Part shown: piece after piece, positions 1 through 55,601 of the stretch | How positions within the stretch are numbered: position 1 is the stretch's first letter | Layout: each line of letters opens with the position of its first letter | Assembly: GCA_031276235.1 (NCBI GenBank) | Contig: JAISNL010000046.1 | Coordinates: 1-55,601 of the forward strand | Direction of reading: 5' to 3' | Source: Prevotellaceae bacterium | GTDB lineage: Bacteria; Bacteroidota; Bacteroidia; Bacteroidales; UBA932 | Length of the DNA stretch: 55,601 bases | Position numbers and translations under genes: made by a program | The notes under the pieces: model-generated | Told to the model about the DNA's origin: nothing | The model's database searches: none | Seen by the model: the letters and a program-made list of their open reading frames with translations, nothing else

Positions 1-109
1 TACGCATAAAACGACGGCAGTAACAACAATATACACCCGCAACAGTGAAGATGCAAATGTCGTAAAATCGTTGAAACACCGTTCTTTTGTTTAATTTTCG
101 TAATGTCAT
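1..109 (-). CDS. possible 5' end of a membrane-protein gene running off the left edge (partial)
   Basis: ATG at 109..107 opens a stop-free minus-strand frame to the window edge ('MTLRKLNKRTVFQRFYDICIFTVAGVYCC...'). It has a basic N-terminus followed by a hydrophobic stretch. Too short to classify. Confidence 0.25.
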   Translation of the reverse strand, partial: MTLRKLNKRTVFQRFYDICIFTVAGVYCCYCRRFMR

Positions 110-419
110 TTTCGAGAAAATTTTACTTATTAATTTTTTGCAAAGTAAATGCAATTAATCCGCCAGCCAAATACCATGTTTATGGTATTTTGATGACGTA
201 CATACGTAAACCCTATAATGCAGTTCAAAATTATTACAGTAAATTATATTTGTAAATGGCGACTATACAGGGGGCTTGCTTTTGAAAATTGAAAATACAA
301 TTTTTGATTATCAATAATGTACAAGATTGGAACAGTGATTTTTTAACTTTAGCGGACAACAATGTTTTTTCCTATTTTCTTCTCACAATTTTTGCCTGCG
401 ATAAGTATAAACTATAATT

Positions 420-950
420 TTAACAGTCTGGATTAATCTTTTGAAGCAAGATTTCGTTTTGCCAGCCATTGCTGGTTTTCATCCACTGTTTTTTGATGCC
501 GACAATATCGAAGCCTATATTTGTAAGCATTTTTATACTTTTTGTGTTGCTTTCATCTACATTACAATAAACTTGATGAAGCCGTAAAATATTGAAACAA
601 TAATCTACAATCAAATTCAGAGCCTCAGTAGCAAACCCTTGTCGACGATTGCTTTCGGCATATATAAGTACTCCAAGCGCAATACGTTCGTGCATCGGAT
701 CGAAATCGAACAAATCAACAGTGCCTACAGCGCTACCTGTTGTTTTATTTTCAATCATCAATCGCAATTGTCCTGTTTCAAAAATATCTTTGTATGAATT
801 TTCAATATACAGTTTAAGCGCATAACGCGAATACGGCACAACAGTATTGCTTACGTTCCAAATGTTTACATCGTTTTCCCATAAATACAGAATGTCCAAA
901 TCTTCGGGTTCGAGCGGACGCAAACGGATATTTACTGTTTCTAAAAACAT
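420..950 (-). CDS. GNAT family N-acetyltransferase (RimJ/RimL-like)
   Basis: 176-aa ORF with 'LRPLEPEDLDILYLWEND' at the N-terminus and an acetyl-CoA-site style 'RRQGFATEALNLIVDY' motif. Confidence 0.8.
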   Translation of the reverse strand: MFLETVNIRLRPLEPEDLDILYLWENDVNIWNVSNTVVPYSRYALKLYIENSYKDIFETGQLRLMIENKTTGSAVGTVDLFDFDPMHERIALGVLIYAESNRRQGFATEALNLIVDYCFNILRLHQVYCNVDESNTKSIKMLTNIGFDIVGIKKQWMKTSNGWQNEILLQKINPDC

Positions 951-957
951 TACAATA

Positions 958-2145
958 TTAGGTCATCAGTTTCTTTATTGCTTTAGCCAGACGCTTAACG
1001 CCTTCGGTGTTCATTTCTTCCGACATGTATGAAAAGTTGATACGCATCGTATTTTTCCCAGAGCCATCGCAGAAAAATGCATTGCCAAGTACAAATGCTA
1101 CGTTTTCTTTAATCGCAATATCAAACAAATCTTTGGCATCCATATAATCGGGAAGCGTAATAAACAGAAATAATCCGCCTTCGGGGCGAGTCCATTGAAC
1201 GCCTTCGGGCATATATTTTTCAAACGCGGCAATCATTCCATCGCGTTTGCGGTGATAATTTTCAATTATTTTCGGAATATTTTGGTCAAGATAGCCTTTT
1301 TCTAAAAACTTTGCCGCTATTTTTTGGTCAAGTACGGGCGAACACAAATCAACCGATTGTTTTGCAGTTACAATTTTATCTATTATTGTTTCGTGAGCGA
1401 TAACCCATCCGAGACGAAATCCCGGAACAAAAATTTTAGAAAACGTGCCAAGTAAAATTACTCGTCCCGAATTGTCCATTTCGTACATTGTTTTTATATG
1501 TTCGCCCTCAAAACGCACTTCGCGATAGGGGCAGTCTTCTACTATCAGCACATCATATTTTTCGGCAACGCGAAGAACCATACGGCGGTCGGCTTCAGTC
1601 ATTGTAACTCCCGAAGGATTCTGAAAATCGGGAATTGTGTAGATAAATTTTGGAAGTTCTTTCAATGTCTGCATCACTTCCAGCGTGCTGTCGAGCGCGG
1701 CATCGTAGCGTATTCCTACCATGTTTGCTCCGTAAGCGTTGAATGCCTGCAAGGCTCCGAGATATGATGGCAATCCGCACACAACCTTGTCGCCTCTATT
1801 CAGCAAAATTTTGCTTACCAAATCAAGTCCCTGCTGGGATGCGGTTACGATTACAAGATTTTTCAAGTCAATATTAAATCCCTGTTTATTGTAGCGATCT
1901 ACCAGCAGTTTGCGAAGTTTCAAATCACCTTCGGTTTCGCCGTATTGAAGGGCTTTTGCTCCGTCTTCGTCCAATACTTCGCAAGCAACTTCTTTCATTT
2001 TTTCAATAGGAAACAAATCGGGCGCAGGAAAACCGCCTGCAAATGAAATAACATCAGGATTATTTGTAAATTTTAGCAGTTCTCTGATTGATGAACGCTT
2101 CATACTTTTTGCGGTTTTAGAAAATTTTTGTGTAATATCTTTCAT
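958..2145 (-). CDS. PLP-dependent aminotransferase, class I/II (2-aminoadipate/aromatic aminotransferase-like)
   Basis: 395 aa. 'ISFAGGFPAPDLFP' is typical of this subfamily, and 'GTFSKIFVPGFRLGW' contains the PLP lysine context. Confidence 0.85.
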   Translation of the reverse strand: MKDITQKFSKTAKSMKRSSIRELLKFTNNPDVISFAGGFPAPDLFPIEKMKEVACEVLDEDGAKALQYGETEGDLKLRKLLVDRYNKQGFNIDLKNLVIVTASQQGLDLVSKILLNRGDKVVCGLPSYLGALQAFNAYGANMVGIRYDAALDSTLEVMQTLKELPKFIYTIPDFQNPSGVTMTEADRRMVLRVAEKYDVLIVEDCPYREVRFEGEHIKTMYEMDNSGRVILLGTFSKIFVPGFRLGWVIAHETIIDKIVTAKQSVDLCSPVLDQKIAAKFLEKGYLDQNIPKIIENYHRKRDGMIAAFEKYMPEGVQWTRPEGGLFLFITLPDYMDAKDLFDIAIKENVAFVLGNAFFCDGSGKNTMRINFSYMSEEMNTEGVKRLAKAIKKLMT

Positions 2146-2205
2146 GGTGATAAAATATATTAAATGTTATTTATGTAATTGACGGCAAAATTATATTTTT
2201 TTTTC

Positions 2206-2213
2206 TAATTTTG
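2206..2213 (+). promoter_or_regulatory. Bacteroidota -7 promoter element TAATTTTG
   Basis: Matches the TAnnTTTG consensus 22 nt upstream of the ATG at 2235. Confidence 0.45.
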
Positions 2214-2234
2214 CATCAAAAAAATTGTTTTTTT

Positions 2235-3257
2235 ATGATATTTTTATTGAAAATTATAATTATATTAATAATATTCTTAAAATCAAATGAATATATAAGC
2301 GCTCAAACTTCTCAATTCAGAGTAATGTTTTTCAATGTTGAAAATTATTTCGATACTTTTGATGATGACAAAACGCTTGATGAAGATTTCACTCCAACAG
2401 GTTCATATCACTGGACTTGGGAGAAGTTTTTGGCAAAACGCAATGCTTTGGCTAAAATCATTATTGCAGTCGGCGAGGGTAAAGCGCCGTCTATTGCAGG
2501 TTTATGCGAAATAGAAAATCGTTTTGTGCTTAACCAGCTCGTAAACGAAACTCCGCTTGCAAACTTTGATTATCGCATCGTGCATCGAGATTCGCCCGAC
2601 AGCAGAGGAATAGATGTTGCTTTGCTTTATAATGCGACTGATTTCAGGTTGCTGCATCAAAATTTTTATGCGGTTTCGCAAAGTTTCAAAACTCGCGAAA
2701 TTCTTTATGTAAAAGGTATTTTTTGTGAACTTGATACTTTGCACGTTTTTGTTAACCATTTTCCGTCGAAACGCGGAGGCGCAAAAAACAGCGAGCCGCG
2801 CCGAATTGCAGCAGCCAACGAGTTAAAACGTCTATACGATTCAATTATCAATACAAACAATAATGCAAATATTTTGATTATGGGCGATTTTAACGATACG
2901 CCCGACAGCGAACCTGTAACTAAAATATTGCAGGCAAAAGATGATTTCAACAATATAAACAGACTTGATTTGTATAATCTTGCCTTACCGATGATGAAAA
3001 ATGGAGAAGGAACAATTAAATTTCAAGGAATTTGGGAATTTATCGATTTAATGTTTGTATCGGGGAATATGTTGATGGAAGGCAATAAAATAAGCTGTTC
3101 TCAATCGGATTTCAGAATTTTCAAAGCTCCGCAGTTATTTGAAAAAGATAAAGCTTATGTTGGCGAAAAGCCAAAACGGACGTTTATTGGGATAAAATAT
3201 AATGGCGGCATAAGCGACCATCTTCCTGTTTACATACAAATAAATGTAAAAAAGTAA
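2235..3257 (+). CDS. endonuclease/exonuclease/phosphatase (EEP) family protein, secreted
   Basis: ORF track starts at TTG 2211. The ATG at 2235 gives a signal-like 'MIFLLKIIIILIIFL'. 'FRVMFFNVENYF', 'GDFND' and 'ISDHLPV' are EEP catalytic motifs. Confidence 0.75.
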   Translation: MIFLLKIIIILIIFLKSNEYISAQTSQFRVMFFNVENYFDTFDDDKTLDEDFTPTGSYHWTWEKFLAKRNALAKIIIAVGEGKAPSIAGLCEIENRFVLNQLVNETPLANFDYRIVHRDSPDSRGIDVALLYNATDFRLLHQNFYAVSQSFKTREILYVKGIFCELDTLHVFVNHFPSKRGGAKNSEPRRIAAANELKRLYDSIINTNNNANILIMGDFNDTPDSEPVTKILQAKDDFNNINRLDLYNLALPMMKNGEGTIKFQGIWEFIDLMFVSGNMLMEGNKISCSQSDFRIFKAPQLFEKDKAYVGEKPKRTFIGIKYNGGISDHLPVYIQINVKK

Positions 3258-3264
3258 AATCATT

Positions 3265-3650
3265 CAGTTGACAGTTGACAGTTAAAAATGCAGGGGCGAA
3301 AAATTTTTCGCCCGAAAATAATAAAACATCTTTGCGAACCCGCAGAGTGAAGCCAACCGGAAAAACGAAGAGTTGAAAAAATAACTGTCAACCGTCAAGT
3401 TTTAACCTTTTAGCCTGAAGTTCGAGGCTTTTAGCATCGAGTTTGAGTCTTTTAGCATTGCTTCGCTGCCTGATGCCATGACGCTGTCGTCAATCATTTC
3501 GTACACCTTGTCACGTCCTAAAAAAAGTTGACATGTTAATACTAAATTTTTGTTATTTATTTTTATACGTTTCATGTTTATTATTTTTTTAGTCAACCCA
3601 TAGTAGGACATGACACCTGCAATAAACTGTCAATTGTCAACTGTCAACTG
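3265..3650. repeat. composite MITE/REP-like intergenic element, copy 1 (paralog of 28511-28788)
   Basis: Left terminus 'cagttgacagttgacag' (3265-). 20-nt perfect palindrome GGGCGAAAAATTTTTCGCCC (3294-3313). Inner right terminus 'aactgtcaaccgtcaag' (~3383-3400). 21-bp 'ttttagc..' sub-repeats x3 (3408-3470). Outer right terminus 'ctgtcaattgtcaactgtcaactg' (-3650). Near-identical by eye to 28511-28788. Confidence 0.85.
3508..3617. mobile_element. nested ~110-bp MITE-like insertion inside repeat copy 1
   Basis: Absent from the otherwise collinear copy 2, whose empty site is 'gtacacc|tgcaataaa' at 28767/28768. Bounded by direct 'acacc' (3503-3507 and 3613-3617). Imperfect terminal inverted repeats TGTCAcGTCCTA..GTTGAC / GTCAAC..TAGGACaTGACA. 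Confidence 0.75.
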
Positions 3651-3660
3651 TTTCGCATGG

Positions 3661-4164
3661 CTATGACGTCATTCGCGCTTTGTTCCATTCGCCAACTTCG
3701 AGATTTGCAATGTTATCACCGCTTATTTCAAAACGCGTTGCTGTGAGCACGGCGTGAAAGCCATAGTTTCCTGCGGCTCCGGGATTTATATGCAGAAAGC
3801 CAAACTGCTTATCGTTCATCACTTTCAAAATATGCGAATGTCCACAAATAAAGAGTTTGGGAGGATTTATCAAAAATTCTTTATAAATCGAATAATCGTA
3901 ATGCGATGGATAGCCTCCAATATGCGTAATCATTACATCTACATTTTCGCAAATAAACCGAAGGATTTTCGGATATACAATGCGAACATCCTGTCCATCG
4001 CAATTTCCGTGAACACCGCGCAGGGGCTTAAACGCGGCAATTGCATCGGCAGTTGCGATATTGCCAAAATCGCCTGCATGCCAAATTTCATCAACATCGG
4101 CAAAAAAATTCTTCAATTTATCATCGAAAGTTCCGTGAGTATCGGAAAGCAAACCTATTTTCAT
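3661..4164 (-). CDS. metallophosphoesterase, YfcE/MJ0936 family
   Basis: 167 aa. 'MKIGLLSDTHG', 'HAGD', 'GNCD' and 'CGHSH' are metallophosphoesterase motifs in canonical order. Confidence 0.85.
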   Translation of the reverse strand: MKIGLLSDTHGTFDDKLKNFFADVDEIWHAGDFGNIATADAIAAFKPLRGVHGNCDGQDVRIVYPKILRFICENVDVMITHIGGYPSHYDYSIYKEFLINPPKLFICGHSHILKVMNDKQFGFLHINPGAAGNYGFHAVLTATRFEISGDNIANLEVGEWNKARMTS

Positions 4165-4208
4165 TTGTCTGATTTTAAATATTTTTCAATATGTGCATTT
4201 TTATTTTA

Positions 4209-4216
4209 TAACTTTG
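4209..4216 (+). promoter_or_regulatory. -7 promoter element TAACTTTG upstream of rsmE
   Basis: TAnnTTTG match 30 nt upstream of the ATG at 4246. Confidence 0.45.
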
Positions 4217-4245
4217 CAAAGTTATATTTTAATTTTAACGTAGAA

Positions 4246-4950
4246 ATGTATGTTTTTTACAGTCCCGATATTAGCGGAATACATTATTGCCTGAACGAAA
4301 CAGAATCCAGACACTGTTGCGGCGTATTGCGGTTGAATACTGATGATTTGATTTATCTGATTGATGGTTGCGGAAATTTTTATACTGCCAGAATTGTCGA
4401 TTTGTCTGCAAAAAAATGCGAGGTTGAAATTATTGATGTAAAAAATAATTACGGACAGCGCAGTTACAAACTGCATATTGCAATAGCGCCGACAAAAAGT
4501 ATTGACAGATTTGAGTGGTTTTTGGAAAAAGCTACCGAAATAGGCATAGATGAAATTACTCCTCTTGTTTGCGAACATTCGGAACGACAAATATTGAAAC
4601 TTGAGCGGCTGCAAAAAGTAATTATTGCAGCGGCAAAGCAGTCGGTAAAAGCATTTTTGCCGAAAATAAATGAACTAACGAATTTTCAAAAAATTGCAGA
4701 ACGGAAATTTGAGGGCAAAAAATTAATTGCGCATTGCCATGAAAGCGCAAAGACTGCTTTGCAGAAAATAATCAAACCGCATGACAATGTTCTTGTTTTT
4801 ATTGGTCCTGAAGGCGATTTTTCTAAAGATGAAATACAGATTGCTCTGCAAAACGATTTTGTTGAAGTTGGTTTGGGCAATTCGCGCCTGCGCACCGAAA
4901 CGGCTGCCGTTCACGTTTGCAGCGCTGTATGTTTGATTAACGGGGACTGA
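4246..4950 (+). CDS. rsmE: 16S rRNA (uracil1498-N3)-methyltransferase RsmE
   Basis: The internal ATG at 4246 of the 3754..4950 ORF removes the part antisense to yfcE. 'MYVFYSP', 'HCCGVLRL', 'KSIDRFEWFLEKATEIGIDEITPL', 'GPEGDFSKDE' and 'LGNSRLRTETA' match the RsmE pattern. Confidence 0.85.
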   Translation: MYVFYSPDISGIHYCLNETESRHCCGVLRLNTDDLIYLIDGCGNFYTARIVDLSAKKCEVEIIDVKNNYGQRSYKLHIAIAPTKSIDRFEWFLEKATEIGIDEITPLVCEHSERQILKLERLQKVIIAAAKQSVKAFLPKINELTNFQKIAERKFEGKKLIAHCHESAKTALQKIIKPHDNVLVFIGPEGDFSKDEIQIALQNDFVEVGLGNSRLRTETAAVHVCSAVCLINGD

Positions 4951-4954
4951 AATC

Positions 4955-5860
4955 TCAACCGTTTTTTCTCAGCACATAAATCATCGAACTGCCTTTGTCC
5001 TTATTGTGCAGAGCTTTGACAGTTGATACAGCGCCTATAAACATTGCTTTTACAAATGCAGAAAAGATGTTGACTTTTTTGTATCTCTCGCTCAACAGCG
5101 AGACGTAAAAAGCATCTAAAAGCATTGGTTTTTTATATGCAATATTGAAGTTGAACTTTTTAATCAGCAATTCTATTGTTTCCGGCGTAAAATGCCATAA
5201 ATGACGCGGAATATCATAGCCAGCCCAGTAAGTTCTGTAATGCTTTGCATCGTATGAGTTGCAATTGGGCAAAGCAATCACGGCAATACCATCAGGCAAA
5301 AGCAAGTCATATATTTTTTCCATTATCTCATCCAAATCTTCTATCCGTTCAAGCACATGCCACAAAGTAATTATATCAAAACTTGATTTCCGAAATTTAT
5401 ATATGTGTGATTCCTGTTTCACAAACAATTTGAAATATTCGACTGCCATTTTGTTGGCGCGTTCGTTTTTTTGTATGCCGAAAGTTTCCCAGCCTTTACG
5501 TCTGGCTGCGTTTAGAAAATATCCCGTGCCGCAACCGATATCAAGAATTTTGCCTGTGCGTTTTTTCGATTGTTTACAAACCAGTTTCAGTTTATTCTTC
5601 ACCATGTATTTTCGCACAAAATGATAAAGTTTATTTATAAAACCTTTTTTTGTATCAGAATGCGAAATATATTGCGGGTTGTCATAATACTTGCCAATAC
5701 TGTGATTTGATGGAAATTTATTTGTAAATAAAAAACCGCACTGTTTGCAAATATATGTTTCAAATCTTTCTCCGCTCACAAGATAATCTTTGCAAAAAAA
5801 CTCATGTTTTACTCTGATGCTGCCACATAAAGGACATTTTTTAATAGTAATAATGCTCAT
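4955..5860 (-). CDS. class I SAM-dependent methyltransferase with N-terminal zinc-ribbon
   Basis: 301 aa. 'CPLCGS'...'CKQCGF' forms a Cys4 ribbon. SAM motif I is 'ILDIGCGTGYF'. Confidence 0.8.
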   Translation of the reverse strand: MSIITIKKCPLCGSIRVKHEFFCKDYLVSGERFETYICKQCGFLFTNKFPSNHSIGKYYDNPQYISHSDTKKGFINKLYHFVRKYMVKNKLKLVCKQSKKRTGKILDIGCGTGYFLNAARRKGWETFGIQKNERANKMAVEYFKLFVKQESHIYKFRKSSFDIITLWHVLERIEDLDEIMEKIYDLLLPDGIAVIALPNCNSYDAKHYRTYWAGYDIPRHLWHFTPETIELLIKKFNFNIAYKKPMLLDAFYVSLLSERYKKVNIFSAFVKAMFIGAVSTVKALHNKDKGSSMIYVLRKNG

Positions 5861-5951
5861 AATTCAGCTAATTTTAAAATGCAAAGTTGTAAAAATTTAT
5901 TGAAATTTTAGATAATTATTGCAAATAATATGCAGCAAATTATAAAAATAT

Positions 5952-5959
5952 TAATTTTG
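5952..5959 (+). promoter_or_regulatory. -7 promoter element TAATTTTG upstream of pcm
   Basis: TAnnTTTG match 15 nt upstream of the ATG at 5974. Confidence 0.4.
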
Positions 5960-5973
5960 CACGCTTAAAAGTT

Positions 5974-6621
5974 ATGACAGATTCATTTTTACATAAAGGA
6001 TTACGGAAAAAACTTGTTGACGAATTGCGTACGAAAGGTATTGATAATGAAATAATACTTGCGGCGATTGGAAAAGTTCCTCGGCATTTTTTTGTTGACG
6101 GCAGTTTTGCCCGAGATGCTTACGAAGACAAGCCTTTTTCAATCGGAGCCGGTCAAACAATATCGCAACCGTTTACCGTTGCGTTTCAAACCCAGTTGCT
6201 TGATGTCAAAAAATTTGACAAAGTTCTTGAAATAGGCACAGGCTCAGGCTATCAAACCGCCATACTTCTCGAACTCGGAGCAACTGTTTATACTATTGAA
6301 CGGCAGCGTGAACTGTTTGTAAAATATCAGCAAATATTGATGCAAATGAATTATCAGCCCTATTCATTCCTTGGCGATGGCTACGAAGGAAAGCCTGTGT
6401 TTGCGCCTTTCAACAGAATTTTGATAACAGCAGGAGCAAAAACCGTTCCGCAAAAATTGCTTGAACAATTGGCTGTTGGAGGCAGAATGGTAATTCCCGT
6501 AGGAGATTCCGAAACGCAGGAAATGACTGTTATTGACAAATTATCTGCTGACAACTATAAAACGGCAAAATTCGGAAAGTTTTCATTCGTTCCCATGCTG
6601 CATGGAACAGTTAACAGTTGA
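5974..6621 (+). CDS. pcm: protein-L-isoaspartate O-methyltransferase
   Basis: 215 aa. 'GQTISQPFTVAFQTQLL' and 'VLEIGTGSGYQTAIL' are Pcm signatures. The last codons and stop (..TVNS*) lie inside the repeat terminus. Confidence 0.9.
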   Translation: MTDSFLHKGLRKKLVDELRTKGIDNEIILAAIGKVPRHFFVDGSFARDAYEDKPFSIGAGQTISQPFTVAFQTQLLDVKKFDKVLEIGTGSGYQTAILLELGATVYTIERQRELFVKYQQILMQMNYQPYSFLGDGYEGKPVFAPFNRILITAGAKTVPQKLLEQLAVGGRMVIPVGDSETQEMTVIDKLSADNYKTAKFGKFSFVPMLHGTVNS

Positions 6622-6759
6622 CAGTGATAATAATGAACGTCATCGTTCTTTGCAACCGTAGTGCAACGGAGCTCGGCGTAAGCCAATCCAGAAGAGTGAA
6701 ATAGTAAACAGTAAATAGCGAAAAAATAACTGTCAACTGTTAACTGTCAACTAATTTAT
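6608..6759. repeat. MITE/REP-like element (single unit)
   Basis: Left terminus 'cagttaacagttgacagtga'. The core is homologous to 3320-3400 ('tctttgcaacc..gccaatccagaagagtgaaa..aaaaaataactgtcaactg'). Right terminus 'aactgtcaactgttaactgtcaactaatttat'. The termini are reverse complements of each other. Confidence 0.8.
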
Positions 6760-6776
6760 GATATTAACTCATTTTT

Positions 6777-6807
6777 TTTGCTGTTCGACTTAAATTTTGT
6801 ACTTTTG
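6777..6807 (+). promoter_or_regulatory. Bacteroidota promoter (TTTG-N19-TACTTTTG) for serC operon
   Basis: -33 TTTG at 6777-6780 and -7 TACTTTTG at 6800-6807, 38 nt upstream of the serC ATG. Confidence 0.6.
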
Positions 6808-6844
6808 GCAAAATTTTAATTGTAAAAAATAAATTATTAAAAAT

Positions 6845-7906
6845 ATGAAACAACACAATTTTGGAGCAGGTCCATGTATCCTGCCACAACAGACGCTTGA
6901 TGCTACGGCAAAAGCAATTATCAATTTTAACGGATTATCGGTGCTGGAAATTTCGCACCGTTCAAAAGATTGGGAAGCCGTGATGAACGAATGTCGCTCA
7001 TTGTGGAAAGAACTGCTCAACATTCCGGATGGCTATCATATACTTTTTTTGGCGGGAGGCGCAAGCACTCAGTTTTTGAACATTCCTTTCAATTTACTTG
7101 AGAAAAAAGCAGCCTATCTTGACACTGGAGTATGGGCAAGTAAAGCGGCAAAAGAAGCCACACTGTTTGGCGAAACTGTAACAGTTGCATCTTCAAAGGA
7201 CAGAAACTACAATTATATTCCCAAAGGCTGGACAGTTCCGCAGGATGCAGATTATTTGCATATCACTACCAATAACACAATTTACGGAACGGAAATTCGT
7301 GAAGATTTTGACTGTCCTGTAAATCTTGTTGCCGATATGTCTTCGGATATAATGACGCGCAAAGTGGATGTTTCAAAATATGCTTTGATATACGGAGGCG
7401 CTCAAAAAAATGTGGGACCTGCCGGCGTAACTTTTGTTATCGTTCGCGAAGATATTTTGGGAAAAGTTTCGCGTAAACTTCCATCCATGGTCGATTACAG
7501 ACTGCATATCAAAAACGAATCAATGTACAATACGCCGCCGGTAATTTCTATTTTTATAATGAACGAAATGCTGAAATGGATAAAAGAATCGGGCGGAGTA
7601 GAAAAAATGGAAGAACTTGCAAAAAAACGCGCTGAAATTCTTTATGCCGAAATAGAACGCAATTCTCTGTTTAAGGGAACTGCCGAAAAAGATGCACGCT
7701 CTTATATGAATATCTGTTTTGTAATGACCGAAGAACACAGAGACAAAGAAACCGCATTTATGGAATTTGCCAAATCATGCGGAATGGTTGGTATTAAAGG
7801 ACATCGCTCTGTTGGCGGATTTCGCGCATCTTGCTACAACGCATTACCTGTGGAAAGCGTGCAGGAACTGATAAAATGTATGCAGAAATTTGAAAAAATG
7901 CAATAA
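6845..7906 (+). CDS. serC: 3-phosphoserine/phosphohydroxythreonine aminotransferase
   Basis: 353 aa. '[14 protein letters not shown]' at the N-terminus, 'GGASTQF', '[14 protein letters not shown]' with the PLP lysine, and '[11 protein letters not shown]'. Confidence 0.92.
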
Positions 7907-7910
7907 AATT

Positions 7911-8231
7911 ATGAAAACAGGCGTATGGTTATCTTATGATTTGGGAATAAAAGGCGATTATTCGGGCTTGTATCAATGGCTGGATAGCCATGATGCGGTT
8001 GAATGTGGAAACAATATTGCCTTTTTCAAAATGGATGTTGCCGATAAAGATATTATTGAAACAGTAAAATCCGAAATCAACAAAAATGTTGACATAAAAA
8101 ATGGAGAACGTTTTTATTTAATATATAAAAAAGCAGATGGACGATATGCAGGTAAATATATTTTCGGCAACAGGAAAGCCAATCCATGGGAAGGATACGG
8201 GCAGCAACCGACAAATGAAGAAGATTTATAA
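7911..8231 (+). CDS. hypothetical protein, possible Cas2/VapD-like ferredoxin fold; partner of the PIN protein
   Basis: The ATG at 7911 is 4 nt after the serC stop (the track start at 7890 overlaps serC). 106 aa. 'VWLSYDL', 'ECGNNIAFFKMDV' and 'ERFYLIYK' are spaced like Cas2/VapD strands. The C-terminal tail is acidic. The stop overlaps the next ATG (TAATG). Confidence 0.5.
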   Translation: MKTGVWLSYDLGIKGDYSGLYQWLDSHDAVECGNNIAFFKMDVADKDIIETVKSEINKNVDIKNGERFYLIYKKADGRYAGKYIFGNRKANPWEGYGQQPTNEEDL

Positions 8232-8653
8232 TGCTGAATGTAATAATTGACAGCGGTTTCTGGTTTGCTTTGTATGATCCGAGCGATGCCTATTATACAG
8301 AAGCAAACAACATTGCAGAACATTTAAATAATAATAATGTAATCATACCGTTTCCTACTTTGTATGAATCAATAAATACAAGATTTATGAAAAATTCGAC
8401 AGCAAAAACCGAATTTGAAAATATTCTTAAACGCAGCAATGTAAAAATTGTGGATGATGAACCAGTTAAAAATGATGCATTAAGAATTACCTTTACGGAT
8501 GAAAGTAAAAAAAGAAATTTAAGTCTGGTAGATAATATTATAAGATTGATATTGGAAGATGTTAATTATAAAATAGATTATTTAATCACTTTCAATAAAA
8601 AAGATTTCATTGATATATGCAAAAAACGCAACATTAAAATTTTAGATAACTAA
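8231..8653 (+). CDS. PIN-domain (VapC-like) putative ribonuclease
   Basis: 140 aa. Acidic residues fall in canonical PIN order: D7 ('VIIDSGF'), E46 ('LYESI'), D101 ('SLVDN'), and N122/D125 ('TFNKKDF'). Confidence 0.7.
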   Translation: MLNVIIDSGFWFALYDPSDAYYTEANNIAEHLNNNNVIIPFPTLYESINTRFMKNSTAKTEFENILKRSNVKIVDDEPVKNDALRITFTDESKKRNLSLVDNIIRLILEDVNYKIDYLITFNKKDFIDICKKRNIKILDN

Positions 8654-8676
8654 TTAATTAAATTAAAAATAAAAAC

Positions 8677-9597
8677 ATGAAAATATTAATAGCCACAGAA
8701 AAACCTTTTGCGAAAGCAGCCATTGATGGCATTCGCAAAATTGTTGAAAATTCGGGACATGAACTTCATTTGCTCGAAAAATATTCAGAAACAACTCAAT
8801 TACTGTCGGCGGTAGCCGATGCAGATGCATTGATTGTGCGCTCCGACAAAGTTACAAAACAGGTTATAGAAGCCGCCGGAAAATTAAAAATTGTTGTGCG
8901 TGCTGGCGCAGGCTTCGACAATCTTGATTTGGATGCCTGCACATCAAAAAACGTTGTAGCGATGAATACCCCGGGACAAAACTCAAACGCAGTTGCCGAA
9001 CTCGTTTTAGGATTGATGATTTTTATCAACCGCAACAAGTTCAGCGCAGGCACAGGCGCTGAACTTAAAGGCAAAAAACTTGGCATTCACGCCTACGGAA
9101 ATGTAGGACGGCTGGTTGCCCGCATTGCAAAAGGATTCGACATGCAAATCTGGGCTTTCGACCCGTTTATAAAAAAAGAAATAATACAGGCAGATGGAAT
9201 TACGGCAGTTGATAATGCAGAAGATTTGTATGCAAACTGCAATTATGTTTCACTACATATTCCGGCAAACGACAAAACCAAAAAATCAATAAACTGTAAA
9301 CTGCTTAACCTTATGCCCGAAGGCGGATGCCTGATAAACACGGCACGCAGGGAAGTGATTGATGAAGATGATTTAATGAAACTATTTGACAAACGCGCCG
9401 ATATTAAATATGTAACAGATGTTGCACCTTTAAATATTGCAGAATTGCAGCAAAAATTCGGAAACCGCATCTTTGCTACGCCCAAAAAAATAGGCGCAGA
9501 AACTGCCGAAGCAAATATTAATGCAGGATTAGCCGCCGCAAAGCAAATTGTGAACTTTTTCAACAACGGCGATGTAACGTTTCAACTCAACAGATAA
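8677..9597 (+). CDS. serA: D-3-phosphoglycerate dehydrogenase (short, D-2-hydroxyacid dehydrogenase family)
   Basis: 306 aa. 'VRAGAGFDNLD', NAD motif 'GIHAYGNVGRLVA' and 'NTARREVIDE'. Lies directly downstream of serC. Confidence 0.85.
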   Translation: MKILIATEKPFAKAAIDGIRKIVENSGHELHLLEKYSETTQLLSAVADADALIVRSDKVTKQVIEAAGKLKIVVRAGAGFDNLDLDACTSKNVVAMNTPGQNSNAVAELVLGLMIFINRNKFSAGTGAELKGKKLGIHAYGNVGRLVARIAKGFDMQIWAFDPFIKKEIIQADGITAVDNAEDLYANCNYVSLHIPANDKTKKSINCKLLNLMPEGGCLINTARREVIDEDDLMKLFDKRADIKYVTDVAPLNIAELQQKFGNRIFATPKKIGAETAEANINAGLAAAKQIVNFFNNGDVTFQLNR

Positions 9598-9666
9598 AAC
9601 TGATTGCAAAACAAAATCAAAAATACGAGTATTCATATTAAATATTAATGTATAAAAATAAAAATC

Positions 9667-10911
9667 ATGGTTAAAATTAAACCTTTTAGAGCATTGCGTC
9701 CGCCCAAACAATTAGCGAAACAAGTATCGGCGCGTCCTTATGATGTAATGAATTCAGCAGAAGCAAAAGCCGAAGCAGGCGACAAATCGTTGCTGCACAT
9801 CACAAAGCCCGAAATAGATTTTGAGCCGATGATTGATGAACATTCGCAGCAGGCATACGATAAGGCTGTTGAAAATTTCAAAAAATGGAGAGAACAGAAA
9901 TGGCTTGTGCAGGAAGACAGGGAAAAATATTATATCTATGCGCAAACCATGAATGGCAGAGTGCAATACGGACTTGTTGCATGCGCCAATGTTGACGATT
10001 ATCTGAACGGCAAAATCAAAAAACATGAACTTACCCGCAAAGATAAGGAAGACGATAGAATGATTCACGTGAAAATACAGAATGCAAACATCGAACCCGT
10101 TTTTTTTGCCTATCACGACGTGGATGAAATGAACGAAATAGTTGAAAGAATTGTAATCAATCAAGTGCCTGATTACAGTTTTGTAGCCGATGAAGACGGT
10201 TTTGGGCATGATTTTTGGGTGATTGATGATGACGAAATTAACCACAGAATCACCGAAATCTTTGCTTCCATTCCTGCGCTTTATGTTGCCGATGGACATC
10301 ACCGCACCGCAGCAGCCGCACGGGTAGGAGAAGAAAAACGCAACAAAAACAAATATCATACAGGCAAGGAAGAATACAATTATTTTATGGCTGTAATATT
10401 TCCTGCAAGCAATTTGATGATTATTGATTATAATCGCGTAATCAAAGATTTGAACGGATTAAGCAAAAAAGAATTTATCGAAAAACTCGAAAAATCGTTT
10501 ATCATTGAACCGAAAGGCAAGGAAACATACAAACCCGATAAACTGCACAACTTTTCGATGTACATTGACAACGAATGGTATTCGCTTACGGCAAAACAGG
10601 GCGCATACAACGATAGCGACCCAATAGAAACGCTTGATGTAACCATTCTTTCAAACCTTGTATTCGACGAAATTTTGAACCTCGGAAATCTTCGCACATC
10701 AAACCGCATTGATTTTGTAGGTGGCATTCGCGGGCTGGGTGAACTTAAAAGACGTGTTGACAGCGGCGAAATGGCTGTCGCATTTGCATTGTATCCTGTA
10801 TCAATGAAACAACTGATGAATATTGCCGATACGGGAAATATCATGCCACCGAAAACCACATGGTTTGAACCCAAACTTCGTTCAGGGCTGGCTATACATA
10901 CTTTGGACTGA
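9667..10911 (+). CDS. DUF1015 domain-containing protein
   Basis: 414 aa. 'MVKIKPFRALRP', 'LLHITKPEIDF', 'HELTRKDKEDDR' and 'YVADGHHR' are characteristic DUF1015 motifs. This is the usual neighbour of serA in Bacteroidales. Confidence 0.85.
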   Translation: MVKIKPFRALRPPKQLAKQVSARPYDVMNSAEAKAEAGDKSLLHITKPEIDFEPMIDEHSQQAYDKAVENFKKWREQKWLVQEDREKYYIYAQTMNGRVQYGLVACANVDDYLNGKIKKHELTRKDKEDDRMIHVKIQNANIEPVFFAYHDVDEMNEIVERIVINQVPDYSFVADEDGFGHDFWVIDDDEINHRITEIFASIPALYVADGHHRTAAAARVGEEKRNKNKYHTGKEEYNYFMAVIFPASNLMIIDYNRVIKDLNGLSKKEFIEKLEKSFIIEPKGKETYKPDKLHNFSMYIDNEWYSLTAKQGAYNDSDPIETLDVTILSNLVFDEILNLGNLRTSNRIDFVGGIRGLGELKRRVDSGEMAVAFALYPVSMKQLMNIADTGNIMPPKTTWFEPKLRSGLAIHTLD

Positions 10912-11065
10912 ACGGCTTTTACGGAGAATAATACAAAACTCAAAATATAAAACCGCGATTAGTACAAAAACATATTGCTTCGGCATAACACAGCAATATG
11001 AAAATGAAAAATGCCGGATGAGTTGCAAAAATACATCATTACATCAACTTATTGATTTTTAATGT

Positions 11066-11073
11066 TACCTTTG
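11066..11073 (+). promoter_or_regulatory. -7 promoter element TACCTTTG upstream of mdh
   Basis: TAnnTTTG match 44 nt upstream of the ATG at 11117. Confidence 0.45.
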
Positions 11074-11116
11074 CAACCGATTTAAATATTAAATAATTCA
11101 TAAAACATAAAATATT

Positions 11117-12061
11117 ATGGCAGTAAAAATAACAATAGTAGGATCGGGCAACGTAGGCGCAACCTGCGCTAATGTACTTGCAACGCGCGAAATTGCATCC
11201 GAAGTCGTTCTTCTTGATATTAAAGAAGGCATTTCAGAAGGAAAAGCAATGGACATTATGCAAACGGCAGCCCTTGCAGAATTTGGAGGCAGCATAAAAG
11301 GAATAACAAATGATTATGCGGCAACGGCAAATTCAAATGTAGCAGTGATAACATCAGGCATTCCCCGCAAACCCGGAATGACGCGCGAAGAACTGATAGG
11401 CGTGAATGCGGGAATAGTGAAAAATGTAGTAGAAAATATTCTTCAACATTCGCCTAATGCAATACTGATAATAGTAAGCAATCCTATGGATGCAATGTGT
11501 CATCTTGCAACAAAAATTTCGGGACTTCCACGCAACAGAGTTTTAGGGCTTGGCGGCGTTTTGGACAGTTCCCGATTTAAATATTATTTAAGCCGTGCGC
11601 TGGAAGCAAATTCAAAAGACATCGAAGCTACTGTGATAGGCGGACACGGAGATACAACCATGGTTCCGCTGGCATCGCTTGCGACATACAGAGGAGCGCC
11701 GGTTGCTAATTTTCTGTCGAAACAGCAACTTGACGAAGTTATAGAAGCAACAAAAGTAGGCGGAGCAACTTTGACCAGACTGCTGGGAACATCAGCATGG
11801 TATGCACCCGGAGCTGCAGCGGCGGCAATGATTGAATCAATAGTAAGAAATCAGAAACGCATCATGCCTTGCGCCGTAAAACTTGAAGGCGAATACGGCG
11901 AAACCGATATTACAATCGGAGTACCTGTTGTGCTTGGCGAAAACGGCTGGGAAAAGATTATTGAATTTCCGATTAGCAACGAAGAAAAAATAGCTTTCAA
12001 AGCCTCTGTCGATGCCACACGCAAAGTAAATCAAATAATGGTTGACAATAAAATGATATAA
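11117..12061 (+). CDS. mdh: malate dehydrogenase (LDH-like MDH)
   Basis: 314 aa. 'KITIVGSGNVGATCA', 'GIPRKPGMTREEL', 'VSNPMD' and 'IGGHGDTMVP'. Confidence 0.92.
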   Translation: MAVKITIVGSGNVGATCANVLATREIASEVVLLDIKEGISEGKAMDIMQTAALAEFGGSIKGITNDYAATANSNVAVITSGIPRKPGMTREELIGVNAGIVKNVVENILQHSPNAILIIVSNPMDAMCHLATKISGLPRNRVLGLGGVLDSSRFKYYLSRALEANSKDIEATVIGGHGDTTMVPLASLATYRGAPVANFLSKQQLDEVIEATKVGGATLTRLLGTSAWYAPGAAAAAMIESIVRNQKRIMPCAVKLEGEYGETDITIGVPVVLGENGWEKIIEFPISNEEKIAFKASVDATRKVNQIMVDNKMI

Positions 12062-12065
12062 CATC

Positions 12066-12103
12066 CAAGGCGCGTAAATATACCTGTTTATATTTATGCC
12101 TTG
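12066..12103 (+). terminator. stem-loop downstream of mdh
   Basis: CAAGGC..TAAATATA-cctgtt-TATATTTA..GCCTTG forms a nested inverted repeat 5 nt after the stop. There is no strong T-tract. Confidence 0.4.
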
Positions 12104-12212
12104 TGAAGTATAAGCGGATAGAAAATATACCTTATTGACACAACTGCTCAAATCCTTTGCAGGTAATAAATTTTGTAAAATCGAATATAAATCAAACTAA
12201 AAAATATGTTAT

Positions 12213-12431
12213 ATGAAAAGAGTTGTACAGACAAGAGAACAAGTATGTTCTCTCATTGGCAAAATCCGCGAGGATAGAGAGTTGAGCCTTTACGACCTTT
12301 CAAAACTCTCAGGAGTAGGGCGAGATCATATTTGCAGAGTTGAAAACGGCGAACATTCTGTAAGCCTTGACGTACTGCTTAAACTGGTTAACGCGCTTGA
12401 CTGTGAAATAATAATCAGAGAAAGGCTATAA
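12213..12431 (+). CDS. XRE-family helix-turn-helix transcriptional regulator (orphan)
   Basis: 72 aa. 'LSLYDLSKLSGVGRDHICRVENGEHSVSLDVLLKLVNAL' is a classic HTH_3 pattern. Confidence 0.75.
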   Translation: MKRVVQTREQVCSLIGKIREDRELSLYDLSKLSGVGRDHICRVENGEHSVSLDVLLKLVNALDCEIIIRERL

Positions 12432-12474
12432 AATTTATTCGTATATAACAGTTCGCATACGGAAATACCATCTC

Positions 12475-12506
12475 CAACCTCGCTGATAATAGAACCAGCG
12501 AGGTTG
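12475..12506 (+). terminator. perfect 11-bp stem-loop downstream of the HTH gene
   Basis: CAACCTCGCTG-N10-CAGCGAGGTTG followed by 'ttgt'. The T-tract is weak. Confidence 0.35.
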
Positions 12507-12734
12507 TTGTGAAGCAGGAATATATCTGCATTTCTATCCGCAACATTGAAAATACTGCGCTTTTTGTTCGCATGTTGAGAAATTCTCACGCACAGGCAAA
12601 AGACGCTCTTGTGTACAGGCTGTTTTTATCTGCTTCTGCACTCGCTGCAATTCAGCCGAAGCGTAGCGCAGCAATCCACAAAAAGACTGCAGGGCAGATT
12701 CAAGTAGTAAATACTGTTCGTAATAAACGGCTAT

Positions 12735-13940
12735 TTATCTATCCTGCATCAGGATAGAAGTGTCGCCATAGCTGAGAAATCGAAAATCATGAGTCAGTGC
12801 ATAATCGTAAACTTTGCGCCATTCGTTGCCGATAAATGCGGCAACCAGCAACAGTAATGTGCTTTTGGGCTGATGGAAATTTGTAATTAAGGCATTTACT
12901 ATTTTAGGTTTATAGCTCGGCATAATCATTATTTGCGTTGAAGTGCAAAGTTCGTGCAAATTATTATTTTCAAGATAATCTAATACCGCTTGCAACGATT
13001 CGACAACATTTATTTTAAAATCACTTTGATAAGGTTCAAATTGACAGATGTTCAGATTTCTGATATTTTTATTCTGCATGATTTTACAGCCTGCCCAGTA
13101 TAAACTTTCGAGAGTGCGGACGCTTGTTGTACCAACTGCTGCAATGCTTCCGAGATGTTGGATTATTTTGATGATAGTTGTTTTTTTTACAATAAAATGT
13201 TCCTGATGCATGATATGCTCGCTAACCAACTCGGTTTTTACAGGTTTGAATGTACCTGCGCCTACATGTAAAGTGATTTGAGCGGTTTCGATATTTTTTG
13301 ATTTCAGATTTTGTAAAACATTGTTGCTGAAATGCAACCCTGCCGTAGGCGCAGCAACAGAACCTTCAAATTTTGAATATATTGTTTGATATCTTTCGCA
13401 GTCAATTTCCTGCGAGTCGCGTTTCAAATAAGGTGGAACAGGTATTTTGCCACATGAATCCATAACTTGTGCAAACGATAATTCGGAGTTCCATGTGAAT
13501 CTCACTTTTAGTAATTCGTTGTTATTCCCGATTTTTTCAACGCTCAGTTCGTCTTTAATATTATTGCAAATAAACGTTTTTTTCAAAGTTTCGCCTTTCC
13601 ATTTTTTCAGATTTCCTACGGTGCAATGCCAGATACATTCTGCCGTAGCCGCAAAATTATGCTCGTAACCGACTGGCAAAACGGGTTCAAGGCAAAAAAT
13701 TTCAATTTGCGCTCCTGTTGTTTTATGAAAAATTATTCGCGCATGAACAACTTTCGTATCATTAAACACAAGCAAAGAATTGGAATTAAGCAAATCAGGC
13801 AAATCGGCAAATGACTGATGACTGATTTTACCTTTGCCATAAATCAGCAATTTTGATGAATCTCGCTGTGGCAAAGGATATTTTGCAATACGTTCATCGG
13901 GCAACTCATAATCAAAATCAGATATGTTTATTTTGTTCAT
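12735..13940 (-). CDS. queA: S-adenosylmethionine:tRNA ribosyltransferase-isomerase
   Basis: 401 aa. 'FDYELPDERIAKYP', 'RDSSKLL', 'VAAPTAGLHF', 'TLHVGAGTFKPV', 'AVGTTSVRTLES' and 'FRFLSYGD'. Confidence 0.9.
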   Translation of the reverse strand: MNKINISDFDYELPDERIAKYPLPQRDSSKLLIYGKGKISHQSFADLPDLLNSNSLLVFNDTKVVHARIIFHKTTGAQIEIFCLEPVLPVGYEHNFAATAECIWHCTVGNLKKWKGETLKKTFICNNIKDELSVEKIGNNNELLKVRFTWNSELSFAQVMDSCGKIPVPPYLKRDSQEIDCERYQTIYSKFEGSVAAPTAGLHFSNNVLQNLKSKNIETAQITLHVGAGTFKPVKTELVSEHIMHQEHFIVKKTTIIKIIQHLGSIAAVGTTSVRTLESLYWAGCKIMQNKNIRNLNICQFEPYQSDFKINVVESLQAVLDYLENNNLHELCTSTQIMIMPSYKPKIVNALITNFHQPKSTLLLLVAAFIGNEWRKVYDYALTHDFRFLSYGDTSILMQDR

Positions 13941-14000
13941 AATTTATTATAAGTCTGCTTTTGATATGAATTTATCTGTATTTTACTGTAATATTCGAGA

Positions 14001-15197
14001 TTATTGCCTTTTATTATTTTTTTGCAGTTTTTTCTCTGTTTTTCGTCGTTTTATTTCGGCTTTAATCAATTCAAGTTCGCGAGTTGTCTGTCCCGCTATT
14101 GCAGTATTTTCTTCGGCGCGGCGAATAAGATAAGGCAAAACCTTTTTTACCGGAGCATAGGGAATATATTTGGTTACGTTGTAGCCTTCGTGTGCAAGAT
14201 TATATGAAAGATTATCGCTCATTCCGTATAGCTGTGCAAAAAATATTCGGTTGTCGTTACGAGTAAGATGATGTTTTTCAATCAAATTAGCCAGAAATTG
14301 ATTGCTTTCTTCGTTATGAGTTCCCGAAAACACTTCAAATTTATCAATATGTTCAATCACATAACTCAAACCTCTGTTATAATTTTCGTCGGTTGCCTGT
14401 TTTGTTGGGCAAATAGGGTCTTTATAGCCGAGTTGCTTAGCTCTTTCGCGTTCCTTTTCCATGTAAGCTCCGCGAACAAATTTCATTCCTACCGTGTAAT
14501 TATTTTCTACGGCATCGTTGTAAAGTTTTTCGAGATATTGCAATCTGTCATGCCTGTACATTTGAAGAGTAGTAAAAACTATTGCCCGTTTTTTGTTGAA
14601 TTTGCGCATCATTTCTTCGGTAAAGTCATCTATTGCATCCTGAAAACAATAATCTTCGGCATCAACCAAAATACGGACATTATTGTCGTAAGCGAGTTGG
14701 CATAATGTTTCAAATCGCTGTTTGTATTCGCCATAATTTTTTTGTTCATCTTCATTAAGTTCTGCTTTTGCCGATGCTTTTTCCAACAGTTCGTCAACGG
14801 TAAGAGCCGTAGGTTTGAACACTGTGTAAGCTACATTTTCGTTGCCTTTGGCATATTTTATAGAGCTAATAAATTCTTCAAAAGTTTGTTGAATATCGTC
14901 GGCGCTTCCGCCGCCTTCTGCTGAATAATCAAAAATTGAGCGTATGCCGTATTTCATAAGCTGTTGAGCCAGCGGAGTACATTTTTGCAATGTTTCGCCT
15001 CCTACAAACTGTTTGTAAATAGTAGGTTTCAACAGCCAGCCGACAGGAAATTTGATTTTACCTGTAATGTAAACAAAAATTTTTCCCAATTTCACAACCC
15101 ATGTATGTTTTATTGAGTTAAACAGAAATTTTGCGCGGCGTAAATCCGCATTGCTTTTTGCTTCAAAAGCAATTTGAGTATTTTTAAAATCTATCAT
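14001..15197 (-). CDS. proline dehydrogenase family protein
   Basis: 398 aa. 'FVGGETL', 'IFDYSAEG', 'VRGAYMEKER', 'GTHNE', 'FAQLYGMSD' and 'KYIPYAPV..PYLIRRAEEN' match the monofunctional PutA-type PRODH barrel. Confidence 0.8.
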   Translation of the reverse strand: MIDFKNTQIAFEAKSNADLRRAKFLFNSIKHTWVVKLGKIFVYITGKIKFPVGWLLKPTIYKQFVGGETLQKCTPLAQQLMKYGIRSIFDYSAEGGGSADDIQQTFEEFISSIKYAKGNENVAYTVFKPTALTVDELLEKASAKAELNEDEQKNYGEYKQRFETLCQLAYDNNVRILVDAEDYCFQDAIDDFTEEMMRKFNKKRAIVFTTLQMYRHDRLQYLEKLYNDAVENNYTVGMKFVRGAYMEKERERAKQLGYKDPICPTKQATDENYNRGLSYVIEHIDKFEVFSGTHNEESNQFLANLIEKHHLTRNDNRIFFAQLYGMSDNLSYNLAHEGYNVTKYIPYAPVKKVLPYLIRRAEENTAIAGQTTRELELIKAEIKRRKTEKKLQKNNKRQ

Positions 15198-15235
15198 ATT
15201 TGTTTTGGTTTTATATAAATTTATTTGCTGTCATA

Positions 15236-15949
15236 TTATCCGAAATATTCAAAATCAATTTCTTTGGTATCATCATATTCTGTAATGTTTCCTTTTTCGC
15301 ATTTGTACACTTTGGCAGGATATTTTTTGATTAGTTGATGATTGTGAGTTGCCATTATAACGGTGATTCCGAATTTGCTGTTCAAATCAAAAAGAATTTC
15401 CATTATTTTGTCTGATGTTTCGGGGTCAAGATTTCCAGTCGGTTCGTCGGCAAGCAAAAGTAATGGGTTGTTGAGCAATGCGCGGGCAATAGCAATGCGT
15501 TGCTGTTCGCCTCCTGAAAGCTGATGCGGCATTTTTTGTATTTTGTCTTTCAATTCTACTCTTTTAAGCACTTCGTTGATGCGTTCTCTGATTTTTTTTT
15601 TGTCTTTCCAGTCGGTTGCCCGCAATACAAAAGCAAGATTCTCAAATACATTTCTGTCGGTAAGCAACTTAAAATCCTGAAAAACCACTCCAAGCTTACG
15701 TCTCAATAAATGAACAGATTTTGATTTCAATGTTTTCAAATCAAATCCTGCCGCCTCTGCGGTTGCGGCTTCCTTTACCGATATTTCTCCGTTTATTGCC
15801 CGTATCAAACTTGTTTTTCCACTTCCCACGCGTCCTATAATATAAACAAAATCGCCTGAATTTATTTTTAAATTCACATCGTTCAGCACAGGATTTTCAT
15901 CAAGCAATATATCTGCATTTTCAAAATTTATGATGATTTTATTTTCCAT
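15236..15949 (-). CDS. ftsE: cell-division ABC ATPase FtsE-like
   Basis: 237 aa. Walker A 'GRVGSGKTS', signature 'LSGGEQQR' and Walker B 'LLLADEPTGNLD'. Size and termini are typical of FtsE. Confidence 0.75.
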   Translation of the reverse strand: MENKIIINFENADILLDENPVLNDVNLKINSGDFVYIIGRVGSGKTSLIRAINGEISVKEAATAEAAGFDLKTLKSKSVHLLRRKLGVVFQDFKLLTDRNVFENLAFVLRATDWKDKKKIRERINEVLKRVELKDKIQKMPHQLSGGEQQRIAIARALLNNPLLLLADEPTGNLDPETSDKIMEILFDLNSKFGITVIMATHNHQLIKKYPAKVYKCEKGNITEYDDTKEIDFEYFG

Positions 15950-16042
15950 GAAATTTATTTATCTTTACGAGAAACAAAGGTAATAAAATTTTAAAATACA
16001 AAGAAAATTTATACGTAAATTAAAAGAATGAAATATTATGTT

Positions 16043-16050
16043 TAGATTTG
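16043..16050 (+). promoter_or_regulatory. -7 promoter element TAGATTTG upstream of xerD
   Basis: TAnnTTTG match 45 nt upstream of the ATG at 16095. Confidence 0.4.
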
Positions 16051-16094
16051 CAAAATAAAATGATTAATGTAATTACAATTTTAACTTTATCATT

Positions 16095-16991
16095 ATGAAA
16101 TGGAAGATTGCTATAGCAGATTTTAAAAAATATTTACATTTGGAATTATCACTTTCTGAAAATACGATAAATGCATATATACATGATGTAAAAAAACTTA
16201 GATCTTTTGCCAAAGATAAAAACAATTTAAATATCAATGATATTAAAGAATATCATATTCATGAATTTCTTGCCGATTTATACGATAATAATTTGAATAG
16301 CCGCACACAGCAGCGAATTTTAAGCGGCATAAAAAGTTTTTTTACTTTTCTTGAATTTGAAAACGAACTGAAGATGAATCCTGCCGAACTGGTTGAAAGC
16401 CCGAAAATAGGACGAAAATTGCCTGATTTTTTAACTGTTGATGAAATAGACAGTATAATTTCGAGTATAGATTTGAGCGGTCCACTCGGACACAGAAATG
16501 CGGCTGTTATCGAAATTCTTTACAGTTGCGGATTACGAGTTTCGGAAGTTATTGACTTAAAAATATCGCACTTGAATTTTTCAGATGAATTTATACGAAT
16601 CACAGGAAAAGGAAACAAAGAAAGACTTGTGCCTATAGGCAAACGGGCGATACAATCGCTATCCATATATCTTAACCAACGAAAATCTATATTTGTTAAC
16701 AGAAAAGCCGAAGATATTGTTTTTCTTAACCGCAGTGGGGAAAAACTCTCGCGCGTGGCAATTTTCAACCTTATAAAAAGGCAAGCAATAAAAGCGGGAA
16801 TAAGTAAAATCATAAGCCCGCATACACTTAGACATTCATTTGCTACTCATCTTGTTGAAAACGGCGCCGACCTGAGGGCAGTACAGCAAATGCTCGGACA
16901 TGAATCAATTCTTACTACCGAAATATATACGCATCTTGACAATACATTTATACGAAATGTAATTCTTTTGTATCATCCACGTGCAAAATAG
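16095..16991 (+). CDS. xerD: site-specific tyrosine recombinase XerD
   Basis: 298 aa. 'YSCGLRVSE', 'GKGNKERLVP', 'SPHTLRHSFATHL' and 'LGHESILTTEIYTH' supply the R-H-R-Y catalytic set. Confidence 0.85.
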   Translation: MKWKIAIADFKKYLHLELSLSENTINAYIHDVKKLRSFAKDKNNLNINDIKEYHIHEFLADLYDNNLNSRTQQRILSGIKSFFTFLEFENELKMNPAELVESPKIGRKLPDFLTVDEIDSIISSIDLSGPLGHRNAAVIEILYSCGLRVSEVIDLKISHLNFSDEFIRITGKGNKERLVPIGKRAIQSLSIYLNQRKSIFVNRKAEDIVFLNRSGEKLSRVAIFNLIKRQAIKAGISKIISPHTLRHSFATHLVENGADLRAVQQMLGHESILTTEIYTHLDNTFIRNVILLYHPRAK

Positions 16992-17090
16992 TCAGAGTAA
17001 AACGAATAGTCAGATAGATATTTAATATATCTTTTGCATCATGTTTTACAAAAAGAATGAAATTCTTGCATAACATTTCAATTAATTGTG

Positions 17091-17098
17091 TACTTTTG
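17091..17098 (+). promoter_or_regulatory. -7 promoter element TACTTTTG
   Basis: TAnnTTTG match 100 nt upstream of the ATG at 17199. Confidence 0.35.
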
Positions 17099-17198
17099 CA
17101 CTATACCTTGATATTGTTTGTTTTCATTGTAATTGAACAGTCAATAAATTGACAAATTAACATAAAAAATTAAGAATAATAAATTAAAATAAAAAAAA

Positions 17199-19841
17199 AT
17201 GAAAAAAATTACTCTTGCAATCTTTTGTTTTATAATAATACTGCAAACGTTTGCTCAATCCACACTAAATGATGTTTCTAAAATAATATCAGAAACAGAC
17301 TGGCACGCAAAACAAATAACTGAAAATATTGTTTTCAAGCAGGCGCAAATCAAAATTTTCGATTCCAAACAAAGTATCAGTATTCTGGAAATTACTCTGT
17401 CTCCTGTCGTACGACTCGGTATCAACGATGTAAGCAACACGCTGATACCTGCAAGTCAATTGTGTCGGCAGGTTGATGCCATTGCAGGCGTCAATGCTTC
17501 GTTTTTTGACATGAAAAACGGAGGAGCAGTTGATTTTGTACGGGTAAACGGCGAGATTCTTCACAGTAAAACAAAAATATCGCAACGCAATAATGCCGCT
17601 CTTGTTATCAACAGGCATGATGTGCAAATCCTTGAACGCGATACACTCGACAGCAACTGGGAAAATAATCTGAACTGCGAAAATGTGATTGTAGCAGGAC
17701 CGCTGATTATGAAAAACGGAATTCCTGCCGTTCTGCAAAAAAATGCGTTCAACGAAAATCGGCATCCACGCACGCTTGTGGCAATCAAAACAAACGGAAA
17801 CGTTCTGCTTATCGTAGTTGACGGCAGAAATGCAAATGCCGCAGGAATGAGCATCAGCGAACTTTATATACTGTCGAAAGCGCTGGGCTGCAACGATGCA
17901 ATGAATTTCGATGGAGGAGGCTCATCCGCTATGTATATAAAAGGCGAAACAGAAACGGGAATAGTAAATTATCCGAGCGACAACAGACTGTTCGACCATT
18001 ACGGCGAGCGCAAAGTGGCAAATGTAATTTATGTGAAAGAAGTTAAGCCGTTCAAATTTGCATTTTTTACAGATATACACACAGGTACGGCAACTTCCGA
18101 AGAAGATTTGATGCGCTGCATAGAAGATGTAAATTCACAAAACGATGTTGATTTTGTAATTGTAAATGGAGATGTTACCGAAAACGGATTAAATTCTGAA
18201 TTGGAAACAGTTAAATACAGACTCGACAAACTCAACAAAAAATATTACGCAATAGCCGGAAATCATGAAACAAAATGGACAGAATCGGGACATACGCGTT
18301 TTGCGCAACTGTTTGGCGATACAAAAGTTACATTCAACCACAAAGGAATACAGTTTGTTGGATTTTCGTCGGGTCCTGTTTTACGCATGGGAGATGCACA
18401 CGTGTCGCCGCGAGAAATAAACTGGCTGAAAACTACTTTGCAGTCGATGGAAAATACAAAACAGCCGGTGATTGTATTTACGCACGTGCCGCTGGTAGAA
18501 CCCGCAGATCAAATAGACAACGGACATGAAATAGCCGATATTGTCAGAAAATATAATACGCGAGTAATTCTCAACGGACATTATCATCACAATCGCGCAC
18601 TCGATGCAGACGGAATTCCTGCAATAATTTGCCGTTCTACGCTTAGAGATAAAAAGCCTGCAGGAGGTTACAGCATATTTACCGTTGATGCCGATTCGTT
18701 AAAGGTTTTTGAAAGAAATCCTGTAGAAAAAACAGAAAAACAATGGCATTCGCTGTCGATGACAAAAGAATATTATGTTAAAACAGCCGAAAAACATGAT
18801 TTAGTTAATGATTCTATAAATTCGCTGTATCCAGACGTAAAAGTTGAATGGCAAACGGCAACAGGCGGAATAATTACCAATACGGCTACCGTTGTCAGCA
18901 ATAAAGTAATATCGGGAAACGAACTTGGCGAAGTATATTGCTTAAATTTACATAACGGCGAAATAATATGGAAATATCAGGCTCGAAACGCCGTATATTC
19001 AACCCCTGCAATAGAAAAAAACAGTGTGGTATTCGGCTCTTGCGACAGCAGTATTTATTGTCTGAATATCGAAAACGGAAAAAAACTTTGGGAATTAAAA
19101 ACAAATCACGCAGTAATGGGATGCCCTGTTATAGCAAACGGAATTATATACACAGGAGGCAGCGATGGCTGTTTTAGAGCTATCAATATCAGCAACGGTG
19201 AAATTGTATGGACTTTCGGCGGAATAAAAGGCTATATAGAAAGCGCTCCCGCTATATACGACAACAAAGTAATATTCGGCGCATGGGATACAAACCTGTA
19301 TGCCGTGAACATGCACGACGGAACACTTGCGTGGAAATGGAACAATGGTCATCCGCGGTTACATTTTTCACCTGCCGCATGTATTCCTGTTGCAAGCAAC
19401 GGTAAAATTTTCATAGTTGCTCCCGACCGTTACATGACTGCCATTGATGCAAAAACAGGAAAAACAATATGGCGTACAAACAAACATAAAGTACGCGAAA
19501 CTATAGGTATTTCAGAAGACAAAAGCCGAATATACGCACGCTGTTTTACCGATACTGTATTCTGCATTTCATCTACGGCAAATGATTTTGAAGAGTTGTG
19601 GTTTGCAAACACAGGCTACGATTACGATATAAATCCATCAATGCCAGTTGAAAAAGATGGCGTGATATTTTTTGTAACAAAAAACGGAATGTTTGTCGCC
19701 CTCAAAGCCGACAACGGAGAAATACTGTGGAAACACAAATTTAACAATACCATGATAGCAACGCTAACGCCATTGAACAGCCGCGAACTTGTATTTACAA
19801 CCCATGATGGAATTATAGGCAAACTCGCAAACGGCAAATAA
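17199..19841 (+). CDS. secreted three-domain protein: phosphodiester glycosidase (DUF2233/NAGPA-like) + calcineurin-like metallophosphoesterase + PQQ-like beta-propeller
   Basis: 880 aa with a signal peptide. The N-terminal third has 'GVNASFFD', 'HPRTLVAI' and 'VVDGR..MNFDGGGSS' (DUF2233). The middle has 'FFTDIHTG', 'NGDVTENG', 'AGNHE' and 'NGHYHHN' (MPP). The C-terminus has repeated 'G(E/K)(I/T)(I/L)W' blades ('VYCLNLHNGEIIWKY', 'GKKLWELK', 'GEIVWTF', 'GTLAWKW', 'GKTIWRT', 'GEILWKH'). Confidence 0.8.
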   Translation: MKKITLAIFCFIIILQTFAQSTLNDVSKIISETDWHAKQITENIVFKQAQIKIFDSKQSISILEITLSPVVRLGINDVSNTLIPASQLCRQVDAIAGVNASFFDMKNGGAVDFVRVNGEILHSKTKISQRNNAALVINRHDVQILERDTLDSNWENNLNCENVIVAGPLIMKNGIPAVLQKNAFNENRHPRTLVAIKTNGNVLLIVVDGRNANAAGMSISELYILSKALGCNDAMNFDGGGSSAMYIKGETETGIVNYPSDNRLFDHYGERKVANVIYVKEVKPFKFAFFTDIHTGTATSEEDLMRCIEDVNSQNDVDFVIVNGDVTENGLNSELETVKYRLDKLNKKYYAIAGNHETKWTESGHTRFAQLFGDTKVTFNHKGIQFVGFSSGPVLRMGDAHVSPREINWLKTTLQSMENTKQPVIVFTHVPLVEPADQIDNGHEIADIVRKYNTRVILNGHYHHNRALDADGIPAIICRSTLRDKKPAGGYSIFTVDADSLKVFERNPVEKTEKQWHSLSMTKEYYVKTAEKHDLVNDSINSLYPDVKVEWQTATGGIITNTATVVSNKVISGNELGEVYCLNLHNGEIIWKYQARNAVYSTPAIEKNSVVFGSCDSSIYCLNIENGKKLWELKTNHAVMGCPVIANGIIYTGGSDGCFRAINISNGEIVWTFGGIKGYIESAPAIYDNKVIFGAWDTNLYAVNMHDGTLAWKWNNGHPRLHFSPAACIPVASNGKIFIVAPDRYMTAIDAKTGKTIWRTNKHKVRETIGISEDKSRIYARCFTDTVFCISSTANDFEELWFANTGYDYDINPSMPVEKDGVIFFVTKNGMFVALKADNGEILWKHKFNNTMIATLTPLNSRELVFTTHDGIIGKLANGK

Positions 19842-19996
19842 TCCCCAATAAAGAAACATTTGCAATCAAAAGTTTTTATCTTGTTTGTCAATTTACAGGT
19901 TAAAATTCAAAATGTAATCCAATATAACACTCTTATTTAGTCGTTCCTAAATAACTCTACACATTATTGATATATAATAAAATAATGGTAAAAATA

Positions 19997-20028
19997 TTTG
20001 GAAAATAATACAGGATTTTGTATCTTTG
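19997..20028 (+). promoter_or_regulatory. Bacteroidota promoter (TTTG-N20-TATCTTTG) of the IS5-family remnant
   Basis: -33 TTTG at 19997-20000 and -7 TATCTTTG at 20021-20028, 43 nt upstream of the ATG at 20072. Confidence 0.5.
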
Positions 20029-20068
20029 TGCCGAAAGAAACGGTAAAAATAAATCAAAAAATACATAG

Positions 20069-20420
<352 letters not shown>

Positions 20421-21377
20421 ATGAAGAAAGTTATAGCGAATATATTATTGATTATTACTGTAATTATGTTTATATTTGTAGTATATTATGCCCTATTAGA
20501 ACGCTTTAATGTAGTCGTTGTGCCACTATTTCTTGTTTTTATAGTTTTAGGTATTATTGCTAATTTTTATAGTAGTAAAAAAGAAAATTCACCAACAAAA
20601 AAGATTAACTTTCAATTTAATGATTATCTGATTATAGGAAAAAAAATTATATTATACACATTGTTATTTTCTTTTTTATCAATTGTATTTATAATAATAT
20701 GCCGAATAAGATCACCTCTATATATCAGAAAATTATTGATATTTTCCATGCTTATAAGTGCGTTTTTTGCCCAATTTATACTGATAAACAAAATTTACGC
20801 TATAACGACAAAGAAGATTTATTCTCATATTACTGTATTTTTATTGTGTTATATTAATTATATTTTTATATATGTTTTAATGGTAAGTATTTTAAATAAT
20901 TCTACTGTAAAAAACTATGAATTTGACAGTTATATGGGAAGATATTGGACTATTATAACACCAGTCTTTTTTGTATTACTTTTAACTTTAGTAATCATAA
21001 AAAATAGAAAAGGGCAAAATAATAGTAAGTTTGTAAGACTGTCTATACCTGTATTATTGTTTTGTTTTCCTACAATAAAGTCTTTTATTGTTGATGATAG
21101 ATTCTATTGTTGTGGTTCACCTATATTAAAGGCGAGTTTCGATTGTATTTTCCCTTTTGGATATAGTGTTATTTCCTTGTTTACAAAAGAATATAATATA
21201 TGCCAAGAAGGTTATGGTTACAGTTTTTGCTACGAAACAAGATTTAATCCGGAAATTTTCGCCCAAATGTTTCAACACAAATGGTTATTTTTACATTTTA
21301 TTACTATTATTTTGGCAATTGTATTCATACCCATCATAAATAACTTATCCAAAAAGTATGATAATATAAATACATAA
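20421..21377 (+). CDS. polytopic membrane protein with a Cys-rich loop, no recognisable family
   Basis: The ATG at 20421 gives 'MKKVIANILLIITVIMFIFVV'. 318 aa, about 8 hydrophobic segments. The loop 'DDRFYCCGSPILKASFDCIFPFGY..YNICQEGYGYSFCYE' has 6 Cys. Very AT-rich coding sequence. An AGGAGG at 20407-20412, 8 nt upstream, is contributed by the transposase stump. Confidence 0.55.
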   Translation: MKKVIANILLIITVIMFIFVVYYALLERFNVVVVPLFLVFIVLGIIANFYSSKKENSPTKKINFQFNDYLIIGKKIILYTLLFSFLSIVFIIICRIRSPLYIRKLLIFSMLISAFFAQFILINKIYAITTKKIYSHITVFLLCYINYIFIYVLMVSILNNSTVKNYEFDSYMGRYWTIITPVFFVLLLTLVIIKNRKGQNNSKFVRLSIPVLLFCFPTIKSFIVDDRFYCCGSPILKASFDCIFPFGYSVISLFTKEYNICQEGYGYSFCYETRFNPEIFAQMFQHKWLFLHFITIILAIVFIPIINNLSKKYDNINT

Positions 21378-21621
21378 TACAAGCAAATAAAGTTAATAGA
21401 ACAACACAAATAAAATCTTTTGCGAAAATAGACTGCCCAAATGATTGTATGAAAGTTAAAATCCCTTTATCCAAAATAATATATCCTACTAAAACTGAAA
21501 ATACAGAAAAATACAAATTCATAAACGTAACAAGTTGCTCGTATTTTTCTATATACATTTTGTGAAACGAATATCTTATATCGTATTCTTTTAACAATAT
21601 GCCCAATTTATCATTTGTCAT
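21334..21621 (-). CDS. small 2-TM protein (hypothetical)
   Basis: 95 aa. A polar helical N-terminus 'MTNDKLGILLKEYDIRYSFHKMYIEKYEQL' is followed by two hydrophobic segments. The 3' end overlaps the convergent 20421..21377 gene by 44 nt. It starts 29 nt after the integrase-remnant stop on the same strand. Confidence 0.35.
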   Translation of the reverse strand: MTNDKLGILLKEYDIRYSFHKMYIEKYEQLVTFMNLYFSVFSVLVGYIILDKGILTFIQSFGQSIFAKDFICVVLLTLFACIMYLYYHTFWISYL

Positions 21622-21649
21622 TTAAATACTAATTGTATAGTCTGCAAAA

Positions 21650-21811
21650 TTAGTAATTTTCTCTGAATAAACATTTAAAACTTAAAAAAGTTCTTTCATC
21701 AACCACTTTTGCGTAAATCTGAGTGGTTTTCACATTGGTACGCCCTAACATCTTGCTGACTGACGGTATAAATATCCGTACCATTTCATAATTGCAAAAA
21801 ACGAAAACACT
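21650..21811 (-). pseudogene. tyrosine recombinase/integrase, C-terminal remnant only
   Basis: The minus-strand translation '..IPSVSKMLGRTNVKTTQIYAKVVDERTF..*' matches the Bacteroides integrase C-terminus ('VSKMLGHTNIKTTQIYAKV' type, including the catalytic Tyr). A stop lies upstream in the frame at 21812-21814, and there is no N-terminal part. Confidence 0.6.
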
Positions 21812-21829
21812 TTAAAGTAATTTATCTGC

Positions 21830-21859
21830 AAAAAAAGCGATAAACTTTTGATTTACCGC
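21830..21859 (-). terminator. rho-independent terminator of dnaK
   Basis: The minus strand reads GCGGTAAA-tcaaaag-TTTATCGC followed by TTTTTTT. It begins 38 nt after the dnaK stop. Confidence 0.6.
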
Positions 21860-21896
21860 TTTCTATCTGTTTTTGATAGTTACTTTGTTAGATATC

Positions 21897-23813
21897 TTAC
21901 TTCACTTCTTCAAAGTCCACATCTTCGGCAGTTGTGTTTTGCTGGCTATCGCTGTTGTTTTGTGCCGTGTCGGAAGTTGAGTTTGTATTGTCGTCTGCGT
22001 TTGTTGTTTGCTGTGCGCGGTACAATTCTTCGGAAGCGGCTTGCCATGCGTTGTTTAATTCTGCCTGCGCTGCATCAATTGCCGCAACATCCTGCGAACT
22101 GTGCGCTGTTTTAAGTTTTGCCAATGCATCTTCGATTACTGTTTTTTTGTCGGCAGGAATTTTGTCGCCATATTCTTTCAACTGCTTTTCGGTTTGGAAA
22201 ATCATGCTGTCGGCAGCGTTGATTTTGTCCACACGTTCGCGTTCGCGCTTGTCTGATTCTTCGTTGGCTTTTGCTTCTTCGCGCATGCGTTTTATTTCTT
22301 CTTCACTCAATCCCGATGATGCTTCGATACGTATTTTTTGTTCTTTGCCCGTGCCTTTATCTTTTGCCGATACATTCAAAATTCCGTTTGCATCTATATC
22401 AAATGTAACTTCAATTTGCGGTACTCCGCGCGGAGCAGGCGGCAATCCATCCAAATGAAAGCGTCCTATTGATTTGTTATCACGTGCAAACTGGCGTTCT
22501 CCCTGACAGATATTTATTTCCACCGAAGGCTGATTGTCGGCAGCTGTTGAAAATACCTGCGATTTGCGCGTGGGAATTGTTGTGTTTGCATCTATGAGTT
22601 TTGTCATTACGCCGCCGAGTGTTTCAATTCCTAACGAGAGAGGGGTAACATCGAGTAAAAGCACGTCTTTCACTTCGCCTGTCAGCACTCCGCCTTGAAT
22701 TGCCGCTCCGATTGCTACTACTTCGTCTGGATTTACTCCTTTTGAAGGCGCTTTCTTGAAGAAGTCTTCAACCACTTTCTGAATAGCAGGAATGCGTGTA
22801 GAACCGCCGACAAGTATCACTTCGTCGATGTCGGATACGCTTATTCCCGCATCTTTTACGGCTTTGCGGCAAGGTTCAATCGAACGTTGTATCAAATCGT
22901 ACGATAACTGTTCAAATTTTGCGCGGGTAAGAGTTTTCACCAGATGTTTCGGAATACCATCAACAGGCATGATATAAGGTAAATTTATTTCTGTGGATGT
23001 TTGGCTTGAAAGTTCTATTTTTGCTTTTTCGGCTGCTTCTTTCAGTCGCTGTAAAGCCATTGGGTCTTTACTTAAATCTATTCCGCTGTTATCGTTTTTA
23101 AATTCCTGAACCAGCCAGTCAATAATTACATGGTCAAAGTCATCGCCGCCAAGGTGAGTATCGCCGTTGGTTGATTTTACTTCAAACACTCCATCTCCGA
23201 GTTCGAGTATTGATATGTCAAATGTGCCGCCGCCCAAGTCGTAAACGGCTATTTTCATATCTTTGTTTTTCTTGTCCATGCCGTAAGCCAAAGCTGCAGC
23301 TGTAGGTTCGTTGATTATGCGTTTTACTTTAAGACCTGCAATTTCGCCGGCTTCTTTTGTTGCCTGACGTTGCGAATCGCTAAAATATGCAGGAACGGTA
23401 ATCACAGCTTCGGTAACTTCCTGCCCTAGAAAATCTTCAGCTGTTTTTTTCATTTTTTGAAGCACTATTGCCGAAATTTCCTGCGGTGAATATAAACGGT
23501 CGTCAATTTTAACGCGCGGAGTATTATTGTCGCCGCGTACAACATCGTATGATACTCTGCCTGTTTCGGTTTGTACTTTATCGAAAGTTTCACCCATGAA
23601 ACGTTTTATAGAGAAAACCGTTTTTTTCGGATTTGTGATAGCCTGACGTTTTGCTGGATCGCCTATTTTGCGTTCTCCGTTCTCGGCAAATGCCACAACC
23701 GAAGGCGTTGTTCGTTTTCCTTCGCTGTTAATGATAACAACGGGTTCGTTGCCTTCCATCACTGAAACGCATGAATTTGTTGTTCCTAAATCAATTCCAA
23801 TAATTTTTCCCAT
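21897..23813 (-). CDS. dnaK: molecular chaperone DnaK (Hsp70)
   Basis: 638 aa. '[11 protein letters not shown]', 'DLGGGTFD' and '[11 protein letters not shown]' match Hsp70 along the full length. Confidence 0.97.
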
Positions 23814-24066
23814 TTTATTTTTATCTCCTTTTTTATTTATTTTCTATTTTTCGATTGTTAATCAGCAATAGTTGTGCCATACACGGAATATGCAAAATAT
23901 TCTGAAATATTGGCATTAATCCTCTTTAAACCCGACATTAATGATGCTGTTTACTGACGTTTTGGCAGTAAAAGGTGAATATTATCATAACAAATAAAAA
24001 ATAATAAGTTTTTTTCCACTAAGTGATGAAAAATAAATAAGGCATAACAAATAAACCTGAAAAAAT

Positions 24067-24195
24067 CAGTTGAAAGTGATAAAAACATAAAATTCTGGAT
24101 TGTTTCGTCGCTACGCTCCTCGCAAAAACGAACTAACCACGCAACGCGTTGCGAGCGTAGCAATTCAGAAAAGTGAAAGAAATAAGGTGAAAATA
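24067..24195. repeat. REP-like palindromic element (type-I hairpin) with MITE-type left terminus
   Basis: 'cagttgaaagtgat' (24067-24080). Hairpin arms 'ctggattgtttcgtcgctacgctcctcgcaa' (24095-24125) and 'ttgcgagcgtagcaattcag' (24149-24168). These are followed by 'aaaagtgaaagaaataaggtgaaaataagg' modules. Confidence 0.7.
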
Positions 24196-24279
24196 AGGTT
24201 TTATCATCGCTTGTTAAACATTAGGAGTTGTATATTCTATTTATTTTTCATCCCTAAGTAAATTAGATTGATATTCAGA

Positions 24280-24954
24280 TTATTGTTTGTTAATATCTTG
24301 ATGGTTGATTACAATGTCAAATTTTGCTGTATCTATAAATCGTCCGAATTGCATGTTATGTATTTTATCGGCTTTGGCGTTGATAAAATTTATATTATAT
24401 TCGGTCGCAATAATGTGTGAAATCAGTTCGTTGCAAAAAAAGCGCGTTGTATCTGAAATGTCGAAATAATCGTCAAAAGGAATTTTTTGTGCAAGGTAAT
24501 ATTTTGCTTTGTTTGCAATTTTGTTGTTGTCGCTGTTTTTCAAACGTACTATAATGATGGAATTTTTATACGTGTCATCAATAAATTCGTTAAGCGTTGA
24601 TTGTTGCATCCCGTTTGTATTGCTTACAGAGAGCGACAATGTGTGAATCACATTTATGCTGTCGCTGTCAATATTCAATATTCCGCAATGCGAAAGTTTG
24701 TATTTTTCATTGAGGTGCGCAGAGATTGCCAAACTGATTGCGCCTCTGCCCTGCCGCATAATAATGTCTCCGCTGCGCAGCAGGCTTATTTCTTCGCAGG
24801 TTAATGTATCGCAGTCGGATGTTGATGTTATTGGGTTTTGCGATGATTCATAAAAAGAATGTTCCTGCCTGCTTTTACAGCCGATCAGAAACATTTGGAA
24901 AATCAAGATTATATTGAAAATCTTTCCCAATTTATTTACCGTTGCCAAGGTCAA
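24280..24954 (-). CDS. YiiX-like permuted papain/NlpC-P60 superfamily lipoprotein
   Basis: 224 aa. Lipobox 'FLIGC'. 'GDIIMRQGRGAISLAI..KLSHCGIL' (His) and 'RFFCNELISHI' (Cys) occur in the permuted order typical of DUF830/YiiX. Confidence 0.65.
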   Translation of the reverse strand: MTLATVNKLGKIFNIILIFQMFLIGCKSRQEHSFYESSQNPITSTSDCDTLTCEEISLLRSGDIIMRQGRGAISLAISAHLNEKYKLSHCGILNIDSDSINVIHTLSLSVSNTNGMQQSTLNEFIDDTYKNSIIIVRLKNSDNNKIANKAKYYLAQKIPFDDYFDISDTTRFFCNELISHIIATEYNINFINAKADKIHNMQFGRFIDTAKFDIVINHQDINKQ

Positions 24955-25342
24955 TTGTTTTATTTACTTTCCATTGCCCATCTTCTTTTATCAGAGGAAT
25001 ATTATCGGCATCTTCTTCTCCCATAACAGAAACTTTTATTTTTACTGTTGCCGTATTTCCATCTTCAGCAATTTGTTCTTCAATAATTTCAATTTTTGCG
25101 TCTTTAGCATTGGCTTTAATGATTTCGAGAACATCTTGGGATTCGGGCGCTTCAATCTGCTCAATAAGTTTGTCAATATCTTCATAGTAGGCTTTAGCAA
25201 CATATTTTTTCGCCTCGTTAAAGTCGAACTTTAATGTCGCTTCAGTAAATTTTTTTGCAACGTCAGATGGTTTTTCGCCGCAAGATGCAACAAACAAGGA
25301 TATAGCGCCAAATATTATTATATTTTTTAACGATTTCATCAT
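24932..25342 (-). CDS. DUF4878-like lipoprotein, paralog A
   Basis: 136 aa. Lipobox 'VASC'. About three quarters of residues are identical by eye to the 25463..25873 product ('EAKKYVAKA.YEDIDKLI', 'IAEDGNTATVK.KVSVMG', 'PLIKEDGQWK'). Confidence 0.7.
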   Translation of the reverse strand: MMKSLKNIIIFGAISLFVASCGEKPSDVAKKFTEATLKFDFNEAKKYVAKAYYEDIDKLIEQIEAPESQDVLEIIKANAKDAKIEIIEEQIAEDGNTATVKIKVSVMGEEDADNIPLIKEDGQWKVNKTIDLGNGK

Positions 25343-25375
25343 TAATATTTATTTTATTTTGTTTAAACTAAAATT

Positions 25376-25462
25376 AAAAAGAATGTTCCTGCCTGCTTTT
25401 ACAGCCGATCAGGAACATTTGGAAAATAAACACCTAATTGAGAATTTTTCCCAATTTCAATT
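25376..25462 (-). pseudogene. relic copy of the 5' end of the YiiX-like gene left by tandem duplication
   Basis: 25376-25425 differs from 24852-24901 at a single position by eye. It translates to 'KLGKILN*VFIFQMFLIGCKSRQEHSF*', so it carries an internal stop. Confidence 0.75.
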
Positions 25463-25873
25463 TTATTTACCGATGTCAATTTTTTTGTCAATTTTCCATT
25501 GACCATCTTCTTTTATCAGAGGAGTATCTTCTTCATTTTCCTGTCCCATAACGGAAACTTTTACTTTTACTGTTGCAGTATTTCCATCTTCGGCAATTTC
25601 TTCTCCAATAATCTCGAATTTTGCGTCTTTAACACTGGCTTTAAAAACTTCAAGCATAGGTTGAACTTCGGGAGTTTCAATCTTCGCAATAAGTTTGTCA
25701 ATATCTTCATAGTGCGCTTTAGCAACATATTTTTTTGCCTCTTTGAGGTCAAGCTTTAATGTTGCTTCATTAAATTTTTTCACAACGTCAGAAGGCGTTG
25801 ATGCACCACCGCCACATGCGGTAATCACTAATCCTGCTGCTACAACGAGGATTAAACTTTTTAATAACTTCAT
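25463..25873 (-). CDS. DUF4878-like lipoprotein, paralog B
   Basis: 136 aa. Lipobox 'ITAC'. Tandem paralog of 24932..25342, with a 531-bp duplication unit. Confidence 0.7.
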   Translation of the reverse strand: MKLLKSLILVVAAGLVITACGGGASTPSDVVKKFNEATLKLDLKEAKKYVAKAHYEDIDKLIAKIETPEVQPMLEVFKASVKDAKFEIIGEEIAEDGNTATVKVKVSVMGQENEEDTPLIKEDGQWKIDKKIDIGK

Positions 25874-25982
25874 AATTTGTTAATTTTAATTGTTAATATT
25901 TAATAACTGTTAATATTAGCGCAAAGGTATATTTTATTTTCCACATACAAAAATTTTTTTGAAAAAATTAATTACATTTATA

Positions 25983-28439
25983 TTACATTTTAATAACGGT
26001 TATTCCCGCTCCGCCAAAATCAGGATGCTCATCTCCTATATATTTAATATCGGCAACGTTTTTCAAAATATTGCGAATTTGAGTCCGTAAAATTCCGTTT
26101 CCTTTGCCGTGCAAAATTTTTAATTCCGAGCAGCCTACCATCATTGCTTCGTCAATAAAATTTTCTATTACGGGAATGGCTTCTTCCGTTCTCATTCCGC
26201 GCACATCTATGCTGGGTTTAAAATTAAGCTGTATTGACGACAGGTTAAATCCTGCTTGCGGCGATACTGCGCAATTGTTGCGGCGGCTTTGTCTGTACTC
26301 GCTTTCGCTCACTGTTTCTACATCTGCGGCTTTGATGCTTGTGATGATGTTTCCGTAGCTTATCAATACATTTTTGTCGCTTATTTTAATAATTTCGCCT
26401 ATTGCGCTTTGTCCTTTGATGCGTACTTTTGAGCCTGTTTTTATTTCGGTTTCATTTTCGATATTCTGTTTGTCTGAATGGTTGTGTTTTTCTCGTTTTT
26501 TTTGCAATGTTTCTATTTTTTTATCTATGCTGTCCGATACCGACTGCTGATTTTCGGTCAATGTATTTTGCTTAAAGTCGTTCAACTGTTTGCGTGCGGC
26601 GGATGTTTTTTCTTTTTCTGCTTGATTTTCCTTAATGATTCGTATTGTGTTTTCAATTTGTTTGTTTGCATTTGCCAGCAGCGTTGCGGCTTCTTCCTTG
26701 GCTTTTGCGATGATTGCTTTTCGTTCTTCATTAAGTTTTTTTAATTCTTTTTCATATTTTTCGGTTATTTCCTGCAAATATTTATCGGTTTGTTTGATTT
26801 TACTGCGTTTTGCTTCCCAATATCGGCGGTTGCGGGCAATTTCGCGTAAACTTTTTTCTATATTTATATGACTGTCTCCTGTTTTTTCTGCTGCCAGCGA
26901 TAATATCTCTTCGGGAAGTCCTGTTTTTCGAGCAATTTCAAATGCAAATGAAGAGCCGGGGATTCCTGTTTCAAGTTTAAACAAAGGTTGAATTTTTTGA
27001 GTGTCGAAAAGCATAGCGCCGTTTACAATTCCTTTATTATTCGCCGCAAAATGTTTGAGGTTTGTATAATGGGTAGTGATTATTCCGAACACGCGGCGTT
27101 GAGCAAGTCGGGTGAGCGCGGCTTCGGCAATTGCGCCGCCAATGGCAGGTTCTGTCCCCGAACCAAATTCATCAATTAGCACAAGACTTTTTTCTGTTGC
27201 ATTTTTCAACATTGTTTTCATATTCAAAAGATGAGAACTGTATGTGCTTAAATCGTTTTCAATAGACTGTTCATCTCCTATATCGATAAAAATATCGTTG
27301 AAAATTCCAAATTCCGAATTTTCGGATGCAGGTACAGGAAAACCGCATTGCAACATATATTGCAGCAAACCTGCGGTTTTCAGACAAACCGACTTGCCTC
27401 CGGCATTTGGTCCTGAAATCAGTAAAATATGACGTTCTTCATCTATTTTGAGATTCAGAGGAACAACCTGTTTGTTTTCTTTTTTCAGCGCCTGCATCAG
27501 CAAAGGATGTTTTGCCTCTTGCAGATTCATCATCGGCTTATTTGAAATTATGGGCATCACCGCTTCTGTGGCAAGGCTGAATTTGGCTTTAGCATTGATA
27601 AAATCAAATTCTCCGATAAAATCTCCCATATTCAAAAGCTCGGCAATATACGGACGAATAAAATCGGCTGTTGCAATAAGAATTTTTATTATTTCGCGCT
27701 GTTCTTCGTATTCAAGAGTTTTTATTTCATTGTTGAGTTCCACTATTTCAATCGGCTCGATGTAAGCGGTTTTGCCCGTTGCTGATTCATCGTGTACGAA
27801 GCCCTTTATTTTCTTTTTATTTGCGGTATTTACAGGAATTACCATCCGTCCGTCTCGCACCGAAACGCTTGCGCTGTCATCCACGATGCCTTCATTTTGC
27901 GCCGATTTGAGAATGGTATATATTTTTTTGCTTATTTGTTGCTGACAGGCAGCAACAGTTTTACGAATGTGCAGCAATTCAGGCGAAGCGTTATCTTTTA
28001 TTTCTCCGAATCTGTTTACTGTATCTTCAATTTTTGACAAAACGGCGGGAAAAATCGTAAACTGTTTTGTCATTTTTTTCAATTCAGGATATTTCCGCTC
28101 ATCGCAGTTTTTGAACCACTCTGAAATATCTTTTGCACTGCGTATGGCTTTAGCCAGATCAAACAATTCGGCGGCAAGCATATAAGTTCCGCCAACGGTA
28201 ATTTTTTTCAGAAAATCGACAATATCAACATACGCACATTCAGGGAAACTGTTTTCAAATTTCAATATATGCAGCATTTCGCCGGTCCGCTGCAACTGAG
28301 TGCATATAAAATCACTGTTGGACGAAAATTTCACATCTTGCAGTTTTTGTTTTGCAAGTTTGGTAATGCAGTTGGATTCAATCATTTTACGAATTTTATC
28401 AAATCCTGTTTTTATTTCGTATGTATCGGGATAAATCAT
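25983..28439 (-). CDS. mutS2: endonuclease MutS2
   Basis: 818 aa. Walker A 'ISGPNAGGKS', 'LIDEFGSGTEP', a long coiled-coil linker, and a C-terminal Smr domain ('DVRGMRTEEA..LKILHGKGNGILR'). Confidence 0.92.
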   Translation of the reverse strand: MIYPDTYEIKTGFDKIRKMIESNCITKLAKQKLQDVKFSSNSDFICTQLQRTGEMLHILKFENSFPECAYVDIVDFLKKITVGGTYMLAAELFDLAKAIRSAKDISEWFKNCDERKYPELKKMTKQFTIFPAVLSKIEDTVNRFGEIKDNASPELLHIRKTVAACQQQISKKIYTILKSAQNEGIVDDSASVSVRDGRMVIPVNTANKKKIKGFVHDESATGKTAYIEPIEIVELNNEIKTLEYEEQREIIKILIATADFIRPYIAELLNMGDFIGEFDFINAKAKFSLATEAVMPIISNKPMMNLQEAKHPLLMQALKKENKQVVPLNLKIDEERHILLISGPNAGGKSVCLKTAGLLQYMLQCGFPVPASENSEFGIFNDIFIDIGDEQSIENDLSTYSSHLLNMKTMLKNATEKSLVLIDEFGSGTEPAIGGAIAEAALTRLAQRRVFGIITTHYTNLKHFAANNKGIVNGAMLFDTQKIQPLFKLETGIPGSSFAFEIARKTGLPEEILSLAAEKTGDSHINIEKSLREIARNRRYWEAKRSKIKQTDKYLQEITEKYEKELKKLNEERKAIIAKAKEEAATLLANANKQIENTIRIIKENQAEKEKTSAARKQLNDFKQNTLTENQQSVSDSIDKKIETLQKKREKHNHSDKQNIENETEIKTGSKVRIKGQSAIGEIIKISDKNVLISYGNIITSIKAADVETVSESEYRQSRRNNCAVSPQAGFNLSSIQLNFKPSIDVRGMRTEEAIPVIENFIDEAMMVGCSELKILHGKGNGILRTQIRNILKNVADIKYIGDEHPDFGGAGITVIKM

Positions 28440-28510
28440 TTTGCTTATAAAATTTTGCGAAATTAAACAAACAATTTTGAAAACTCATAAATTTCCGAAA
28501 TTAAATAACT

Positions 28511-28788
28511 CAGTTGACAGTTGAAAATGCAGGGGCGAAAAATTTTTCGTCCGAAAATAATAAAACGTCCATGCTAACCCGCAGGGTGAAGCCAACAGTA
28601 AAAACGAAGAGTTGAAAAAATAACTGTCAACTGTCAAGTTTTAACATTTTAGCCTCAAGTTTTAGACTTTTTGTTTCGAGTTCGAGGCTTTTAGCGTCGA
28701 ACTCGAGTCTTATAGCATTGCGTCGCCGCCTGATGCCATGGCGCTGTCGTCAATCATTTCGTACACCTGCAATAAACTGTCAACTGTT
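28511..28788. repeat. composite MITE/REP-like intergenic element, copy 2 (paralog of 3265-3650, lacking the nested insertion)
   Basis: Collinear with copy 1: 'cagttgacagttgaaaatgcaggggcgaaaaatttttcgtcc', 'aactgtcaactgtcaag', and 21-bp 'ttttagc' sub-repeats x4 (copy 1 has 3). The empty site is 'gtacacc|tgcaataaactgtcaactgtta'. Confidence 0.85.
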
Positions 28789-28828
28789 AGCAAAGGCATT
28801 GCCGTATTTGCACTTGTTTTTTATGGGA

Positions 28829-28858
28829 TTTGCAAAAAAGATTTTTTTTCTACCTTTG
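28829..28858 (+). promoter_or_regulatory. Bacteroidota promoter (TTTG-N18-TACCTTTG)
   Basis: -33 TTTG at 28829-28832 and -7 TACCTTTG at 28851-28858, 47 nt upstream of the ATG at 28905. Confidence 0.55.
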
Positions 28859-28904
28859 AAATAAAAAATTAATAAAAAACAATCAAATATCAATTAATAT
28901 ACAC

Positions 28905-30287
28905 ATGAAAACCAAAAGAATAGTTGCTCTTGATGCATTTCGCGGGTTCACCGTAGCATTAATGATTTTAGTAAACAATCCCGGAAGTTGGAGTTATATT
29001 TATTCTCCGTTGCGCCACGCTGAATGGCAAGGTTGTACGCCTACAGATCTTGTATTCCCGTTTTTTCTGTTTGTTGTAGGCGTTGCATCATTTTTTTCAT
29101 TCAAAAAATTTGATTTTAATCTAAATAAAACAACTTTTTTAAAACTTTTTCGCCGTTCGTTATTGATATTTTTGATCGGCTTTTTATTAAATCTTTATCC
29201 GTTTTTTGATTTAAGCAAACCGTTTTCGCTTCAAAATATCTGGAATAAACTTGAAACGGTAAGGATTTTTGGCGTGTTGCAGCGTATTGCATGCGCTTAT
29301 TTTATTGGAATTATTCTTTGTCTTTTGCTTAAATCAACAAAAAAAATTGCATTTGCAGGCGGAGGATTAATGATTTTATTTTGTGGAATTTTAGTTGCAT
29401 ACAATCCGCAAAATCCTTACGACAAAAAAGAAAATGCGTGCCGTGCCGTCGATTTGATTATTGCCGGCGAAAATCATATCTATAAGGGATACAGCCGCAC
29501 TCTCGAACTCAATAATTTTGATTTTAACATTCTGGATGATACACATTTTTCTGTGCAACCTGCCGACAATGAAAATATTGATTTGAAATATGTATCGTTT
29601 CGTTCATCAGGCAATTATGAATTAGAAAAAAAAATGAAAGATAATGCCATAATATATACGATTGTTATGCCCGAAAATGCAAGTACCGCCAATATATCCG
29701 AAAATGCAATTTCACAATTTACTCAGGCAGTAGAGCGAATACCGTTTGATCCGGAAGGTTTATTGGGAGCAATGTCGGCGGCGGCAACCGTTATTTTTGG
29801 ATTTTTGATAGGCAGATTGATTAATTTTTATTTGGAAAATAAAGAAAAAATGGTAACGCATTTACTGCTTTTCGGGTTGTCGGCAGTTTTTGCGGGAATG
29901 TTTTGGGGGCAATGGTTCATAATATGCAAACCTTTGTGGACAGGTTCGTATGTGATGTATGCAGGCGGTTTGGCAATGATTGTGCTTGCATTTTTCATTT
30001 GGTTTATGGATGTAAAGCAATACAGCCCAAAATATTTTCGACCTTTTATTGCTTTCGGTTCAAATCCTATGTTTTTGTTTGTAATGTCGGGCGTGATAGT
30101 CAAAACCATGAATTTTTCTTATTTCAACATCGGCGGCATGTCGCTGCAAAACTGGATTTATGCAAATATTTACAAAGGCATTATTGACCCTGTATTCGGT
30201 TCGTTGCTGTATGCAATCACATTTGTAGCCGTAATGTGGATACTTGCCGAAGTTTTATATCAAAAGAAAATTTACATAAAGGTATAA
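28905..30287 (+). CDS. heparan-alpha-glucosaminide N-acetyltransferase-like (DUF1624/DUF5009) membrane acyltransferase
   Basis: 460 aa. 'RIVALDAFRGFTVALMILVNNPGSW', 'HAEWQGCTPTDLVFPFFLF', 'RIFGVLQRIA' and 'PFDPEGLL' are family motifs. An extra ~80-aa polar loop lies between 'HIYKGY' and 'IPFDPEG'. Confidence 0.75.
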   Translation: MKTKRIVALDAFRGFTVALMILVNNPGSWSYIYSPLRHAEWQGCTPTDLVFPFFLFVVGVASFFSFKKFDFNLNKTTFLKLFRRSLLIFLIGFLLNLYPFFDLSKPFSLQNIWNKLETVRIFGVLQRIACAYFIGIILCLLLKSTKKIAFAGGGLMILFCGILVAYNPQNPYDKKENACRAVDLIIAGENHIYKGYSRTLELNNFDFNILDDTHFSVQPADNENIDLKYVSFRSSGNYELEKKMKDNAIIYTIVMPENASTANISENAISQFTQAVERIPFDPEGLLGAMSAAATVIFGFLIGRLINFYLENKEKMVTHLLLFGLSAVFAGMFWGQWFIICKPLWTGSYVMYAGGLAMIVLAFFIWFMDVKQYSPKYFRPFIAFGSNPMFLFVMSGVIVKTMNFSYFNIGGMSLQNWIYANIYKGIIDPVFGSLLYAITFVAVMWILAEVLYQKKIYIKV

Positions 30288-30515
30288 GTATTGCACAGGG
30301 CTAACGCATTAAAAATAAAAACAGGATATTATTATACTTAGCGCAGGCTAAAATTGAGAGATGAAAACAGAAAAAAAGTAAACATCTTTGAGGATTCCAA
30401 TCGCATAATAAAGATGCTTACAAAATTGAAGATTTCCAAAGAAGAAATCCGTTGGATAAAAATTCACATAGAATTTAAAAAGAATCTATCTACTTCGCTT
30501 ATGCTATCACGATTA

Positions 30516-31988
30516 TCAATATGACCGTGCAAATATAACACGTTGTTTTGAATATTTTCCAGTAACCATGCATTTGCCTTCTTCTACATTATTATCCAAT
30601 GGAATACATCGGATTGTAGCTTTGGTTTCTTCTTTAATTTTTGCTTCCGTTTCTGGAGTTCCATCCCAGTGGGCAAGAAAAAATCCGCCGTTTTCTATTT
30701 TATCCTTAAATTCTTCATAACTGTCAACTTCAAACGTATTTTGTTCACGAAAAATCAATGCCTTTTCCAATATGTTTTTTTGAATTTCATACAACAGATT
30801 ATTCACATATTCGGCTATGCCATTAACAGGAAGCGTGCATTTTTCAAGAGTATCGCGTCGTGCAATTTCTACTGTATTGTTTGCATAGTCGCGAGGTCCT
30901 ATTGCCAAACGCACGGGAATACCTTTCAACTCATGTTCGGCAAATTTGAAGCCTGATCGAACATTATCTCTGTCATCTATTTTTACGATAATATTTTTTG
31001 CTTCGAGCATCTTTTTTATCTGCATGCAGCGTTCGCTCATTTGGAGCAGTTCTTCCTCTCCTTTGTAAATAGGAACAATCACAACATGAATAGGAGCAAG
31101 TTTAGGTGGAAGCACAAGCCCGTTATTGTCGGAATGAGCCATAATCAGCGCTCCCATCAATCGGGTAGAAACTCCCCATGATGTAGCCCAAACATATTCA
31201 AGATGTCCATCTTTATGAGCATATTTTACATCAAAGGCTTTTGCAAAATTTTGTCCCAGAAAATGCGATGTTCCTGCTTGCAGCGCCTTTCCATCCTGCA
31301 TCATTGCTTCTATGCAGTATGTGTCAAGCGCGCCGGCAAAACGCTCGCTTTCGGTTTTTCTACCTGTGATAACAGGTATTCCCATATAATTTTGAGCAAA
31401 ATCAGCATAAACATTTATCATTTTTTCGGCTTCTGCAATAGCTTCATGCTTTGTAGCATGTGCCGTATGACCTTCCTGCCAAAGAAATTCGGCTGTTCGC
31501 AAAAACAAACGCGTACGCATTTCCCAGCGTACAACATTCGCCCATTGATTGCATAAAACAGGCAAATCTCGGTACGACTGTATCCAGTTTTTGTATGTAT
31601 TCCAAATAATAGTTTCGGATGTAGGACGAACAATAAGTTCTTCTTCGAGTTTTGCATCAGGGTCAACCACAATGCCAGTTCCATCTTCGCTGTTTTTGAG
31701 ACGATAATGCGTTACTACTGCACATTCTTTCGCAAAACCTGCAACATGACTCGCCTCTTTGCTGAAAAACGATTTCGGAATAAACAGCGGAAAATAAGCA
31801 TTTACATGCCCCGTGTCTTTAAACATTTTATCAAGAGTTGCCTGCATTTTTTCCCATATAGCATAACCATAAGGTTTTATTACCATGCAGCCGCGTACTG
31901 CCGAATTTTCGGCTAAATCGGCTTTCACAACCAAATTGTTGTACCATTGAGAATAATTTTCTTCTTTATTTGTAACTTCTTTTGCCAT
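30516..31988 (-). CDS. proS: proline--tRNA ligase (archaeal/eukaryote-like type)
   Basis: 490 aa. '[34 protein letters not shown]', '[15 protein letters not shown]' and the C-terminal '...RVIFARSY' are typical of type-3 ProRS as found in Bacteroidota. Confidence 0.93.
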
Positions 31989-32169
31989 TATATTTTATAA
32001 AATATTAATATTTATTAATTTACCATAATTGTATTATTACGAAAGTTGATTTCCATTAATATCAAAACGAACAGTACAATTTATGGCATAATATTTGCAT
32101 TACTACATGCAGAATGCAAAATGATTTGCAAAGAAACAAAAAAAATAATAATTAAGCACCAATAATGTT

Positions 32170-33639
32170 ATGAAAAGTAAAATTAAACTGTGGACTTTAA
32201 CAATGGCAATAACCATTACATTAGCTGCTTGCGCTACATCAGGAAGATATTCAACGGTAAACGACGATATCTACTATAGTCCTGCAAAAGTTGAAATAGC
32301 AAGCGTCAATACGGTGAAAAATACAGAAGCAACTGTTGAAGATGCTGAAATCAACCGGTTGAAAAGTGAAACTCAGGCTGCAATAATACAAAATGCCCAA
32401 AAATTGACGGCAAATGACAGTACTATAGTTATTGTTGAAAATGACAAATCATATAAAAGCATTGTGTCTGATTCCTACGAAGATTCATACGAACGCAGAT
32501 TGAGAGGCTACAACAGCCCTTCGTACGGAATGGAAAGCGTTATCCGTATTACTACGGGCAGCGATTGGATGCAAGTCTCATCTTATGATCCCGCTTTCTA
32601 CAATATAATTGTAATGGGTGATGAAATTTGGGTTGAACCCAAATACATAACGACTATGTTTTCTCCCGTGCGCACTACAATCAATTTAGGCTGGGGTGCA
32701 GGATATTACGGCGGATATTGGGATATGTGGTACAGACCAAGATTCGGCTATGCGTGGGGAGGCTGGTATAATTCATGGTATTCGTGGCATAACCCATGGT
32801 CGTGGTATTATCCGTACTACGGTTCATATTGGGGATGGAGTTATGGATGGAACGGATACTGGAATCACGGACATCACTACCATGGTCATCACCATCACGG
32901 ACATTATAACGACCATTCCGGATACGGAAGAAGTTCCAACTACGGCAGACGTACAGGCGGGTCTATGGGACAAAACAGAGTAACTTCGGCAGCAGCGCCA
33001 CGACCTTCGCAGGAAGTTACAGGCAGAACACGCCGAGAAACACGAAATATGGAACTTGTATCAAATAGAACGTCTTCGCATGAATCTGCATCTGTTAATG
33101 CAAGCAACAGAAGAGGCGCAATAAACAATTCTACAGGCAATTCTTCAGCAAACCGAACTAATATAACAGGAGAAACAATAAGGACTCAACAGAATACAAC
33201 AGGCAGAACGCAAGCAGGTCAGCGAACCAGAAGAGAAACACAGGTATATACTCGTCCCGCTACGGCAAGCAAACAAGGTTACAACGAATCATCTACTACA
33301 GGTAGCGGCGTTACGCGCAGAAGTTCTGCAACCACAGGAACAACAGGTGTTACGCGTACAGGCAGTTCGAGTTCAAATTCGAACAGAAGCAGCGGAACAT
33401 CATCGCGTTCTGTATCAACTTCGCGCTACAGCGGAAGCAGCGGCAATAATAGCAGTTCAAGCAATTCAAACAACAGTTCATCGTCGGTTTCGCGCCGAAG
33501 CAGTTCTTCGAGTAGCAGCAGTTATACGCCATCAAGCAGTTCTTCACGTTCGTCTGGCAGCAGCATGTCAAGCGGAAGCAGCAGATCCAGTAGCAGTGGA
33601 GGAAGTTCATCATCGAGCGGCGGAAGCAGAAGACGCTAA
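32170..33639 (+). CDS. low-complexity lipoprotein (W/Y/G-rich block, His cluster, Ser/Arg/Thr/Asn-rich tail)
   Basis: 489 aa. Lipobox 'TLAAC' and 'DDIYYSP'. 'GGYWDMWYRPRFGYAWGGWYNSWYSWHNPWSWYYPYYGSYWGWSYGWNGYWNHGHHYHGHHHHGHYNDH' is followed by ~235 aa of S/T/R/N/G-rich sequence ending in poly-Ser and 'RRR'. Confidence 0.7.
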   Translation: MKSKIKLWTLTMAITITLAACATSGRYSTVNDDIYYSPAKVEIASVNTVKNTEATVEDAEINRLKSETQAAIIQNAQKLTANDSTIVIVENDKSYKSIVSDSYEDSYERRLRGYNSPSYGMESVIRITTGSDWMQVSSYDPAFYNIIVMGDEIWVEPKYITTMFSPVRTTINLGWGAGYYGGYWDMWYRPRFGYAWGGWYNSWYSWHNPWSWYYPYYGSYWGWSYGWNGYWNHGHHYHGHHHHGHYNDHSGYGRSSNYGRRTGGSMGQNRVTSAAAPRPSQEVTGRTRRETRNMELVSNRTSSHESASVNASNRRGAINNSTGNSSANRTNITGETIRTQQNTTGRTQAGQRTRRETQVYTRPATASKQGYNESSTTGSGVTRRSSATTGTTGVTRTGSSSSNSNRSSGTSSRSVSTSRYSGSSGNNSSSSNSNNSSSSVSRRSSSSSSSSYTPSSSSSRSSGSSMSSGSSRSSSSGGSSSSSGGSRRR

Positions 33640-33668
33640 AATATTATAAAATCTAAATAACAGTAAAA

Positions 33669-35186
33669 ATGAAAGTAAATATGAAACGAATTTTATACAC
33701 AGCAATAGCAGTAATTATATTGTCAACAACCGTATCGTTTGCGCAGGACAGATATGATGCCATGAGGTGGTCGCAATACTTTTACGATGGCACAGCACGA
33801 TTTGCAGCAATGGGCGGAGCATTCGGAGCGCTTGGCGGCGATTTTGCCTCGTTAAGCGTTAACCCTGCAGGAATAGGCGTATATCGCGCTGCAGAATTTT
33901 CGCTCAATCCATCATATTTATCCACAAGCACTAAATCATCATTTACAGGGCTGCCATCAATGTCGAGAAGCAAAAGCCGTGGAGATTTCAATTTCGGATA
34001 CGTGCAGCCTTTTATTTTGAGTAACGACAAGGATGATCTTATTTCCATAAATTTAGGACTTGGATACAATACAATGACCGACTATCATTATGATGCGTTT
34101 GCATATAATAAATCAGGCAGTTCGTGGCTCGATGCCCTTACTGACAAAATGGAAAATAACTGGGAATATTTTGACCCCGTAAAAATGGAAGGATATAATC
34201 GTTACGATAATTTTGGCGCTGGTGACTGGGATGCCGTACTGGCATGGAACAGCGCTTTGGTTAGCGAAGACAGTATCGGTTTTTATAATGCCCTGCATAA
34301 CGGAGATATTATAGAACAGCGAAGGTTAGTAGAAAGCAGAGGACGCAATTCGGAATTTGTTTTCAGCCTTGGCGGGAATTATGCAAATACCCTGTTTTTT
34401 GGTATGACTATCGGAATTCAGGATATTGAGTATAAAAAATATTTAACTTACGTTGAAGATGTTGTTCAAACAACAGAAGGCACAGACCTTAAATGGTTTG
34501 ATTATCGACAATTTTTTGAAACGGAAGGTTCAGGAATAAATATTAGACTCGGTTTGCTTTACAGAGTGAACGACAATTGGAGACTTGGACTGGCTGTACA
34601 TACGCCTACGTGGATGAATCTTACTGATTATTATAGCGCATCTATACAAAGTGAATTTCAAAGCGATGATCAATATTATATGCCAGATAAAACTCCATGG
34701 TATGAATATAAATATAAAGTATCTACTCCTGCGAGGTATAATTTAAGCGCGGCATACCTGTTTTCTAATATCGGCGCAGTAAGCGTGGATTACGAATATG
34801 TAGATTATTCGACAATAAAAATGAGAGAAAGCGAGGAATCAATATATGGAAATACGTTTGATAAAGAAAATGATATTATAAAAGATGAATTTGCAGGCGC
34901 ATCCAATATACGCATAGGCGTAGAAGTAAAGCCTGTTAATAATTTTGCAATACGCGCAGGATACGCCTTTTATGGAAGTCCATATAAAGAATCGGTAGGC
35001 GGCAGCCCTTCTACACAAATATATTCATTTGGTTTAGGATACAGAATTGACAACTTTTTTGTTGATGCAGCATACAAATACTTAACATCCAAATCGGGTT
35101 TGTATGACATATATAATGGTTCGAACACAATAAGCGAGCAATATGTTACGAATCAAATAGCATTAACTTTTGGTTTTAGATTTTAA
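33669..35186 (+). CDS. FadL/PorV-superfamily outer-membrane beta-barrel protein
   Basis: 505 aa (an alternative ATG is at 33681). It has a signal peptide. 'ARFAAMGGAFGALGGDFASLSVNPAGIG' resembles the FadL/PorV N-terminal motif. The pattern of alternating aromatic residues and the C-terminal 'IALTFGFRF' are an OMP signature. Confidence 0.7.
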   Translation: MKVNMKRILYTAIAVIILSTTVSFAQDRYDAMRWSQYFYDGTARFAAMGGAFGALGGDFASLSVNPAGIGVYRAAEFSLNPSYLSTSTKSSFTGLPSMSRSKSRGDFNFGYVQPFILSNDKDDLISINLGLGYNTMTDYHYDAFAYNKSGSSWLDALTDKMENNWEYFDPVKMEGYNRYDNFGAGDWDAVLAWNSALVSEDSIGFYNALHNGDIIEQRRLVESRGRNSEFVFSLGGNYANTLFFGMTIGIQDIEYKKYLTYVEDVVQTTEGTDLKWFDYRQFFETEGSGINIRLGLLYRVNDNWRLGLAVHTPTWMNLTDYYSASIQSEFQSDDQYYMPDKTPWYEYKYKVSTPARYNLSAAYLFSNIGAVSVDYEYVDYSTIKMRESEESIYGNTFDKENDIIKDEFAGASNIRIGVEVKPVNNFAIRAGYAFYGSPYKESVGGSPSTQIYSFGLGYRIDNFFVDAAYKYLTSKSGLYDIYNGSNTISEQYVTNQIALTFGFRF

Positions 35187-35221
35187 TTATAATTGTTTTT
35201 TTATTTGTTTATGTTAGTAGG

Positions 35222-35255
35222 AAGAAACTGCCCGAAAAGGCAGTTTCTTTGTTTG
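35222..35255 (+). terminator. rho-independent terminator after the OMP gene
   Basis: GAAACTGCC-cgaaaa-GGCAGTTTC followed by TTTGTTTG, 36 nt after the stop. Confidence 0.75.
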
Positions 35256-35372
35256 ATACAAATACACAGCCGTTCCTTGTGAGTAGAATCTAAAAAAATC
35301 AATATATCCGCATACGAAAAGCACAAAAAATCTGCGATGAATCAGAACAGATGGATGTTTATTATTCATAGA

Positions 35373-35404
35373 AAAAGAGAGCATTTTTATTAACGCTCTC
35401 TTTT
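35373..35404. terminator. A/T-flanked hairpin, possible terminator for the convergent xylE operon
   Basis: AAAAGAGAGC-N12-GCTCTCTTTT. The flanking A and T runs allow function in either orientation. Confidence 0.4.
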
Positions 35405-35520
35405 ATTTTATCAGTCTGGTTAGAATATTACGACTTTAAGATTCGATTTTTTTACACTTTACTGTCTTTTTCATCATAAGCCTTGCATATCTTTAAGTCA
35501 TTCAATATTTCATTCATAAA

Positions 35521-36954
35521 CTATCGCCTTGCCCAAAGTTTATTCATATCTTCCAATGTTTTGCCTTTGGTTTCGGGTACCCATTTCCATACAAAAACAA
35601 AGGCTAATATGCACATTATTCCGTAAAGTCCGTATGCAATCATCGGGCTGAAATCGTAAAGCGACGGAAATGTGGATGAAACAATAAAGTTGAAAATCCA
35701 TTGAAACGCCACAGCAATGGCTACTGCCTGTCCGCGAATAGTATTGGGGAATATTTCGGATATAAGCACCCAGCATATTGGTCCCCATGACATCATGAAA
35801 AATGCTGCGTAAACAATGATAGACATTACGGGAACTATACCCTGCAAACCTATACTGTCGCAAACAGCAACTGCAAAAGCGCCTGCTGCCATACCTATGG
35901 AACCTATAATCAGCAACGGCTTACGCCCAAATCTGTCAACCGTAAATATTGCTACAACGGTAAATGCTATATTCACAATACCCATTATAACCGTTTGCAA
36001 CATGCCGCCGCCTTCGGCTCCTGCGCTTTCAAATATGCGCGGAGCATAGTAAAGCACGGCATTTATGCCTATCGCCTGCTGAAATACCGATAAAAATATA
36101 CCTATAACAATAACGGTAACGCCGTAGGTAAACAGTTTTTCACTTTTTTCATGAACCGTTTCTTTTATATCGGACAGTATTTGTTTGGCTATTTCTTTTC
36201 CATTGATTTTTGAAAGTATCGACAGCGCTTTTTCTTCCTGACGTATCATTACAAGGTAGCGCGGCGTTTTGGGAACAAGGAAGAGTAAAAATCCGAACAG
36301 AGCTGCAACGTATGCTTCGGAAACGAACATGTATCGCCATCCTGTAAGAACAGTCCACTGGTCGGGAACGGTATATACTTCCGTAACTTTGTCAATAAAA
36401 GGGTTTTTGTGGTCGCCAAGTATCATATAATTTACAAAATAAACAACCAGCATACCGAATATAATTGCAAACTGATTGCATGAAACAAGCGTACCGCGAA
36501 TTTTTGAAGGTGCAATTTCGGCAATATACATTGGTACAATAGCCGAAGCAAGCCCCACTCCTATTCCGCCCAGTATGCGGTACAGATTGAATGCAATCAA
36601 CAGATTGCCCGTAGGAACGTTTTTTTCAAAAAATAGAAATTCGGGGTAGTAAGAGCCTAATGCCGACAGAAAAAACAGCACGGATGCAAATCGAAGCGAA
36701 TTGCGCCGTCCGAGCCGCTGTGCAAAGAACCCCGAAACAAATCCTCCGATAACGCAGCCTATAAGTGCGCTAGACGAGGTGATGCCGTGCAGAAATTTAT
36801 TGTATTCAAAATCGGTGGCTCGCAGGAAAAAGCCTTCAAGTCCTTTTTCTGCGCCTGAAATTACTGCCGTATCATATCCGAAAAGCAAGCCTCCAAGCGT
36901 TGCCACCAGAGTGATACTTAAAATGTAAATTGAATTGTATTCTTTATTTTTCAT
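35521..36954 (-). CDS. xylE: sugar-porter MFS transporter (D-xylose:H+ symporter-like)
   Basis: 477 aa. 'GGLLFGYDTAVISGA', 'GRRNSL', 'PMYIAEIAPSKIRG', 'VDRFGRKPLL' and 'PETKGKTLEDM' are sugar-porter signatures. Adjacent to xylA. Confidence 0.8.
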   Translation of the reverse strand: MKNKEYNSIYILSITLVATLGGLLFGYDTAVISGAEKGLEGFFLRATDFEYNKFLHGITSSSALIGCVIGGFVSGFFAQRLGRRNSLRFASVLFFLSALGSYYPEFLFFEKNVPTGNLLIAFNLYRILGGIGVGLASAIVPMYIAEIAPSKIRGTLVSCNQFAIIFGMLVVYFVNYMILGDHKNPFIDKVTEVYTVPDQWTVLTGWRYMFVSEAYVAALFGFLLFLVPKTPRYLVMIRQEEKALSILSKINGKEIAKQILSDIKETVHEKSEKLFTYGVTVIVIGIFLSVFQQAIGINAVLYYAPRIFESAGAEGGGMLQTVIMGIVNIAFTVVAIFTVDRFGRKPLLIIGSIGMAAGAFAVAVCDSIGLQGIVPVMSIIVYAAFFMMSWGPICWVLISEIFPNTIRGQAVAIAVAFQWIFNFIVSSTFPSLYDFSPMIAYGLYGIMCILAFVFVWKWVPETKGKTLEDMNKLWARR

Positions 36955-36957
36955 GGA

Positions 36958-38025
36958 TTATTTTGTATTAAATTTATAAATGCATGTATGCTGATATGTT
37001 TCTCCTGCTTTCAGCGTTGTGCTTGGAAAGTCGGGATGGTTTGGCGAGTCGGGAAACTTTTGGGTTTCGAGTGCGAATGATTCGCGACGGTTATGCAATT
37101 TTCCGTATTTCCCCTGTGCCGTTCCGTAGAAATGATTGCCACTGTAAAACTGTATTCCGGGCTGGTCGGTAAATACCAGCAGTTCTCTGCCGCTTTCGGG
37201 TTCGTAAACTGTGGCGGCAGGCTCGTCAATACTTTTACAGTCGAGAACCCAGTTGTGGTCGTATCCGCTGCCGAATCTCAACTGCTCGTGGTTTTCGTTA
37301 ATCCGTTCGCCGATAGCGTGCGGACTGCGAAAATCAAAAGGCGTGTTTTCAACAGGCATAAGTTCGCCTGTAGGGATAAGAAATCCGTTGACGGCGGTAA
37401 TATGACCGGCATTAAGCGTTAATATGTGGCTGGCTACGCTTCCGTTGCCTTCGCCTCTGAGATTGAAGAACGAATGATGCGAAAGATTGACAACTGTTGT
37501 TTGGTCGGAAGTTGCCTTGTAGGTAATTTTAAATTCGTTGCTGTCGCTAAGCGAATATGTCATCACTACATGCAACGCGCCGGGAAAACCTTCTTCGCCA
37601 TCGGCGGCTGTATATGAAAACACGATTTGGCTTTCGCTTACGCTGTCAACATTCCACACTATGTTGTCGAATCCGCGTATTCCTCCGTGCAAAGTTTGTC
37701 CGCCGCTGTTGAGCGGCAAGTTGTATTCTTTGCTTTCGAGGGTAAATTTGCCGTCTGCAATACGGTTTGCATAACGACCTACAACGCATCCCAAAAAGCG
37801 TTCGCCGCGGTTGTGCAGATATGATTCAATATCGGGATAGCCCAATACAACGTCTTCATACTTTCCTGTTCGGTCAGGAGTGAACAGCGACACTACGCGC
37901 GCTCCGAAATTTGTTACTTGCATCGTAATATCGCCATTGTGCAAAGTATATAGCGACACCTGCTTGTTGTCAACCATTGTTTGAAATGCAAGCGCTACGA
38001 GTAAAGGCAGTTTTTCTATTATCAT
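36958..38025 (-). CDS. galM: aldose 1-epimerase (mutarotase)
   Basis: 355 aa. 'VGRYANRIADGKF', 'LHGG..GFD', 'NLSHHSFFNL', 'FTDQPGIQFYSGN' and 'ALETQKFPDSPN'. The start may instead be the internal Met17. Confidence 0.85.
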   Translation of the reverse strand: MIIEKLPLLVALAFQTMVDNKQVSLYTLHNGDITMQVTNFGARVVSLFTPDRTGKYEDVVLGYPDIESYLHNRGERFLGCVVGRYANRIADGKFTLESKEYNLPLNSGGQTLHGGIRGFDNIVWNVDSVSESQIVFSYTAADGEEGFPGALHVVMTYSLSDSNEFKITYKATSDQTTVVNLSHHSFFNLRGEGNGSVASHILTLNAGHITAVNGFLIPTGELMPVENTPFDFRSPHAIGERINENHEQLRFGSGYDHNWVLDCKSIDEPAATVYEPESGRELLVFTDQPGIQFYSGNHFYGTAQGKYGKLHNRRESFALETQKFPDSPNHPDFPSTTLKAGETYQHTCIYKFNTK

Positions 38026-38217
38026 AATTTACAGGTTTGTTTTATTAATATTATTGTCAAAATACATATTATACCTGTGCAGTGGATTCGCATCAAAAGT
38101 CTGTAAAATAATTAAACCAAAAATCATGAGTAGGAGCAGTCTTTTGTACGAATCCATTCTGCATAAGTATTCATCATTATATTAACATTAAATTCAATAA
38201 ATGCAGGTTTGCAACAA

Positions 38218-39531
38218 CTATATATACATATTTACTATTGCTTCATACAGTTCCTGTTTGCCGCTTGTTTGAGCGGGTTCGCCTTTTGTTTTGGCGTAAT
38301 CAACCAAATTTTCGAGCGACAGTTTGTCTTCTTCAAATTCTTTTCCTTTGTCTGTATCGAAAGAAGCGTATCTGTCGGCAAGCATTTTGGAGTATGGAGA
38401 TTTTTCGAGAATATCGGCGGCGCTTTCCAGTGCGCGGGCAAAAGCATCCATACCTGAAATGTGGGCGATGAAAATATCTTCCAAATCGGTAGAATTGCGG
38501 CGCGTTTTGGCGTCAAAGTTAGTGCCTCCCGGCAAGCCTCCGTTTTGCAAAATCACCAGCATTGCCTGTGTAAGTTCGTAAGCATCTATGGGGAACTGGT
38601 CGGTATCCCAGCCGTTTTGATAGTCGCCGCGATTTGCATCTATTGAACCGAGCAAGCCAGCATCGGCTGCGCATTGCAGTTCATGTTCAAAAGTATGTCC
38701 GGCAAGCGTGGCGTGATTCACTTCTATATTCACTTTGAAATCATGGTCAAGCCCGTAATAGCGCAGGAAACCTATCACGGTTTCGGTATCGGCGTCATAT
38801 TGATGCTTGGCAGGTTCCATAGGCTTGGGTTCTATAAGGAAAATTCCTTTGAAACCTTTTGAGCGGGCATAGTCGCGGGCTTTGCTCAGAAAGGTGGCAA
38901 GATGGTCTTTTTCGCGTTTCATTTGAGTATTCAGCAGAGATGAATAGCCTTCTCTCCCACCCCAGAACACGTAAGCCTGTCCGCCAAGTTCTATGGTAGC
39001 GTCTATGGCATTTTTGACTTGTACTGCCGCGCGCGCCACCACATCAAAGTCGGGATTTGTTGCCGCTCCGTTCATGTAACGTTTATTGCCAAACACGTTG
39101 GCTGTTCCCCACAGGAGTTTTATGCCTGTTTCTGCCTGTTTTTGCTTTGCGTATTCAACAATAGCCTTCAAATTTGCTTCATATTCTTCTATAGATTTTC
39201 CTTCATCGATTAAATCTATATCGTGGAAGCAATAATATTCGATGCCGATTTTTTGCATAAATTCAAAACCTGCATCCAGTCGCTGTTTAGCGATTTCGAG
39301 CGCCGAACTGCCCTGCGCCCACGGAAATGTTTTTGTTCCCTGTCCAAACTGATCGCTGCCTTCGGCGCAAAGCGTATGCCACCATGCCATCGCAAATTTG
39401 AACCAGTCTTTCATTTTACGTCCATATACAATCTTTTCTGGATTGTAGTAACGGAATGCCAAAGGATTTTTACTGTCTTTTCCTTCGTACTTGATTTGTC
39501 CCACTGTGGGGAAGTAAATGTTTTTACTCAT
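38218..39531 (-). CDS. xylA: xylose isomerase
   Basis: 437 aa. '[12 protein letters not shown]', 'FCFHD.D', 'LWGTANVF', 'VFWGGREGY', '[10 protein letters not shown]', '[14 protein letters not shown]' and 'GSIDANRGD'. Confidence 0.95.
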
Positions 39532-39595
39532 AAATTTTTTTTGTTAAAAATTAATACTATAATAATTTAATTTGTTATTCTTTTTTCATTCGCTG

Positions 39596-40879
39596 TTATT
39601 TCACAAACAGGGAAGTTGTATAAATAGAATTTGTACCATTTATAATATTTTGCTCTACGCCGTTTTTCCACACTTTGGCAATACTTTTGTTGTTTGAATT
39701 TAGTTCAACTCCCAATACATATACATTTCCTTCCGATACATAAACAGACGTTGCACAAGCAGGGCGAGCGCCATCGCCAAGAGATGTTGCTACGCCGTTT
39801 TTCCAAAGTCGCGCTAAATTATTGCCGTTTACATCTTCTTCGCCTGCCACATATACATCATTGCCTGATACAAAAACCGCGTACGCTTCGGAATAGCCTG
39901 CGCCACTGTTAAGCGTAGTAGCAACGCCGTTTTTCCACACTTTGGCTACATGTTGTTCGTTGTCATCTTCTTCGTATCCGGATGCATATACATCGCTGCC
40001 AGATACGTAAACAGAATTTGCAAATGACATTCTATCGGAAAGCGCTGTTTCTACGCCGTTTTTCCACACTTTGGCTAAATACGTAAAATTTTCTTTCCAC
40101 TCCCAGCCTGCCACATATACATCGCCGCCCGATACGTAAAGAGAACGGGGATGTGCGCTGCGCGTACCATCAGTAATATCCCAAACATTTCCGTTTTTCC
40201 ACAGGGCTGCTGTGTTTGTATAATATTCCTCTTCATTTTTTTGTATTACTACATATACATCGTTATTTTCTACATAAACGCCGTATGCACTCGATCTATC
40301 CCATTCCGTAGGCGCATCTGCTGAAAGGTCGTATGCAACGCCGTTTTTCCACAGTTTGGCTACTCGGCGAGTGTATTGGTCTTGGTCTTCAAATCCTGTT
40401 ACATACACATCATTGCCCGATACATAAACGCATGTGGCTATGGAAGCCGTTGCATTGTCCGAAAATTGAAGCGGCTGTTCTACTCCGTTTTTCCACAGTT
40501 TGGCTACTCGATGTTCGTTGGCATCTTCTTCGTATCCGGCTACATATATATCCTGCACTTTTACGTTGCAGACTGCTGTTTCGCCGTTGGCGGTTGTTGC
40601 TGTAATTATTGCATTACCCGAACTAATTGCGGTTACTGTTCCTTCATTATTTACGGTTGCAACATTTTCGGCATTACTGGTCCATGTAACCGTTTTGTCT
40701 GCTGCATTGTTTGGCGTTATTTCTGCAATAAGGGTTTCGTGTTCGCCTGCGGCAAGCGCAAGTTCAGTTTTGTTGATTGTGATACCTGTAGCCACAATAG
40801 GCGCATCGTCATCCTTGCTGCACGAGGCAGTCATCATAAGTAGCGCAATGGCTGCAAATATTTGAATTTTCTTTGTCAT
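39596..40879 (-). CDS. lipoprotein: Big_2 Ig-like domain + seven 'WKNG' repeats (probable 7-bladed beta-propeller)
   Basis: The ATG at 40879 gives 'MTKKIQIFAAIALLMMTASC' (lipobox). The Big_2-like segment is 'TINKTELALAAGEHETLIAEITPNNAADKTVTWTSNAENVATV'. Seven ~45-aa repeats '(A/V)A(K/R)(L/V)WKNGV....(S)VYVSG.DVYV.G' follow. Confidence 0.75.
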   Translation of the reverse strand: MTKKIQIFAAIALLMMTASCSKDDDAPIVATGITINKTELALAAGEHETLIAEITPNNAADKTVTWTSNAENVATVNNEGTVTAISSGNAIITATTANGETAVCNVKVQDIYVAGYEEDANEHRVAKLWKNGVEQPLQFSDNATASIATCVYVSGNDVYVTGFEDQDQYTRRVAKLWKNGVAYDLSADAPTEWDRSSAYGVYVENNDVYVVIQKNEEEYYTNTAALWKNGNVWDITDGTRSAHPRSLYVSGGDVYVAGWEWKENFTYLAKVWKNGVETALSDRMSFANSVYVSGSDVYASGYEEDDNEQHVAKVWKNGVATTLNSGAGYSEAYAVFVSGNDVYVAGEEDVNGNNLARLWKNGVATSLGDGARPACATSVYVSEGNVYVLGVELNSNNKSIAKVWKNGVEQNIINGTNSIYTTSLFVK

Positions 40880-40924
40880 AATTTTTATTTTGATGTAAAT
40901 TATTTTTTTGTTATTTATTTCACT

Positions 40925-41057
40925 TTTCACTCCTTCTGGATTGCTTCACCCTTCGGGTTCGCAATGACGAATTGCGTTTTTTTAGACGTCATTGCGAGCG
41001 TCAGCGAAGCAATCCAGAAACTTTCAACTTTCAACTAATTTATCAACTTTCAACTAT
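40925..41057. repeat. REP-like type-I hairpin plus 'ctttcaact' terminus modules
   Basis: Arms 'ctggattgcttcacccttcgggttcgcaatgacg' (40936-40969) and 'cgtcattgcgagcgtcagcgaagcaatccag' (40987-41017). These are followed by 'aaactttcaactttcaactaatttatcaactttcaactat'. Confidence 0.8.
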
Positions 41058-42011
41058 ATTAAACGTTGTTGTTATTTCGCCTGTATATTTGCCTATGCCT
41101 TGAATGGTGAGGGTTGCAGTGCCGGGGTTAATGTTGTTTTTGTATGCAACTGTAAAGTCCTTACTGAATACGGGAGTAACCACTGTTTCTTTGCCCTCTT
41201 TGGTAACGGTTAGCGTTAATTCGGGTATAACGAATACAGGTTTGCCGGTATATTGCTGTACGCCAATCGGAGCAACGGTTGACGGAGTAAGGTCAATACG
41301 TGCGTGGATACGTCCGTAATGTTCATGAACCAGAGTGTTGTAGTGGCTTACAAGCACATTAAATTCTTCTACAAACGCCGTAAATTCGCCTTCGCCATTC
41401 AGTATTATCAGCGAAGCTATGCGGTTAGTAATTTGTTTCAGCGCGTCGTCGGTTTCGTGCCGCGCTGTGCGTGCGCTTATAGCGGGTTTGTTCACCTGTT
41501 CCTGCGCCGCATCGTCCACATAACTTTTGAACAGTTCGTTTTGGCTGTTCAGTTCATCAATCCACGCTTCGAGTTTCAGCGCTTCCACTGCCGCTGTGTA
41601 GTCGCTGCCGTGCAGCCGCGTCACAAGGCTGTCGATATTTGCCGTTTCGGCGTCATAACTGGCTCTGGGCAAATTGCCGTAAGTTTCGAGCAGGCTGTAC
41701 ACATGCAAGGCTTTGTCGCGGATTGCAGGATTGAAGTGCTTCATGTCGTTGCGCACCACGGCAAGCAGCCCTGTAAATACCCTGTCGCGGGCACGGTCAA
41801 CTTCTTCTTTTTTGGCAGTAAATTCGCTTTTGCGAAGCCATTTGAATACTGTTTCTTCCTGTGCAAGTTTGCTTTGATATGTAGCAAGCATTGCGGGCGC
41901 ATTGATTTGAACTTTGTACCTGTCGCAAATTTTGTACGACAGCGTGTGAAATTCCAGATGTTCGGATGTATTGTATCTGTTTTCATCTGGGCTGTTTAAA
42001 ATTTTTTTCAT
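41043..42011 (-). CDS. DUF6261-like helical protein with C-terminal Ig-like domain
   Basis: 322 aa. 'YNTSEHLEFHTLSYKI' and a helical body resemble Bacteroidota DUF6261, recalled from memory and not searched. The C-terminal 'FTVAYKNNINPGTATLTIQGIGKYTGEITTTFNI' is Ig-like. The last codons VES* lie in the repeat. Confidence 0.55.
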   Translation of the reverse strand: MKKILNSPDENRYNTSEHLEFHTLSYKICDRYKVQINAPAMLATYQSKLAQEETVFKWLRKSEFTAKKEEVDRARDRVFTGLLAVVRNDMKHFNPAIRDKALHVYSLLETYGNLPRASYDAETANIDSLVTRLHGSDYTAAVEALKLEAWIDELNSQNELFKSYVDDAAQEQVNKPAISARTARHETDDALKQITNRIASLIILNGEGEFTAFVEEFNVLVSHYNTLVHEHYGRIHARIDLTPSTVAPIGVQQYTGKPVFVIPELTLTVTKEGKETVVTPVFSKDFTVAYKNNINPGTATLTIQGIGKYTGEITTTFNIVES

Positions 42012-42089
42012 ACTCTTTGATTTATTAAATAGTTAGACATTCTTTTTATTTTTATTTTAATAACATTTATAAAACTTTTCAGTTTCGGT

Positions 42090-42447
42090 TCAGCATCATT
42101 AATGACAGTCGAAAATCACTCTGGATTGTGTCTGACATCATTGATGACAGTCGAAAATCACTCTGGATTGTGTCTGACATCGTTGATGACAGTCGAAAAT
42201 CACTCTGGATTGTGTCTGACATCATTGATGACAGTCGGAAATCACTCTGGATTCTGTCTGACATCGTTGATGACAGTCGAAAATCACTCTGGATTCTGTC
42301 TGACATCGTTGATGACAGTCGGAAATCACTCTGGATTGTGTCTGACATCATTGATGACGGTCGGAAATCACTCTGGATTCTGTCTGACATCGTTGATGAC
42401 GGTCGGAAATCACTCTGGATTCTGTCTGACATCGTTGATGACAGTTG
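42090..42447. repeat. 42-bp tandem repeat array, ~8.5 copies
   Basis: The unit is 'catc(a/g)ttgatgac(a/g)gtcg(a/g)aaatcactctggatt(g/c)tgtctga'. The anchor 'atgacagtcg' recurs at 42102, 42144, 42186, 42228, 42270, 42312, 42354, 42396 and (partial) 42438. Confidence 0.95.
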
Positions 42448-42609
42448 GATGTTAGCCTGCATTGTGTCTTTTGTTTTTTGTAATGTCAATAAAACAGTCA
42501 TCTTTTCTTTCTTTATTGCTTGCGCCCTTTCGGGGCTTGTTGTTATTTTATTTTCTTTTCACAGGGCGTTGCCCTGCGCTAAATGCTTAAAGGCTTGCAG
42601 CCTTTTTTT

Positions 42610-42673
42610 AACTGTCAACTATCAACTGTTAACTGTCAACTGTCAACTGATTTTGTTAACTGTCAACTAAAAT
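42610..42673. repeat. cluster of MITE right-terminus motifs (CTGTCAACTG)n
   Basis: 'aactgtcaactatcaactgttaactgtcaactgtcaactg' plus 'ttaactgtcaactaaaat'. The second block encodes the xylB C-terminus ..VDS* on the minus strand. Confidence 0.8.
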
Positions 42674-44137
42674 TGCCAGCCATCTGTGGTAGGCTTCCAT
42701 AGTTTCTTTTTCGTTATTGGTTTCGGGCGTTACGGTTATTATTTTTTTCAATGTGGCAAAGGCTTCTTTTTCATTCTTAAAGATGCCTGCTCCTATTCCT
42801 GCACCGCGGGCTGCGCCTGTTGAGCCGTCGGTATTGTACAGTTCTACTGTTGCGCCTGTGATATTCGACAGCGTTTGCCTGAACACAGGGCTTAGAAACA
42901 GGTTTGCAAGCCCTGCTCTGATTGTTTTTGTTGCTATGCCCATTTGATTCATAATATCCATTCCGTATTTGAACGAGAATGCAATGCCTTCCTGCGCGGC
43001 GCGTATAAGGTGGGCTTTACCGTGCCTTATGAAATTGACGCCGTGTATTGAGCAGTCGAGTTCGCGGTTGTTCAGCACCCTTTCAGCGCCGTTGCCGAAA
43101 GGTATAATGCAGACTCCGTCGCTGCCTATTGGAATTTCGGCTGCCATTTCGTTCATTTCGGAATATGTAATATTTTCGGGGGCGATGTTATTTTTCATCC
43201 ATGCGTTCAGTATTGCAGTGCCGTTAATACACAGCAGCGCTCCTATGCGCGTTTGCTGTTCGGAATGGTTTACGTGCGCAAATGAATTGACGCGCGACAG
43301 GCAATCGTATTTTGCATCGCTGTTTACGCCGTACACTACGCCTGATGTGCCTGCTGTGGCGGCAACTTCGCCCGGATGAAATACGTTAAGAGAAAGTGCA
43401 TTGTTGGGCTGGTCGCCTGCGCGGTAGGTAACAGGAGTGCCTGTTTCCAGTCCAAGTTCTTTGGCTACTTCAGCGGTTAAATATCCCTGCCGTCCGAAGG
43501 CAGGCACAATTTCGGGAATCAGTTTTGTGTCGAATCCGAAATAATCGTACAGAAATTTTGCAGGCGCATTTGCGGCAAAATCCCACGCAATGCCTTCCGA
43601 CAGCCCCGAAACGGTAGTACGCGCATCGCCCGTAAGCCTCATTGCGATATAGTCGCCCGGAAGCATAATGTATCGTATTGCCGAATAATTGCGCGGTTCA
43701 TTTTCTTTCAGCCATGCAAGCTTTGACAGGGTGAAATTGCCGGGTGAATTTAACAGATGCGACAGGCATTTTTCGTTTCCCAATTCTTCAAATGCTTTTT
43801 CACCGTAAGGCACTGCGCGGCTGTCGCACCAGATTATTGCATCGCGAATAACTTTTTGATGTTCATCAACCACAACCAAACCGTGCATCTGATAAGAGAT
43901 GCCTATGGCTTTTATTTCTTTGGGAGTAGCGCAAGCCTGTTCTATAACAGACTGCGTAGCCAGTTTCAGATTTTCCCACCATATCGCGGGGTCCTGTTCT
44001 GCCCATCCTGTTTTTATGGACTTAATACCCATTTCTTTTTTCGGAAAAAAGGCGCTTGCCGTTGCTTCTCCTGTTTGTATGTTCACCAAACTTGCTTTTA
44101 TTGATGAACTTCCAATGTCGTAACCAAGTAAATACAT
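42656..44137 (-). CDS. xylB: xylulokinase (FGGY carbohydrate kinase)
   Basis: 493 aa. 'YLLGYDIGSSSIKASL', 'IGISYQMHGLV', 'GDQPNNALS' and 'NTDGSTGAARGAGIGAG'. Lies in a xylose cluster. Confidence 0.88.
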   Translation of the reverse strand: MYLLGYDIGSSSIKASLVNIQTGEATASAFFPKKEMGIKSIKTGWAEQDPAIWWENLKLATQSVIEQACATPKEIKAIGISYQMHGLVVVDEHQKVIRDAIIWCDSRAVPYGEKAFEELGNEKCLSHLLNSPGNFTLSKLAWLKENEPRNYSAIRYIMLPGDYIAMRLTGDARTTVSGLSEGIAWDFAANAPAKFLYDYFGFDTKLIPEIVPAFGRQGYLTAEVAKELGLETGTPVTYRAGDQPNNALSLNVFHPGEVAATAGTSGVVYGVNSDAKYDCLSRVNSFAHVNHSEQQTRIGALLCINGTAILNAWMKNNIAPENITYSEMNEMAAEIPIGSDGVCIIPFGNGAERVLNNRELDCSIHGVNFIRHGKAHLIRAAQEGIAFSFKYGMDIMNQMGIATKTIRAGLANLFLSPVFRQTLSNITGATVELYNTDGSTGAARGAGIGAGIFKNEKEAFATLKKIITVTPETNNEKETMEAYHRWLAILVDS

Positions 44138-44205
44138 AAACGATATTTTTAAATGTAAAATTAATGTTTTTTATTTAATATTTCCATATTTTTAAATTAT
44201 TATTC

Positions 44206-44240
44206 TCCTGATTGCGTCAGGCTCGCGCCTTCGCAATAAC
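44206..44240. repeat. solo left arm of the type-I REP hairpin
   Basis: 'cctgattgcgtcaggctcgcgccttcgcaataacg' is homologous to 'ctggattgcttcgtcgctccgctcctcgcaatgacg' (46726-46761). No matching right arm is nearby. Confidence 0.5.
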
Positions 44241-44326
44241 GCTTTTACCTGCATGTTTACTCCCTTACGGTCAATTTTTGCTTTGCTCATTTGCGTATTG
44301 ATAATTAATTTTTGTTGTTAAATAAT

Positions 44327-44591
44327 ATGAATATCGTACTCTTCCCGAACAGCCCGCAATGGCTGAATTTTCATAACCGCAATGCCAACGACTTGCATAC
44401 AATGAACTAAACCTTTTCATGTTGCCTGAAAGGCAATACTTTTGCAATAACAAGTCTGAAACATGCACGCAGTTGCGCAAGTACTGCCTTGCAGGCAGAG
44501 ATTGGCTAACGTTTTCCGTGCCGCAGGTCGCTGACCTGCGGTTATGAATATTACGGCTTTCAGCCGATTGGGTGTCATATACGATATTCAT
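44327..44591. other. 265-nt nested inverted-repeat element (candidate structured RNA or MITE)
   Basis: Outer pair ATGAATATCGTA (44327-44338) / TACGATATTCAT (44580-44591). Inner pair TTCATAACCGCA (44370-44381) / TGCGGTTATGAA (44537-44548). Three internal hairpins lie at 44422-44436, 44484-44498 and 44521-44541 (the last with a 9-bp stem). Confidence 0.5.
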
Positions 44592-44622
44592 TTGAAATAA
44601 ACTGTTAATGTTTTTCAAACAA

Positions 44623-46014
44623 TCACAATATAACAGGTTTTGATTTTGGCACGAGAGATTTCATAATGCCCCAAGCCAGCAAATATGCCACAGCGCAAAA
44701 GGAGAATACAATGGTATATCCCGTTTCGATATGCCCGAGCGCTTTGTAATAATCGAACAGCGCGCCCGCCGCTTTTGATACTATAACTCCGCTAATACCT
44801 CCCGCCATAGTGCCTATGCCGATAATGGATGCTACCGCTTTCTTCGGAAACATATCCGATACGGTGGTATATATGTTTGCCGACCATGCCTGATGCGCCG
44901 AACAGCCAATGCCGATAAGTATTACAGGTATCCACATTGAAATGTAGCCAAGCGGTTGCGCCAGCAGCACAACTAAGGGAATAACGGCAATTATCAGCAT
45001 CGCCGTCATCCGCGCCCTGTACGGCTCAAATCCTTTCTTTATAAACCATGCGGGAAACCATCCGCCGCAAATGCTTCCCGCCATAGTCATGCTGTATAAT
45101 ACGGTTAACGGTAAAGTAATTTGTGTGCCTTCTACGCCGTACTGATTTTTCAAATAGGCAGGCAACCAGAACAGGAAAAACCACCATACGCCATCAGTCA
45201 TAAACTTGCCGAAAAAGAACGACCACGTCTGACGGAAAAAAAGCAGTCTGAACCACGATACTTTTTCTTTCGTGTCGGCGGCTTTTTCCTTTGGCATTTC
45301 AACAACGGCGTTATCCCTGTTTATGTAATCGTATTCCGATTGGCTGATTTTGCCTTTTGCCAGCATCTTTTGCGGCGAATCGTAGAACAGCAGCCAGAAA
45401 ACAATCCACAAAAAGCCGATACCGCCGACAATGATAAATGCCGCCTGCCAGCCCCAGTGTATGGCAACCCATGGAATGGTGAGCGGAGCAAGAATAGCGC
45501 CGATATTGGCGCCCGAATTAAATATGCCCGTTGCCAGCGACCGTTCTTTGCTCGGAAACCATTCGGCGACGGTTTTTATGGCGGCGGGAAAATTGCCGGC
45601 TTCGCCGATAGCAAGCACAATGCGCCCGACAATAAACCCAAGCGCCGATACGGGCAATATTATTCCTGCTATGGCAAGCACAGGCGATACGGTTTCGCCT
45701 ATGCCGACAGCGCCGGCGTGTATTATTGCGCCAAACGACCAAATGGCTATTGCCCAGACGTAGCCTTTTTTTGTGCCAATCCAGTCAATAAAACGTCCGG
45801 CAAAAAGCACCGCAAGCGCATAGCAAAACTGAAATGCAGCGGCAATATTGCCGTAATCGGAATTTGTCCAGCCGTATTCTTCTGCAAGCGACGGCTGCAA
45901 AAGACTTAGCACCTGACGGTCGAGATAGTTCACCGTGGTTGCAAAGAAAAGCAGGGAGCATATCGTCCAGCGATACTTTCCTATTTTTTCGTTAATGTCA
46001 TTAAATTTATTCAT
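44623..46014 (-). CDS. exuT: MFS hexuronate transporter (ExuT-like, ACS family)
   Basis: The ATG at 46014 gives 'MNKFNDINEKIGKYRWTICSLLFFATTVNYLDRQVLSLL', the typical ExuT N-terminus. The longer track ORF overlaps eda. 12-TM pattern. Confidence 0.82.
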   Translation of the reverse strand: MNKFNDINEKIGKYRWTICSLLFFATTVNYLDRQVLSLLQPSLAEEYGWTNSDYGNIAAAFQFCYALAVLFAGRFIDWIGTKKGYVWAIAIWSFGAIIHAGAVGIGETVSPVLAIAGIILPVSALGFIVGRIVLAIGEAGNFPAAIKTVAEWFPSKERSLATGIFNSGANIGAILAPLTIPWVAIHWGWQAAFIIVGGIGFLWIVFWLLFYDSPQKMLAKGKISQSEYDYINRDNAVVEMPKEKAADTKEKVSWFRLLFFRQTWSFFFGKFMTDGVWWFFLFWLPAYLKNQYGVEGTQITLPLTVLYSMTMAGSICGGWFPAWFIKKGFEPYRARMTAMLIIAVIPLVVLLAQPLGYISMWIPVILIGIGCSAHQAWSANIYTTVSDMFPKKAVASIIGIGTMAGGISGVIVSKAAGALFDYYKALGHIETGYTIVFSFCAVAYLLAWGIMKSLVPKSKPVIL

Positions 46015-46016
46015 CG

Positions 46017-46685
46017 TTATTTTATTAATTGTGCAGTGATTTTTAATGTGTGTTTGCATAATGCCGTTATTTTTTCCCATTCGCCTGCGGCAATGACTTC
46101 CTTCGGGAATAAATGCGAACCTATTCCCACGCAATTTACGCCTGCATCGAACCATGCTTTGAGACTGGCTTCTTCGAGTTTTACGCCGCCGGTAACCATC
46201 AGCGCCGTCCATGGCATCGGGGCTTTGACGGCTTTCACAAAATCAGCGCCCAGTACATCGCCTGGGAATATTTTGCACAAATCGCAGCCGCTTTCCTGCG
46301 CCCATCCTATTTCTGACACCGAACCGCAGCCCGGCACATAAGGTATTAACCGCCTGTTGGCGACTTTGGCTATGTCGGCATTGAATAAGGGGCTGACAAT
46401 GAAATTTGCGCCCGACTGCATATACATTGCCGCCGCAGGCGCATCCACTACAGAGCCGGCGCCGAGAATCATCCGCGGACATTCTTTATGTACAAATTTA
46501 CTTAGTTCGCTGAATATTTCATGCGCAAATTCGCCTCTGTTCGTAAATTCAAACACGTTTATTCCGCCTTCGTAGCAGGCTTTCACTACATTTTTTGCCA
46601 CCTGTATATCGGAATGATAAAACACAGGTATTATTCCTGTGGAAAACATTGTTTCAAAAACTTGTATTTTGTTAAACTTTGCCAT
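46017..46685 (-). CDS. eda: 2-dehydro-3-deoxyphosphogluconate / 4-hydroxy-2-oxoglutarate aldolase
   Basis: 222 aa. 'IIPVFYH', 'FEFTNRG', 'LGAGSV', 'FIVSP', '[10 protein letters not shown]', 'CKIFPG' (Schiff-base Lys context) and 'MVTGGV'. Confidence 0.88.
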
Positions 46686-46725
46686 AATTTTATTGTTTAT
46701 ATTTTAATATTTGTTTGTTTGTTTT

Positions 46726-46935
46726 CTGGATTGCTTCGTCGCTCCGCTCCTCGCAATGACGACCCAACCACGCAGAGCGTCATTGCGAGTGCCAGCGAAG
46801 CAATCCAGAGCAGTTGAAAGTTATTTGTTCACTTCTCTTTCCGTAGTCCATCATTGTTATTATATTTTTCATTTCATTACTAATTATTAAAACTATCATT
46901 TATCATTCTTAACTGTCAACTGTCAACTAATTTAT
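46726..46935. repeat. type-I REP hairpin followed by a MITE unit
   Basis: Arms 'ctggattgcttcgtcgctccgctcctcgcaatgacg' (46726-46761) and 'cgtcattgcgagtgccagcgaagcaatccag' (46778-46808). Next come the left terminus 'cagttgaaagtta' (46811-) and the right terminus 'aactgtcaactgtcaactaatttat' (46911-46935), which contains the kdgK stop codon. Confidence 0.85.
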
Positions 46936-47972
46936 CTTACTACTCTTCCGCTGCCGTCGCCTTTCATTAGCTGTTCTACTTCGGCGATGGTCGCCAGATT
47001 GAAGTCGCCGTAAATGGTATGCTTCAATGCCGACGCCGCTACTGCAAAATCAAGCGCCGTGCGGTCGTCTCCCGTGTATTTCAGCAAGCCGTAAATCAAG
47101 CCGCCCATAAACGAATCGCCGCCGCCGACACGGTCAACAATGTGCGTAATGTCGTATTGACGGGATTGATAAAATGCGTCTCCGCTGTACAGGCAGCCGC
47201 TCCATGTATTATGACTGGCATTGACAGAGCCGCGAAGGGTGATAATAATTTTTTTTGCACGCGGGAATTTGTCCATCATTTGACGGCATACCGATTCAAA
47301 TTCCTGTGCCTTTACATTACCCTGCGTTTGCGCCGCATCAAACTGTTCGGGTTTTATGCCGAATACTTTTTCAGCGTCTTCTTCATTCCCCAGGATAATA
47401 TCGCAGCCCTCGACCAGGGGGGGCATTATTTCGGCGGCTTTTTTTCCATAAAGCCAAAGGTTTTTCCGGTAATTCAAATCGCAGGAAACGGTAATGCCCA
47501 TTTTGTTTGCCGTTTTTATGGCTTCGAGGCAGGCGGCGGCGGCGCCCTGCGAAAGGGCGGGAGTGATTCCCGTCCAGTGAAACCATTGCGCGTTTTTAAA
47601 TATTTCCTGCCAGTCTAACATGCCCGGCTGTATGTCGGATATGGAAGCGCCTGCGCGGTCGTACACCACTTTCGACGGGCGCGCTACCGCTCCCGTTTCA
47701 AGAAAGTAAATGCCTACCCTGTTGCCGCCGCGAAGGATATGTTCCACCCCTACCTTGTATTTACGCAATTCGGCAATGCACCATTCTGCAATGTCGTTTT
47801 CGGGCAGGCGGGTTACAAAATCCACATCTATTCCGTAATTGGCCAGCGACACGGCTACATTTGCTTCGCCGCCGCCGAAAGTGGATACCAGCCGGCTTGA
47901 CTGGGCAAACCGGAGGTTGCCGGGCGTTGCCAGCCGGAGCATTATTTCACCAAAAGTAACTACTGTTTTCAT
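46932..47972 (-). CDS. kdgK: 2-dehydro-3-deoxygluconokinase (PfkB family)
   Basis: 346 aa. 'TFGEIMLRL', 'FGGGEANVAVSLA' and 'DRVGGGDSFMGGLIYG'. Lies between uxaC and eda. Confidence 0.88.
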   Translation of the reverse strand: MKTVVTFGEIMLRLATPGNLRFAQSSRLVSTFGGGEANVAVSLANYGIDVDFVTRLPENDIAEWCIAELRKYKVGVEHILRGGNRVGIYFLETGAVARPSKVVYDRAGASISDIQPGMLDWQEIFKNAQWFHWTGITPALSQGAAAACLEAIKTANKMGITVSCDLNYRKNLWLYGKKAAEIMPPLVEGCDIILGNEEDAEKVFGIKPEQFDAAQTQGNVKAQEFESVCRQMMDKFPRAKKIIITLRGSVNASHNTWSGCLYSGDAFYQSRQYDITHIVDRVGGGDSFMGGLIYGLLKYTGDDRTALDFAVAASALKHTIYGDFNLATIAEVEQLMKGDGSGRVVR

Positions 47973-47978
47973 TTGTTT

Positions 47979-49391
47979 TTAAAAATTAAAAAAGTTGTTT
48001 GCATTATTATAAGATATATCTTCTACCATTTTGCCCAGAAACGGCATTTCGGAGGCGGGCAGCAAGCCCTGCGCTACGTCATTGCCCAAAAGGTTGCATA
48101 ATATCCGGCGGAAGTATTCATGCCGCGGATAGGACAGGAAACTGCGCGAATCCGTCAACATGCCGACAAAGCGGCTGAGCAGGCCTGTTACGGATAAAGT
48201 GTTCAACTGGTTTTCTATTCCATCTTTCTGGTCTAAAAACCACCAGCCCGCGCCAAACTGTATTTTCCCCGCTACCGAGCCGTCCTGAAAATTGCCCGCC
48301 ATTACGGCAAGCATGGCATTGTCGCGCGGGTTAAGGTTGTAGAGAATTGTTTTGGCAAGTTTGTTTTCGCTGTCCAAGCGGTCGAGGAATTTGGACAGCG
48401 GCTTGGCGGTGTTCCAGTCGCCGATGGAGTCGAAGCCCGTATCCGCGCCAATGGCTTTGAAGAATCGCGTGTTGTTGTTACGCAAAGCGCCGTAGTGGAA
48501 CTGTTGTGTCCAGCCTTTTTGCCAATCCATTTTAGCGCCTTCTACAAGCATTGCTGATTTGAATTTGCGGATTTCGTCTGCACCAAGTTCCGCGCCGCCA
48601 TATACTTTGTGGAAGATATTTTCGATTTCCGCGTGGGTGTAGTCTTCGGCGTAAAATTCTTCCAGCCCGTGGTCGGACAGTTTGCATCCTGCGGAAGCAA
48701 AAAAGTCGTGGCGCGCCTGCAATGCCTGCAGCAAGTCTTCGTAACTGCGCACGATAACGCCGGATACTTCCGACAGTTTTTCCACGTAAGCGCGGAAAGC
48801 CTTGGGGTTTTCTACTGCCATTGCCCTGTCGGGGCGCCACGTGGGCAATACCTTTATTGAAAAGTTTTCGTTTTGCAGGGCAATATGGTATTCTAAATTA
48901 TCAATAGGGTCGTCGGTGGTGCAGACGGCGGTTACATTGTATTTCTTCATCCACCCGCGGGCGGCGTATTCTGGCAGACGGAGTTTTGCGCTGCACTGTT
49001 CGTAAATCTCGCGCGCCGTTTCGGGGCTGAGCAGTTTATCCACGCCAAAGCCTGTTTTCAGTTCCAAATGCGTCCAGTGGTATAATGGGTTTCGCATGGT
49101 GCGGGGGACGGTTTCCGCCCATTTTTCAAATTTTTCCCAGTCGGAAACGTCTTTTCCCGTGATAAATTTTTCGTTTATGCCGTTGGCGCGCATGGCGCGC
49201 CATTTATAGTGGTCGCCTTCGAGCCAGATTTGCCCGAGGTTGTCAAACCTGCGGTTTTCAAAGACCTGTTTGGGGTCTAAATGGCAATGATAGTCGATTA
49301 TCGGTTGCTTTGCGGCATGGTCGTGATAAAGCTGCAAGGCAAATTCGGTCTGCAAAAGAAAATCTTCGTCTAAAAATGTTTTCATTTTCAT
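47979..49391 (-). CDS. uxaC: glucuronate isomerase
   Basis: 470 aa. 'FLDEDFLLQTEFA..LYHDHAAKQPIIDYHCHL', 'GDHYKWRAMR' and 'NPLYHWTHLEL'. Confidence 0.93.
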   Translation of the reverse strand: MKMKTFLDEDFLLQTEFALQLYHDHAAKQPIIDYHCHLDPKQVFENRRFDNLGQIWLEGDHYKWRAMRANGINEKFITGKDVSDWEKFEKWAETVPRTMRNPLYHWTHLELKTGFGVDKLLSPETAREIYEQCSAKLRLPEYAARGWMKKYNVTAVCTTDDPIDNLEYHIALQNENFSIKVLPTWRPDRAMAVENPKAFRAYVEKLSEVSGVIVRSYEDLLQALQARHDFFASAGCKLSDHGLEEFYAEDYTHAEIENIFHKVYGGAELGADEIRKFKSAMLVEGAKMDWQKGWTQQFHYGALRNNNTRFFKAIGADTGFDSIGDWNTAKPLSKFLDRLDSENKLAKTILYNLNPRDNAMLAVMAGNFQDGSVAGKIQFGAGWWFLDQKDGIENQLNTLSVTGLLSRFVGMLTDSRSFLSYPRHEYFRRILCNLLGNDVAQGLLPASEMPFLGKMVEDISYNNANNFFNF

Positions 49392-49406
49392 TTGTGCAAA
49401 CAGGTT

Positions 49407-50222
49407 TTATACTCCGCTGAAAGAACTGAAGCCGCCATCTACAGGCAATACGACTCCTGTAACAAAGCTTGCCGCTTCGCTGCACAGAAACTGCACAGCG
49501 CCGTTGAGTTCGGATATGTCGCCGAAACGGTTCATGGGCGTTTTTGCCAATACTTTTACGCTGCGTTCGGTGAGCGAGCCGTCGGGGTTGATAAGTACCG
49601 CGCGGTTCTGGTCGCCGATAAAGAAGCCGGGCGCAATAGCGTTTACGCGCACGCCGTCTCCGTATTTCATTGCCATTTCCATTGCCATCCACTGTGTGAA
49701 GTTGCTTATTCCCGTTTTGGCAACGGAATATCCCGGCACGCGGGTAATAGCCGAATAAGCCGCCATTGACGATATGTTTACAATAGCGCCCTGTTTCTGC
49801 TGCGCCATCACTTTACCGAAAACAATGGACGGATATACCGTTCCGTTGAGGTTGAGGGTAGTTACTTTTTCCCAGTCTGATATTTTCATGTCAAACACAG
49901 GTTGGTCGGGGGCTAATGTGGCTCCGGGAAGATTGCCGCCCGCGATGTTCAATAAAATATCAATCCGTCCCCAGCGGGCGACTACGTCTGCGGCGACTTT
50001 TTCGAGGCTTTCGATGTCGAGTACATTGCCTGTAATGCCAATGGCTTCGCCGCCAAGAGCCAAGAGTTCTGCTATACGCGCATCAAGCGGCTCCTGACGA
50101 ATGTCGAGTGCAACTACTTTCGCGCCTTGCGTTACAAAATGTTTTGCGATATTTCCGCCAAGCACTCCGCCGGCTCCTGTGATTATCGCTACTTTTCCTG
50201 AAATGTTAAATAATTCATTCAT
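49407..50222 (-). CDS. uxuB: SDR-family oxidoreductase (D-mannonate oxidoreductase-type)
   Basis: 271 aa. 'GKVAIITGAGGVLG', 'NIAGG', and a catalytic 'S..(n)..YSVAK' set. The uxuA-uxaC context is where Bacteroides places SDR-type uxuB. Confidence 0.7.
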   Translation of the reverse strand: MNELFNISGKVAIITGAGGVLGGNIAKHFVTQGAKVVALDIRQEPLDARIAELLALGGEAIGITGNVLDIESLEKVAADVVARWGRIDILLNIAGGNLPGATLAPDQPVFDMKISDWEKVTTLNLNGTVYPSIVFGKVMAQQKQGAIVNISSMAAYSAITRVPGYSVAKTGISNFTQWMAMEMAMKYGDGVRVNAIAPGFFIGDQNRAVLINPDGSLTERSVKVLAKTPMNRFGDISELNGAVQFLCSEAASFVTGVVLPVDGGFSSFSGV

Positions 50223-50262
50223 TTTTTTTACTGTTTTTTTTGTTATTATTATTTATTATTGT

Positions 50263-50540
50263 TGAATTCCGTTCAATCGGCATCCGATTATTTAGAATCC
50301 GTCTGATTTCCGTTCAATCGGCATCCGATTATTTAGAATCCGCCTGATTTCTGTTCAATCGGCATCCGATTATTTAGAATCCGTCTGATTTCCGTTCAAT
50401 CGGCATCCGATTATTTAGAATCCGTCTGATTTCTGTTCAATCGGCATCCGATTATTTAGAATCCGTCTGATTTCTGTTCAATTCTCGGAGAATTATTGAG
50501 AATCCGACTGAATTCCGTTTAATGCTCGGAGAATTGCCTG
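50263..50540. repeat. 41-bp tandem repeat array, 5 good + ~2 degenerate copies
   Basis: The unit is 'ccgttcaatcggcatccgattatttagaatccgtctgattt'. 'gttcaatcgg' recurs at 50271, 50312, 50353, 50394 and 50435. Each unit holds the palindrome AATCGG-cat-CCGATT. The degenerate units carry ATTCTC-g-GAGAAT. Confidence 0.95.
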
Positions 50541-50601
50541 TATGTCTCACGCTGCTTGAATATTTTTTTATTGTTCATTCGTTTTTTCTTTGTTTTTTGT
50601 T

Positions 50602-50700
50602 CGTCATTGCGAGCGTTAGCGAAGCAATCCAGAGTTATTAATTATCATTTTCACTCTTCGCTCTTCACTTTTCGCTCTTCACTTTTTACCGCCGCCATAA
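50602..50700. repeat. solo right arm of type-I REP hairpin plus 'ttcactcttcgctcttcac' modules
   Basis: 'cgtcattgcgagcgttagcgaagcaatccag' (50602-50632). 'ttcactcttcgctcttcacttttcgctcttcac' follows and encodes the uxuA tail 'VKSEERKVKSEE*'. Confidence 0.7.
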
Positions 50701-51838
50701 CGCCCATTACCTGCGCAAAGGCATACATCCGTCCTAAAAAGGAATAGCCGGGATTATATGTTTTGCCAACATCATCGAGCATGAGCCGTCCGTGGTCAAT
50801 ACGCATGGGAATGTTGGGATTTTCGCGTTCGAAAATGCGTACAAGTTCTATCACATGCCCGCGCCCTTCAAGGTGGGATGCTTCGAGTACATATCCGTCT
50901 TCGTCCACTTCGGTGCTGCGAAGGTGGAGGAAATGCGTACGTTTGGCAAAGCGCTGCGCAAGCGCAATTACATCATTGTGCAAGCCCGAACTTAACGAAC
51001 CTGCGCAAAATGTGAGTCCGTTGTGCGGATTATCTACGGCGTGTAAAAACCATTCGATATCTTCGGCGGAAGTAACAATGCGCGGCAATCCCAATACAGG
51101 GAACGGCGGGTCGTCGGGATGTACGCAGAGGTTTACGCCGTATTCTTCGGCTACGGGGATAACCTGCTGCAAAAAATATTTCATGTTTGCCCGCAGCTGT
51201 TCCCTGTCTATTCCCGTGTACAGGGCGAGTAACTGCTTGAAAAGATGCACCGGGTTTTTTTCGCCTTCGCGGATATTGCCGCTGACAAAACCCTGCGTTT
51301 TTACAATAATCGTATCAATCAGTTCGTCTTTTTGCGTTTCAGTGATTGTTTTGTCCAAATCATATACCTGCTGCATTATTTTTTCGGGATAATCGTTTGC
51401 TGCGTCTTTGCGAGCAAGTATGCAGCAGTCGAAATAGGCAAATTTCACAGGATCGAAAAAGAGCGAATAAGTGCCGTCTCCATTGGGTTTTTGGAGGTCG
51501 GTGCGTATCCAGTCGATAACGGGCATGAAATTGTAGCAAACGGTTTTCACGCCTGCATTGCCGAGGCTGGCAAGGCTTATTTTGTAATTGTTGAGCAGGC
51601 GTTCTCTGTCGCTTCCTCCGTACTTAATGGCTTCGCTAACCGGCAGGCTTTCTACTACCGACCATCTCAAGCCGTGCTGTTCGATATAGTTTTTCATATC
51701 GTTCACTGCTTCCTGCGTCCATATTTCGCCGTTTGGCACATCGTGCAGTGATGTAACAATGCCCTCCACTCCTATTTGCCTCAGCATATCAAGTGTGATT
51801 GGGTCTTTTTTTCCGAACCATCTCCATGTTCTTTCCAT
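50651..51838 (-). CDS. uxuA: mannonate dehydratase
   Basis: 395 aa. The 'MERTWRWFG..DPITL..IRQ.G' N-terminus, 'CYNFMPV.DW.RTDL', 'HPDDPP' and 'RIDHGR'. The extreme C-terminus is repeat-derived. Confidence 0.92.
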   Translation of the reverse strand: MERTWRWFGKKDPITLDMLRQIGVEGIVTSLHDVPNGEIWTQEAVNDMKNYIEQHGLRWSVVESLPVSEAIKYGGSDRERLLNNYKISLASLGNAGVKTVCYNFMPVIDWIRTDLQKPNGDGTYSLFFDPVKFAYFDCCILARKDAANDYPEKIMQQVYDLDKTITETQKDELIDTIIVKTQGFVSGNIREGEKNPVHLFKQLLALYTGIDREQLRANMKYFLQQVIPVAEEYGVNLCVHPDDPPFPVLGLPRIVTSAEDIEWFLHAVDNPHNGLTFCAGSLSSGLHNDVIALAQRFAKRTHFLHLRSTEVDEDGYVLEASHLEGRGHVIELVRIFERENPNIPMRIDHGRLMLDDVGKTYNPGYSFLGRMYAFAQVMGVMAAVKSEERKVKSEE

Positions 51839-51861
51839 TTTGTATTTTGTTTAAATGTTAT

Positions 51862-54789
51862 TTACTTTTCAGGAAAAATTATCTTGTAGTTTCCGCTCAG
51901 GTGCATGAATGCGAAGAGTTGCAGAAAGCCGTCGTAGTAAGCGTCAAAGTAACCGTCGTCATACGGTTTGTTTTCCGAATGCCAGAAATGGTCGATAAAT
52001 TCATAACTTTTGGGATGCGTACAGGCAAGGGAAATAGCGGCAGAGGTCGCCACCAACCCAATCGAATGGCGCAGTTTTACTTTTCCTCCCGCAGGAAGAA
52101 TCCACTGCACGAGGCTACCGTCCATGTTATACTGGTCAACGAAGGTCTTTACGCCTTGCAGGTATAGGAAGTTTTGGAATTTATGTCCGTATTCGCGCTG
52201 CCATTCTCTGTCTTCGCAGCACCATGAGTAGTCGAGGGCAATGTTCATCGGCACGCGCCACGAGTCAAAACGGAATGCTTCGTTACGTATAACCATGCCG
52301 TTGGGGAGTTTGTTTTCCCTTATCGAGCCGTCAAATTCATTCTGGTCGGCATTAATAGCCGTAACAGGATGTACGGATTTATGCAGGTATTCGCGTGTTT
52401 TTTGCGCACATTGCCGCCAAAATTCGGAGCGTCCGTCATTTGCCCAGCGCGCCCATACTTCGTAGAAAGCGGGGATATGATATGAAGGGTCGGTAAAAGT
52501 AGCGCCCCAAAAGGCTTCTGGCGTAAAGTTGATAAGTTTGTGCGTAGTGTCAATGAAATTGGTGATACCGCCGTCGCTGGCATTTTTTGCAAAGGCGCAG
52601 TCGAGGATATATTGGGCTTCTTTGAGATAGTTGATGCCTGAGTCGTTGCCCCACCTATTGGCGGCGAATATGAGGGAAGTAACGTAATAAAGTTCGCCAT
52701 CAGAGGCAGGTCCCTGCGCATTGCGCGTACCGTCGATTTTGCAGCTCCATGCAAAGTAGCCTTTGTAAGGTCCTTCGTGGTGCTGCATATATTTCACGCC
52801 CCAGCGCCATAGTTTGTCGAATATGTCTTTGCGGTTGAACTGTACGGCAACCATCATTCCATAAGACATTCCTTCGGTGCGGACGTCTGAGTTTTTGATG
52901 TCGGATACGTAAGCCATGGAGTCGTTGACTTCAAAATACACTTTGTTTTCGCCTTCAAATACCTGATGAAACAAGTCATTCAATTTCGTTTCTGTTTCCT
53001 GTTCCGTATAGCCGGCTTCTGCAAAGAGGTTGCGGTATTTTTGCGTTTCAAAAGCGCCCTTTGTCCATGGCGAGAGGGGTTCTTTTTTCGGCGCGGGGTT
53101 GGTGTACATGTACATTCCCAGTACCACGCCGGTAAAGCCTCCGGCAACCTGCGTACTCAAATTTTTAGCGTCTGCATTTTCGGCTATGGTGAGCCATGTT
53201 TCGCCTTTGTCGTAGGAAGCAAAGAAGGAATATTTATCTTTATTTCCCGTAATTTTCAATGTGAGGGGCTTGCCGGCAGAGGCGTCGGGGATTTCTACTT
53301 CCGCCAGACGCGCGACTGTTCCCAGCGAGCGGTTGAGAATGATACAGGGCTTGCCCTGCCCGTTCACTGTTTTGCCGAATACGAAGTTATAGGCTTGGTT
53401 TTGGTAACATACCAAACCTGCAATGTCTCCTTCTTTCGCCGGCGCGTATGCCAGCTCGGTTTGCGCTTCAAAGGTCAAATGCTGCTGCCGTGCGCCGATA
53501 AAAGCAGGATTCGCTTCTTCGTAAATGGTGTGTCCTGTGGAGGTCATTTTGAGTTGTCCGTCCGCTATCGACCACCACGGCGTTTGCAGCGGCGTGCGAA
53601 TAAAGAGCCACCGGTTGTTTAATACGTCCGTGTCAAACTCATCCCGCCATGCAAAGTTCCCTTTGTAACTGTTTGCATCCGGCGACAGCCCGGGCTTGTC
53701 CACTGTGTAAGGGATAGCGGCGCCTTTGGGTAATATTACTGGGTATCCGTCGTTCCATTCTACGGGCAGCAGGAAGGTTTCACGCCCGGTGTTAAAATAA
53801 TTGTCTTCATAAGGACGGCAGGCAAGGAAAACGGCATACCAGCCGCCTTCGGGCGTTTGAACCAAATCGGCATGCCCCGCGCAGGTTACAGGATTCGGGC
53901 GGTCGGCGGGCAAATCGCGCTGTGTAAGGACAGGGTTGTTTTTCCATGGGATATAAGGTCCCTCCACTTTATCGGCGCGGAAAATAACTTCGGAATGGTC
54001 AACGCCTGTGCCGCCTTCGGCGCACATGAGGTAATAATAACCGTTGATTTTATATAAGTGGGGCGCTTCAATCCATATCGGGCGTTTGGCTTTGTCGGTG
54101 CCGCCGTCCACAATGACTTTCGGCGTACCGAGAGTGGTGTCGGCGTTTACGTCATATTCGTGTATCCATATTGCACGGTGCCCGTTCCATTCGGGTTCTC
54201 CCTGCGGGGCGTCGTTATGCACAATATAGGCTTTGCCATCTTCGTCAAAAAATATATCAGGGTCAATGCCGCCTACCTTTGGCAAAGCAATGGGTTCAGA
54301 CCAGTTGTTCTGTTTGGGGTCTTTGGTTTTGACAATGAAATTGCCGATACCGTCCACGCAGGTATTGATTAGATAAAAGGTGTCGTTGTAGGGATTGTAG
54401 CGTATTGTCGGCGCATATACGCCGCCGTCCAATCGTATGCCGTCCAATTGAAGTTGCGACGGGCGGTTCAGCACATGTCCCAGTTGCACCCAGTTTACCA
54501 AATCGGTACTGTGGAAAATAGGAATGCCCGGATAATAGGCAAACGAAGACGTTACTAAATAATAATCGTTGCCTTTGCGGCAAATGCTTGGGTCGGGATA
54601 GAACCCGCTCAACACAGGATTTTGATATTCTTTGACAGAATCAACGCTTGCAAAAGTAGCGTCAGCGCCTTTGTATTCAAAGTAATTAAATACGGCAGCC
54701 TGTTCCTTTTCGGAAGATTGGCACGAAAATATATGTAGCATACATAGGCTAATCGTTGCCATTACAAATGATAATTTAATTTTTTTCAT
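51862..54789 (-). CDS. lipoprotein fusing GH43 beta-xylosidase/arabinofuranosidase (+beta-sandwich) with GH8 reducing-end xylose-releasing exo-oligoxylanase-like domain
   Basis: 975 aa. Lipobox 'IFSC'. The N-terminus has 'NPVLSGFYPDPSICRKGNDYYLVTSSF.YYPGIPIFHSTDLVNW' and 'IDPDIFFDEDG', 'EAPHLYK' (GH43). The middle is a concanavalin-like domain. The C-terminal ~400 aa has 'VRTEGMSYGMM', 'ASDGELY' and 'SWRVPMNIALDYSW' (GH8). Confidence 0.85.
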   Translation of the reverse strand: MKKIKLSFVMATISLCMLHIFSCQSSEKEQAAVFNYFEYKGADATFASVDSVKEYQNPVLSGFYPDPSICRKGNDYYLVTSSFAYYPGIPIFHSTDLVNWVQLGHVLNRPSQLQLDGIRLDGGVYAPTIRYNPYNDTFYLINTCVDGIGNFIVKTKDPKQNNWSEPIALPKVGGIDPDIFFDEDGKAYIVHNDAPQGEPEWNGHRAIWIHEYDVNADTTLGTPKVIVDGGTDKAKRPIWIEAPHLYKINGYYYLMCAEGGTGVDHSEVIFRADKVEGPYIPWKNNPVLTQRDLPADRPNPVTCAGHADLVQTPEGGWYAVFLACRPYEDNYFNTGRETFLLPVEWNDGYPVILPKGAAIPYTVDKPGLSPDANSYKGNFAWRDEFDTDVLNNRWLFIRTPLQTPWWSIADGQLKMTSTGHTIYEEANPAFIGARQQHLTFEAQTELAYAPAKEGDIAGLVCYQNQAYNFVFGKTVNGQGKPCIILNRSLGTVARLAEVEIPDASAGKPLTLKITGNKDKYSFFASYDKGETWLTIAENADAKNLSTQVAGGFTGVVLGMYMYTNPAPKKEPLSPWTKGAFETQKYRNLFAEAGYTEQETETKLNDLFHQVFEGENKVYFEVNDSMAYVSDIKNSDVRTEGMSYGMMVAVQFNRKDIFDKLWRWGVKYMQHHEGPYKGYFAWSCKIDGTRNAQGPASDGELYYVTSLIFAANRWGNDSGINYLKEAQYILDCAFAKNASDGGITNFIDTTHKLINFTPEAFWGATFTDPSYHIPAFYEVWARWANDGRSEFWRQCAQKTREYLHKSVHPVTAINADQNEFDGSIRENKLPNGMVIRNEAFRFDSWRVPMNIALDYSWCCEDREWQREYGHKFQNFLYLQGVKTFVDQYNMDGSLVQWILPAGGKVKLRHSIGLVATSAAISLACTHPKSYEFIDHFWHSENKPYDDGYFDAYYDGFLQLFAFMHLSGNYKIIFPEK

Positions 54790-54841
54790 AATATGATTTA
54801 TTTATTTAATTGTTTATTTATTTAATTGTTTATTTATTTCT

Positions 54842-55171
54842 TTAATTGCTTAATTGTATTTTGTGTTCTTCAGATTCGCCGTTACTTTGACTTATTCGGA
54901 AAATATAAGCGCCTGCGGGAATATGAGCGAAATTCAATGTTCCGTTCACCTTTGTCGGATAAGCATAGCGTACTGCTCCCGGTTGGCTGTCGTTTACAGA
55001 ATCTTCTTTTGCAATCAAGGCTCTATCGGGAGCAGATAAAATGATTACATCCTGTTGTTTTACTGTAATGCTGTCCTCTTTAAGTCCATAAGGCAATTCA
55101 TCTGTTACAATTTGAGCAGTTACAATAACTGTAAACAAGCCAAATAATGTTAATAATAATATCTTTTTCAT
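54842..55171 (-). CDS. small secreted protein; C-terminal segment resembles a truncated T9SS sorting domain
   Basis: 109 aa. Signal peptide 'MKKILLLTLFGLFTVIVTAQ'. The C-terminus 'YPTKVNGTLNFAHIPAGAYIFRISQSNGESEEHKIQL' resembles a Por_Secre_tail consensus. Weak call. Confidence 0.35.
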   Translation of the reverse strand: MKKILLLTLFGLFTVIVTAQIVTDELPYGLKEDSITVKQQDVIILSAPDRALIAKEDSVNDSQPGAVRYAYPTKVNGTLNFAHIPAGAYIFRISQSNGESEEHKIQLSN

Positions 55172-55173
55172 GA

Positions 55174-55601
55174 TTAGTTAGTTGTTTTTTCTACAATTAT
55201 ATATTTATACAGTAAATATTTTTTTTCTGCGTTACAATAGAGTTTCAGTTTATCTTTTGTAGCAGTGTATGATGTTATTGTTTTTATTGTTTCATAGAAT
55301 AGTTGAAGATCACCGGTATAAGAACCATCTTCATCTTCAATAACAACAAATACCTTTTGTGGCGAGAGATGAAGATATATATCACTCGCATCCCAGCATC
55401 CAACCGCTGTACTGTCCGTATCAAAATGAAGCACGTAACAGCTGCTATAAGATACTTCAAGTTCTCTCATTTCACCAGTCTTGACATCCACAATACCTTC
55501 AAGCATCCAATCTGTGCCTTTCAACTTAACAGGCTCATTGGGTTTATCATCTTTCCCGCAGGATACTAGTCCTGCCATCATCAGTGCAAGCGCTATTGTT
55601 T
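55174..55601 (-). CDS. lipoprotein, META/HslJ-like (5' end beyond the window)
   Basis: The frame stays open to the window end ('..ALALMMAGLVSCGKDD' lipobox). 'LKGTDWMLEGI', 'LHFDTDSTAVGC' and 'KLKLYC' resemble the META domain pattern. Confidence 0.4.
   Translation of the reverse strand, partial: TIALALMMAGLVSCGKDDKPNEPVKLKGTDWMLEGIVDVKTGEMRELEVSYSSCYVLHFDTDSTAVGCWDASDIYLHLSPQKVFVVIEDEDGSYTGDLQLFYETIKTITSYTATKDKLKLYCNAEKKYLLYKYIIVEKTTN

Follow-up and report, generated by a model that had tools for sequence, protein, structure and literature searches.

A putative VapBC-like gene pair with a predicted Cas2-like partner of a PIN protein in the serC–serA spacer of a Prevotellaceae bacterium

Cas2 is thought to derive from VapD-type toxin–antitoxin nucleases. 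VapD proteins, which have the Cas2 fold, are established toxins (PMC7180214), and the non-CRISPR Cas2-like nuclease BPSL1038 carries the motif D11(X20)SST (PMC10491678). The known partners of VapC toxins comprise RHH, AbrB, PHD, Xre, MerR, COG2442, COG2880, and COG1753 (PMC2701414), and no Cas2-like partner of PIN toxins was described in the literature that we searched. Here, a stretch of 55,601 nucleotides from a Prevotellaceae bacterium (the window) was analyzed, in which two small genes, orfA and orfB, lie between serC and serA. Together, they probably form a type II toxin–antitoxin-like, VapBC-like module with a noncanonical Cas2-fold antitoxin, situated in the serC–serA spacer and expressed by read-through. 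The features of the locus are as follows.

6800..6807, + strand, candidate −7 promoter motif of the Bacteroidetes type (TACTTTTG) ahead of serC, from a motif scan (putative function)
6845..7906, + strand, serC, phosphoserine aminotransferase of the class-V aminotransferases, host gene preceding the insert
7911..8231, + strand, orfA, 106 aa, unannotated family, predicted antitoxin, obligate partner upstream of the PIN gene
7911..8165, + strand, OrfA residues 1–85, Cas2-like ferredoxin-fold core (AlphaFold model)
8166..8198, + strand, OrfA residues 86–96, near-invariant G-N-R-K-A-x-P-W-x-G-Y motif, candidate PIN-neutralizing segment
8199..8228, + strand, OrfA residues 97–106, variable acidic low-confidence tail
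8231..8653, + strand, orfB, 140 aa, VapC-type PIN domain (D7, E46, D101, N122, D125), predicted toxin (endoribonuclease)
7934..8598, + strand, stretch absent from L010, the closest relative (boundaries approximate)
8677..9597, + strand, serA, D-3-phosphoglycerate dehydrogenase of the short 306-aa type, host gene following the insert
9667..10911, + strand, DUF1015 gene, conserved third gene of the host cluster

The flanking genes were identified by profile matches to Aminotran_5 (serC, E 2.6e-33), 2-Hacid_dh (serA), and DUF1015 (third gene, E 1.1e-110). The serC stop codon (TAA, 7904–7906) is followed by a 4-nt gap and the orfA ATG at 7911. The orfA stop (TAA, 8229–8231) and the orfB ATG (8231–8233) overlap by 1 nt as TAATG (8229–8233), and the orfB stop (8651–8653) is separated by 23 nt from the serA ATG at 8677. 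The coordinates, overlap, and 23-nt gap given in the original prediction matched the sequence to the base, and its description of the insert as AT-rich was borne out by GC contents of 0.349 for orfA and 0.265 for orfB, compared with 0.405 for serC, 0.413 for serA, and 0.399 for the whole window. The pair is thus compositionally foreign to the serC–serA locus (GC 0.27–0.35 versus 0.41). Between the copies located in serC–serA spacers, dN/dS was 0.11–0.17 for orfA and approximately 0.10 for orfB, with dS similar to that of the flanks, indicating that both genes are real. No target-site duplication or terminal inverted repeat was found around the insert, where there were only short chance repeats.

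A scan of the + strand from 6800 to 11066 for the −7 motif TAnnTTTG gave a single match, at 6800–6807, 38 nt upstream of serC. As had been predicted, neither a −7 motif nor a terminator-like hairpin was found in the 4-nt serC–orfA and 23-nt orfB–serA gaps. A sigma-70 scan returned 19 matches against 16 expected, this consensus being uninformative for Bacteroidetes, and an Rfam scan of the window gave no match. The motif scans are consistent with the pair being co-transcribed with serC–serA, and the 4-nt gap after serC leaves no room in the window for an autoregulated promoter of the pair. The pair, lodged in the spacer, would then be expressed by read-through from the serC promoter, and the locus may show how a promoter-less selfish cassette can persist in an essential biosynthetic operon.

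The assignment of OrfB to the PIN proteins held up in both sequence and structure comparisons. The acidic residues stand in canonical order, with D7, E46, D101, and D125 invariant and N122 nearly invariant in 41 OrfB homologues; the same four acidic residues were also invariant in 11 partners from unrelated genomic contexts. In a Foldseek search with the AF2 model of OrfB (pLDDT 94.1), the best structural match was Mycobacterium tuberculosis VapC20 (5wzf; E 4.8e-5, TM 0.74/0.78), and dozens of other VapC structures were matched at probability 1.0. The best sequence-profile match was AF_1683 (PDB 1w8i; E 1.8e-4), a putative VapC of Archaeoglobus fulgidus, to whose D, E, and D residues D7, E46, and D101 of OrfB align. 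The sequence identity of OrfB to these two proteins, AF_1683 and VapC20, is just 16–20%. Against Pfam PF01850, OrfB scored 18.7 bits (E 0.003), which is under the gathering score of 23.6; Pfam PIN matched 13 of the 41 homologues at E ≤ 0.01 (best 1.1e-4), and no other family was recurrent. OrfB is a VapC-type PIN domain with a complete acidic quartet and belongs to a divergent subfamily. The pair resembles VapBC in that a small upstream gene overlaps a gene of approximately 140 aa that encodes a PIN fold with four acidic residues. Whereas the partner of VapC20 is a conventional VapB antitoxin, that of OrfB is OrfA. The proposed module would have OrfB as its effector, a VapC-like PIN endoribonuclease dependent on Mg2+.

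The OrfA family, of approximately 106 residues, falls into at least 414 clusters at 50% identity. OrfA had no match in Pfam, NCBIfam, or PADLOC. The original prediction saw no RHH, AbrB, HTH, or Phd-type signature in orfA; in agreement, none of these Pfam families was detected in 59 OrfA members even at E ≤ 10, and no antitoxin structure was among the top 50 PDB fold matches. OrfA differs from known VapB antitoxins in having none of the partner domains listed in PMC2701414 and a Cas2-like ferredoxin-fold core instead. The AlphaFold model (pLDDT 89.5) has a ferredoxin-like fold with the topology β-α-β-β-α-β-β (β1, 2–10; α1, 17–26; short β, 30–31; β, 36–42; α2, 48–59; β, 67–73; β, 79–85), and the orfA motifs quoted in the original prediction fall on the predicted strands 2–10 (β1), 36–42, and 67–73. 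In the Foldseek search against the PDB, Cas2 accounted for 16 of the 20 top matches, with a best E of 9.7e-3, TM of 0.50–0.61, and probability of 0.91–1.0; since no match reached E ≤ 0.001, support for the Cas2 fold is borderline. VapD was absent from the top 50 fold matches. At the sequence level, the OrfA family profile found no Cas2 or VapD among all PDB sequences at E ≤ 10, Pfam CRISPR_Cas2 (PF09827) matched 1 of 59 members (E 0.15), and hhalign returned a probability of 0.15% when run against an alignment of type II-A Cas2, a weak test because that alignment is 80–96% identical internally. The earlier description of orfA as Cas2/VapD-like is therefore sustained for Cas2 at the level of the fold (E approximately 0.01, TM 0.5–0.6), but not for sequence homology or for VapD.

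D10, at the end of β1, is the best-conserved residue of OrfA, being D in 132 of 133 diverse representatives (99%). In these representatives, E31, C32, and G33, at the turn that follows, together with R67 and Y69, were 89–97% conserved. In the model, D10 would be equivalent to the catalytic Asp of Cas2, by topology and not by residue-level superposition. Like Cas2, VapD, and BPSL1038, OrfA is small and stand-alone, with an Asp ending β1 and a conserved turn motif 20 residues on, and its D10-X20-E31C32G33 spacing mirrors the D11(X20)SST of BPSL1038 (PMC10491678). It carries in addition a conserved C-terminal R-K-x-x-P-W motif. The position of D10 and the conserved E31-C32-G33 turn suggest that the OrfA core is more than a scaffold and is functional in itself. 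It is conceivable, though we consider it unlikely, that OrfA is a functional free-living Cas2-like nuclease, or a sensor of nucleic acids or other ligands, that works with or gates the PIN RNase in an abortive-infection-type response; in that case, the two genes would make up a two-nuclease defense or addiction module not described before. The near-invariant D10, the other conserved core residues, the likeness to BPSL1038, and the predominance of Cas2 among the fold matches favor such a role. Against it, 6 of the 59 close homologues have N at position 10, the other 53 having D, and no sequence-level link to Cas2 was found. If OrfA did gate the PIN RNase, a Cas2-fold protein would be wired into a toxin–antitoxin circuit in the antitoxin position, which would bear on the proposed origin of Cas2.

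In the VapBC-like module that we favor, OrfA would be the cognate neutralizer of OrfB, built unlike known VapB antitoxins. Its Cas2-like ferredoxin fold would replace RHH, AbrB, PHD, or HTH as a probable dimerization and possible nucleic-acid-binding module. Residues 86–106 have no predicted secondary structure and a lower pLDDT; G86, R88, P92, and W93 are invariant in the 59 close homologues and 76–95% conserved across the wider family. An unstructured yet conserved segment matches antitoxin tails that fold on binding, a further likeness to VapBC, and the G-x-R-K-x-x-P-W-x-G-Y segment may fold onto the PIN active-site groove. As noted in the original prediction, the C terminus is acidic, and this was found family-wide. 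The conservation of OrfA is unusually strong for an antitoxin; in this it departs from typical VapBC systems, and the point counts against the favored reading. If this reading is true, the VapBC/PIN repertoire would gain a new antitoxin architecture, a Cas2-like ferredoxin fold with a conserved R-K-x-x-P-W tail, and a family so far without annotation would be defined, one that is tied to an obligate PIN partner and is missed by the current models of Pfam, NCBIfam, and PADLOC. A Cas2-fold neutralizer beside a PIN toxin would also be a useful comparison point for the descent of Cas2.

OrfA–OrfB covariation (78 unique pairs, Neff approximately 63) was at noise level, and the tail was not singled out. 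Two tail residues, A90 and E94, both coupled to L106 of OrfB (z 4–5), an observation that is not interpretable alone.

The serC–serA spacer was compared across relatives. Approximately 40 further Bacteroidales in which serC lies next to serA had a spacer of 25–250 bp and no pair, indicating that the pair is not core; this presence/absence comparison, which also revealed decay products in two near relatives, agrees with the earlier proposal that the pair was inserted. In L010, both genes were lost in a single deletion of approximately 665 bp, which left approximately 24 nt from the 5′ end of orfA, its ATG now ATA, and approximately 55 nt from the 3′ end of orfB. In the second relative (L079), orfA is intact and retains all of its conserved residues, and orfB is in fragments without D7, E46, and D101. 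A whole orfA beside a shattered orfB is the order of decay expected if orfB is the toxin gene, and VapBC modules likewise are mobile, patchy, and AT-rich, with the toxin gene decaying ahead of the antitoxin gene. The same relative bears on the opposite polarity, in which the toxin would be OrfA, as a Cas2/VapD-like protein, and the PIN protein OrfB would serve as antidote or immunity partner. This arrangement has a precedent in the Cas2-fold VapD toxins (PMC7180214) and could account for a near-invariant Asp at a catalytic-equivalent position, but we regard it as very improbable, because, with OrfA as the toxin, an intact orfA beside a destroyed orfB should kill the cell. Furthermore, the catalytic quartet of OrfB is complete everywhere, the small first gene overlapping the second follows the antitoxin-then-toxin order of VapBC, and VapD is missing from the top fold matches of OrfA. 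In VapXD, the Cas2-fold protein is the downstream toxin, whereas OrfA is encoded upstream, in the antitoxin position and always with a PIN gene.

Among orfB-family metagenome loci with enough upstream DNA, an orfA-family gene was directly upstream in 71 of 71, with a spacing of mostly −8 to +3 nt, and the pair was also present in all nine other contexts examined. orfA and orfB are thus an obligate pair. This constant PIN partnership led us to reject a candidate role of OrfA as a regulator of the ACT-like kind that binds small molecules and was recruited into the serine pathway. SerA, at 306 aa, has no ACT domain of its own, orfA lies between serC and serA, and there were weak fold matches to ACT or ACT-like proteins, namely YkoF, the AHAS regulatory subunit, and yeast Ser33 (probability approximately 0.3). 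Nevertheless, it is the PIN gene and not serA that invariably accompanies orfA, most loci are outside a serine context, the closest relatives carry the same short SerA without the pair, and the ACT matches rank below those to Cas2, which together make this the least credible of the explanations weighed.

The neighbors of the pair vary, including an integrase with HEC-06/GmrSD, Lamassu LmuA/LmuB with a DRT fragment, an IS1595 transposase, and plain housekeeping genes, and the taxa include Bacteroidota, Acidobacteriota, and Marinimicrobia. These results show that the pair is patchy and mobile in its distribution. Approximately 10 annotated neighborhoods contained neither cas1 nor any CRISPR-related gene, and the constant neighbor in them was the PIN gene. 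The upstream neighbor was co-directional in 30 of 34 loci and the downstream neighbor in 27 of 37, a difference that was not significant (Fisher p 0.09). The copies adjoining Lamassu/DRT or HEC-06/GmrSD genes would suit a defense function of two cooperating nucleases. However, defense-gene neighbors occurred in only 2 of the approximately 10 contexts (L075 and L002), so that defense islands are a minority, and PADLOC-DB 2.0 models matched neither OrfA nor OrfB at E ≤ 1; what speaks for a role in defense is therefore the neighborhood, in those two contexts. In addition, 2.9 million viral contigs gave a single match, and neither the BFVD viral fold search nor PHROGs returned anything informative. 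In the favored VapBC-like module, the toxicity of OrfB and its neutralization by the OrfA tail are predicted, as would be any anti-phage role.

A non-toxic RNA-processing or housekeeping pair, consisting of a PIN RNase and an accessory subunit that happens to lie in a serine operon, is also improbable, although slightly less so than the reversed polarity. Purifying selection on the pair is as strong as on serA, the pair is approximately as conserved as the flanks at long range, and it is tightly embedded in the operon with no room for its own promoter, all of which favor such a function. It is at odds with the foreign base composition, with the patchy occurrence (missing from the approximately 40 Bacteroidales with serC–serA and deleted in the closest relative), and with the integrases, IS elements, and defense genes that adjoin the pair elsewhere.

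To compare a single with a repeated insertion of the pair, a neighbor-joining tree of SerC and SerA was built; it is crude and has short deep branches, and the two pair-bearing groups were placed apart. Sliding-window identity between the window and L080 or L079 revealed no high-identity tract and no sign of recent recombination. Intact, half-decayed, and deleted states of the pair are all visible at the serC–serA spacer, a site where small cargo genes have landed repeatedly in Bacteroidales. Other spacer cargo shares the landing site and orientation of the pair, but its gene families are unrelated, showing that the site is permissive and not specific to the pair: one spacer (L049) holds an unrelated small ORF and a Pfam-PIN gene, another (L018) holds a 23S_rRNA_IVP gene, and a third (L011) holds a remnant of a 23S_rRNA_IVP gene.

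The best-supported reading of the cassette between serC and serA is that orfA and orfB form a predicted VapBC-like type II toxin–antitoxin module, a reading that we consider reasonably probable. The atypical toxin–antitoxin module of the original prediction was supported in this form, as a VapBC-like pair with a non-VapB partner. The gene coordinates and the TAATG overlap proved exact when checked against the window sequence:

6845–7906, + strand: serC (Pfam match), with stop codon TAA at 7904–7906
7911–8231, + strand: orfA, starting 4 nt past serC, with stop codon TAA at 8229–8231
8231–8653, + strand: orfB, with ATG at 8231 and the TAATG overlap with orfA
from 8677, + strand: serA (Pfam match), starting 23 nt past orfB
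9667–10911, + strand: DUF1015 gene (Pfam match), next after serA

The GC contents of orfA and orfB were 0.349 and 0.265, compared with 0.405 and 0.413 for serC and serA, which bore out the claim of an AT-rich insert. No terminator-like hairpin was found in the gaps flanking orfA–orfB, and the sole + strand Bacteroidetes-type −7 motif (TAnnTTTG) within 6800–11066 lay 38 nt upstream of serC; the claim of gaps free of promoter motifs and terminator hairpins held. These scans fit, without proving, a single serC-orfA-orfB-serA-DUF1015 transcript. Because only 4 nt follow serC, there would be no room for an autoregulated promoter, and the pair would be expressed by read-through of the serine operon, in agreement with a partner that has no DNA-binding domain. 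No target-site duplication or terminal repeats were found around the insert. Just downstream of mdh, a stand-alone gene (12213–12431, + strand) encodes a 72-aa Xre/Cro-type HTH protein (HTH_3, E 6.4e-10; weak MqsA-antitoxin-like match) with no obvious adjoining partner ORF, and it may be an orphan antitoxin or a regulator.

A SerA scan of species-representative genomes yielded 63 loci. In approximately 40 Bacteroidales, serC and serA were adjacent, separated by 25–250 bp in which nothing of the pair was visible, confirming that the pair is inserted rather than core. The spacer carried the pair in the window and in the following loci (SerC identity to the window in parentheses):

L001 (90%) and L082/L083 (91%)
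L080/L081 (66%)
L079 (56%), 1452–1952: decayed form with intact orfA and orfB fragments

The closest relative of the window was L010 (MAG 'Prevotellaceae bacterium' Iy174_bin36; SerC 92% and SerA 89% identical), in which the spacer at 3875–4000 corresponds to window positions 7907–8676. Of the cassette, this 127-bp spacer retained ~24 nt from the start of orfA, with ATG changed to ATA, as well as the final ~55 nt of orfB (87% identity, E 2e-7); it is the fresh scar of an internal deletion of ~665 bp. In L079, orfA (protein P0010) kept all conserved residues, and orfB was reduced to fragments matching residues ~49–88 and the C-terminus, with D7, E46, and D101 gone. The antitoxin-like gene has thus outlasted the predicted toxin gene, which is the decay order expected if OrfB is the toxin and OrfA the antitoxin; the reverse polarity, with OrfA as the toxin, is unlikely given an intact orfA beside a destroyed orfB. 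A further probable decay form was P0122 (153 aa), in which orfA continues in frame into a truncated orfB (…PWQGYASKQ joined to LLIPYPSMYEFLNT…). The L010 deletion, the shattered orfB of L079, and the P0122 fusion together indicate that the cassette is dispensable and subject to decay. A housekeeping RNA-processing role for the pair is unlikely.

The spacer also held other cargo. A Lentimicrobiaceae MAG (L049, 230–1000) carried an unrelated 69-aa ORF and, behind it, a PIN gene that matched Pfam PIN at E 2e-8 once an apparent frameshift near its start was repaired; this is probably an independent capture of a different PIN module at the same spacer. The L018 locus contained a 23S_rRNA_IVP (four-helix-bundle) gene (3531–4001; PF05635, E 1.3e-38), and L011, which nests among pair-bearing relatives, contained 32 codons left over from such a gene (1150–1322) and no PIN pair. 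Cargo turnover appears to occur at the serC–serA spacer, where small cargo genes have landed repeatedly.

OrfB scored 18.7 bits against Pfam PIN, below the 23.6 threshold, and PIN was the only Pfam family recurring among its homologues (13 of 41). The profile of these 41 homologues matched AF_1683, a putative VapC of Archaeoglobus fulgidus (PDB 1w8i), at E 1.8e-4, with D7, E46, and D101 opposite acidic residues. The AlphaFold model (pLDDT 94.1) matched the Mycobacterium tuberculosis toxin VapC20 (E 4.8e-5, TM 0.74/0.78), as well as AF_1683 and dozens of VapC toxins at probability 1.0. Among close homologues, D7, E46, D101, and D125 were invariant and N122 nearly so, and the same conservation was observed in 11 partners from unrelated genomic contexts. 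The PIN acidic residues originally proposed were therefore corroborated, and OrfB is predicted to be a divergent VapC-type PIN domain, catalytically intact as judged by its residues.

OrfA had no match in Pfam, NCBIfam, PADLOC, or PHROGs, and a Pfam-type scan of all 59 close homologues returned no RHH, AbrB, HTH, or Phd family at E ≤ 10, as anticipated. The family comprised 66 clusters at 90% identity, and a search of 1.84 billion proteins at E ≤ 1e-3 gave at least 414 representatives at 50% identity; nearly all members are stand-alone and of 100–125 residues. The few longer members look like frameshifts, upstream extensions, or, in P0122, fusion to a truncated orfB. The 244-aa member P0165 has a 135-residue N-terminal extension without a Pfam match, which may reflect either a genuine fusion or an overextended gene call.

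The AlphaFold model of OrfA (pLDDT 89.5, pTM 0.76) comprised β1 (2–10), α1 (17–26), a short strand (30–31), a strand (36–42), α2 (48–59), and two strands (67–73 and 79–85), with no secondary structure in residues 86–106. In a Foldseek search against the PDB, Cas2 proteins of many CRISPR subtypes accounted for 16 of the top 20 matches (TM 0.50–0.61, probability 0.91–1.0). The rest were other ferredoxin-like or ACT-like proteins; OrfA is unlikely to be an ACT-like regulator of SerA. The predicted resemblance to Cas2 is at the fold level only and borderline, because no match reached E ≤ 0.001 (best, 9.7e-3). The family profile, run against all PDB sequences, matched neither Cas2 nor VapD at E ≤ 10, Pfam CRISPR_Cas2 matched 1 of 59 members (E 0.15), and hhalign against a Cas2 alignment of low diversity, a weak test, gave a probability of 0.15%. 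Of the Cas2/VapD-like partner originally proposed, the Cas2-like predicted fold stood; none of these tests showed a sequence-level link, and VapD was absent from the top 50 PDB fold matches.

Conservation was assessed in 133 diverse representatives with 29–53% identity to the window protein. It was highest at D10 (132/133), located at the end of β1 as is the catalytic Asp of Cas2 proteins, followed by L24, A29, and Y69 (97%), C32 (96%), G86 (95%), W93 (93%), and E31 and R67 (92%); position 10 was N in 6 of the 59 close homologues. The non-CRISPR Cas2-like nuclease BPSL1038 carries a D11(X20)SST motif (PMC10491678), which the D10-X20-E31C32G33 spacing of OrfA resembles as judged by topology rather than superposition. 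The conserved D10 and ECG turn suggest the main rival reading, in which OrfA would itself be active, as a nuclease or sensor of Cas2-like type, and to which we assign a low probability.

Searched against metagenomes, the OrfB alignment returned 425 relatives, of which 80 were analyzed together with one viral-contig locus (L087–L167, 81 loci). An orfA-family gene lay directly upstream of orfB in all 71 analyzed loci with at least 330 nt upstream, mostly at a spacing of −8 to +3 nt. The neighbors of the pair varied among all annotated loci:

L002, 6429–8096: integrase and HEC-06/GmrSD-type gene, the pair directly upstream of the latter with a 6-nt gap
L075, 203–4061: Lamassu LmuA/LmuB and a C-terminal DRT UG24 fragment, with the pair directly downstream
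L086, 1363–2241: IS1595-family transposase gene ending 38 nt upstream of the pair, same strand
L006/L007: HEPN-like gene
L003, L073, L077, and L084: genes of ordinary metabolism or transport (Acidobacteriota and Bacteroidota)

Together, orfA and orfB form an obligate, mobile pair. Two distant copies (L075 and L002) sit in defence islands. Among 2.9 million viral contigs, the only match was L167 (IMGVR_UViG_3300018868_000040, 26 kb), with orfA upstream and a same-strand ORF ending 31 nt before it. The gene preceding the pair shared its strand in 30 of the 34 loci that could be scored, and the gene following it did so in 27 of 37. This bias may point to a dependence on read-through but falls short of significance (Fisher p 0.09).

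In the proposed VapBC-like module, OrfB would be a PIN endoribonuclease toxin and OrfA its neutralizer, encoded first and translationally coupled, with the Cas2-like core standing in for the usual DNA-binding and dimerization domain. The G86-x-R88-K89-x-x-P92-W93-x-G95-Y96 segment is near-invariant yet unstructured in the model; together with the acidic tail, it is a likely toxin-binding element, and the basic R88 and K89 are candidates for reaching the acidic PIN pocket. OrfA–OrfB covariation (Neff ~63) gave no informative signal. OrfB would cleave a target RNA, and the pair may have an anti-phage effect.

The module logic is that of VapBC, but OrfA lacks the defining feature of VapB-class antitoxins. 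Cataloged PIN partners include RHH, AbrB, PHD, Xre, COG2442, COG2880, COG1753, and MerR, and the OrfA type is absent from that catalog (Makarova et al. 2009, PMC2701414); the main text of the NetFlax survey makes no mention of it (PMC10440598). With Cas2, OrfA shares the predicted fold and the β1 Asp but neither sequence membership nor CRISPR association, and it is therefore named Cas2-like in predicted fold only and is not assigned to the Cas2 or VapD family. Known Cas2-fold toxin–antitoxin components (VapD) are toxins (PMC7180214), whereas here the Cas2-fold protein holds the antitoxin position. Full-text searches, within the library covered, returned no account of a Cas2-fold partner paired with a PIN protein. 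The pair represents a clear-cut, testable, unannotated family of predicted toxin–antitoxin modules, unusual in its partner fold and instructive in its genomic setting, although its overall logic is familiar.

Where both genes are intact, dN/dS was 0.11–0.17 for orfA and ~0.10 for orfB, compared with 0.05–0.07 for serC and 0.07–0.12 for serA, and intact orfA and orfB are under purifying selection. The dS values of the pair were close to those of the flanking genes and therefore point to its inheritance together with the operon. In a crude NJ tree of SerC and SerA, the two pair-bearing groups were apart rather than sisters, with no recombination tract visible between them; there may have been one old insertion followed by many losses, or two captures at this spacer. 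At long range (window versus L079/L080), orfA was conserved above its housekeeping flanks, with dN against L079 of 0.21 for orfA, 0.31 for serA, and 0.38 for serC.
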